Shown: piece by piece, positions 1-64,000 of the stretch | How the letters are laid out: the number at the start of each line of letters is the position of its first letter | Position numbering within the stretch: position 1 is the first letter of the stretch | Origin: Escherichia coli | GTDB taxonomy: Bacteria; Pseudomonadota; Gammaproteobacteria; Enterobacterales; Enterobacteriaceae | Direction: 5' to 3' (one strand) | Length of the DNA stretch: 64,000 nucleotides | Assembly: GCF_044324875.1 (NCBI RefSeq) | Contig: NZ_CP172185.1 | The notes under the pieces: model-generated | Database searches by the model: none | What the model saw: the letters and a program-made list of their open reading frames with translations, nothing else | Told to the model about the DNA's origin: nothing | Program-made: the position numbers and the translations under genes

Positions 1-13338: not shown

Positions 13339-13643
13339 TGGCTAATGTTACGGTGACTTTTACTATTACCGAATTTTGCCTGCATACCGGCATCTCTGAA
13401 GAGGAGCTGAATGAAATTGTCGGTTTGGGGGTGGTTGAACCGCGTGAGATCCAGGAAACAACCTGGGTATTTGACGACCATGCCGCCATTGTGGTGCAAC
13501 GCGCGGTACGCCTGCGTCATGAACTCGCTCTGGACTGGCCGGGGATCGCGGTGGCGCTGACGTTAATGGATGATATTGCGCACCTGAAGCAGGAAAACCG
13601 CCTGCTGCGCCAGCGGCTTTCCCGGTTTGTAGCTCATCCGTGA
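13338..13643 (+). CDS. cbpM: CbpA modulator CbpM
   Basis: 101 aa [35 protein letters not shown]...; start overlaps the cbpA stop. Confidence 0.9.
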
Positions 13644-13699
13644 TGTGTGTTTGCCAGATGCGATGACGCATCTTAGCCGGTCTACAAAGATTGCTGTTC

Positions 13700-13785
13700 C
13701 TGTGGGCCGGATAAGGCGTTCATGCCGCATCCGGCAACTGCGCCATAATGCCTGATGCGACGCTAAACGCGTCTTATCAGGCCAA
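13700..13785. repeat. REP/BIME-type palindromic repeats
   Basis: gccggataaggcgttcatgccgcatccggc and gcctgatgcgacgctaaacgcgtcttatcaggcc between cbpM and torD. Confidence 0.7.
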
Positions 13786-13794
13786 CAAACGACG

Positions 13795-14394
13795 TTATCT
13801 GTTTTGGTGGTCGCACTCCACTAACACCAGCAATAACTGGCTTAGTGCCGCGTAAAAACCAAAGCTATCATACTGACGACAACGCGCAGCAAACTCTGGT
13901 AACCATTCCCACAGTGCCGTCAGCGTTTTTTGCCGCAAACTGTCGATTCTTCGCGCAGGAACGGTCCCCTCTCCCAGCGAAAAATGCAGATGGCTGAGCA
14001 ATTCGAGATAGATCGCCAGATGATCTGCCGGTTCGTTGAAATTGCCGCTGGTTTCCATCCCTGCCTCAACTAACAAGCGTTTAATCTCTTGCTCGTCCTG
14101 TTTGTAGGCCGATGCATACGGCAGCGCAGCTTGTTTGTCGGTCATCAGAAACAGGCCGCAAAAGTCAGCGGCCAGTTCCAGACGGGCATCGTCACGTACG
14201 GTCAGGGCTGCAATACGGTTTTCCAGCTCATTCACCGCCGCAGTGAGCGGCGGTTCACTTTTCAGCGACGAAAACCATTCAGCCATCTGCGCACTGGCGA
14301 TTTGCGTCAGTTGTTCATCGTCCAGTTCACGGGAGAACAACTGCGCCAGCCAGGCGTAAACACAGGCAATCTGTTGTGCTGTCAGCGTGGTCAT
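13795..14394 (-). CDS. torD: TorA-specific chaperone TorD
   Basis: 199 aa from [29 protein letters not shown]... Confidence 0.9.
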
Positions 14395-16937
14395 GATTTC
14401 ACCTGCGACGCGGGAACATATTCGCACTGCGCCACCATCTCCACGGGGCCGTTAAACGCCGTTACCTGCTCCACTGTTCCGTTGTACTTCTCAATTTCCA
14501 CCAGCGTAGTGTGCGCACTGGTCGCCTGCGCCAGCTGAGAAGTACCGATGTCGATGGTCAACACGTTGGGGTTACCGTATTTGCACAGCGCACCAGGCTC
14601 GCCGCCTTTATCTGGATCGTACCATGCCCCTTCATGAATTCGTGCCACGCCGGGTGCATAACGGTCAGAAACCACTGCCCCTGCCAACACCTGACCGCGA
14701 GCGTTAAAGACGCGTACCACATCACCGTTACGAATACCGCGTGCGCTGGCATCCTGCGGGTTAATGAACACTGGCTCTTTGCCCGCTACCGTATATTGCT
14801 GACGCAGCGTTTCCGACTCACATAACTGCGAGTGAAGTCGGAAATCAGGATGCACAGATTGCAGATGCAACGGATACTTCTGCGAGCCAGGCCCACCGTG
14901 GGAGCGTTCGATTTTCTCAAACCACATCGGATGCCCCTGACAATCGTCGTAGTTCATATCGGCGATAGTTTTCGAGTAGATCTCAATCAGGCCACTCGGC
15001 GTGCCCAGCGGTTCGAGATCCGGATCTTCGCGGAATGCCTGGTGACGAACAAACATCTGCGGATGGTCAAACTCGACATACTCTTTGTTATTCCAGAAGT
15101 CATCAAACGCTGGCAGATGAACGCCGCGTCCTTTGCCCTGTTGTACACCTTCCTGCCAGATGCGTTTCAGCCAGCCCATTTCGTCCAGCCCTTCGGTAAA
15201 GGCTTCTTCGCGATTAAAGCGACGGCACAGCTCGCGGAAAATATCGAAGTCGTTGCGCGCCTCGAACTGCGGCGGCACGACCTGTTTCATGGCGATAATG
15301 CCACGGTTGGAGTGGTTGCCGTACTGGTCGAGATCGTTACGCTCAAACTGCGTGGTCGCAGGCAGTACGATATCGGCAAAGCGGCAGGTTGAGGTCCACT
15401 GATTATCTATGGCGATAACCGTTTCCAGCTTACGCCAGCCTTCAATAATGCGGTTGATCTGCTGATGACGATGGAACGGGTTAGTTCCGGCAAAAATACA
15501 CATTTTCAGCGGCGGCAGTTTTACCGATTTACCGTTCCAGTTGATCACTTTCCCCGGTTCGAGGATCGCATCGATAAAACGGGCAATCGGAATGGTGCTG
15601 CTGTAGCCTTTGTAATCACTGTTGTCGTGAACAGGCGGAATCGACGAAGAGCCGGAGAAACCACTCAGAATAACGCCTTTACGTCCCGGCGTGCCTGCGC
15701 CGTTATAGTGCCAGCCAAAACCAAAGCCACCACCTGGCAGGCCAATTTGCCCCAGCATCGCCGCCAGAACCACAATCATCCACGCCCACTGTTCACCGTG
15801 CTGCATACGCTGAACGCACCAGCCAGCAATAATTTGCGTTCTGTTCGCCGCCATCTGCCGCGCCAGCCCACGAATGGTTTCGGCATCAATGCCAGTCAGT
15901 TTTTCAGCCCATGCGGCATCTTTCGGCTGACCGTCTTTCTCACCCAGCAGATACGGCAGGAACTGCTCAAAACCTACACAGTAGTTAGCGAGGAAGTTTT
16001 TGTCGTACAGGTTTTCACTGTACAGCGTATGCGCCAGCGCCAGTTGCAGCGGCACGTCAGTTTGCGGGTTAACCGCAATGTGCTTCACATGCTCGCGCCC
16101 CAGATACTCATGGGTGGATGTGACAACCGGATCGATGCTGATGACCTCAATTTCACCGGCGGCGACTTTCGCTTTTAGCTGCTCGTAATATTCATAAACA
16201 TCGTGATCCGGGCACCACCAGTTCGCTTGCTGGTTTTTCAGCAAATCGGAGCCCCACAGCACAATGGTTTTGCTGTTCTGCAATACCAGCGGCCAGGAGG
16301 TTTGCTGTTCATACACTTCCATCGAACCGACTACGCGCGGCAGGATCACCTGCGCAGCACCGGTAGAGTAATCTCCGCCCGTACCAACGCTATTACCATG
16401 CAAGGCAATCGCTTTCGCCAGCATCCCCGAAGCGTTATGGAACATCCCCGTCGATTGCCAACCACTGGCGGTCAGCAAGGCACTCGGCCCGTGCGTTTTC
16501 TGCACACGTTCCAGTTCTTCATAGAACATGTCGAGGGCTTCATCCCAACTCACGCGCACAAAACGGTTATCACCGCGCTGGGAGGTGTCGCTCAGATGGC
16601 GCTTACGTAGCCAGTCCACGCGTACCATCGGATAACGAATACGCGCCGCGTTGTGTACGTGATCCGGCAATCCAGCGATCATTTTCGACGGATATTTATC
16701 CAGTTCGAACGGTTTTGCCGCCACAAAGCGACCATCCTTCACCGTCGCGCGGATAGCCCCCCAGTGCGACCCGGTAAGAATGCCCTCTTTCGAGGTGACA
16801 GCCTCAGTCGCCGCTTGCGCCGCAGTCGCACTGCGCGGCGTTAACAATGACGGCCCCAGCATCCCGGCGACGGTTAAGCCGCCGAGTTGTGCCAGAAAAC
16901 GCCGACGTGATGCCTGAAAGAGATCGTTATTGTTCAT
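14391..16937 (-). CDS. torA: Trimethylamine N-oxide reductase TorA (molybdoenzyme)
   Basis: 848 aa with Tat signal [28 protein letters not shown]. Confidence 0.95.
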
Positions 16938-18109
16938 TATTTTTCTTCCTTCTTATCGCCGTGAGCCTTACCTGCGGTGTCAGACGCATTCATTTGCAGA
17001 TATTTCAACAAGGTGCGTTCTTCACGTTTATCGAGGCTGGTAAAGCCAATCATGCCGTTGAGCGTGCCGATCCAACCGTTAGCGTCAAAGTGAGAGATTT
17101 CCGGTGCGCCGTGGCACTGGTTACAGGTGCCGTTGTACAACGAATCAGCATAAGCCCAGATCGGTTTGATATCGTTCACCATGTCACCTTTCTTCATCCA
17201 CGCAGTGGCCTGCAACTTGCTCCACTCGGTATTGGTGTCGGCAACGGTGGTTTTCTCCAGCGTTTTCACCTGCTGCTGCACATCACCACGAATCGAGGCA
17301 ACAAAGATGCGTTTGCCAGGGAACTGGGTGAGTACACGCTGACGTCCGGCGCTTTCTGTCCAGCCGGTAATTTCAATTTGCAGCCAGTCGCCGTCACGTT
17401 TAAGGACTTTCACTTCCGAGGCAGGCAGCAGAGAACCAGAGGCTTCTTTATCGCCTTTCGCCGCATAAATCGGCTTGATATCAATGGAATACAGCGTGTC
17501 ACCACTGTCATTAGCACTGGCGCGCAGCTCATCGAACTGCTTACGGAAGCCGCTACTCATATCCGGTAACTGGTGGGCAATACCTTTATGACAGTCGATG
17601 CAGGATTGATTATCTTTCGCTGCCACCTTCATCTGACGTGCCGCTTCAGGATGCTGCTTCGCATGATCCATCGCGTCGTAGTTATGGCAGGAGCGGCAGG
17701 TTGCCGAGTTGTTTTCTTTCATTCGCGCCCATTCACGCTCGGCAAGTTCCGCGCGTTTGGCTTCAAATTTCTCAGGTGTATCAATGGAGTGGGCAATAAA
17801 GGTCTGGTAGATATCGTTGCTCGCTTCCAGTTTGCGCTTCACCATGCCTGGAATATCCGGCGGGATATGACAGTCATGGCATTCAGCTCGCACGCCGGAG
17901 GCGTTCTGGAAATGCACCGACTGTTTATATTCTTCATACACCGGTTGCATACTGTGGCAACTGACACAAAATTCGGTTGTGCTGGTGACTTTGATCCCAA
18001 CGTGTGGCAATACAATCAGCGCAATGCCAATCACAATCCCAATAGCGACCAGCGCCAGTACCGACCAACGAGCACTGGGTCGGCGTAGCGCGTTCCAGAA
18101 TTTCCGCAT
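16937..18109 (-). CDS. torC: Pentahaem c-type cytochrome TorC
   Basis: 390 aa with multiple CxxCH motifs (CVSCH, CHDCH, CRSCH, CIDCH, CNQCH). Confidence 0.95.
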   Translation of the reverse strand: MRKFWNALRRPSARWSVLALVAIGIVIGIALIVLPHVGIKVTSTTEFCVSCHSMQPVYEEYKQSVHFQNASGVRAECHDCHIPPDIPGMVKRKLEASNDIYQTFIAHSIDTPEKFEAKRAELAEREWARMKENNSATCRSCHNYDAMDHAKQHPEAARQMKVAAKDNQSCIDCHKGIAHQLPDMSSGFRKQFDELRASANDSGDTLYSIDIKPIYAAKGDKEASGSLLPASEVKVLKRDGDWLQIEITGWTESAGRQRVLTQFPGKRIFVASIRGDVQQQVKTLEKTTVADTNTEWSKLQATAWMKKGDMVNDIKPIWAYADSLYNGTCNQCHGAPEISHFDANGWIGTLNGMIGFTSLDKREERTLLKYLQMNASDTAGKAHGDKKEEK

Positions 18110-18157
18110 AATAGCCCCTGTAAAATTATGGTTTAGTGAAGCGATCTTAATGAGTAA

Positions 18158-18220
18158 ATATGAACAGCGGCACTGGTCAGGATGAACGGCTTACGGCAGA
18201 ATATGAACAGATATGAACAG
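18158..18220. promoter_or_regulatory. Tor boxes (TorR binding direct repeats) in the torC-torR intergenic region
   Basis: atatgaacag, the complement of the CTGTTCATAT tor box, occurs at 18158, 18201 and 18211, plus a degenerate copy near 18181. Confidence 0.8.
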
Positions 18221-18238
18221 AATGAGTAAAACTCTCTG

Positions 18239-18931
18239 ATGCCACATCACATTGTTATTGTTGAAGATGAGCCGGTTACCCAGGCGCGATTACAATCCTA
18301 CTTCACTCAGGAGGGGTATACCGTTTCCGTTACGGCGAGCGGTGCCGGGCTGCGGGAAATTATGCAGAATCAGCCGGTGGATTTAATTCTGCTGGATATC
18401 AATTTGCCCGATGAAAATGGCCTGATGTTAACTCGCGCCCTGCGAGAACGCTCAACGGTAGGGATTATTCTGGTTACCGGACGCAGCGATCGGATTGACC
18501 GTATTGTTGGGCTGGAAATGGGTGCAGACGATTATGTCACCAAACCGCTGGAACTGCGCGAACTGGTGGTACGAGTGAAAAATCTGCTCTGGCGAATCGA
18601 CCTCGCGCGACAGGCGCAACCACTCACTCAGGACAACTGCTATCGCTTTGCGGGTTATTGCCTGAATGTGTCGCGCCATACGCTGGAGCGAGATGGCGAG
18701 CCAATTAAACTGACCCGCGCAGAGTATGAAATGTTGGTGGCATTTGTGACGAATCCGGGCGAAATTCTCAGCCGTGAACGTCTGCTGCGTATGCTTTCTG
18801 CGCGTCGGGTGGAAAACCCTGACCTGCGCACCGTCGATGTGTTAATTCGTCGTTTACGCCATAAACTCAGCGCGGATTTACTGGTGACACAACATGGCGA
18901 AGGTTATTTCTTAGCCGCTGATGTGTGCTGA
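18239..18931 (+). CDS. torR: Response regulator TorR (OmpR family)
   Basis: 230 aa MPHHIVIVEDEPVTQARLQSYFTQEGY...; receiver plus winged-helix domains. Confidence 0.95.
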   Translation: MPHHIVIVEDEPVTQARLQSYFTQEGYTVSVTASGAGLREIMQNQPVDLILLDINLPDENGLMLTRALRERSTVGIILVTGRSDRIDRIVGLEMGADDYVTKPLELRELVVRVKNLLWRIDLARQAQPLTQDNCYRFAGYCLNVSRHTLERDGEPIKLTRAEYEMLVAFVTNPGEILSRERLLRMLSARRVENPDLRTVDVLIRRLRHKLSADLLVTQHGEGYFLAADVC

Positions 18932-19932
18932 TAAAAATAGACCGGACGAAATCCCCCTGGTGACAGCGAGCGGCGGATATGTTCACGGTCAGCATTTTTC
19001 GGCGTCATGACTAAAATCGGTGGGCTGACATTATCAGACACCGATTGCCCCTGTAATTGCCTGATGGCCTGCTCAACCGCCAGTTCCCCCTGCCAGACCA
19101 TTTGATCGCTGGCAGCCATAATCACTCTTCCCCGCTTCAGCCCGCGATACACCTGATGTGAAAGATAAAACGACACCACGGTAAGCGGTGTTTTCAGGTT
19201 ACGCCCTTCCCCCATTGCCGCCTCTGCCGCAATGGCCGTTCCGGCAACGACGTCGATTTCTGGATGGCGCTCCAGCATCTCCTGCAACAGGTTACGCTGG
19301 ATTTCAATATCGTTGTCACCGAGCGCAATATCGACAATACGCACCGGGCTTCCGGCAATGGCTGCTCGAAAACCCTCGACCATCTCCTTACTGCCCCCAG
19401 CGTTATCGGGGCCGGGCATCAACAGCACGTTCAGTGGTTTACCGTGCGCCCATTGCACCAGATATCGCCCTGGTTGATAGCCCATCTGAAACCAGGGCAC
19501 ACCAACGCGGCTTTTCACCTGGGGAGCATCAATAGCATTTACCAGTTCGATCACCGGCAGACTTGCTACCTGCTTTTGCAGGTCGGGAAATGACGTCGTG
19601 CTACTACCGAGCAAAATGGCCTCTGCGCCCCACTGTTTACACTGGTCGATTTGTGCTTGCTGGGTAGCCAACTGGCTGTAGCCGCCTGCCTCCAGCACTT
19701 TTAAATCCACACCGTAGCGGCGAGCAGCCTCCTGCATACCATAGTTCAACGATAACCAGTATGAATCTTTCAGGCTGGGATAAAGCGCGCACAGTTTCCA
19801 TGCACGTTTGGCTTTAAGCGGCGTAGAGGCTTGTACCGTGTAATGCTGCGTATCATGCCAGCGCAACAGGTTATCAGCCGAAAATGCCGACAACATGAAA
19901 AGGGAAAGAAGTAAAAATAGCAGTACGCGCAT
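18904..19932 (-). CDS. torT: Periplasmic TMAO-binding protein TorT
   Basis: 342 aa with signal peptide; 3' end overlaps torR convergently. Confidence 0.9.
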
Positions 19933-20014
19933 GATAGCCTCATCAATAATAAGGCTTTATGCTAGATGCATTCCGCTTTGCGACTCAACCTTTTTCACCT
20001 TAAGTGCACCGACC

Positions 20015-22759
20015 GTGAATTTAACCCTGACCCGAAGACTCTGGATGGGCTTTGCCCTGATGGCGCTGTTAACCCTGACCAGTACCCTGGTGGGATGGTA
20101 CAACCTGCGCTTTATCAGCCAGGTGGAAAAAGACAATACTCAGGCATTGATTCCTACCATGAATATGGCGCGCCAGTTGAGCGAAGCCAGCGCCTGGGAA
20201 CTTTTCGCCGCGCAGAACCTGACCAGTGCCGATAACGAAAAGATGTGGCAGGCGCAGGGGCGAATGCTCACCGCACAAAGCCTGAAGATTAATGCGTTGC
20301 TGCAAGCGTTACGGGAACAAGGTTTTGATACCACCGCTATTGAACAACAGGAACAGGAGATCTCCCGTTCGTTACGTCAGCAAGGGGAACTGGTGGGACA
20401 GCGTTTGCAACTTCGCCAGCAACAACAGCAACTCAGTCAGCAGATAGTCGCCGCCGCCGATGAAATCGCACGCCTGGCGCAAGGTCAGGCGAATAATGCG
20501 GCAACCTCCGCCGGAGCGACCCAGGCCGGGATTTACGATTTGATCGAACAACATCAGCGTCAGGCCGCAGAAAGTGCACTCGACCGGCTGATTGATATCG
20601 ATCTTGAGTATGTTAACCAGATGAATGAACTGCGCCTTAGCGCCCTGCGGGTGCAGCAAATGGTGATGAATCTGGGGCTGGAACAGATCCAGAAAAATGC
20701 GCCAACGCTGGAAAAGCAGCTCAATAATGCGGTGAAAATTCTGCAACGTCGGCAAATACGCATTGAAGATCCGGGAGTTCGTGCGCAGGTCGCAACAACG
20801 TTAACTACCGTTAGCCAATATAGCGATCTGCTGGCGCTGTTCCAGCAGGACAGTGAAATCAGCAATCACCTGCAAACTCTCGCCCAAAATAACATCGCCC
20901 AGTTCGCGCAGTTTAGTAGCGAAGTCAGTCAGCTGGTCGACACCATTGAGCTGCGTAATCAGCACGGACTGGCGCATCTGGAAAAAGCCAGTGCACGCGG
21001 GCAATACAGCCTGTTATTGCTGGGGATGGTTTCACTTTGCGCACTGATTCTGATCCTCTGGCGCGTGGTTTATCGCTCAGTCACGCGTCCACTTGCCGAA
21101 CAAACGCAGGCGCTGCAACGCTTACTGGACGGTGATATCGACTCCCCTTTTCCGGAAACCGCTGGCGTGCGGGAGCTGGACACCATCGGGCGGCTGATGG
21201 ATGCGTTTCGCAGCAGTGTTCATGCACTGAATCGCCACCGCGAACAGCTGGCGGCACAGGTCAAAGCGCGTACAGCTGAATTGCAGGAACTGGTGATAGA
21301 ACACCGACAGGCACGGGCGGAAGCAGAAAAAGCCAGCCAGGCAAAATCGGCGTTTCTGGCGGCGATGAGCCATGAGATCCGCACACCGCTGTACGGTATT
21401 CTCGGCACCGCACAGCTGCTGGCAGATAACCCCGCACTTAACGCCCAGCGCGATGATTTGCGCGCAATTACTGACTCTGGTGAATCGTTGCTGACCATCC
21501 TCAACGATATTCTCGATTATTCGGCTATCGAAGCAGGCGGCAAGAATGTTTCGGTCAGCGATGAACCCTTTGAACCGCGCCCGCTGCTGGAAAGTACCCT
21601 GCAATTAATGAGCGGACGGGTGAAAGGTCGCCCGATTCACCTGGCAACAGCAATTGCCGACGATGTACCGACTGCGTTAATGGGCGATCCGCGGCGTATT
21701 CGTCAGGTCATTACCAACCTGTTGAGCAACGCTCTGCGTTTCACCGACGAAGGGCACATTATCCTGCGTAGTCGCACTGATGGCGAACAATGGCTGGTCG
21801 AAGTGGAAGACAGCGGCTGCGGTATTGATCCCACGAAACTGGCTGAAATCTTCCAGCCATTTGTTCAGGTTAGCGGCAAACGCGGCGGCACCGGGCTGGG
21901 GCTGACCATCAGTAGCCGTCTGGCCCAGGCGATGGGCGGCGAACTGAGCGCCACCAGCACGCCGGAAGTTGGAAGCTGTTTTTGTTTACGCTTGCCGTTA
22001 CGTGTTGCCACTGCTCCCGTGCCAAAAACAGTCAATCAGGCGGTGCGTCTGGACGGTTTACGTTTGCTGTTAATTGAAGATAACCCGCTAACCCAACGAA
22101 TTACCGTCGAGATGCTGAACACCAGTGGGGCGCAGGTCGTTGCGGTAGGAAATGCCGCACACGCGATAGAGACGTTGCAAAATAGCGAACCGTTTGCTGC
22201 CGCACTGGTGGATTTTGATCTGCCCGATATCGACGGCATTACGCTTGCCCGGCAACTGGCACAGCAATATCCGTCGCTGGTTTTGATTGGCTTTAGCGCT
22301 CATGTCATCGACGAAACGTTGCGCCAGCGTACCAGTTCATTATTTCGCGGGATTATCCCTAAACCGGTGCCGCGTGAAGTGCTCGGTCAGTTACTGGCGC
22401 ACTATCTCCAACTGCAAGTCAATAACGATCAACCGCTGGATGTATCGCAACTCAATGAAGATGCTCAGTTGATGGGGACGGAGAAGATCCACGAATGGCT
22501 GATATTATTTAAACAACATGCCCTGCCGCTTCTCGATGAAATCGACATTGCCCGCGCCAGCCAGAACAGCGAAAAAATAAAGCGTGCCGCACATCAGCTA
22601 AAAAGCAGTTGCACGAGTCTGGGAATGCGTAGCGCCAGCCAGCTTTGCGCACAACTGGAGCAGCAGCCATTATCTGCCCCCCTTCCACACGAAGAAATTA
22701 CACGCAGTGTTGCCGCTCTGAAAGCATGGTTAAATAAGAAAGACCTGAACGCGATTTGA
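20015..22759 (+). CDS. torS: Hybrid sensor kinase TorS
   Basis: 914 aa from an inferred GTG start ([19 protein letters not shown]...); HisKA motif MSHEIRTPL, receiver and HPt domains. Confidence 0.9.
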
Positions 22760-22830
22760 ATCAATATCAGCCAGTTAAGAACAACTAGAATAGTGGCATT
22801 TGGTATGCAACTTAACGGACTGGCAAAATC

Positions 22831-23904
22831 ATGACAGAGAAAAGAAGAACCCGCTGGCAGCGGCGGCCAGGCACGACGGGCGGCAAATTACCGTGGAATG
22901 ACTGGCGCAATGCCACGACCTGGCGTAAAGCGACGCAATTATTGCTGTTGGCAATGAATATTTATATTGCCATCACGTTCTGGTATTGGGTGCGCTATTA
23001 CGAAACGGCAGGTAGTACGACATTTGTCGCCAGACCGGGAGGTATCGAAGGCTGGCTACCGATTGCCGGTCTGATGAATCTGAAATATAGCCTTGCAACA
23101 GGTCAGTTACCGTCCGTCCACGCCGCCGCGATGCTGTTATTGGTCGCTTTTATCGTCATCAGTCTATTACTCAAAAAGGCCTTTTGTTCATGGTTATGCC
23201 CGGTTGGTACGCTTTCTGAATTAATCGGCGATCTCGGTAACAAACTGTTTGGTCGGCAATGTGTCCTTCCCCGCTGGCTGGATATTCCTCTGCGCGGCGT
23301 GAAGTATTTGCTGTTGAGTTTTTTTCTCTATATTGCGTTATTGATGCCCGCTCAGGCGATTCACTATTTTATGTTGTCGCCCTACAGCGTGGTGATGGAC
23401 GTTAAAATGCTCGATTTCTTTCGCCATATGGGGACAGCGACATTAATCAGCGTGATCGTTTTGCTGATTGCCAGCCTGTTTATTCGCCATGCCTGGTGTC
23501 GTTATCTTTGCCCATATGGCGCGCTGATGGGCGTGGTTTCGCTATTATCACCGTTTAAAATTCGTCGCAATGCCGAAAGTTGTATCGATTGTGGCAAATG
23601 CGCAAAAAATTGCCCATCGCGGATCCCGGTCGATAAATTAATTCAGGTACGAACCGTGGAATGTACCGGTTGTATGACTTGCGTAGAGTCATGTCCGGTA
23701 GCCTCAACATTGACCTTTTCACTGCAAAAACCTGCGGCAAATAAAAAAGCCTTTGCGTTGTCTGGCTGGTTAATGACGCTACTGGTTCTGGGGATTATGT
23801 TTGCGGTGATTGGTTACGCAATGTATTCGGGAGTATGGCAAAGCCCGGTGCCGGAGGAATTGTACCGACGCTTAATTCCGCAAGCGACAATGATTGGGCA
23901 CTAA
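22831..23904 (+). CDS. yccM: Membrane 4Fe-4S ferredoxin-type protein YccM
   Basis: 357 aa with transmembrane segments and CxxCxxC clusters (CIDCGKCAKNCP, CTGCMTCVESCP). Confidence 0.9.
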   Translation: MTEKRRTRWQRRPGTTGGKLPWNDWRNATTWRKATQLLLLAMNIYIAITFWYWVRYYETAGSTTFVARPGGIEGWLPIAGLMNLKYSLATGQLPSVHAAAMLLLVAFIVISLLLKKAFCSWLCPVGTLSELIGDLGNKLFGRQCVLPRWLDIPLRGVKYLLLSFFLYIALLMPAQAIHYFMLSPYSVVMDVKMLDFFRHMGTATLISVIVLLIASLFIRHAWCRYLCPYGALMGVVSLLSPFKIRRNAESCIDCGKCAKNCPSRIPVDKLIQVRTVECTGCMTCVESCPVASTLTFSLQKPAANKKAFALSGWLMTLLVLGIMFAVIGYAMYSGVWQSPVPEELYRRLIPQATMIGH

Positions 23905-23952
23905 ATTAGCAACAAGCGGAACATCACCTCGCACGGGGTGATGTTCACAAAA

Positions 23953-24126
23953 TCACATTATTTTGATTTTGACATCATAACTTTCAAGCCCGGTCATTTT
24001 TTCTCGTGCGGTGAAGCGAATTTCAGAGACTTCTTTCCCTGTATTCTTGTTCAGCTCGGCGATTTTTTGCGCGATAAAGTCGGCGATTTCCGTTTCGGCT
24101 TGTTTTTTTAACTCTTCAATATTCAC
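23953..24126 (-). CDS. gnsA: GnsA small protein
   Basis: Manual reverse translation from a GTG start gives MNIEELKKQAETEIADFIAQKIAELNKNTGKEVSEIRFTAREKMTGLESYDVKIKIM (57 aa). Confidence 0.8.
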   Translation of the reverse strand: MNIEELKKQAETEIADFIAQKIAELNKNTGKEVSEIRFTAREKMTGLESYDVKIKIM

Positions 24127-24320
24127 TGTTAACCTCTTCTGGTCTTAAAAGACAGCAACACGCCAGTAAGGTGTTGGTTCCCGGTACCCTGGTCAGGTAA
24201 GAAATGTTATAAGCCATCTCCCCGAAAGATTCAATAATCAACAGGTTATCGCTTACTATACATACAGCGTTGAAGAAAAATAAGGCAGATATAAAAAAGG
24301 CTCCACGAGGGAGCCTGATA

Positions 24321-24581
24321 TTATTTTGTGAAATCCAGCGGCGCATGGTCAGTGCGTATTTGCAGCGCGACGTTATCAAAGGTGATCATCGTCGATTTAC
24401 AAAAAATACACTTTGCCCCTAAAGGATTTCGCTCCGTCACATCAAATGCCGATGTGCGGTACTGTGAACCATGACAACATGGACAGCGGAAATGGAGATG
24501 TTGAGTAATAACGGCAACCTTAGAGCGTAACAACGTTCGCTGCCGCAGGGCCACGTTGCCCCTGCTCAATAGAAAATTCAA
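24321..24581 (-). CDS. ymcE: Small cold-shock-locus protein, probable ymcE; start uncertain
   Basis: ORF with CPCCHGSQY motif in the position ymcE occupies between gnsA and cspG; the ORF as drawn overlaps the cspG 3' end so the true start is probably internal; hairpin plus T-run terminator just below 24321. Confidence 0.45.
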
Positions 24582-24732
24582 CTTTCTGATTTTCGTTCAG
24601 CGTGCGGAATTCATTGCTCTGGATGGCGGTGAAATGGACGAAAACGTCTTTGCTGCCATCATCAGGAGTGATAAAGCCAAAACCTTTATCTGCGTTAAAC
24701 CATTTTACTAAACCAGTCATTTTATTAGACAT
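24520..24732 (-). CDS. cspG: Cold shock protein CspG
   Basis: 70 aa [70 protein letters not shown]. Confidence 0.95.
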
Positions 24733-25017
24733 ATTTTACTTCCTTCATTTTGGGCCTTTCGGCAAACAGGGCTTTAATACAGAAACTACTTAGTGTTCAG
24801 GAGAGAGACTCAAAAGAAGGGGATAATGCCTGATAATGAGAACTGCTTTAGTAAACTACTTTGTATGCTGTCTGTCTTTCAAACCGACGCAGCTATTAAC
24901 GCATGATAATTGAGATTAAGCAAATTTTATTTTAGCCGTCCGGCGGTCTTAAATATCGCTGGCTTTATTTTATTAACCCCGTATAGTGCAGCGCAGTATT
25001 TTCAGTAAGGAATTTGT

Positions 25018-25230
25018 TTGTCCCGTAAAATGACAGGAATTGTCAAAACCTTTGATCGCAAAAGCGGCAAAGGATTCATTATCCCCTCCGACGGTCGTAA
25101 AAAAGTCCAGGTCCATATTTCCGCATTCACTCCCCGCGACGCAGAAGTGCTTATACCAGGATTACGTGTGGAATTTTGCCGCGTAAATGGCCTGCGAGGA
25201 CCAACAGCGGCAAATGTTTATTTGTCTTGA
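25018..25230 (+). CDS. cspH: Cold shock-like protein CspH
   Basis: 70 aa [70 protein letters not shown]. Confidence 0.9.
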
Positions 25231-37175: not shown

Positions 37176-38366
37176 ATGAGTGTACGTTTAGTGTTAGCCA
37201 AAGGGCGCGAAAAATCATTACTTCGTCGCCATCCGTGGATCTTTTCCGGGGCCGTTGCCCGCATGGAAGGTAAAGCCAGCCTCGGGGAAACCATCAATAT
37301 TGTTGATCATCAGGGAAAATGGTTAGCACGCGGCGCTTATTCGCCAGCTTCGCAAATCCGGGCGCGCGTCTGGACGTTTGACCCGAATGAATCTATCGAC
37401 ATTGCTTTTTTTACCCGCCGTTTGCAACAAGCGCAAAAATGGCGTGACTGGCTGGCGCAAAAAGATGGCCTCGACAGCTATCGTTTAATCGCCGGAGAAT
37501 CTGATGGCCTGCCGGGTATTACTATCGATCGTTTCGGTAATTTTCTGGTGCTGCAACTACTGAGTGCTGGCGCAGAGTATCAGCGCGCGGCATTAATTAG
37601 CGCCCTGCAAACGCTGTACCCGGAATGTGCGATTTACGATCGCAGCGATGTTGCGGTACGTAAAAAAGAAGGGATGGAGCTGACCCAGGGCCCCGTCACC
37701 GGCGAGTTGCCGCCTGCCCTGCTGCCGATTGAAGAACACGGCATGAAGCTGCTGGTGGATATTCAGCACGGACACAAAACGGGCTACTACCTGGATCAGC
37801 GTGATAGCCGCCTGGCTACCCGCCGCTACGTTGAAAATAAACGCGTACTGAACTGTTTCTCCTATACCGGTGGTTTCGCCGTATCGGCACTGATGGGCGG
37901 TTGCAGCCAGGTTGTCAGCGTTGATACCTCCTAGGAAGCCCTGGATATTGCACGGCAGAACGTTGAGCTGAACAAACTGGATCTGAGCAAGGCTGAGTTT
38001 GTCCGTGATGATGTCTTTAAATTGCTGCGTACCTATCGCGATCGCGGTGAAAAATTTGACGTTATCGTGATGGACCCGCCGAAGTTTGTTGAGAATAAAA
38101 GCCAGTTGATGGGCGCGTGTCGTGGCTATAAAGATATCAACATGCTGGCGATTCAGTTGCTGAATGAAGGCGGTATTCTCCTGACTTTCTCCTGTTCTGG
38201 CCTGATGACCAGCGATTTATTTCAGAAAATCATCGCAGATGCCGCAATTGATGCCGGTCGTGATGTACAATTTATAGAGCAGTTCCGTCAGGCAGCCGAT
38301 CATCCGGTGATCGCTACCTATCCGGAAGGGCTATATCTGAAAGGGTTTGCCTGTCGCGTCATGTAA
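37176..38366 (+). pseudogene. rlmI: rlmI (23S rRNA m5C1962 methyltransferase) interrupted by an in-frame amber codon at 37932..37934
   Basis: ORFs 37176..37934 and 38022..38366 are in the same frame and together span exactly the 396-codon length of RlmI; the only break is TAG at 37932..37934 in the context [18 protein letters not shown]. Confidence 0.85.
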
Positions 38367-38741
<375 letters not shown>

Positions 38742-38754
38742 TCCCTGAACAAAT

Positions 38755-38788
38755 CCCCGGAAGGTTTTTGCCTTCCGGGGATTTTTTA
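38755..38788. terminator. Bidirectional terminator between hspQ and yccU
   Basis: ccccggaaggtttttgccttccgggg hairpin followed by attttttatt. Confidence 0.65.
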
Positions 38789-39199
38789 TTTGGCCAGGCC
38801 CAGGCGAGGGATCTCAATAGCCGGGCAGCGATCCATCACTACATTTAACCCGGCATCCCGTGCCAGTACTGCCGCTTGCTCATTAATCACCCCCAGTTGC
38901 ATCCAGAGGGTTTTCGCACCGATGGCGATCGCTTCCTGCGCTACGCCCCACGCCGCTTCTGAATTCCGGAAAACATCGACCATATCGACTTTTTCAGGAA
39001 CTTCTGCCAGCGTGCCATACCCCTGCTGGCCCAGCAGTGTTTTGCCGGCAACTTTTGGCGAAACCGGAATGACGTGATACCCCTGGTCGAGTAGATATTT
39101 CATCACACGATAGCTGGGACGATCGGGTTTGTCGCTTGCCCCCACCAGCGCAATGGTGTGAGTGGACGTTAAAATGCCTGCAATATCGGTTTCTTTCAT
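38786..39199 (-). CDS. yccU: CoA-binding protein YccU
   Basis: 137 aa from [36 protein letters not shown]... Confidence 0.85.
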
Positions 39200-39371
39200 T
39201 ATTTCCTCCAGACTGTTTAACAAAGTGTACGACAAAGCCGACATGCCAACCATGCAGCTAATACGAATGAATGAGAGCAAAAGCGGGAAATATGTCTATA
39301 TGTTAGTAAGTATGATTAAAGAAAAATTTTGACACATTATTATTCGGGCGGTCTTTTGACAGGAGCTACCT

Positions 39372-40034
39372 ATGAAAACCGGCATCGTGACCACCTTGAT
39401 TGCATTATGTTTGCCGGTATCCGTTTTTGCCACCACGCTGCGGCTTTCAACCGATGTCGATCTTCTGGTACTCGACGGCAAGAAGGTTTCCAGCTCTCTG
39501 CTGCGCGGTGCGGACAGCATTGAACTGGATAACGGACCGCATCAGTTAGTGTTTCGCGTTGAGAAGACGATTCATCTTTCCAATAGTGAAGAACGGCTGT
39601 ATATCTCCCCACCGCTGGTGGTCAGTTTTAATACCCAGCTCATCAACCAGGTCAATTTTCGCCTGCCTCGCCTGGAGAATGAGCGGGAAGCTAACCATTT
39701 TGATGCCGCGCCGCGCCTTGAATTGTTGGATGGCGATGCGACGCCGATTCCGGTAAAGCTGGATATTCTCGCCATTACCTCAACGGCAAAAACGATTGAT
39801 TATGAGGTCGAGGTTGAACGCTATAACAAATCCGCGAAACGCGCTTCACTACCGCAATTTGCCACGATGATGGCAGATGACAGTACGCTGCTTTCGGGTG
39901 TTTCCGAGCTGGATGCTATTCCACCGCAGTCTCAGGTGCTCACAGAACAACGGCTGAAGTATTGGTTTAAACTGGCTGACCCACAAACGCGAAATACTTT
40001 TCTGCAATGGGCGGAAAAACAACCATCTTCCTGA
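39372..40034 (+). CDS. yccT: Periplasmic protein YccT (UPF0319)
   Basis: 220 aa with signal peptide [20 protein letters not shown]. Confidence 0.85.
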
Positions 40035-40130
40035 GATTTTTGTGCCTGTGCGCAGGCTTTTTCGGTCTTTATCTTGCAGCGATAAGTGCTTACAGTAATC
40101 TGTAGGAAAGTTAACTACGGATGTAACATT

Positions 40131-40589
40131 ATGGAACTGACGACACGCACTTTACCTGCGCGGAAACATATTGCGCTGGTGGCACACGATCACTGCAAAC
40201 AAATGCTGATGAGCTGGGTGGAACGACATCAACCGTTACTGGAACAACACGTACTGTATGCAACAGGCACTACCGGTAACTTGATTTCCCGTGCAATCGG
40301 CATGAACGTCAACGCGATGTTGAGTGGCCCAATGGGGGGTGACCAGCAGGTTGGCGCATTGATCTCAGAAGGGAAAATTGATGTATTGATTTTCTTCTGG
40401 GACCCACTAAATGCCGTTCCGCACGATCCTGACGTGAAAGCCTTGCTGCGTCTGGCGACGGTATGGAACATTCCGGTCGCCACCAACGTGGCAACGGCAG
40501 ACTTCATTATCCAGTCGCCGCATTTCAACGACGCGGTCGATATTCTGATCCCCGATTATCAGCGTTATCTCGCGGACCGTCTGAAGTAA
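40131..40589 (+). CDS. mgsA: Methylglyoxal synthase
   Basis: 152 aa [49 protein letters not shown]... Confidence 0.95.
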
Positions 40590-40596
40590 TATTGCA

Positions 40597-40622
40597 CAGG
40601 TGGCAAACGCCACCTGTTTCTT
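40597..40622. terminator. Hairpin between mgsA and helD
   Basis: caggtggcaaacgccacctg followed by tttcttacgg. Confidence 0.55.
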
Positions 40623-42675
40623 ACGGTTTTCTCGCCACCGGCACATCCAGATTTTTCAGTATTTCGACAAATGGAGAGGGATTCTCTTTGTTAAACAGTG
40701 CCCATACCCGATGGCGTGCCCGGGTCAGCGCCACGTACATTAACCGCCGTTCTTCAGCGTCCGGGAAATCCTCAACCGGTGGCAGTAGCGCCTCTTCCAT
40801 AATCGACTCCCGCGCCGCAGCCGGAAAACCATCACTCCCCTCCTGCAAGCCAACGATGATGACGTAATCCGCCTGTTGCCCTTTGCTGGCATGAATGGTC
40901 ATAAAGTCGATTTGCAACTTCGGCCAGCGTGTTGCCGCTTTTTCCAGGCTGGCAGGCCTCATGTGATGGTAACGCGCCAGGATCAGAATGCGCTCTTCCG
41001 GTTTGGCATAACCAGAGAGCTTATCCAGCAAAGCGTCAAGATGGCTCTCATCCAATAACGTGACGGCTTTTTTGTCTCCATTGGTTAAGCTGTTTAGCGG
41101 CTTTTTCAGCTGGCCTGGGTTCTGCTGAATAAACCGGTTTGCCACCTCACCGATACGACTGTTAAAACGGTAAGTCGTGTCTAAATCACAGCGATCGCCT
41201 TCTCCAAAGTTTTCATGGAAAGCGGTGGTGAGCGACATTTGCGCACCGCTGAAACGGTAAATCGCCTGCCAGTCATCACCAACAGCGAACAACGTCGTTT
41301 GACTGTTTTGCTTGCGCAATGCCGCTAACAACGCTGCACGCTGCGGCGAGATATCCTGAAATTCATCAACCAGAATATGCTTCCACGGGCTGATAAAGCG
41401 ACCTTTCTCCAGAATCACAATCGCCTGGTGAATAAGGCCCGAAAAATCGACAGCGTTTTCTGCCTTCAGCGCACCTTTCCAGGCTTTTAATAACGGGGCC
41501 ATCAACTTGATACGTTTACTGAACAGATCGCGAATCTCTTCGGGTGCACTGGCAATCATTTCTGCCTGTGCGCCACCGTGCATCCGCATCAGACTTACCC
41601 AACGATCGAGGCGTGAGGCAAGACGACGCTGTAATTTTTCATCATCCCAGAAGTTACCTTCTGGCACTGACCACTGCATTTCTTCCGTCAGCCATTGCCG
41701 CCAGCCCTTCGCCTGCGCTTTCTTTTCGCTGCATTGCTTGCGCCACTCAGCAATAAAGAGTTCATGACGGGCAGCGGTATCATTTTCCAGTTTGCTGACT
41801 ATCGGAACTTTTTTGCTGCCCTGCTGAATAATATGCAGCGCCAGCGCATGAAACGTGCGTGCGGTAATGTCTTCGGTATGTAGCCGTTCGCGAATACGCT
41901 CGTCCATCTCTTCAGCGGCTTTGCGACCAAACGCCAGCAATAAAATTTGCTCAGGGGACGCTTCACCACGCGCCAGCAACCAGCCTGCACGGGCCACCAG
42001 CACCGACGTTTTTCCGCTTCCTGCACCAGCCAGCACTAACAAAGAATGCTCGCCATTAACGACTGCCCGGGCCTGCGCCGGATTCAGCGGTGAAGACTCG
42101 ACCTGGCGGAAAAAATCCGCATACTCGGTAAGCATGGCTTCGGTATACGCCTGATTATGCTGCAACCGAGCGCTTTCAATATCTTTCAACCAGGCCTGAC
42201 ATTTACGCCACGCCTCACGGCAGTTATCGAATTCTTCCAGTCGGTTAACCGGCAACGGCAACGCCGACAAAGCCTGGCGGATTTGTTGCTGAACGCCAGA
42301 GGTTTGCTCACGCGTCAGCCATTTATTTTCTCCAGTGCGCGTGGCAATCAAATCCAGTTGCTGGCGTAAAACACCAGACGCAATTTCGCTCATCTCGCCA
42401 CTCCACCGCCGCCAGTGAGCATCAAGATGATGGTAAAAACGCTGCGTCTCGCCCCATTCGGTACCGTGCAGACGCACCACTTTTTCGCCCGGCAGTACAA
42501 ATTCCAGCTCGCCCCATACCAGACCGCGCTTACAGTGAATCGCCAGTAATTGATTGAAAGGAATAAGGTATTCGTGGCGATCGCCGGAGACTTTAATCCC
42601 GGCATTGAGGATCACCGCCCGATCGTAAGGGTGCTGTGCCAGACGTTTTCCAAGCGATGTCGCTTTCAGTTCCAT
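40621..42675 (-). CDS. helD: DNA helicase IV HelD (UvrD/Rep superfamily I)
   Basis: 684 aa from MELKATSLGKRLAQHPYDRAVILNAG...; Walker A motif GAGSGKTSVLVARAGWLL. Confidence 0.95.
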   Translation of the reverse strand: MELKATSLGKRLAQHPYDRAVILNAGIKVSGDRHEYLIPFNQLLAIHCKRGLVWGELEFVLPGEKVVRLHGTEWGETQRFYHHLDAHWRRWSGEMSEIASGVLRQQLDLIATRTGENKWLTREQTSGVQQQIRQALSALPLPVNRLEEFDNCREAWRKCQAWLKDIESARLQHNQAYTEAMLTEYADFFRQVESSPLNPAQARAVVNGEHSLLVLAGAGSGKTSVLVARAGWLLARGEASPEQILLLAFGRKAAEEMDERIRERLHTEDITARTFHALALHIIQQGSKKVPIVSKLENDTAARHELFIAEWRKQCSEKKAQAKGWRQWLTEEMQWSVPEGNFWDDEKLQRRLASRLDRWVSLMRMHGGAQAEMIASAPEEIRDLFSKRIKLMAPLLKAWKGALKAENAVDFSGLIHQAIVILEKGRFISPWKHILVDEFQDISPQRAALLAALRKQNSQTTLFAVGDDWQAIYRFSGAQMSLTTAFHENFGEGDRCDLDTTYRFNSRIGEVANRFIQQNPGQLKKPLNSLTNGDKKAVTLLDESHLDALLDKLSGYAKPEERILILARYHHMRPASLEKAATRWPKLQIDFMTIHASKGQQADYVIIVGLQEGSDGFPAAARESIMEEALLPPVEDFPDAEERRLMYVALTRARHRVWALFNKENPSPFVEILKNLDVPVARKP

Positions 42676-42797
42676 GACTCTGTAGATCCACACGAAATGA
42701 TTTCTTATCAGTGTAACCGTCAGAGAAAACGTGCTCCAGCCCAAAAAAACGTTACAATTGCCGCCCATTACTGAAAACCACAGTAAAGCGAGGTTTT

Positions 42798-43244
42798 ATG
42801 CGTACCGTTTTGAACATTCTGAACTTTGTGCTTGGCGGATTTGCCACCACTCTGGGCTGGCTGTTGGCGACTCTGGTCAGTATTGTGCTGATTTTTACCT
42901 TACCGCTGACACGATCCTGCTGGGAGATCACTAAACTGTCTCTGGTGCCTTATGGCAATGAAGCTATTCATGTCGATGAACTGAACCCGGCTGGCAAAAA
43001 TGTGCTGCTAAATACTGGCGGTACGGTATTGAATATTTTCTGGCTGATTTTCTTTGGCTGGTGGTTATGCCTGATGCACATTGCAACGGGCATCGCACAA
43101 TGTATTTCCATCATTGGCATTCCTGTCGGCATTGCGAACTTTAAAATTGCCGCTATTGCACTATGGCCGGTCGGTCGTCGCGTGGTATCGGTAGAAACAG
43201 CGCAAGCTGCGCGTGAAGCCAATGCACGTCGTCGTTTTGAATAA
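42798..43244 (+). CDS. yccF: Inner membrane protein YccF
   Basis: 148 aa hydrophobic protein. Confidence 0.85.
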   Translation: MRTVLNILNFVLGGFATTLGWLLATLVSIVLIFTLPLTRSCWEITKLSLVPYGNEAIHVDELNPAGKNVLLNTGGTVLNIFWLIFFGWWLCLMHIATGIAQCISIIGIPVGIANFKIAAIALWPVGRRVVSVETAQAAREANARRRFE

Positions 43245-43262
43245 TCCACTAATATGGCCTTT

Positions 43263-45416
43263 ATGCTAAGTCCTTTGCTCAAACGCTATACCTGGAACAG
43301 CGCCTGGCTGTATTACGCGCGTATTTTTATTGCGCTTTGTGGAACCACAGCGTTTCCGTGGTGGCTGGGTGATGTAAAACTGACGATTCCGCTGACGCTG
43401 GGGATGGTGGCAGCGGCGCTGACCGATCTCGATGACCGGCTGGCGGGACGTTTGCGTAACCTCATCATTACGCTGTTCTGCTTTTTTATCGCCTCGGCCT
43501 CAGTAGAATTGCTGTTTCCCTGGCCCTGGCTATTTGCAATTGGTTTAACGCTCTCTACCAGCGGCTTCATTTTGCTCGGCGGTCTGGGTCAACGCTATGC
43601 AACAATTGCCTTCGGTGCGTTACTGATCGCCATTTACACTATGTTGGGGACGTCACTGTATGAGCACTGGTATCAGCAGCCGATGTATCTGCTGGCCGGT
43701 GCCGTCTGGTACAACGTCCTGACACTTATTGGTCATCTACTGTTCCCGGTCCGCCCGCTGCAGGACAACCTGGCGCGTTGCTATGAACAACTGGCGCGTT
43801 ACCTTGAGCTCAAGTCGCGCATGTTTGATCCTGATATTGAAGATGAAAGCCAGGCACCGCTGTACGATTTGGCTCTCGCCAACGGTCAGCTGATGGCGAC
43901 ATTGAATCAGACGAAACTCTCGCTGCTGACCCGCTTACGTGGCGATCGTGGTCAACGGGGAACGCGTCGCACGCTGCATTATTACTTCGTCGCGCAGGAT
44001 ATTCACGAGCGTGCCAGCTCTTCTCATATTCAGTATCAAACATTGCGTGAACATTTTCGCCACAGCGACGTGCTGTTCCGTTTTCAGCGGCTGATGTCGA
44101 TGCAGGGCCAGGCGTGCCAGCAACTGTCACGCTGTATTTTGTTGCGTCAGCCTTATCAACATGATCCGCATTTCGAGCGCGCTTTTACGCATATTGATGC
44201 TGCGCTGGAGCGGATGCGCGATAACGGCGCACCTGCCGATTTACTCAAAACACTGGGATTTTTGCTGAACAATTTACGCGCCATTGATGCCCAACTGGCA
44301 ACAATTGAATCAGAACAGGCCCAGGCACTGCCCCATAATAATGACGAAAATGAGCTCGCTGATGACAGCCCGCACGGATTGAGTGATATCTGGCTGCGTC
44401 TTAGCCGTCACTTCACGCCGGAATCCGCCCTCTTCCGTCATGCGGTAAGAATGTCGCTGGTGTTGTGCTTCGGCTACGCCATCATTCAGATAACCGGAAT
44501 GCATCACGGGTATTGGATCTTGCTGACAAGTTTGTTTGTCTGCCAGCCAAACTATAACGCCACGCGCCACCGCCTGAAGTTAAGGATTATTGGTACGCTG
44601 GTAGGTATCGCCATTGGGATTCCTGTGCTGTGGTTTGTACCGTCACTGGAAGGGCAACTTGTGCTACTGGTTATTACCGGCGTGCTCTTTTTTGCCTTCC
44701 GTAATGTGCAATACGCCCATGCAACGATGTTCATCACACTTTTGGTGCTACTGTGTTTTAACTTGCTGGGTGAAGGTTTTGAAGTGGCGTTACCTCGCGT
44801 AATCGATACGCTGATTGGTTGTGCCATTGCGTGGGCGGCAGTGAGCTACATCTGGCCTGACTGGAAGTTTCGCAATCTGCCGCGCATGCTCGAACGTGCC
44901 ACCGAGGCCAACTGTCGCTATCTCGATGCCATACTGGAGCAATACCATCAGGGGCGTGATAACCGTCTGGGGTATCGTATTGCCCGCCGCGATGCACACA
45001 ACCGTGATGCTGAACTGGCGTCGGTGGTATCAAATATGTCCAGCGAGCCGAACGTTACCCCGCAAATTCGCGAGGCCGCGTTTCGGTTGCTGTGCCTTAA
45101 CCATACGTTTACCAGCTATATCTCAGCCCTCGGTGCTCACCGGGAGCAGTTAACTAATCCTGAAATTCTGGCGTTTCTTGATGACGCAGTTTGCTATGTT
45201 GATGACGCGCTACATCATCAACCTGCTGATGAAGAACGCGTCAATCAGGCATTAGCTGGCCTGAAACAGCGAATGCAGCAACTTGAACCGCGGGCAGACA
45301 GCAAAGAACCTCTGGTCGTACAACAAGTCGGGTTATTGATTGCATTACTGCCAGAGATTGGTCGTCTGCAACGCCAGATTACTCAAGTTCCGCAGGAAAC
45401 TCCTGTTTCGGCGTAA
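43263..45416 (+). CDS. yccS: Inner membrane protein YccS (FUSC-like)
   Basis: 717 aa polytopic membrane protein. Confidence 0.85.
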   Translation: MLSPLLKRYTWNSAWLYYARIFIALCGTTAFPWWLGDVKLTIPLTLGMVAAALTDLDDRLAGRLRNLIITLFCFFIASASVELLFPWPWLFAIGLTLSTSGFILLGGLGQRYATIAFGALLIAIYTMLGTSLYEHWYQQPMYLLAGAVWYNVLTLIGHLLFPVRPLQDNLARCYEQLARYLELKSRMFDPDIEDESQAPLYDLALANGQLMATLNQTKLSLLTRLRGDRGQRGTRRTLHYYFVAQDIHERASSSHIQYQTLREHFRHSDVLFRFQRLMSMQGQACQQLSRCILLRQPYQHDPHFERAFTHIDAALERMRDNGAPADLLKTLGFLLNNLRAIDAQLATIESEQAQALPHNNDENELADDSPHGLSDIWLRLSRHFTPESALFRHAVRMSLVLCFGYAIIQITGMHHGYWILLTSLFVCQPNYNATRHRLKLRIIGTLVGIAIGIPVLWFVPSLEGQLVLLVITGVLFFAFRNVQYAHATMFITLLVLLCFNLLGEGFEVALPRVIDTLIGCAIAWAAVSYIWPDWKFRNLPRMLERATEANCRYLDAILEQYHQGRDNRLGYRIARRDAHNRDAELASVVSNMSSEPNVTPQIREAAFRLLCLNHTFTSYISALGAHREQLTNPEILAFLDDAVCYVDDALHHQPADEERVNQALAGLKQRMQQLEPRADSKEPLVVQQVGLLIALLPEIGRLQRQITQVPQETPVSA

Positions 45417-46008
45417 GAGAGTCAGCCCATTCTGCAAGCTCCTGGCGGCGTGCCACCGGGAGCGCAGCTTCATGAATGCCGATAATGGCCCCTTCAAGCA
45501 TAAACAGAATCTTTTCTGTCACCAGACTGTTTTGCTGCCGCAGTCGCAACCAACACATTTTTGCCCCAAGTATACGTAACGCCCGTACATCCTTAATCCC
45601 CACCTCCCCGAGAATCGCTTCCAGATGAAAAGACATATTGGGCAAATCTTTCAGTCTTTCCCGGGTATTGCGCGTGCTTTTCTCTTTCAGCGCTGCATCG
45701 AGAGAATATTTCGACAGACGCACCAGCTTCAGTTGATTTCGCCATAGACTTTCATCAACCCGATAGTAATTGAGGGTAACGGATCGGCCACACTTTTTAT
45801 ATGTCAGCCAAACAGGCGGATGTTTTACACAGTACTGTGCACTTTGCTCACAAGCCCGAAGATACAACTCACCATCAGAAACCATCGCAAACACCGTGTC
45901 GTCAACGGTCAGGCTGTAACTACCAAACAATGATCGGTATTCAATTGTGCCCAACGTTGCCAGGTATTCTTGTGATTTATAGATCCGCTTATAGGAGAGG
46001 CTTTTCAT
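45379..46008 (-). CDS. sxy: Competence regulator Sxy/TfoX
   Basis: 209 aa MKSLSYKRIYKSQEYLATLGTIEYRSLFGSYSLTVDDTVFAMVSDGELYLRA...; 3' end overlaps yccS convergently. Confidence 0.9.
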   Translation of the reverse strand: MKSLSYKRIYKSQEYLATLGTIEYRSLFGSYSLTVDDTVFAMVSDGELYLRACEQSAQYCVKHPPVWLTYKKCGRSVTLNYYRVDESLWRNQLKLVRLSKYSLDAALKEKSTRNTRERLKDLPNMSFHLEAILGEVGIKDVRALRILGAKMCWLRLRQQNSLVTEKILFMLEGAIIGIHEAALPVARRQELAEWADSLTPKQEFPAELE

Positions 46009-46184
46009 AAAATTCCTTTTAAAATCATAACATGAAAGAATGATTCACATTAACGGATCCGTTAACTACGAAAATAGGCAACTTATTCTTAAGGGGCAAG
46101 ATTAATTTATGTTTTCCCGTCACCAACGACAAAATTTGCGAGGCTCTTTCCGAAAATAGAGTTGATCTTTGTCGTCACTGGATG

Positions 46185-46204
46185 TACTGTACATTCATAC
46201 AGTA
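46185..46204 (+). promoter_or_regulatory. LexA (SOS) box in the sulA promoter
   Basis: TACTGTACATTCATACAGTA matches the CTGT-N8-ACAG consensus about 20 bp upstream of sulA. Confidence 0.9.
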
Positions 46205-46226
46205 ACTCACAGGGGCTGGATTGATT

Positions 46227-46736
46227 ATGTACACTTCAGGCTATGCACATCGTTCTTCGTCGTTCTCATCCGCAGCAAGTAAAATTGCGCGTGTCTCTAC
46301 GGAAAACACTACAGCCGGGCTTATCAGTGAAGTTGTCTATCGCGAAGATCAGCCCATGATGACGCAACTTCTACTGTTGCCATTGTTACAGCAACTCGGT
46401 CAGCAATCGCGCTGGCAACTTTGGTTAACACCGCAACAAAAACTGAGTCGCGAATGGGTTCAGGCATCTGGGCTACCCTTAACGAAAGTAATGCAGATTA
46501 GCCAGCTCTCCCCTTGCCACACCGTGGAGTCAATGGTTCGCGCTTTACGCACGGGCAATTACAGCGTGGTGATCGGTTGGTTGGCAGATGATTTGACTGA
46601 AGAAGAGCATGCTGAACTTGTTGATGCGGCAAATGAAGGTAACGCTATGGGGTTTATTATGCGTCCGGTAAGTGCATCCTCTCACGCCACGAGACAACTT
46701 TCCGGGCTAAAAATTCACTCTAATTTGTATCATTAA
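46227..46736 (+). CDS. sulA: SOS cell-division inhibitor SulA
   Basis: 169 aa [58 protein letters not shown]... Confidence 0.95.
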
Positions 46737-47092
46737 GTAAATTTAGGATTAATCCTGGAACTTTTTTTGTCGCCCAGCCAATGCTTTCAGTCGTGACTAA
46801 TTTTCCTTGCGGAGGCTTGTCTGAAGCGGTTTCCGCGATTTTCTTCTGTAAATTGTCGCTGACAAAAAAGATTAAACGTACCTTATACAAGACTTTTTTT
46901 TCATATGCCTGACGGAGTTCACACTTGTAAGTTTTCAACTACGTTGTAGACTTTACATCGCCAGGGGTGCTCGGCATAAGCCGAAGATATCGGTAGAGTT
47001 AATATTGAGCAGATCCCCCGGTGAAGGATTTAACCGTGTTATCTCGTTGGAGATATTCATGGCGTATTTTGGATGATAACGAGGCGCAAAAA

Positions 47093-48145
47093 ATGAAAAA
47101 GACAGCTATCGCGATTGCAGTGGCACTGGCTGGTTTCGCTACCGTAGCGCAGGCCGCTCCGAAAGATAACACCTGGTACACTGGTGCTAAACTGGGCTGG
47201 TCCCAGTACCATGACACTGGTTTTATTCCTAACAATGGTCCGACCCACGAAAACCAACTGGGTGCAGGTGCTTTTGGTGGTTACCAGGTTAACCCGTATG
47301 TTGGCTTTGAAATGGGTTACGACTGGTTAGGTCGTATGCCGTACAAAGGCGACAACATCAACGGCGCATACAAAGCTCAGGGCGTTCAGCTGACCGCTAA
47401 ACTGGGTTACCCAATCACTGACGATCTGGACATCTACACTCGTCTGGGTGGTATGGTATGGCGTGCAGACACCAAGGCTAACGTACCTGGTGGCGCATCT
47501 TTTAAAGACCACGACACCGGCGTTTCTCCGGTTTTCGCTGGCGGTGTTGAGTACGCGATCACTCCTGAAATCGCTACCCGTCTGGAATACCAGTGGACCA
47601 ACAACATCGGTGACGCACACACCATCGGTACTCGTCCGGACAACGGCATGCTGAGCCTGGGTGTTTCCTACCGTTTCGGTCAGGGCGAAGCAGCTCCAGT
47701 AGTTGCTCCGGCTCCAGCTCCGGCACCGGAAGTACAGACCAAGCACTTCACTCTGAAGTCTGACGTTCTGTTCACCTTCAACAAAGCAACCCTGAAACCA
47801 GAAGGTCAGGCTGCTCTGGATCAGCTGTACAGCCAGCTGAGCAACCTGGATCCGAAAGACGGTTCCGTAGTTGTTCTGGGTTACACTGACCGCATCGGTT
47901 CTGACGCTTACAACCAGGGTCTGTCCGAGCGCCGTGCTCAGTCTGTTGTTGATTACCTGATCTCCAAAGGTATCCCGGCAGACAAGATCTCCGCACGTGG
48001 TATGGGCGAATCCAACCCGGTTACTGGCAACACCTGTGACAACGTGAAACAGCGTGCTGCACTGATCGACTGCCTGGCTCCGGATCGTCGCGTAGAGATC
48101 GAAGTTAAAGGCATCAAAGACGTTGTAACTCAGCCGCAGGCTTAA
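47093..48145 (+). CDS. ompA: Outer membrane protein A (non-K-12 loop allele)
   Basis: Signal peptide [21 protein letters not shown], beta-barrel, APAPAPAP hinge and C-terminal OmpA domain; about 350 aa. Confidence 0.95.
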
Positions 48146-48159
48146 GTTCTCGTCTGGTA

Positions 48160-48189
48160 AAAAACCCCGCTGCTGCGGGGTTTTTTTTG
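48160..48189 (+). terminator. ompA rho-independent terminator
   Basis: aaaaaccccgctgctgcggggtttttttt. Confidence 0.85.
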
Positions 48190-48900
48190 TGCACAGAAAA
48201 CCCCCAGCTAGGCTGGGGGTTCCGGAAAGCTTTCAGCTTTGAGCCAGTTATTAAAACCCCTTTTGATTTGTTAAAACACCTTGCGGTCTGGCAACTGCAA
48301 GTGTCAAACAAGAAATCAAAAGGGGGTCCCAATGGGGAACGAAAAGAGCTTAGCGCACACCCGATGGAACTGTAAATATCACATAGTATTTGCGCCAAAA
48401 TACCGAAGACAGGTGTTCTACAGAGAGAAGCGTAGAGCAATAGGCTGTATTTTGAGAAAGCTGTGTGAGTGGAAAAGTGTACGGATTCTGGAAGCTGAAT
48501 GCTGTGCAGATCATATCCATATGCTTGTGGAGATCCCGCCCAAAATGAGCGTATCAGGCTTTATGGGATATCTGAAAGGGAAAAGCAGTCTGATGCTTTA
48601 CGAGCAGTTTGGTGATTTGAAATTCAAATACAGGAACAGGGAGTTCTGGTGCAGAGGGTATTACGTCGATACGGTGGGTAAGAACACGGCGAAGATACAG
48701 GATTACATAAAGCACCAGCTTGAAGAGGATAAAATGGGAGAGCAGTTATCGATTCCCTATCCGGGCAGCCCGTTTACGGGCCGTAAGTAACGAAGTTGGA
48801 TGCAAATGTCAGATCGTGTGCGCCTGTTAGGGCGCGGCTGGTAAGAGAGCCTTATAGGCGCATTTGAAAAACCTCCGGCTATGCCGGAGGATATTTATTC
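48190..48900 (+). mobile_element. IS200-like insertion sequence (IS200/IS605 family); boundaries approximate
   Basis: Roughly 0.7 kb block between the ompA terminator and the matP 3' end, encoding a Y1/HuH transposase and carrying subterminal hairpins cccccagctaggctggggg (48201..48219) and cctccggctatgccggagg (48872..48890). Confidence 0.8.
48332..48790 (+). CDS. tnpA: IS200 transposase TnpA (Y1 HuH)
   Basis: 152 aa MGNEKSLAHTRWNCKYHIVFAPKYRRQVFY...HIHMLVEIPP...; the HxH motif and conserved Tyr are typical of IS200/IS605 TnpA. Confidence 0.9.
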   Translation: MGNEKSLAHTRWNCKYHIVFAPKYRRQVFYREKRRAIGCILRKLCEWKSVRILEAECCADHIHMLVEIPPKMSVSGFMGYLKGKSSLMLYEQFGDLKFKYRNREFWCRGYYVDTVGKNTAKIQDYIKHQLEEDKMGEQLSIPYPGSPFTGRK

Positions 48901-48931
48901 GTCTTTAGAAAATTGAACTGACTTTCGTCAG

Positions 48932-49384
48932 TTATTCCTTACCCAGCAATGCCTGCAGATCCTGCTTCAAAGAAGACATTTTATTCGCGTATTTCTCTTT
49001 GTTTTCCGCATCTTCAATCAGCTGAACAATCGTTTCAGAAAGCGTTTTACCGCGACGCTGCGCAAGACCAGCCAGACGTTGCCAGACAATAAATTCCAGA
49101 TCGATCGATTTTTTGCGCGTATGCTGGTGTTCCGCATTAAAATGGCGCTTCCGTCTGGCCCGAATGGTTTGCTTCATGCGATTGACCAGTTCCGGATTCA
49201 TATGCTTGTCAATCCAGCCATTTACCAGCACGGGTTCATTTTCCAGCGAGAGCAACACATCGACGGCTTCCTGGGCGGCACTGGCTTCTATGTAACGGGT
49301 GATTAACTCCCCTTCGCGATGCTTCTTCACCAGATACTTCCATTTCCAACCGCTTTCAAGATTTTCAAGTTGTTGATATTTCAT
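48932..49384 (-). CDS. matP: Macrodomain Ter protein MatP
   Basis: 150 aa [52 protein letters not shown]... Confidence 0.95.
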
Positions 49385-49569
49385 AGCGATCTCAATGTTA
49401 CCGTGTAACTCTTTACAGAATATCAGCTTTTTAGGCCAGTGAAGAAAAGAATCTCCATCCTGTGAGCTTTAACGCCCATGCCAGGAGTATTGTCGGTGCT
49501 TTCTACGTGTGCTGCAGTGCCGGTTACGGTATAATCGCGGCTTTGACAACAGACTAAAAAACATCAACT

Positions 49570-51330
49570 TTGACCATTACGAAACTTGCATGGCGTGACC
49601 TGGTTCCTGATACCGATAGCTATCAGGAAATATTTGCTCAGCCACATTTGATTGACGAAAACGATCCTTTATTCAGTGATACTCAACCGCGACTACAATT
49701 TGCGCTGGAGCAGTTGCTGCATACGCGAGCATCCTCCTCTTTTATGCTGGCGAAGGCCCCGGAAGAGTCTGAGTATCTGAATCTTATTGCCGATGCCGCG
49801 CGTGCGCTACAAAGCGATGCAGGCCAACTGGTGGGCGGTCACTATGAGGTTTCCGGGCACACCATCCGCTTACGTAACGCAGTGAGTGCAGATGATAATT
49901 TTGCGACTTTAACGCAAGTTGTCGCTGCCGACTGGGTAGAAGCGGAGCAACTCTTTGGCTGCCTGCGCCAGTTTAATGGCGACATTACCCTGCAGCCAGG
50001 TCTGGTGCATCAGGCAAATGGCGGTATTCTCATCATCTCTTTGCGTACACTGCTGGTGCAACCTCTGCTGTGGATGCGGCTGAAAAATATCGTTAACCGC
50101 GGGCGTTTTGACTGGGTTGCGTTTGATGAGTCGCGCCCTCTCCCCGTCTCTGTGCCTTCGATGCCATTGAAGCTGAAAGTCATTCTGGTAGGCGAACGCG
50201 AATCATTGGCTGATTTCCAGGAGATGGAACCAGAGCTTTCAGAGCAGGCTATTTATAGCGAATTTGAAGATACTCTGCAGATTGTCGATACGGAGTCAGT
50301 AAGCCAGTGGTGTCGCTGGGTAACATTGACCGCAAGACATAATCACTTACCTGCACCGGGAGCGGATGCCTGGCCGGTACTTATCCGCGAAGCAGCCCGC
50401 TACACCGGTGAACAAGAAACACTTCCGCTTAGCCCGCAGTGGATCCTCCGCCAGTGTAAAGAGGTCGCCTCCCTGTGCGATGGCGACACCTTCTCCGGCG
50501 AGCAGATAAACTTAATGCTACAGCAGCGTGAATGGCGCGAAGGTTTCCTCGCTGAACGCATGCAGGATGAGATTCTTCAGGAGCAAATCCTGATTGAAAC
50601 CGAAGGCGAACGCATCGGGCAAATTAACGCCCTTTCGGTCATTGAATTTCCGGGTCATCCACGCGCTTTTGGCGAACCTTCTCGCATTAGCTGCGTTGTG
50701 CATATTGGCGATGGTGAATTCACCGACATCGAACGCAAAGCGGAGCTTGGCGGCAATATCCATGCGAAAGGGATGATGATCATGCAGGCGTTCCTGATGT
50801 CGGAACTACAGCTTGAGCAACAGATCCCCTTCTCAGCATCGCTGACATTTGAGCAGTCATACAGTGAAGTGGATGGCGATAGTGCCTCGATGGCTGAACT
50901 CTGCGCCCTGATAAGCGCCCTCGCCGATGTGCCGGTGAATCAGAGTATCGCTATCACAGGTTCAGTCGATCAGTTCGGTCGTGCCCAGCCGGTCGGTGGT
51001 TTAAATGAGAAAATCGAAGGCTTCTTTGCTATTTGCCAGCAACGTGAGTTAACCGGGAAACAAGGTGTCATTATCCCCACTGCTAACGTTCGCCATTTAA
51101 GTCTTCCCAGTGAACTGTTGAAAGCGGTAGAGGAAGGCAAATTCACCATCTGGGCAGTAGACGATGTGACTGACGCACTGCCGTTATTATTAAATCTGGT
51201 GTGGGATGGCGAAGGCCAAACGACGCTGATGCAAACCATCCAGGAACGTATCGCGCAAGCATCGCAACAGGAAGGACGTCACCGTTTTCCATGGCCATTA
51301 CGTTGGCTGAACTGGTTTATTCCGAACTGA
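49570..51330 (+). CDS. ycbZ: Lon-like protease YcbZ
   Basis: 586 aa; C-terminal Lon protease domain with motifs [17 protein letters not shown] and TGSVDQFG. Confidence 0.9.
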
Positions 51331-51398
51331 TCGGACTTGTTCAGCGTACACGTGTTAGCTATCCTGCGTGCTTCAATAAAATAAGGCTTACAGAGAAC

Positions 51399-51917
51399 AT
51401 GGTAGATAAACGCGAATCCTATACAAAAGAAGACCTTCTTGCCTCTGGTCGCGGTGAACTGTTTGGCGCTAAAGGTCCGCAATTGCCAGCACCGAACATG
51501 CTGATGATGGACCGTGTGGTCAAAATGACCGAAACGGGTGGTAACTTCGACAAAGGGTATGTTGAAGCAGAACTGGATATCAATCCGGATCTGTGGTTCT
51601 TCGGATGCCACTTCATTGGCGATCCGGTTATGCCGGGATGCCTGGGCCTGGACGCAATGTGGCAGCTGGTAGGGTTCTACCTCGGCTGGCTGGGCGGCGA
51701 AGGTAAAGGCCGCGCGCTGGGCGTTGGCGAAGTGAAATTCACCGGTCAGGTACTGCCGACAGCGAAAAAAGTGACCTACCGTATTCACTTTAAACGCATT
51801 GTTAACCGTCGTCTGATTATGGGCCTGGCGGATGGCGAAGTGCTGGTTGATGGTCGTTTGATCTATACCGCCAGCGACCTGAAAGTCGGTCTGTTCCAGG
51901 ATACGTCTGCCTTCTGA
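51399..51917 (+). CDS. fabA: 3-hydroxydecanoyl-ACP dehydratase/isomerase FabA
   Basis: 172 aa [48 protein letters not shown]... Confidence 0.95.
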
Positions 51918-51944
51918 TTATAATCAGACATAGTATCAAAAGGC

Positions 51945-51975
51945 GAAACCTCCGCAATGCGGAGGTTTCTTTTTA
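51945..51975. terminator. Bidirectional terminator between fabA and rmf
   Basis: gaaacctccgcaatgcggaggtttc hairpin followed by tttttaa. Confidence 0.7.
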
Positions 51976-51986
51976 AAGAGACAGAA

Positions 51987-52154
51987 TCAGGCCATTACTA
52001 CCCTGTCCGCCATGGCTTCTCGCCAGCCTCCCAGCCATTGTGACCTTTGATTCAGCGTCTGATAGGGACACATTTCTTTTGAGCGTCCGGCGATGCCGGC
52101 CTGATAACCACGTTGATGTGCCCGTTCCAGGCGATCTCGTTTTTGTCTCTTCAT
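51987..52154 (-). CDS. rmf: Ribosome modulation factor
   Basis: Manual reverse translation gives MKRQKRDRLERAHQRGYQAGIAGRSKEMCPYQTLNQRSQWLGGWREAMADRVVMA (55 aa); the ORF track shows only an out-of-frame ORF here. Confidence 0.85.
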   Translation of the reverse strand: MKRQKRDRLERAHQRGYQAGIAGRSKEMCPYQTLNQRSQWLGGWREAMADRVVMA

Positions 52155-52409
52155 GCCTCGTTTCCCTCATACTGGTTTCTGGTGGAAAAGAAAACAGTGA
52201 TTACTAAATGTGCAATCACAGTTAAGCAATACCGCGAATCATAACTGCCGTCAATGCGCAAAATTCACGCCACTGTCATATTTGTGAGCTACACGGGCAT
52301 GTCGGTTGTACAAAAAATGTGAAGAGGAACAACTTTTTCCGCAAGTTAGAAACAAAAAAACCGCCTCAGGCAACATACCGGAGACGGTTATATTTACAAA
52401 TCTTTATGA

Positions 52410-52973
52410 TTACGGTAGACGCTTTATCTCTTGCGCAATAGAAGCGGCTTCCTGACTCCAGACACTGGCCAGCACTTTAACCATTTCATCGTAACCATCC
52501 TGAGTTTGCACCCCTTCCAGACGGAACGGACGTTTGATCAGTTGTCCCTGGTGGTTCAACAGCCACTCACCACTGACAATGACCTTGCCATCATATCGCC
52601 CGTTAAACTCCGTTACGGTAACATTGAGCGTATCCTGGGCGCTTCCCAGAGGCTGGGAGGCAACCACCCAGCCGGGCAGTTGCGTGCTCAGGTTGGCAAC
52701 CAGAGTGTTGCGCAACTGTTGATCCAACGGGCTGGCCCACAAGTTGTTGTTGGCAATCACATACTTCACATCACTGGTTTGATAAACCACACCATTCCCC
52801 GCCAGATAGTCAGGAACAGTGACCTGCTCTACCCATAACAGGCGATTACCCTGGCTGGCGGTACTTTGTGTACCGCTCTGCACCACAGGTAACTGGTAAT
52901 AGTTTTTATTAATTTCGCCGGAGCTGCATCCGGCCAGCCACAGTGCTGCAATCGTCACTAGCCACTTTTTCAT
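52410..52973 (-). CDS. pqiC: Lipoprotein PqiC (YmbA)
   Basis: 187 aa with lipobox MKKWLVTIAALWLAGCSS. Confidence 0.9.
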   Translation of the reverse strand: MKKWLVTIAALWLAGCSSGEINKNYYQLPVVQSGTQSTASQGNRLLWVEQVTVPDYLAGNGVVYQTSDVKYVIANNNLWASPLDQQLRNTLVANLSTQLPGWVVASQPLGSAQDTLNVTVTEFNGRYDGKVIVSGEWLLNHQGQLIKRPFRLEGVQTQDGYDEMVKVLASVWSQEAASIAQEIKRLP

Positions 52974-54610
52974 TGTTTCGCCCTCTTCGGCTCTGGATCT
53001 TTTTTGTCCTTCGCTTCAAATACCAGCGCGTTACTCTTCTCATTGAGCGTTTTCAGCACCGGTTGCAGTTCTCGCAACACCTGATCAAGGCGCTGCATAT
53101 CCGCCACCATCTTGTTGTAGGCTGCGGAGCCAGGCTGGAAGCCCTGCATGCTGCGATTCAATTCACGCAACGTTGACTGCATATCCGTCGGCAACTGCTG
53201 CATCGACTGGCTGGCGAGGATCTTGTTCATGCTATCCAGCGTCGTTTGCAGGTTTTTCATTGTGCGCTGACTTTCAGAAAGCGTACTGGTTGCCTGTTCA
53301 ATCATCGGATTCAATGGCAGTTTGTTGATCTTATCCAACGCTTCCATCAGTCGTTGCTGGATTTGCGCCAGACCGCCGCTAACGGTCGGGATAATCTGAT
53401 AGCCATTAAATTCACGAATACCGGTTATTGCAGGCGTATTTGGATAGAAATCGAGATCAACATACAGTGCGCCAGTGACCAGGTTTCCGGTTTTCAGCGA
53501 TCCGCGTAAACCACGTTTCAACAATTCGCCAAGGTGCTCAACAACATCCGCATTTTCGCCAAGCTGCATTTTCAGCCGCTCTGGCTCGATACGAATCAGT
53601 ACCGGAATACGGTAATCATCGTTAAATGTCTGACGCATATTCGGCGCAAAGAATGGCACTTTGCTTACGGTACCCAGGCGAATACCCCGGAATTCTACCG
53701 GAGCTCCCGGTTGCAGACCGCGTACCGAATCTTTAAAGAACATCAGATAATCAATGTGATCGGTGTACAACGAATCCTGAATGCTCTTCTGATCATCATA
53801 CAAAACGAAAGCTGTTTTCGGTGCCACTGGCTGCCCTAAATCCAGACCTTCCGGCACATCAAAGCTGACACCGCCACTAAGCAGCGTTGTCAATGAGCCC
53901 ATCTCCACACGCATCCCCGCTGACGTCAGATCAACCGCAATGCCACTATCTTTCCAGAAGCGAACATTGCTGGTCACCAGTCGGTCATAAGGTGCATTGA
54001 TGAACAGTTGATAGCTGATATTGCGTTTTTGCGTATCGAAGGTGCTGGTTTCAACCGAACCTACCCGATAGCCACGGAACAGCACGGGATCTCCTGGCGA
54101 GAGCTGCCCGGCTTTTTTGCTATCGAGAATCACACGGATACCTTTCGCATCAGGCGGGGCCAACGGTGGCGAGTCCAGCAAATCGTATTTATCCATTTTG
54201 CTGCCTTTCGCGCCTGGCTGCAGTTCGATATAAACCCCAGACAGCAGCGTTCCCAGGCCGCTAATCCCTTCTCGACCAATCTGCGGTTTCACCACCCAAA
54301 AGACGGTATCTTTATGCAGCAATTTTTCCATACCGGAATTCAGCCGCGCTTTGATTTCAACGTGCGTCAAATCATCAGCCAGTGTGGCGCTTTCAACCAC
54401 GCCGACGTCAACGCTACGGCTTTTAATGGTGGTTTTACCACCTTCAATTCCTTCCGCATTCGCGGTGATCAGGGTCACTTCCGGCCCCTGATGGCTGTAA
54501 TGATAAAATAGAACCCAGGCCCCAATGAGCGCCGTGACGATAGGAAATATCCACACGGGAGACCAGTTCTTCACTTTCTGGATTTTGGCTTCCCCATTAT
54601 TAGATTCCAT
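52970..54610 (-). CDS. pqiB: MCE-domain protein PqiB
   Basis: 546 aa from MESNNGEAKIQKVKNWSPVWIFPIV... Confidence 0.9.
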   Translation of the reverse strand: MESNNGEAKIQKVKNWSPVWIFPIVTALIGAWVLFYHYSHQGPEVTLITANAEGIEGGKTTIKSRSVDVGVVESATLADDLTHVEIKARLNSGMEKLLHKDTVFWVVKPQIGREGISGLGTLLSGVYIELQPGAKGSKMDKYDLLDSPPLAPPDAKGIRVILDSKKAGQLSPGDPVLFRGYRVGSVETSTFDTQKRNISYQLFINAPYDRLVTSNVRFWKDSGIAVDLTSAGMRVEMGSLTTLLSGGVSFDVPEGLDLGQPVAPKTAFVLYDDQKSIQDSLYTDHIDYLMFFKDSVRGLQPGAPVEFRGIRLGTVSKVPFFAPNMRQTFNDDYRIPVLIRIEPERLKMQLGENADVVEHLGELLKRGLRGSLKTGNLVTGALYVDLDFYPNTPAITGIREFNGYQIIPTVSGGLAQIQQRLMEALDKINKLPLNPMIEQATSTLSESQRTMKNLQTTLDSMNKILASQSMQQLPTDMQSTLRELNRSMQGFQPGSAAYNKMVADMQRLDQVLRELQPVLKTLNEKSNALVFEAKDKKDPEPKRAKQ

Positions 54611-54614
54611 ACTG

Positions 54615-55868
54615 TCAGGACTCCTCATGCTCTGATTCAGGTTGACGATCCCACGACAAACGCGGGTCAAACGTCATAGCAGAAAACATTGTCATTATGA
54701 CGACTAAAGCAAACATTAATGCACCCATTGCCGGATAAATACTCATTAAACCTCCCATACGCACCAGCGCCGAGAGCACCGCGATAACGAAAACGTCAAT
54801 CATCGACCAGCGGCCTACAAACTCAACAACTTCATAAATCAAATGCATTCTTTCACTGTCGCGCTTGCCATGCCCTTTGGCATCCCAACACAACCACGCT
54901 ATGGCGATCATCTTTAACGTTGGCACCATAATACTGGCCAGAAAGATAACCGCAGCGACGGGATAAGATCCTTCGCTCCATAACAGGATGACCCCAGCGA
55001 GAATCGTCGATGGCATCTTCGAGCCTAATAAATCCGTCACCATGATGGGCAAAATATTAGCCGGAAGATACAGCATGATGGACGTAACAAGCAGCGCGAG
55101 TGTCCATTGCAGGCTGTTTCTACGTCGAACGTACCCTTTGGTACTACAACGCGGGCACACGGGTTCGTCAGCAGGAAGGATTGCCGTACAACAGGAGCAC
55201 GAACGCAGCCCCTGACGTATCCCCGTGACGCCAGGTTTTAGCGGCTGGCGCAGTTCTGGCATCGGGGCGATATCGTCCCATAACCAGCGACGATCAACGC
55301 ACTGAAAGGCGCGCAGTTGCAGGACACAAAATAAACACCAGGGGAGAAAGCTGCTGCCGACACCAATGCTGCCGTAGGCCATCAGTTTAACGAAACTGAC
55401 CAGCACACCCGCGAGGAAAATCTCCGCCATTCCCCAGGTTTTGAGTTGAAAAAGCACCCGTGCCAGTTGCTCTTTTAAACGGACCGGTAATTCCGCGCGA
55501 TTCACCAGTAACAGAATGGTTATCAGACAAAACGCGGGAACCAGTTGCACAAACAACAGGAAAAAGGTGCCGAGGCTGGCGTAGTCCTCAGAAAAAAGCA
55601 CGCCGGGAATTTCCAGTAATGTAATTTCACTGGTGACTCCCGCAACGTTCATATTCACAAAAGGAAACAAGTTGGACAGCAACAGCATGAACAGTGCAGC
55701 CAACGCATAGGCGGTGGGACGCTGCCGAGGGGCATCCCACGCCACGGTTAACGTTGTGCCACACCGGGGACATGCCGCTTTCTGACCATGCTCAAGGCGC
55801 GGTAACGCCACCAGCATGTCACACTGCGAGCACAGGATGTGCTTCGCGGCATGATGATGTTCGCACAT
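54615..55868 (-). CDS. pqiA: Paraquat-inducible membrane protein PqiA
   Basis: 417 aa with paired CxxC motifs and transmembrane segments. Confidence 0.9.
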   Translation of the reverse strand: MCEHHHAAKHILCSQCDMLVALPRLEHGQKAACPRCGTTLTVAWDAPRQRPTAYALAALFMLLLSNLFPFVNMNVAGVTSEITLLEIPGVLFSEDYASLGTFFLLFVQLVPAFCLITILLLVNRAELPVRLKEQLARVLFQLKTWGMAEIFLAGVLVSFVKLMAYGSIGVGSSFLPWCLFCVLQLRAFQCVDRRWLWDDIAPMPELRQPLKPGVTGIRQGLRSCSCCTAILPADEPVCPRCSTKGYVRRRNSLQWTLALLVTSIMLYLPANILPIMVTDLLGSKMPSTILAGVILLWSEGSYPVAAVIFLASIMVPTLKMIAIAWLCWDAKGHGKRDSERMHLIYEVVEFVGRWSMIDVFVIAVLSALVRMGGLMSIYPAMGALMFALVVIMTMFSAMTFDPRLSWDRQPESEHEES

Positions 55869-55997
55869 TGGTACTCCTTAATGATGCGCTATTTTACAGA
55901 TGACTAACAAAGTGTTGGTTTTCATGCCTGATAAACCCAGTTCATCAGGCAATTTTACCGTTGTCAGCCGTCTCTGTTTAAATCGACTATTTTGCGA

Positions 55998-57905
55998 TCA
56001 GCCACCATTTTTTAACGCTTCAAGATACTCCCAGCGTTCAAAGGCTTGCTCCAGCTCCTGCTCTGCAGCAGCCATATCGGCGAGCACTTTTTGCGTCTGC
56101 TCATGGGGCTGAGTGAAGAAGGAAGCATCCGCCACCTGCGTCTGTAGGGCTTCCAGCTTCGCCTCCAGATCTTCGAGCAATTGCGGTAGCTGCTCCAGTT
56201 CGCGCTGCAATTTATAGCTTAGTTTGCTACTGCTGCGTTTTACAGTTTCTGCTTTTGGCGCGGCGGCTTCTTCGATTTTTTTCACCGCAGGCTGTTTGAG
56301 CGCCACATACTGTTCTTGCTGACCACGGGCATCATGATAACCGCCGACATAACGACCAATTTTACCGCCGCCTTCGAAGATCCAGCATTCTGTAACGGTG
56401 TTATCGACAAACTGACGATCGTGGCTCACCAGCAATACCGTGCCCTGGTAGCTGTCGATCAGTTCTTCCAGCAGTTCCAGCGTTTCAACATCAAGATCGT
56501 TGGTCGGTTCGTCAAGAATCAATAAGTTGCTTGGTTTGAGGAACAAACGCGCCAACAACAAGCGGTTACGCTCACCGCCAGAAAGCGCACGTACCGGCGT
56601 CATCGCCCGTTTCGGATGGAACAGGAAGTCCTGCAAATAGCCCAAAACATGGCGTGGCTTGCCGTTAACCATCACCTCTTGCTTACCTTCAGCAAGGTTA
56701 TCCATCACCGTTTTATCGGGATCCAGTTCCGCACGGTGCTGATCGAAATAAGCCACTTCCAGTTTGGTGCCAACGTGAATACGCCCGCTGTCCGCCTGAA
56801 GCTGACCGAGCATCAGTTTCAGCAGCGTGGTTTTGCCGCATCCATTCGGACCAATCAGGGCAATTTTGTCGCCACGTAGAACCTGGGCAGAAAAATCTTT
56901 CACCAGTTGCTTACCGTCGACCTGGTAGCAAACGTCTTCCATTTCGAAAACGATCTTACCGGAGCGGCTGGCCTCTTCCACCTGCATCTTTGCGGTACCC
57001 ATCACTTCGCGACGTTCGCCACGCTCGCGACGCATTGCTTTCAGGGCGCGTACGCGGCCTTCATTACGGGTACGGCGTGCTTTGATCCCCTGGCGGATCC
57101 ACACCTCTTCCTGCGCCAGTTTGCGATCGAACTCGGCATTTTGTAGTTCTTCCACACGCAGAGCTTCTTCTTTTTCCAGCAGGTACTGGTCGTAATTCCC
57201 TGGATAGGTCACAAGTTTGCCGCGATCGAGATCAACAATGCGCGTCGCCATATTGCGGATAAACGAACGGTCGTGGGAGATGAAAATTATCGTCCCATTG
57301 AAGGTTTTGAGAAACCCTTCCAGCCAGTCGATGGTTTCGATATCCAGGTGGTTAGTCGGTTCGTCGAGCAGCAATACGCGCGGATTGCTCACCAGCGCGC
57401 GTCCTAATGCCGCTTTACGCAACCAACCGCCGGAAAGCGACGACAGCGCAACATTAGGATCTAACCCCAGTTGCGCCAGCACTTCGTTGATGCGGTTTTC
57501 CAGCTGCCACAGGTTGTGGTGATCCAGCTGTTCCTGAACCTTCGCCAGTTCGTTGAGATTTTTCTCGCTCGGGTCGTTCATCACCAGGCGCGAAATATCG
57601 TGATAGCGTTTCAGGTATTCCGCTTGTTCTTCAATGCCTTCGGCAACGAAATCATAAACGCTACCCTCAACGTTACGCGGCGGATCCTGTTGCAGACGAG
57701 CGACAATCAAATCTTGCTCGTAAATAATGCGACCGTCATCCAGCCCCTGTTCACGGTTGAGGATTTTCATTAACGTCGATTTGCCTGCGCCGTTGCGGCC
57801 CACCAGACAAACACGTTCGTTATCTTCGATATGCAGTTCTGCGTTATCGAGAAGCGGCGCGTCGCTGAACGACAGCCATGCGCCATGCATACTGATTAAT
57901 GACAT
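55998..57905 (-). CDS. uup: ABC-F ATPase Uup
   Basis: 635 aa with two ABC cassettes (GRNGAGKST, GPNGCGKTT) and a C-terminal coiled coil. Confidence 0.95.
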   Translation of the reverse strand: MSLISMHGAWLSFSDAPLLDNAELHIEDNERVCLVGRNGAGKSTLMKILNREQGLDDGRIIYEQDLIVARLQQDPPRNVEGSVYDFVAEGIEEQAEYLKRYHDISRLVMNDPSEKNLNELAKVQEQLDHHNLWQLENRINEVLAQLGLDPNVALSSLSGGWLRKAALGRALVSNPRVLLLDEPTNHLDIETIDWLEGFLKTFNGTIIFISHDRSFIRNMATRIVDLDRGKLVTYPGNYDQYLLEKEEALRVEELQNAEFDRKLAQEEVWIRQGIKARRTRNEGRVRALKAMRRERGERREVMGTAKMQVEEASRSGKIVFEMEDVCYQVDGKQLVKDFSAQVLRGDKIALIGPNGCGKTTLLKLMLGQLQADSGRIHVGTKLEVAYFDQHRAELDPDKTVMDNLAEGKQEVMVNGKPRHVLGYLQDFLFHPKRAMTPVRALSGGERNRLLLARLFLKPSNLLILDEPTNDLDVETLELLEELIDSYQGTVLLVSHDRQFVDNTVTECWIFEGGGKIGRYVGGYHDARGQQEQYVALKQPAVKKIEEAAAPKAETVKRSSSKLSYKLQRELEQLPQLLEDLEAKLEALQTQVADASFFTQPHEQTQKVLADMAAAEQELEQAFERWEYLEALKNGG

Positions 57906-57916
57906 TACTATTCCTT

Positions 57917-60025
57917 TCAGGCTGCGGTAATCAGCCAGCAGTTGTGGATCTGGCGGTTACGGGCGAAATCCTGGGAGAGCGTTTTTTGCGTAATTTCTTG
58001 TGCTTTCAGTCCTAGTTTTGCCAGTCCGTCAAGATCCATACGGAAGCCACGTTTGTTGTTCGAGAACATTATCGTCCCACCAGCACGCAGCAGACGTTTC
58101 AAATCTTTCATCAGCGCCAGATGATCGCGCTGAACATCAAACGCATCTTCCATTCGTTTTGAGTTAGAGAAGGTTGGCGGATCGATAAAGATCAGATCGA
58201 ACTGTTCATTTGCCTCACGCAGCCACGCCAGGCAATCGGCCTGAATCAGGCGATGCGCACGCCCGGTTAGGCCATTCAGACGCAGGTTGCGTTCTGCCCA
58301 CTCCAGATAAGTACGCGACATATCCACGGTGGTGGTGCTGCGTGCACCGCCTAATCCCGCATGCACGGTGGCACTGCCGGTATAAGAGAACAGGTTGAGG
58401 AAATCTTTGCCTTTGCTCATCTGACCGAGCATACGGCGGGCGATACGGTGATCGAGGAACAGACCAGTATCGAGATAATCCGTCAGGTTCACCCACAAGT
58501 GAGCGTTATATTCGGTAACTTCAAGAAACTCGCCCTTCTCGCCCAGTTTCTGGTACTGGTTTTTGCCCTTCTGGCGTTCGCGGGTTTTCAGTACCAGTTT
58601 GTTTGGCGCAATCCCCAGTACCGAAATGGTTGCAGCGATAATATCGAACAGACGCTGACGCGCTTTGTGCGCATCAATAGTTTTTGGCGGCGCATACTCC
58701 TGCACCACCACCCAATCGGCGTAGCGGTCAACTGCAACGTTGTATTCCGGTAGATCGGCGTCGTACAGGCGGTAGCATTCAATGCCTTCCTGACGCGCCC
58801 ACTTCTCGAATTTTTTGAGGTTCTTACGCAGACGGTTGGCGTAGTCTTCTGCCACCATTGCCGGTTTGCTGTCTGGTGTGCTTTCGGCAACGTGGTAATT
58901 TTTCTGCACGCAGTCTAATGGACCGTTTTTCGCTTTGTACTGTTTGTCTGCACGCAACTGCAGGCAACTTAACAGATCCGGCGAGGCACTGAATAAAGAG
59001 AGATTCCAGCCGCCGAACTGGTTTTTCATGATTCGGCCCAGCAGGCTATGCAGCGCAATCAGCGCCGGTTCGCTGTCCAGACGTTCACCGTATGGCGGGT
59101 TGCTCAACACTGTACCGTACGGCCCTTTCGGCAGCGGATTGGTCAGTTGCGCGACATCTTTCACCTCAAAGGTGATCAGTTCACCAATCCCCGCAAGACG
59201 GGCGTTAGTGCGCGCACGTTGAATCACCCGTGCGTCGCTGTCCGAACCGTAAAAATGAGAGCTATACTCAGCCAGGCCTTTACGGGCGCGAGTTTGCGCT
59301 TCCGCTTTCACTTCCTGCCAGATAGCTTCATCATGCTGCGCCCAGCCGCTAAAGCCCCAACGCCCACGGTGCAAGCCTGGTGCGCGATCGGTCGCCAGCA
59401 TCGCCGCTTCAATCAGCAACGTACCGGAACCACACATCGGATCGAGCAGCGGTGTTCCTGGCTGCCAGCCGGATCGCATCACAATAGCGGCTGCCAGGGT
59501 TTCTTTGATCGGCGCAATACCAGCACGATCGCGATAGCCACGCAGATGTAAACCATCACCACTGAGATCAAGGGCGATACTGGCGGTTTCTTTATGCAGC
59601 CAGACGTTAACGCGGATATCCGGCGCATCACGATCAACATTTGGACGCGGCAGATTTTTCCGCGTGAAAGCATCGACAATCGCGTCTTTCACTTTCATCG
59701 CACCGTACTGACTGTTGCGGATGGTGTCATTCAAACCACTGAAGTGGACAGCGAAGGTCGCGCCAGGATTAAACATCTCTGTCCAGTTGATCGCCTGAAC
59801 ACCGAGATAGAGGTCTAAATCGCTGTAAACCTTACACTCGCCCAGCGGCAACATAATACGCGAGGCCAGGCGGCTCCACATCAGGCTCTGGTAAACAAGC
59901 CGTGTGTCGCCCTTGAAATGGACCCCACCCTGAACCACCTGGCATTCAACGGCCCCCAGGTTTTCCAGTTCAGTTTTTAACAGCTCTTCCAGCCCACGGG
60001 CCGTACTGGCAAACAGAGAATTCAT
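57917..60025 (-). CDS. rlmL: Bifunctional 23S rRNA methyltransferase RlmKL
   Basis: 702 aa [34 protein letters not shown]... Confidence 0.95.
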
Positions 60026-60268
60026 ATCGTCACTTTTACTCTAAGAGCCTACCGCAGTAGGCGTAATTGTTGCAGTCAGTCTGGACATGGACAGCGCGGA
60101 GAAACCGGAGCGTACACAAGTACGTGAGGATTTCGAGCACTTCCCTGGGCCAAACTGACAAATAAAATAGCCTAATGGGACAGGCGCTAAGAAAATTGTT
60201 GCGCATTATAGCTAATAAGCGCGTCATGTCATAAAGTTGAGGGCTTATTTTCATTTGAGGACCGCATC

Positions 60269-64000: not shown

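Follow-up and report, generated by a model that had tools for sequence, protein, structure and literature searches.

The rlmI gene (yccW) of this Escherichia coli strain raises the question of whether a gene for a 23S rRNA methyltransferase is truly broken by one nonsense codon and, if so, how that codon arose and how recent it is. The gene lies within the window, which is the whole 64-kb stretch of DNA that was analysed. A first-pass annotation of this DNA had reported that rlmI is interrupted by a single in-frame amber codon, and this is what is found: translation of the gene gives 397 codons in one frame, in which codon 253 is the sole internal stop and is followed at the end by a normal TAA. 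New to the present analysis are the proposed mechanism of the change, how recent it is and how it recurs, and a parallel amber in rutE; the Dcm hotspot and the polymorphism within the clone had been overlooked in the earlier one. The coordinates of the features discussed are given in Table 1.

Genomic context of the window

The window is a segment of the E. coli chromosome that is collinear with strain C4, with the gene order rutR ... tor ... app-hya-serT-yccA-tusE-yccX-rlmI-hspQ ... ompA ... pyrD. The single tRNA gene across the 64 kb encodes tRNA-Ser(UGA) (serT). Draft assemblies and SRA-run assemblies of the same clone are 99.98–100% identical to the window (GCA_958308375.1, GCA_002467655.1, SRR8502383, SRR21142071, SRR31072984 and others), and no close relative was found among the complete RefSeq E. 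coli genomes, the best of which reaches approximately 98.9% over 24 kb. Assignment of the window to Shigella was rejected, as it contains no repeated IS, its sole mobile element is one IS200-like copy, and drafts labelled E. coli match it at the identities given above.

Several other features of the window lie outside rlmI. The IS200-family element is missing from the same spot in C4, and the draft contigs of the clone break at this element, a sign that the genome has other copies of it. The ompA gene (47093–48145) encodes a 350-aa OmpA variant with 12 extra bases and just 95.7% identity to the 346-aa allele of C4; it is the most divergent gene of the window, and its exact protein is widespread in Enterobacteriaceae. 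The group 4 capsule region gfc-etk-etp, which in K-12 sits between cspH and appA, is absent between cspH (25018–25230) and appA (25218–26528), and C4 likewise is without it. Past pyrD, a minus-strand ORF of 245 aa (63212–63949) is found where C4 has ssuE, and gene content differs at this junction. An apparent frameshift in rutD relative to C4 was rejected as a lesion; it is a length variant of 266 or 270 aa, the sister loci and other loci also call the 266-aa product, and the K-12 RutD is presumably 266 aa as well.

Identity of rlmI and of the interrupted codon

The rlmI gene was aligned to that of C4, the closest complete genome (99.6%), which gave five substitutions in 1191 nt and no indels. 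Four of the five differences are synonymous or D41N, and the one that disrupts the gene is the T for C at 37932, so the comparison with a reference rlmI that the first-pass annotation had called for leaves this base as the sole disruption. Codon 253 had been given as Gln (CAG), and it is CAG in C4 and Gln in the K-12 protein (PDB 3C0K, 'UPF0064 protein yccW'), which reads VVSVDTSQEALDIA around residue 253. With Q253 restored, the protein aligns with 3C0K over residues 1–396 (E = 4e-266) and reaches 888.5 bits with NF011707 (COG1092), the NCBIfam equivalog model for RlmI, which has a cut-off of 712 bits and thereby places it among the RlmI orthologues. The order yccA-tusE-yccX-rlmI-hspQ-yccU is as in C4, with yccX-rlmI-hspQ in the conserved position.

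The two ORFs that had been assigned to the gene (37176–37934 and 38022–38366) do lie in one frame as claimed; their stated sum of 396 codons does not hold, however, as 252 and 114 give 366. Codons 254–282 are in frame but upstream of the TTG used as the start of the 114-aa ORF, and it is the whole frame that contains the 396 codon positions of RlmI.

Table 1. Features of the rlmI locus, other annotated elements of the window, and backgrounds that carry the same rlmI change
Feature	Position or loci	Strand	Basis or remark
rlmI (yccW), 23S rRNA m5C1962 methyltransferase gene, broken by one nonsense codon	37176..38366	+	C4 rlmI 99.6%, no indels
Coding part still translated, 252-aa fragment (PUA, central domain, first SAM motifs)	37176..37931	+	Pfam, NF011707
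Former Dcm site, lost by the change of CCAGG to CTAGG; inner (Dcm-target) C at 37932	37931..37935	.	Window against C4 and sister loci
Premature amber TAG, codon 253, ancestral CAG (Gln)	37932..37934	+	Against C4, PDB 3C0K and sister isolates
DPPK, methyltransferase motif IV, residues 300–303	38073..38084	+	Downstream of the stop, untranslated as RlmI
SCS motif with catalytic Cys, residues 339–341	38190..38198	+	Downstream of the stop
rutE amber, codon 89, TGG to TAG (G5675A), CCTGG to CCTAG	5674..5676 (rutE 5410–6000)	+	Dcm site
IS200-family transposase gene, between ompA and matP	48281–48790 (element roughly 48190–48870)		NCBIfam NF033573, 145.9 bits
C757T background, S. sonnei	L002, L004–L007		25–26 sites unlike the window, the closest at a distance of 8 bp; W92 to TGA present as well
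C757T background, E. coli	L032		Distinct haplotype
C757T background, E. coli	L030		Distinct haplotype
C757T background, E. coli	L031, L033, L034 group		Closely related to each other

Predicted consequences for RlmI

Two domains are identified by Pfam in the full-length protein, PUA_3 at residues 6–68 and Methyltrans_SAM at residues 111–357, and of the latter only residues 111–252 are left in the fragment. The fragment keeps the PUA and EEHEE domains, the NCFSYTGG motif (226) and the VDTS motif (249–252), and ends right after VDTS. The first-pass annotation had predicted a truncation at 252 aa with loss of the C-terminal part of the methyltransferase domain, which agrees with the location of the DPPK and SCS motifs, both of them 3' of the stop. 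Against NF011707 both pieces fall below the cut-off, the 252-aa fragment with 546.5 bits and the C-terminal ORF of 98 aa that begins at ATG 38070 with 224.1 bits. No obvious Shine-Dalgarno sequence was found before this ATG, and if both pieces were made they would still lack residues 253–298, so loss of activity is strongly expected. Judged by its sequence, the gene is orthologous to rlmI but is predicted not to be a functional member of the family, the ORF being interrupted and both motif IV and the SCS cysteine lying outside the product.

The catalytic cysteine of RlmI is that of the SCS motif near the C-terminus, and the 23S rRNA of a yccW-deficient strain is without m5C1962 (PMC2836557). 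With DPPK and the catalytic cysteine gone, this strain should have little or no m5C1962. To our knowledge, no other enzyme makes m5C1962. At a UAG codon of E. coli, near-cognate read-through incorporates Gln, so a trace of wild-type RlmI could be remade.

The phenotypes described for loss of rlmI are mild: a slight growth defect in E. coli, reduced biofilm and, for the V. cholerae deletion mutant, a lower fitness in tobramycin, ciprofloxacin and triclosan at sub-MIC levels (PMC10117853). RlmI takes part in the assembly of the 50S subunit under kanamycin, and kanamycin tolerance is reported to be promoted when c-di-GMP inhibits the enzyme, with R64, R103, G114 and K201 as the reported c-di-GMP-binding residues (PMC11894153). 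All four of these residues are retained in the 252-aa fragment.

The stop codon may also bear on the next gene. No terminator-like structure was found between rlmI and hspQ (38367–38423), the only strong one being located after hspQ (38751–38784), so the rlmI stop could be polar on hspQ if hspQ needs read-through transcription. A scan for promoters and terminators around rlmI-hspQ returned sites that were no more numerous than in shuffled sequence.

Dcm context of the rlmI amber and a second amber in rutE

The change at 37932 is a C to T at the second C of a CCWGG site, and its direction is polarised by the sister isolates and by outgroups. The second C of CCAGG is the classic amber hotspot of lacI and is absent as a hotspot in Dcm-minus E. 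coli B (PMC12606429), and CCWGG still counts as a hotspot, at its methylated base, in data on over 100,000 mutations of E. coli (PMC13250602). The T:G mismatches that result are normally corrected by Vsr-dependent very-short-patch (VSP) repair (PMC2715241). Within rlmI there are 131 possible single-base nonsense changes, of which 31 are G:C to A:T and three are at Dcm targets (Q171, Q245 and Q253).

A survey of the 62 C4-annotated genes with a counterpart in the window identified rutE as the only broken gene besides rlmI. The rutE amber is the version of the same event that is expected from deamination of the bottom strand, and it is the sole Dcm-target nonsense change among the 53 that are possible in rutE. 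The sequence CCTAGG occurs only twice in the window, at the rlmI and rutE ambers. A sister locus (L071, GCA_029450875.1) has G at 5675 and is otherwise identical to the window over 12,000 bp, so the rutE amber is recent too. It is also found on at least five divergent E. coli backgrounds that are 97–98% identical to the window. The rutE product is the malonic semialdehyde reductase of the pyrimidine utilisation operon, and the gene is unrelated to rlmI; some of the backgrounds with the rutE amber also carry rutA or rutG split in two ORFs.

The rlmI gene of the window is very probably a young pseudogene that was produced by a C-to-T change at a Dcm site, probably through deamination of 5-methylcytosine that went past Vsr, and that yields a product inactive on C1962. 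The proposed course of events begins with an ancestor of the clone that had an intact rlmI, in which the inner C of C-5mC-AGG (Gln253) would have been methylated by Dcm, whose gene, like vsr, is located outside the window. Spontaneous deamination of the 5-methylcytosine to thymine, escaping Vsr repair, is the most likely route to CTAGG and an in-frame UAG, at which translation would end after residue 252. The fragment would contain the PUA domain, the central domain and SAM motifs I and II and would be without motif IV and the catalytic cysteine, so that C1962 would be left unmethylated and the ribosomes would be without m5C1962 or would have traces of it via UAG read-through. As rlmI is non-essential and the phenotypes of its loss are slight, such an allele could persist and spread through the sub-clade.

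An ordinary replication or repair error, which by chance placed a C-to-T change inside CCAGG with no role for Dcm, is the explanation against which the hotspot has to be weighed, and it is considered unlikely. It is favoured by G:C to A:T being the commonest base substitution, and by five of the six SNPs private to the sisters being G:C/A:T transitions outside Dcm sites, although these are unpolarised and are G:C to A:T if the window is ancestral. Dcm targets also show no excess of change relative to C4, with transitions at 3 of 405 Dcm targets (0.7%) versus 592 of 32,151 other G/C positions (1.8%; P = 0.13), so the hotspot is not visible here as a general substitution bias; two of the three Dcm-target transitions are the rlmI and rutE ambers themselves. 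Such low divergence at Dcm targets would be expected if VSP repair were efficient or if conversion brought CCWGG back over time, with deleterious alleles being transient at the tips of the tree. The nonsense mutations point the other way: both of those in the window, which were found by an unbiased survey, fall at Dcm targets, and these targets account for approximately 2% of the possible nonsense changes and approximately 8–10% of those that are G:C to A:T.

Recurrence of C757T in other lineages

The C757T change in rlmI is present on at least four other haplotypes, including that of S. sonnei, and therefore on at least five backgrounds when the window is counted. S. sonnei and at least three further E. 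coli haplotypes with C757T differ from the window at 25–31 sites. The mutation of the identical site on at least five rlmI and at least five rutE backgrounds argues against an ordinary error without Dcm. A comparison of codons within rlmI was made on the K-12-type protein background with the 24 longest contigs per query, and only contigs that run past a genuine TAG were counted. A real internal TAG was found on 6 contigs at Q171, 10 at Q245 and 16 at Q253, which are Dcm sites, and on one contig each at the non-Dcm codons Q197 and Q208, these being small numbers of contigs rather than of independent events, with two control codons only. The excess of TAG at Dcm over non-Dcm CAG codons is suggestive of a Dcm effect and also speaks against a chance error, for which the existence of nonsense alleles at non-Dcm Gln codons is a point in favour. 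Tallies of the truncated products that end at each of ten Gln codons were rejected as a test of the hotspot, as they did not separate Dcm from non-Dcm codons and most of these products were from genes cut by contig ends.

The rlmI pseudogene of S. sonnei has the identical C757T and shares its synteny with the window, and the product of its 114-aa C-terminal ORF, which is annotated there on 615 contigs, is that of the window. It differs from the window at 25–26 of 1191 sites, and T is present in all five of its haplotype loci. The S. sonnei gene contains two nonsense codons, W92 TGG to TGA (gene position 276, non-Dcm) and Q253 TAG (757), and has IS1 copies close by; 1-bp deletions at 487 (L002) and 231 (L004) are perhaps assembly errors. 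In the clone of the window, unlike in S. sonnei, the amber is a minority polymorphism and there is no second lesion. In one further locus (L003, GCA_900449085.1), codon 253 is still CAG, and it is a 1-bp deletion at rlmI 799 that yields the same 114-aa C-terminal ORF; this deletion is either a lesion of independent origin or an indel error of long-read sequencing.

According to the first-pass annotation, a knock-out would be refuted if codon 253 were a stop in reference alleles. Such alleles do exist in S. sonnei and in some E. coli, but they are pseudogenes too, and the TAG-bearing 66-mer, in either of the common local haplotypes, has no match among 5,426 complete RefSeq E. coli genomes, so the function of the gene is not rescued by them. 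A search of 100,044 species-representative genomes with the TAG-bearing 42-mer also gave no exact match, which is uninformative since the clone of the window is not a species representative.

Positive selection for the loss of rlmI, for example through aminoglycoside tolerance, is compatible with an origin at the Dcm site, which would just supply the mutation, but such selection is distinctly unlikely. The reported promotion of kanamycin tolerance by c-di-GMP inhibition of RlmI would be in keeping with it, as would the presence of the allele in approximately 10 sampled isolates and of a version of it in every S. sonnei locus examined. The lack of any match to the 66-mer among the complete genomes shows that, S. 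sonnei aside, the T allele is rare among E. coli; this weighs against strong positive selection, as do the fitness cost of rlmI deletion in V. cholerae under sub-MIC drugs and the slight growth defect in E. coli described above. The genome of S. sonnei is, moreover, generally rich in pseudogenes. A broader reading is quite improbable: the clone would have weakened VSP repair or raised Dcm activity, making Dcm ambers its dominant source of knock-outs, and/or rlmI loss would be repeatedly selected through hypomodification linked to aminoglycoside tolerance and c-di-GMP-linked ribosome assembly, with the fragment perhaps being more than debris.

Age and authenticity of the amber codon

A truncated RlmI of 247 aa, called from the GTG at codon 6 (P0016), is encoded on approximately 10 contigs from different samples that are 99.99–100% identical to the window, among them GCA_958308375.1, SRR8502383 and SRR21142071. 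These samples are represented by NCBI assemblies and by Logan assemblies of separate SRA runs. The exact 252-aa product has no match in the public gene calls, which start at the GTG of codon 6. Five sister loci (L015–L019), aligned to the window over 8–21 kb, have C at 37932 and encode an intact N41/Q253 RlmI, and apart from 37932 they differ from the window by 0–2 further SNPs (32390 and 47800), which are private to the window. The intact N41/Q253 form is far commoner than the amber form, with 115 index blocks for the 396-aa protein and more contigs for the 391-aa form. As the sisters are nearly identical to the window yet have C at 37932, the amber is a young polymorphism within the clone and not an old pseudogene or an imported tract, and a stop that is present in approximately 10 assemblies and premature relative to the intact orthologues of the sisters makes the gene a pseudogene.

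The SNP at 32390 is in codon 501 of hyaB (Gly501Ala, GGT to GCT), and that at 47800 is a synonymous change in codon 236 of ompA (CCG to CCA). Both are absent from all sister loci, amber carriers included, which implies that the source strain has diverged somewhat within the amber sub-clade, or that the amber arose twice in the clone.

The sister loci also bear on the import of the amber by homologous recombination from a carrier lineage such as S. sonnei or other E. coli, which is very improbable. T757 is available in other lineages and conversion tracts in E. coli can be short, but kilobases of flank on both sides of the stop are identical to the intact sisters. S. sonnei differs from the window at 37940, which is 8 bp downstream, and at 37844 and 37847, which are 85–88 bp upstream, so a tract from this donor could be at most 92 bp, and one from an L030-type donor is limited to approximately 185 bp. 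VSP repair of a T:G heteroduplex in such a context would furthermore favour C.

It is highly improbable that RlmI is still made through suppression of the UAG, by a glnV/supE-type tRNA or by efficient read-through. A Gln-inserting suppressor would restore the exact wild-type RlmI, and both broken genes of the window carry an amber rather than an ochre or opal codon; TAG is, however, the only stop that deamination at a Dcm site can make, and the bias towards TAG therefore has a simpler cause. The one tRNA gene of the window is that for tRNA-Ser(UGA), both ambers are recent single SNPs rather than conserved recoding sites, and UAG suppressors are rare among natural isolates. Finally, that rlmI is truly intact and the TAG a sequencing or assembly error is barely conceivable, since a one-base difference from thousands of complete genomes looks error-like but the change is a substitution rather than a homopolymer indel, and its presence in approximately 10 independent assemblies excludes a private sequencing error.

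Relation to known systems and significance

An origin of the rlmI amber by deamination at a Dcm site would place it with the amber hotspots of lacI, where the same CAG-to-TAG change at the second C of CCAGG (G:C to A:T) is recurrent (Coulondre, Miller, Farabaugh & Gilbert 1978; PMC12606429). The lacI hotspots were found in laboratory mutants of a reporter gene, with Dcm dependence shown by the comparison with E. coli B, whereas the rlmI ambers are natural alleles in wild lineages whose dependence on Dcm is suggested by their context and recurrence. Engineered K-12 knock-outs of yccW/rlmI, as related in later papers (Purta et al. 2008, via PMC2836557 and PMC10117853), have lost the enzyme, with an expected loss of m5C1962, and are viable with a slight growth defect. 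They were made by deletion or insertion in a strain of the laboratory, and they differ in this from the allele of the window, which may still yield the 252-aa N-terminal fragment. No literature was found on rlmI/yccW as a pseudogene in Shigella or mentioning the amber allele.

The event is real but ordinary. Both of the kinds to which it belongs are well known: the loss of a dispensable gene to a nonsense codon, and the amber at a Dcm hotspot. The presence of two Dcm ambers in one 64-kb window raises the question of a defect in VSP repair in this clone. The clone also offers natural, near-isogenic CAG/TAG pairs with which the role of m5C1962 could be tested in a wild background. The rlmI amber is a clean natural case of the textbook Dcm hotspot, with codon 253 mutated in several E. 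coli lineages and in S. sonnei. For annotators and for population genomics, this recurrence at the same codon means that TAG codons at CCAGG/CCTGG sites are to be expected as homoplasies, and not as signs of shared ancestry or recombination.

Follow-up and report, generated by a model that had tools for sequence, protein, structure and literature searches.

An ompA allele of the OmpA-long type in an Escherichia coli chromosome, with old surface-loop codons

The ompA gene found in a 64,000-nucleotide stretch of an Escherichia coli chromosome (contig NZ_CP172185.1; hereafter the window, with positions counted from its first letter and + denoting the strand as given) raises the question of how far its product departs from the OmpA of K-12, and whether the departures, most of which are in surface-exposed loops, are recent changes or older alleles shared with other strains and species. 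An earlier note on this DNA had placed all of the differences from K-12 OmpA in the extracellular loops and had proposed that the allele is informative for strain typing.

The open reading frame at 47093..48145 (+), with 350 codons and a stop, is the chromosomal ompA orthologue, based on its translation, its Pfam profile, its alignment to MG1655 ompA and its synteny. The product has the OmpA domains PF01389 (266.7 bits, residues 23-199), PF00691 (84.2 bits, residues 226-321) and PF13505, and the gene lies between sulA (46227-46736) and matP (48932-49384, - strand), an order of sulA-ompA-matP that is also that of K-12. Along its full length, the window aligns collinearly and at about 98% identity with the 1.00-1.08 Mb portion of K-12, the orientation being reversed. 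By alignment, the 21-residue signal peptide (47093..47155, +) is the same as in K-12, as are the stem, loop and T-run of the intrinsic terminator (48159..48189, +). The sulA-ompA intergenic region (46737..47092, +; 356 bp), which holds the ompA promoter and 5' UTR, has two substitutions relative to K-12, each located over 210 nt before the start codon. Since no other change is present in this region, the expression signals are essentially K-12-like, and what the allele alters is the protein rather than how it is controlled. The possibility of an assembly or sequencing error was considered and rejected, based on the fact that the frame is intact and that the same protein is found in thousands of independent records.

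The MG1655 ompA gene (NC_000913.3) served as the reference and was aligned as both protein and DNA, which revealed changes in loops 1, 2 and 3. The variable codon of loop 1 (47228..47230, +; codon 46, mature Pro25) is CCT rather than the K-12 AAC (Asn), with three of three bases changed. In loop 2, codons 87-89 (47351..47359, +; mature residues 66-68) are GAC AAC ATC (DNI) where K-12 has AGC GTT GAA (SVE), and eight of the nine bases of this patch are unlike K-12. The variable block of loop 3 (47477..47509, +) has 11 residues, four more than the SNVYGKN of K-12, and contains 12 bases that are absent from K-12 (GGC GCA TCT TTT, encoding GASF; 47492..47503, +). Relative to the K-12 stretch TKSNVYGKNHDTG, loop 3 has S108A, Y111P, this 12-nt GASF insertion and N114D, resulting in a stretch of 17 residues. 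The comparison with K-12 in the earlier note was right: loops 1-3 are non-identical to those of the fetched MG1655 gene, and its readings of FINNNG to FIPNNG, KGSVENG to KGDNING and TKSNVYGKNHDTG to the 17-residue stretch are each exact.

The further proposals, that the differences are confined to the extracellular loops and that the barrel and periplasmic domain are unchanged, hold in part. All 100 of the non-loop barrel codons are the same as in K-12 at the protein level, and no protein change was found in loop 4 (19 residues, including H151), the signal peptide or the linker. The periplasmic domain is not unchanged, however, as codon 228 (47774..47776, +) reads ACC (Thr) instead of the AAC (Asn) of K-12, which corresponds to N203T (mature K-12 numbering) in the periplasmic/dimerisation domain. 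Of the 12 altered or inserted codons, 11 are within the 75 loop codons of the 329 mature codons (Fisher p = 4.6e-7), a clustering far beyond chance with loop boundaries that, here and in the dS partition below, we take to be those of the UniProt P0A910 topology. The window allele therefore differs from K-12 OmpA by N25P, SVE to DNI, SNVYGKN to the 11-residue block (+4 residues) and N203T, and shares with it the locus, signal peptide, strands, loop 4, linker, proximal regulatory region and the remainder of the periplasmic domain. Position 203 is a described N/T polymorphism (PMC5413513, PMC9560509), and positions 25 and 66-68 are inside segments (22-28 and 65-68) that are termed "highly mobile" by Pautsch & Schulz (as quoted in PMC5413513).

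The allele is one that is already known, as its sequence is that of Power's ompA2 class, Liao's (III, beta) and the "OmpA-long" isoform. The outer-loop pattern III of Liao et al. (2017; PMC5413513) comprises P25, DNI, an 11-residue loop 3 and H151, and the window has Pro25, Asp-Asn-Ile at 66-68, the long loop 3 and His151, the last of which distinguishes pattern III from pattern II (Asn151). Likewise, the C-terminal pattern beta of the same authors, A175, T203 and G251, is present in the window as A200, T228 and G276 (precursor numbering). In addition to the pattern III loops and these three residues, the window has I93, Y129 and M161 in common with the III/beta proteins of Liao (PMC5413513, PMC9560509). 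The occurrence of III and beta together is a minority combination, found in three of 78 Liao isolates based on the intersection of the published strain lists. According to Power et al. (2006), as related by Liao, ompA2 comprises patterns II and III and represents 43% of 524 isolates; Power's sequenced ompA2 strain is pattern II, with N151 in loop 4, whereas the window has H151. Pattern III has also been noted in a septicaemic O78 strain and in CFT073 (Gophna et al., 2004, as summarised by Liao). By comparison, the OmpA of K-12 MG1655 (P0A910; PDB 1BXW, 1QJP, 9FZC) is "OmpA-short", with pattern (I, alpha).

A structure is available for this isoform. The barrel is identical at 174 of 174 residues, all four loops included, to chain A of PDB 9FZD, with 1BXW and 1QJP as close matches, and it is through this identity to the solved 9FZD that we assign an eight-stranded barrel with four extracellular loops. 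The 9FZD_A chain is OmpA-long with the nanobody Nb39, while 9FZC_A is OmpA-short, the K-12 version, with Nb01 (Commun Biol 2025, PMC12259851). There is no barrel difference between the window protein and 9FZD; the crystal construct is without the periplasmic domain, so T203 is outside its coverage.

The ompA gene was found in all but one of 5,426 complete E. coli genomes, and the loop 1-3 DNA segment of the window was matched at ≥99% identity in 1,142 of these records and at 95-99% in a further 1,079, representing approximately 41% of the total. The remaining records have K-12-like or other short forms. The value of 41% agrees with the published frequencies of 43% (Power) and 41% (Liao). The exact 350-residue protein is that named "MULTISPECIES: porin OmpA [Enterobacteriaceae]", which is listed in 20,603 assembly-index blocks. 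When the full gene is compared as DNA, 370 records of the complete E. coli genomes match it at 99% identity or more, the best of them reaching 99.9% and none 100%. Ten loci encoding the identical protein have four synonymous haplotypes, all with CCG at codon 236, as in K-12, while the window has CCA (Pro236) through a private synonymous base at 47800 (+).

The OmpA-long allele in the window is, then, real but ordinary, and its typing power is coarse. The earlier proposal of value for strain typing stands to the extent that the locus sorts E. coli genomes into a small number of broad classes; the value is modest for a class that is present in ~41% of complete genomes, whose exact protein is encoded by at least four synonymous haplotypes, and for which only a loose correlation with phylogroup has been reported (PMC6995065, PMC9560509). 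Over 24 kb (window 36000-60000) the closest of the 5,426 complete E. coli genomes is only 99.3% identical, and K-12 is ~98% identical; by this measure the source strain would belong to a lineage that is unrepresented among the complete RefSeq genomes searched. The linker/dimerisation string ATVG has been associated with phylogroup F (Nielsen et al., 2020), and in a comparison that covers positions 175, 203 and 251, the window agrees with this string (A175, T203, G251). The nearest strains and the ATVG pattern together hint that the strain may lie on the D/F side.

To gauge the age of the loop differences, dS and dN between the window and K-12 were estimated by the Nei-Gojobori method. The loop codons have a dS of 0.34 and a dN of 0.079, compared to 0.086 and 0 for the non-loop barrel codons and 0.026 and 0.003 for the linker plus C-terminal domain. 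The 33 flanking genes have dS values of 0.00-0.165 against K-12. Since the loop dS is several-fold above that of both the gene remainder and the neighbouring genes, the loop codons are old, deeply diverged alleles rather than the outcome of recent point mutation, and the E. coli gene in which they sit is ordinary in other respects. Several of these codons are changed at two or three bases relative to K-12. Positive selection was also sought in the loops of the window/K-12 pair, but the dN/dS of ~0.23 does not exceed 1 and provides no direct signature; an argument from positive selection was dropped on this value and replaced by that of old alleles. Separately, ycbZ (49570-51330) has 13 non-synonymous and 19 synonymous differences from K-12, and its dN of 0.0097 is among the highest of the 33 neighbouring genes and the top value among the longer ones.

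A degenerate-pattern scan with one genome per species provided 110 ompA loci in which the loops of relatives and outgroups could be compared. On the Escherichia side, the loop 2 DNI motif is present in E. albertii, in two unnamed Escherichia lineages and in two other E. coli-labelled genomes. It is also present in Salmonella enterica subsp. arizonae and diarizonae, in two Silvania species and, within Citrobacter, in three C. amalonaticus, C. sedlakii, one C. freundii-labelled genome and two further genomes. The DNI carriers have a loop 3 with the window's length and an NxPGG motif, with the exception of MOD1-EC7003 (Escherichia), which has a different, longer loop 3, and in E. albertii, C. amalonaticus and C. 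sedlakii the 11-residue block is exactly that of the window. In none of the outgroups in the 110-locus scan was SVE or the short NVYG-KN found; the more distant Yokenella alone has a different short loop. The OmpA proteins of E. albertii, C. amalonaticus, C. sedlakii and S. arizonae/diarizonae thus resemble that of the window in having DNI with a loop 3 of the same length, but the E. albertii, Citrobacter and Salmonella genes diverge from it by 2-11% elsewhere and most have N151 in loop 4 rather than H151.

The amount of divergence in the loops is informative. Between the window and E. albertii, one of 36 bases differs in loop 2 and two of 63 in loop 3 (2.8-3.2%), compared to 2.3-3.5% in the rest of the gene. 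For C. amalonaticus the corresponding values are 0-2 of 36 and 4 of 63 bases (0-6.3%), and 5.2-8.4% in the rest of the gene. Between the window and K-12, by comparison, there are differences at 9 of 36 bases in loop 2 and 8 of 51 in loop 3, and K-12 is similarly distant from every sequence compared, the window included (25-31% in loop 2 and 14-29% in loop 3). Outside the loops, ompA divergence tracks the species relationships. The sharing extends to codons: GAC AAC ATC is used in 12 of the 12 relatives whose codons were compared, and GCT AAC GTA CCT GGT GGC in loop 3 is common to Escherichia and C. amalonaticus. For loop 1, the ATT CCT of the window also occurs in Salmonella arizonae/diarizonae and in Escherichia E1V33 and E69; residue 25 is thus P in the two Salmonella subspecies, while E. 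albertii and Citrobacter have D or N there. With Pro found in these Salmonella subspecies and Asn (ATC AAC) in Citrobacter, both states are old.

The presence of the long form in outgroup genera implies that it is K-12 that is derived, its loop 3 having been shortened and its loop 2 patch replaced. We consider it likely that DNI and the long loop 3, along with both the Pro and the Asn of loop 1, predate the split between Escherichia and Salmonella/Citrobacter, and that the short form of K-12 is a derived patch replacement specific to E. coli (eight of nine loop 2 bases and a 12-nt deletion in loop 3) which is now present in ~60% of the species, the loop types being a long-lived, partly trans-species polymorphism. 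The "lengthening" of the loop in the earlier note is accordingly correct as a comparison, in that loop 3 is four residues longer than that of K-12, but its polarity is the reverse of that implied. We regard this as a correction of perspective and not as a discovery.

Considering all of these data, we are confident that the best explanation as a whole is an ordinary chromosomal ompA of the OmpA-long type, with old loop alleles, a long form shared with sister species and genera, a derived short form in K-12, and both classes presumably kept by selection and recombination. The usual eight-stranded barrel and periplasmic peptidoglycan-binding domain are conserved, and the tips of loops 1-3 alone are remodelled. 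Diversifying, frequency-dependent pressure from phages, colicins and host immunity may be what enables both classes to persist at approximately 40:60, and homologous recombination may shuffle loop segments among lineages. Balancing selection is suggested by the combination of elevated dS, trans-species sharing and the intermediate frequencies of both classes. Against the explanation, Nielsen et al. argue that the way the alleles are distributed is mostly accounted for by the history of the chromosome. In a rival reading, the allele would be a neutral marker of chromosomal lineage (phylogroup) whose loop differences persist by descent only and have no functional effect, and OmpA patterns do follow phylogroup to a fair degree. 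We consider a neutral marker unlikely, however, based on the fact that the loop dS of 0.34 is several-fold over both the local range (0.00-0.165) and the gene remainder, that the same loop codons are found in other species and genera, and that in the literature isogenic swaps of natural variants shift phage host range, nanobody binding and surface properties.

The identity of the 11-residue loop 3 in E. albertii, C. amalonaticus and C. sedlakii would also be expected if the long-loop segments had been recently imported by horizontal transfer from a Citrobacter, Salmonella or E. albertii donor. Yet the divergence of loops 2 and 3 from each outgroup approximately equals that of the rest of the gene, a proportionality which is the pattern of vertical descent and argues against recent import. 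Outside the loops, in addition, both the barrel and the C-terminal part are typical of E. coli, and the allele class occurs in ~41% of E. coli genomes, making such an import very unlikely. Convergent evolution of the loops among enterics, a reading that Gophna et al. (2004) imply in their title, is conceivable because receptor-related selection acts on the loops, but the identity reaches synonymous codons (GAC AAC ATC and GCT AAC GTA CCT GGT GGC), and this shared codon choice favors common descent to the extent that we view convergence as extremely improbable. We therefore retain the explanation of old loop alleles, with K-12 as the derived form.

The functional significance of the loops, proposed in the earlier note as phage and colicin receptor sites and immune targets, is supported by the literature. 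Mutations conferring phage resistance are at OmpA residues 25, 70, 110 and 154 (work of Morona et al. cited by PMC12032242). The latter study describes eight natural OmpA variants in one MG1655 background, of which phages with type-1 Gp38 infect eight of eight and those with type-2 Gp38 three of eight, the type-2 restriction being ascribed to particular versions of loops 2 and 3. Recognition of loop 1 by colicins U and Y has been reported, and reduced phage lysis was linked to ompA2 by Power et al. (2006), according to PMC9560509. Nb01 is strictly specific for the short isoform and Nb39 for the long isoform, with each contacting all four loops (PMC12259851).

The tips of loops 1-3 form the surface patch met by phage adhesins, colicins and antibodies, and by inference the allele should change which of these dock, relative to K-12, while interactions that depend on loop 4 should stay unaffected. 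The barrel that bears the epitope has the same sequence as the crystallised antigen, so binding of Nb39 by this allele may be predicted with confidence. We expect the strain to stain with, or be captured by, OmpA-long reagents such as Nb39 and not by OmpA-short ones, and to be non-permissive to phages whose adhesins require K-12-type loops 2 and 3. The allele may escape OmpA vaccines or phage cocktails for which K-12 was the model. If the long form is indeed ancestral, cross-reaction of Nb39-type reagents may extend to E. albertii, C. amalonaticus and C. sedlakii, as these have an identical loop 3. The practical value of these expectations is limited.

Elsewhere in the window, the gfcABCDE-etp-etk (group-4-capsule) genes and the K-12 IS1D, which occupy ~9 kb in K-12, are absent, and appA is followed directly by cspH (~25228-25239). 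This absence is ordinary, since the same appA-cspH junction is common to 1,675 of the 5,426 complete E. coli genomes.

A 712-bp insertion sequence of the IS200C type is located at 48190..48901 (+), with tnpA at 48332-48790 (PF01797, Y1 transposase; its PGAP homologues are named IS200C). It is directly 3' of the T-run of the ompA terminator and ends 30 bp before the matP stop, in a position where K-12 has a spacer of 75 bp. The element is not part of the ompA allele, only its immediate neighbour. The junction between the ompA terminator and IS200 was found in none of the 5,426 complete E. coli genomes, and none of the ten identical-OmpA loci has an IS there; by these counts, the junction is, as a marker, much more specific to the strain than is the ompA allele itself. 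There were 198 records with ≥80% coverage of the junction query, which were rejected as look-alike sites; one that was inspected lies after the rpmBG terminator. In the 24-kb comparison with complete genomes, one match with "100% coverage" was rejected as joined pieces, that strain having no IS200 at the site.

The left end of the IS200 (TGCACAGAAAACCCCC...) abuts the terminator T-run in the window (48159-48196) as GGGGTTTTTTTTG followed immediately by TGCACAG. In HCP5S3_I2 (L125:1200-1240) there is the same IS200 geometry after the rpmBG terminator, with GGGGTTTTTTGTTG followed immediately by TGCACAG. The similar terminator-plus-IS200 matches in the 198 records suggest that the element may prefer to insert just 3' of a hairpin and T-run. 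At the right end of the element there is a hairpin, CCTCCGGCTATGCCGGAGG (48866-48901, - strand), which is followed by a T-run on the - strand. This hairpin could be a candidate replacement terminator for the convergent matP, which is now apart from the bidirectional ompA/matP terminator.

Follow-up and report, generated by a model that had tools for sequence, protein, structure and literature searches.

IS200C, its family (IS200/IS605), its regulatory RNAs and the absence of inverted repeats and target duplications are textbook knowledge. The element of the same group described for Salmonella enterica is IS200 (Lam & Roth 1983; Beuzon 1999; Ellis 2015), 707 bp in length, for which the regulatory functions were demonstrated. 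In its published map a hairpin at nt 12–34 ‘acts as a transcription terminator’, is bidirectional and shields tnpA, and the 5'UTR forms a stem-loop at nt 69–138 in which the Shine-Dalgarno sequence is buried (Ellis 2015, PMC4513863). The same source describes IS200 as notoriously inactive in the laboratory. IS1541 of Yersinia pestis and Y. pseudotuberculosis shares the left-end hairpin and the right end GAAAAACCTCCGGCTATGCCGGAGGATATTTATT with IS200C, and is distinct by its left end, GTGCCCAG, and by differences in the 5'UTR and the coding sequence. It reaches a high copy number, with at least 47 loci in one genome, tandem copies included. Odaert is said to have found in 1998 that IS1541 copies lie a short distance downstream of co-oriented genes.

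A transposase of the same Y1/HUH TnpA fold family and direct-repeat subterminal hairpins are also found in IS608 (H. pylori) and ISDra2 (D. radiodurans), which, like IS200C, have no inverted repeats or target duplication and insert 3' of a target of 4–5 nt adjoining the left end. In IS608 a tetranucleotide 5' of each hairpin reportedly forms base pairs with the cleavage site (Barabas 2008). The model for IS608 puts the active top strand on the lagging-strand template, and insertion in highly transcribed rrn genes was reported for this element (PMC5027513).

Host stem-loops serve other mobile elements as well. Group II introns of class C, in bacteria, have their insertion sites behind intrinsic terminators, and host stem-loops are the homing sites of REP-targeting insertion sequences such as ISPpu9 (PMC8450116). 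Both resemble IS200C in the use of intergenic host stem-loops as low-cost insertion sites, but their machinery, a retroelement ribonucleoprotein for the class C introns and an IS110-type recombinase for ISPpu9, is unrelated and the likeness is one of behaviour only. Terminator-like sequences were found to be over-represented just upstream of IS200/IS605 elements (preprint 10.1101/2025.07.22.666184).

The copy described here lies in a stretch of 64,000 nt of Escherichia coli (assembly GCF_044324875.1, contig NZ_CP172185.1), referred to as the window. It is a known element at a new and apparently lineage-specific site, between ompA and matP; location alone sets it apart from other IS200C copies.

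The IS200C copy between ompA and matP

The following features were located at the site of insertion:

47093..48145, + strand: ompA coding sequence (Pfam OmpA_membrane 1.2e-79, OmpA 8.7e-24; annotated as ompA in matching E. coli genomes)
48159..48188, + strand: intrinsic terminator of ompA, a hairpin AAAAAACCCCGC-TGCT-GCGGGGTTTTTT followed by eight T residues (T8, 48181–48188), from sequence and fold
48189..48899, + strand: IS200C, complete copy of 711 bp, GTGCACAG...ATATTTATT, delimited by empty-site alignment and by the common extent of eight other copies
48332..48790, + strand: tnpA, intact, for a Y1/HUH transposase of 152 aa (H61-I-H63, Y125, Q129), from Pfam and structure alignment
48932..49384, − strand: matP coding sequence, convergent and downstream of IS200C (Pfam MatP 6e-44, MatP_C 6.3e-31; annotated as matP in matching genomes)

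A megablast search with positions 48150–48950 against 5,426 complete E. coli genomes returned near-full-length matches in 1,951 of these, annotated by PGAP as “IS200/IS605-like element IS200C family transposase”, and identity to the annotated IS200C loci was 98–100% over query positions 33/34–750. Eight copies from other E. coli loci could be aligned over 711/711 nt with 99.3–100% identity, and the TnpA protein is identical to proteins annotated as IS200C family. IS200C is the ISfinder name, and the assignment was made by comparison with copies so annotated in other E. coli genomes. Judged from these alignments, positions 48189–48899 represent an intact, full-length IS200C of the IS200 group, IS200/IS605 family, with the architecture of that group (711 bp, tnpA without tnpB). 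The left end was also recognised by Rfam model STnc490 (IS200 left end) over 48199–48322, with 146.4 bits (E = 3.5e-31) against a gathering score of 56. Besides tnpA, no ORF of more than 108 aa was found on either strand within IS200C, and a family match was obtained in tnpA only. IS200C occurs as a single copy in the 64-kb window and each of its end-hairpin sequences occurs once, with zero expected; together with the 99.3–100% identity over 711 bp to copies elsewhere, this excludes chance.

The initial annotation had placed an IS200-like element of roughly 0.7 kb, with a 152-aa Y1/HuH transposase, between the ompA terminator and the 3' end of matP. Type and position were both borne out, the last T of T8 (48188) adjoining the left end, and so was the expectation of a small element without terminal inverted repeats, since none were found when the termini of IS200C were compared for repeats. 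Its coordinates, 48190–48900, were one base off at each end; alignment to known copies, which it had proposed for fixing the ends, gave the 711 nt common to the eight other IS200C copies, at 48189–48899.

The tnpA product matched Pfam family PF01797 (Y1_Tnp) with an E-value of 1.7e-37 over profile positions 2–121 of 121, and the solved IS200/IS605-family structures 2EC2, 2F4F, 2A6M (IS608) and 2XM3 (ISDra2) with E-values of 1e-22 to 4e-16, the range for solved TnpA homologues reaching 1e-14, in agreement with the similarity to IS200/IS605 transposases that had been anticipated for the product of 48332..48790. The catalytic HUH motif DHIHMLV (H61-I-H63) was aligned on DHIHLFV of 2EC2/2F4F, and the catalytic tyrosine in DYIKHQ (Y125, Q129) on KYIEEQ of the same structures. 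An identical TnpA protein was found on contigs in 6,869 blocks of a public assembly index.

Collinearity with E. coli extends over the whole window. Its best identity to the 5,426 complete genomes was 98.4–99.4%, indicating a somewhat divergent lineage, and no other insertion sequence was seen within the 64 kb. Shigella, considered as a source in view of this identity, is unlikely given the collinearity and the lack of further insertion sequences. The co-oriented gene upstream of IS200C is ompA, the terminator of which was the insertion target. The stem of this terminator is a perfect 12-nt inverted repeat and folds as single-stranded DNA with −14 kcal/mol (z = −4.5); its T8 directly adjoins the left end of IS200C. 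Weak Rfam matches to Leu_leader, istR, RsmY, anti-hemB and Ysr202, all far below the gathering scores, concerned terminator hairpins only and were rejected.

In the alignment, empty sites read GGGG-T8/CGTCT and the occupied site T8/IS/CGTCT, the slash marking the boundary. The junctions were as follows:

Strain 50579417 (closest complete genome, flanks 98.9% identical), empty: CGGGG-T8/CGTCTATAG
K-12, empty: CGGGG-T8/GCCTTTAG
Window, occupied: CGGGG-T8/GTGCACAG...ATATTTATT/CGTCTTTAG

Alignment with K-12 and strain 50579417, both empty at this position, shows IS200C as added exactly 3' of the eighth T, without target duplication and with nothing lost; the record span of empty genomes was shorter by 712 bp. 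Both the flank and IS200C have T as their last base, which formally allows a shift of the boundary by as much as 2 nt; the family rule, with the target outside the element, was followed as convention. The empty site of K-12, the comparison with which had been suggested in the initial annotation, has T8 followed directly by the matP-proximal spacer, and the same ompA hairpin and T8 are present in strain 50579417. The idea that hairpin and T-run are part of the element was rejected, the hairpin being different at every site and that of ompA being present when the site is empty.

The ompA–matP site was occupied in none of the 5,426 complete E. coli genomes, where a 3.5-kb query across the site reached a best coverage of 81%, corresponding to the empty state. 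Nor was the occupied site seen in any of 10 different contexts in which an identical OmpA is encoded, and the 43-nt left junction was not found in JGI metagenome contigs. The suggestion that the element is a useful strain marker agrees well with this distribution.

Ends and RNA structures of the element

Within IS200C, the following structures were recognised:

48196..48200, + strand: GAAAA 5' of the left-end hairpin, candidate guide for the T-rich target by analogy with IS608
48199..48221, + strand: left-end hairpin AACCCCCAGC-TAG-GCTGGGGGTT, a perfect 10-bp stem with two A·T pairs (fold, inverted repeat)
48201..48219, + strand: hairpin part of the left-end core AAAA-CCCCCAGC-TAG-GCTGGGGG (sequence)
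48252..48342, − strand: putative art200 antisense sRNA gene, about 90 nt, starting at IS nt 153/154 (homology to Salmonella IS200)
48257..48325, + strand: 5'UTR stem-loop, IS nt 69–137, predicted to bury the Shine-Dalgarno sequence (fold, Rfam STnc490, inverted repeat)
48866..48899, + strand: right end with GAAAAA, hairpin CCTCCGGC-TAT-GCCGGAGG (48872–48890) and ATATTTATT (fold, repeats)

The layout is the same within about 1 nt as that of Salmonella IS200, with which the terminator hairpin (nt 11–33), the stem-loop (nt 69–137), the ATG of tnpA (nt 144) and the art200 region are shared; the length (711 against 707 bp) and the host species differ. The helix predicted at nt 69–137 has a folding energy of −35.4 kcal/mol (z = −5.3) and its inverted repeat is 94% complementary. 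By the published map, the left-end hairpin (nt 11–33) would be both the subterminal hairpin for TnpA and a bidirectional terminator. On the minus strand a −35-like TTTACA (48376–48371) is followed 17 nt later by a poor −10 box, CTAAGC; for art200 a good −35 and a poor −10 box were described in the source of its coordinates (Ellis 2015, PMC4513863). A simple scan of positions 46900–49600 found no sigma-70 consensus promoter, which fits published accounts of the tnpA and art200 promoters as weak or undefined.

The hairpins of the left and right end are direct repeats of 78% identity, in which paired changes keep the stem, and both fold stably. In a Vibrio variant the right-end stem is likewise kept through compensatory changes (CCACCGG/CCGGTGG). 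The right end closes with TTATT, resembling a cleavage site, and is terminator-like on both strands, the minus-strand hairpin being followed by TTTTT and facing matP. GAAAA stands before the left-end hairpin in most variants across taxa among the matches listed, and IS nt 1–7 vary; rare alternatives, again among the matches listed, were GAAAC, GAACC, CGAAA and CCAAAA. The right-end hairpin is preceded by GAAAAA. As GAAAA is complementary to the flank consensus TTNTT described below, it is probably, by analogy with IS608, the guide by which the T-rich target is read.

Target sites of IS200-group elements

All eight other E. coli IS200C sites follow the hairpin and T-run of a co-oriented upstream gene (ompX, rnb in two assemblies, yccA, ldr, ydgJ, htpX and luxS), 35–80 bp after the stop codon. 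Species-representative genomes were scanned for the 22-nt left-end hairpin, which yielded at least 120 loci. Among the matches listed were Y. pestis (IS1541), Vibrio, Brenneria, Edwardsiella and Mailhella/Desulfovibrio, and furthermore gut metagenome-assembled genomes placed in Bacillota, Peptococcaceae, Oxalobacter, Saccharibacteria and Elusimicrobia. Together with the E. coli sites, these loci gave 125 distinct left flanks among the matches listed. A flank was scored as strictly terminator-like if it had a perfect or near-perfect stem, at least three GC pairs and at least five T in the last 8 nt, with the following result:

IS200-group left flanks, among the matches listed: 109/125 strictly terminator-like, most of the other 16 with imperfect stems
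Random positions in the same loci (control): 9/3,000 strictly terminator-like
Random T-rich ends (control): 9/141 (6%) strictly terminator-like

Landing beside a terminator hairpin had been regarded as consistent with the family; the association turned out stronger than that, a terminator being the near-universal left flank. Next to the element the flanks have the consensus TTNTT over five bases, T being present at −1 in 125/125 and at −2 in 123/125 of the flanks among the matches listed, and the distance from the GC stem to the insertion point was 5–9 nt in 107/117 sites among the matches listed. The TTATT of the element's own right end fits the same pattern. In these respects IS200C departs from IS608 and ISDra2: its target is the T-rich TTNTT instead of TTAC or TTGAT and is coupled to an adjacent hairpin of the host, for which the IS608 model has no counterpart, its right-end cleavage sequence fits the target consensus so that tandem copies are allowed, and tnpB is lacking.

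In Y. pestis NCTC5923 a copy of IS1541 lies directly after the T8 of the Yersinia ompA terminator, at the orthologous position. Because a different element, with left end GTGCCCAG, occupies the orthologous base, this insertion is an event independent of that in E. coli. Tandem copies of IS1541 were also seen in Y. pestis, with one copy adjoining the right-end hairpin and TTATT of another. The double use of ompA and the tandem arrangement fit better with active targeting than with neutral insertions that merely survived. A built-in guide mimicking the right end was considered in the form of an A-run before the target hairpin; at least four A in 6 nt were present at 53/117 occupied and 126/301 unoccupied sites among the matches listed and, because the upstream A-run was not enriched, the idea of a guide supplied by the terminator was dropped.

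In the searchable literature, the older IS200/IS1541 papers lying outside it, no statement was found of the rule at base level (TTNTT, 5–9 nt past a GC stem, with a matching right end), of the mostly conserved GAAAA or of the independent double hit at ompA. The TTNTT/5–9 nt rule, GAAAA and the double ompA event are a refinement, obtained in silico, of a known tendency.

The replication strand was assessed for copies from Y. pestis, Vibrio ruber and Mailhella, with the GC skew of 3–15 kb flanks as a proxy. Among the matches listed, 55/64 copies lay on the G-rich strand compared to 27/42 terminator-like sites of these loci that carry no copy (Fisher p = 0.016). The IS200 group seems to share the strand bias of the family, most copies among the matches listed being placed as the lagging-strand template model of IS608 expects. 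In the window the GC skew of the plus strand amounts to −0.027 over 63 kb, with a cumulative curve that declines steadily. The top strand of this IS200C copy is therefore on the C-rich strand, which is the leading-strand template, and ompA is head-on to replication.

The orientation of the window copy is that of a minority, about 14% of copies among the matches listed, and is opposite to the one favoured by the IS608/ISDra2 replication model, counter to its lagging-strand prediction.

Origin and consequences of the insertion

With a probability of about 90%, IS200C inserted into an empty ompA–matP spacer by the mechanism of its family, at the T-tract of the terminator, and is now a near-silent, neutral marker. 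As in the ‘peel and paste’ cycle of IS608 and ISDra2, the Y1/HUH transposase TnpA would excise the top strand as a single-stranded circle and paste it 3' of a short single-stranded target. This target would be the TTNTT that ends a terminator T-tract after a GC hairpin, and the GAAAA that precedes the left-end hairpin would probably recognise it; the right end (GAAAAA, hairpin, ...TTATT) has the same layout as the target. Once inserted, the copy would be near-silent, with the ompA terminator and its own bidirectional left-end terminator blocking incoming transcription. The co-orientation with ompA pointed out in the initial annotation is correct; the readthrough from ompA into tnpA that it considered appears unlikely, since transcription would have to pass an intact ompA terminator and, 11 bp further on, the terminator of the element itself. 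The formation of the ompA 3' end should be unchanged, because the coding sequence, the hairpin and the full T8 are untouched. Transcripts of matP, which formerly ran into the bidirectional ompA hairpin, would now first reach the right-end hairpin and T5, about 42 nt past the stop codon, and the 3' end of matP is probably relocated yet still terminated.

An older presence at this site has very little probability. In that case the element would have resided between ompA and matP in an ancestor and the empty sites elsewhere would result from precise excision. Excision of IS200/IS605 elements is seamless, and an empty site alone cannot be distinguished from one that was never occupied; the lineage is also somewhat divergent, with its best identity of 98.4–99.4% to 5,426 genomes. 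However, none of these complete genomes is occupied, the junction is absent from JGI metagenome contigs and the copy is 100% identical to one at another locus in another strain, a sign of recent transposition or transfer. In Y. pestis the copy at ompA is the different element IS1541, with left end GTGCCCAG, and does not speak for common ancestry either. Recruitment by the host, which might draw regulatory RNA from the copy (art200, the processed RNA of the tnpA 5'UTR) or use it as a new 3' end for matP, is likewise quite improbable. RNAs derived from the IS200 5'UTR do regulate Salmonella genes in trans (PMC5435999), all RNA elements are intact in the window copy by sequence and predicted fold, and matP now first meets the right-end hairpin and T5. 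Against this, the copy is indistinguishable from those at many other loci, and none of the 5,426 complete E. coli genomes shares the occupied site with the lineage of the window.

That the terminator bias reflects selection only is unlikely, even if purifying selection could contribute to it. IS200C would then insert at any accessible T-rich pentanucleotide, and copies at terminators would be the survivors, with no gene or operon disrupted and a silent transposase. The position just past a terminator is plausibly the most neutral one in a compact genome, and upstream terminators were proposed to limit transposase expression and favour persistence (preprint 10.1101/2025.07.22.666184). The hairpin at 109/125 sites among the matches listed, against 6% of random T-rich ends, and the narrow distance of 5–9 nt are nevertheless of a precision and near-universality hard to obtain by selection alone, and many insertions would be just as neutral in AT-rich promoter spacers. 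Insertion in tandem after the right-end hairpin of another copy has no obvious selective reason, and the same ompA base was used independently in E. coli and Y. pestis.

The gene ompA is among the most heavily transcribed ones. Taken together with the use of rrn genes by IS608, this makes the transcription-exposed non-template strand a reasonable speculation for the source of the single-stranded target. It is tentatively proposed, as a possibility with clearly less than even chances, that IS200-group transposases use host terminators (GC hairpin, 5–9 nt, TTNTT) as structure-specific targets of single-stranded DNA and that, where the target is carried by the leading-strand template and the gene is very highly transcribed and head-on, as ompA is, this DNA is supplied by the non-template strand of a pausing or terminating transcription complex and not by the replication fork. 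If true, a target layout that mirrors the right end would explain both the tandem copies and the recurrent independent insertions at ompA in E. coli and Y. pestis. The terminator bias itself is partly reported; its exact rule and the route through transcription are proposals.

In the strain, neither ompA and its terminator nor matP is damaged by the insertion, the main use of which would be that of a neutral, lineage-specific marker. Of some further value are the general targeting rule and the orientation of the window copy, whose placement on the leading-strand template is unexplained. Across phyla, about 90% of the IS200-group copies among the matches listed directly follow the last T of an intrinsic terminator, which offers a simple way to fix their ends in annotation. 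The rule would predict hot spots such as ompA and explain why these elements are so benign and so persistent, and with it the IS200 group becomes a case in which recognition of host DNA structure, together with a short sequence, by a single-strand transposase can be tested.

Genomic setting of the IS200C copy

The window (1-64000) is collinear over its full length with the tor-put-rut-hya-app-sulA-ompA-matP-pqi-uup region of E. coli, and no second insertion sequence was found in these 64,000 nt beyond the IS200C copy that follows the ompA terminator T8. Upon comparison with 5,426 complete E. coli genomes, the highest identity was 98.4% for positions 1-24000, 99.0% for 24000-46000, 98.9% for the flanks in the ompA region and 99.4% for 49000-64000, with a different best-matching genome for each segment. 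Such values point to an E. coli lineage that is probably either mosaic or thinly covered by sampling.

Structures at the junction and within the element

Four features were located at the insertion junction and towards both ends of the element:

48175-48208 (+), imperfect palindrome of 13-19 nt formed by the insertion junction, GGGGTTTTTTTTG / CACAGAAAACCCC
48199-48322 (+), match to the Rfam STnc490 model on the sense strand (IS nt 11-134)
48819-48862 (+), imperfect inverted repeat, TGCGCCTGTTAGG / CCTTATAGGCGCA, 85% complementary with a spacer of 18 nt
48867-48956 (-), weak match to Rfam Ysr202, a Yersinia sRNA (28.6 bits; gathering score, 315)

One half of the junction palindrome is supplied by the ompA terminator, through its 3' arm and T-tract, and the other by GAAAACCCC of the IS200C left end. 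In the predicted fold, both native hairpins form without competition from it. The palindrome illustrates the complementarity of GAAAA, the putative guide 5' of the left-end hairpin, to the T-tract.

The STnc490 match covers the terminator hairpin and the stem-loop of the tnpA 5'UTR. The STnc490/art200 sRNA after which the family was named is described as antisense, with a start at nt 153/154 and a length of about 90 nt (Ellis 2015). Since the model lies on the sense strand, a match to it identifies an IS200 left end but shows neither on which strand the sRNA lies nor how far it extends.

The inverted repeat is placed between the stop codon of tnpA and the right-end hairpin and is kept in IS1541, the distinct IS200-group element of Yersinia, as well as in the Edwardsiella and Vibrio variants. 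It might be a 3' structure of tnpA or part of right-end recognition. The Ysr202 match is due to the right-end hairpin plus T-run; with a score far below the gathering score, a Ysr202 homologue at this position was rejected. The match suggests that Ysr202 of Yersinia ends in the right end of IS1541.

End hairpins in other genomes

The exact 22-nt left-end hairpin CCCCCAGCTAGGCTGGGGGTTC was present, among the matches listed (L024-L095), in metagenome-assembled and other genomes of several phyla. The former were assigned to Bacillota, Peptococcaceae, Saccharibacteria, Elusimicrobiaceae, Oxalobacter and Mailhella/Desulfovibrio, and further carriers were Vibrio and several Enterobacterales. Many of these listed contigs stop within the element. 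Either the element has spread horizontally over a very wide range while its hairpin stayed invariant, or some of the contigs were mis-binned.

In LT903847.1, an E. coli chromosome, three copies of IS200C (L007, L008 and L011) are broken within their end hairpins, two of them at IS nt 18 and the third in the right-end hairpin loop. The interrupting DNA consists of the IS50/Tn5 end sequences CTGTCTCTTGATCAGATCT and ...TGTGTATAAGAGACAG, and a Tn5-type transposase gene adjoins the interrupted copies. These breaks could stem from Tn5 inserting into hairpin DNA or from rearrangements between copies.

The ompA terminator as an insertion site and the right end as a possible target in Yersinia

IS1541 was found at the following loci of Yersinia pestis NCTC5923:

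L140, NZ_UAVH01000006.1 277947-279885, IS1541 starting at about position 1516 of the locus
L099, tandem IS1541 copies at 2660 and 3370
L101, tandem IS1541 copies at 12604 and 13314

The tandem copies, also seen at L098, are head-to-tail and 710 bp apart, the downstream copy beginning directly 3' of the right-end hairpin-ATATTTATT of the upstream one. This layout fits a right end that itself meets the target rule, with a hairpin plus TTATT. At L140, IS1541 directly adjoins the Yersinia ompA terminator T8 (...GAAAAACCCCGCGCTATGCGGGGTTTTTTTT|GTGCCCAG...). Its position is orthologous to that of IS200C in the window, whereas the element is a different one; the ompA terminator was thus independently hit in two genera.
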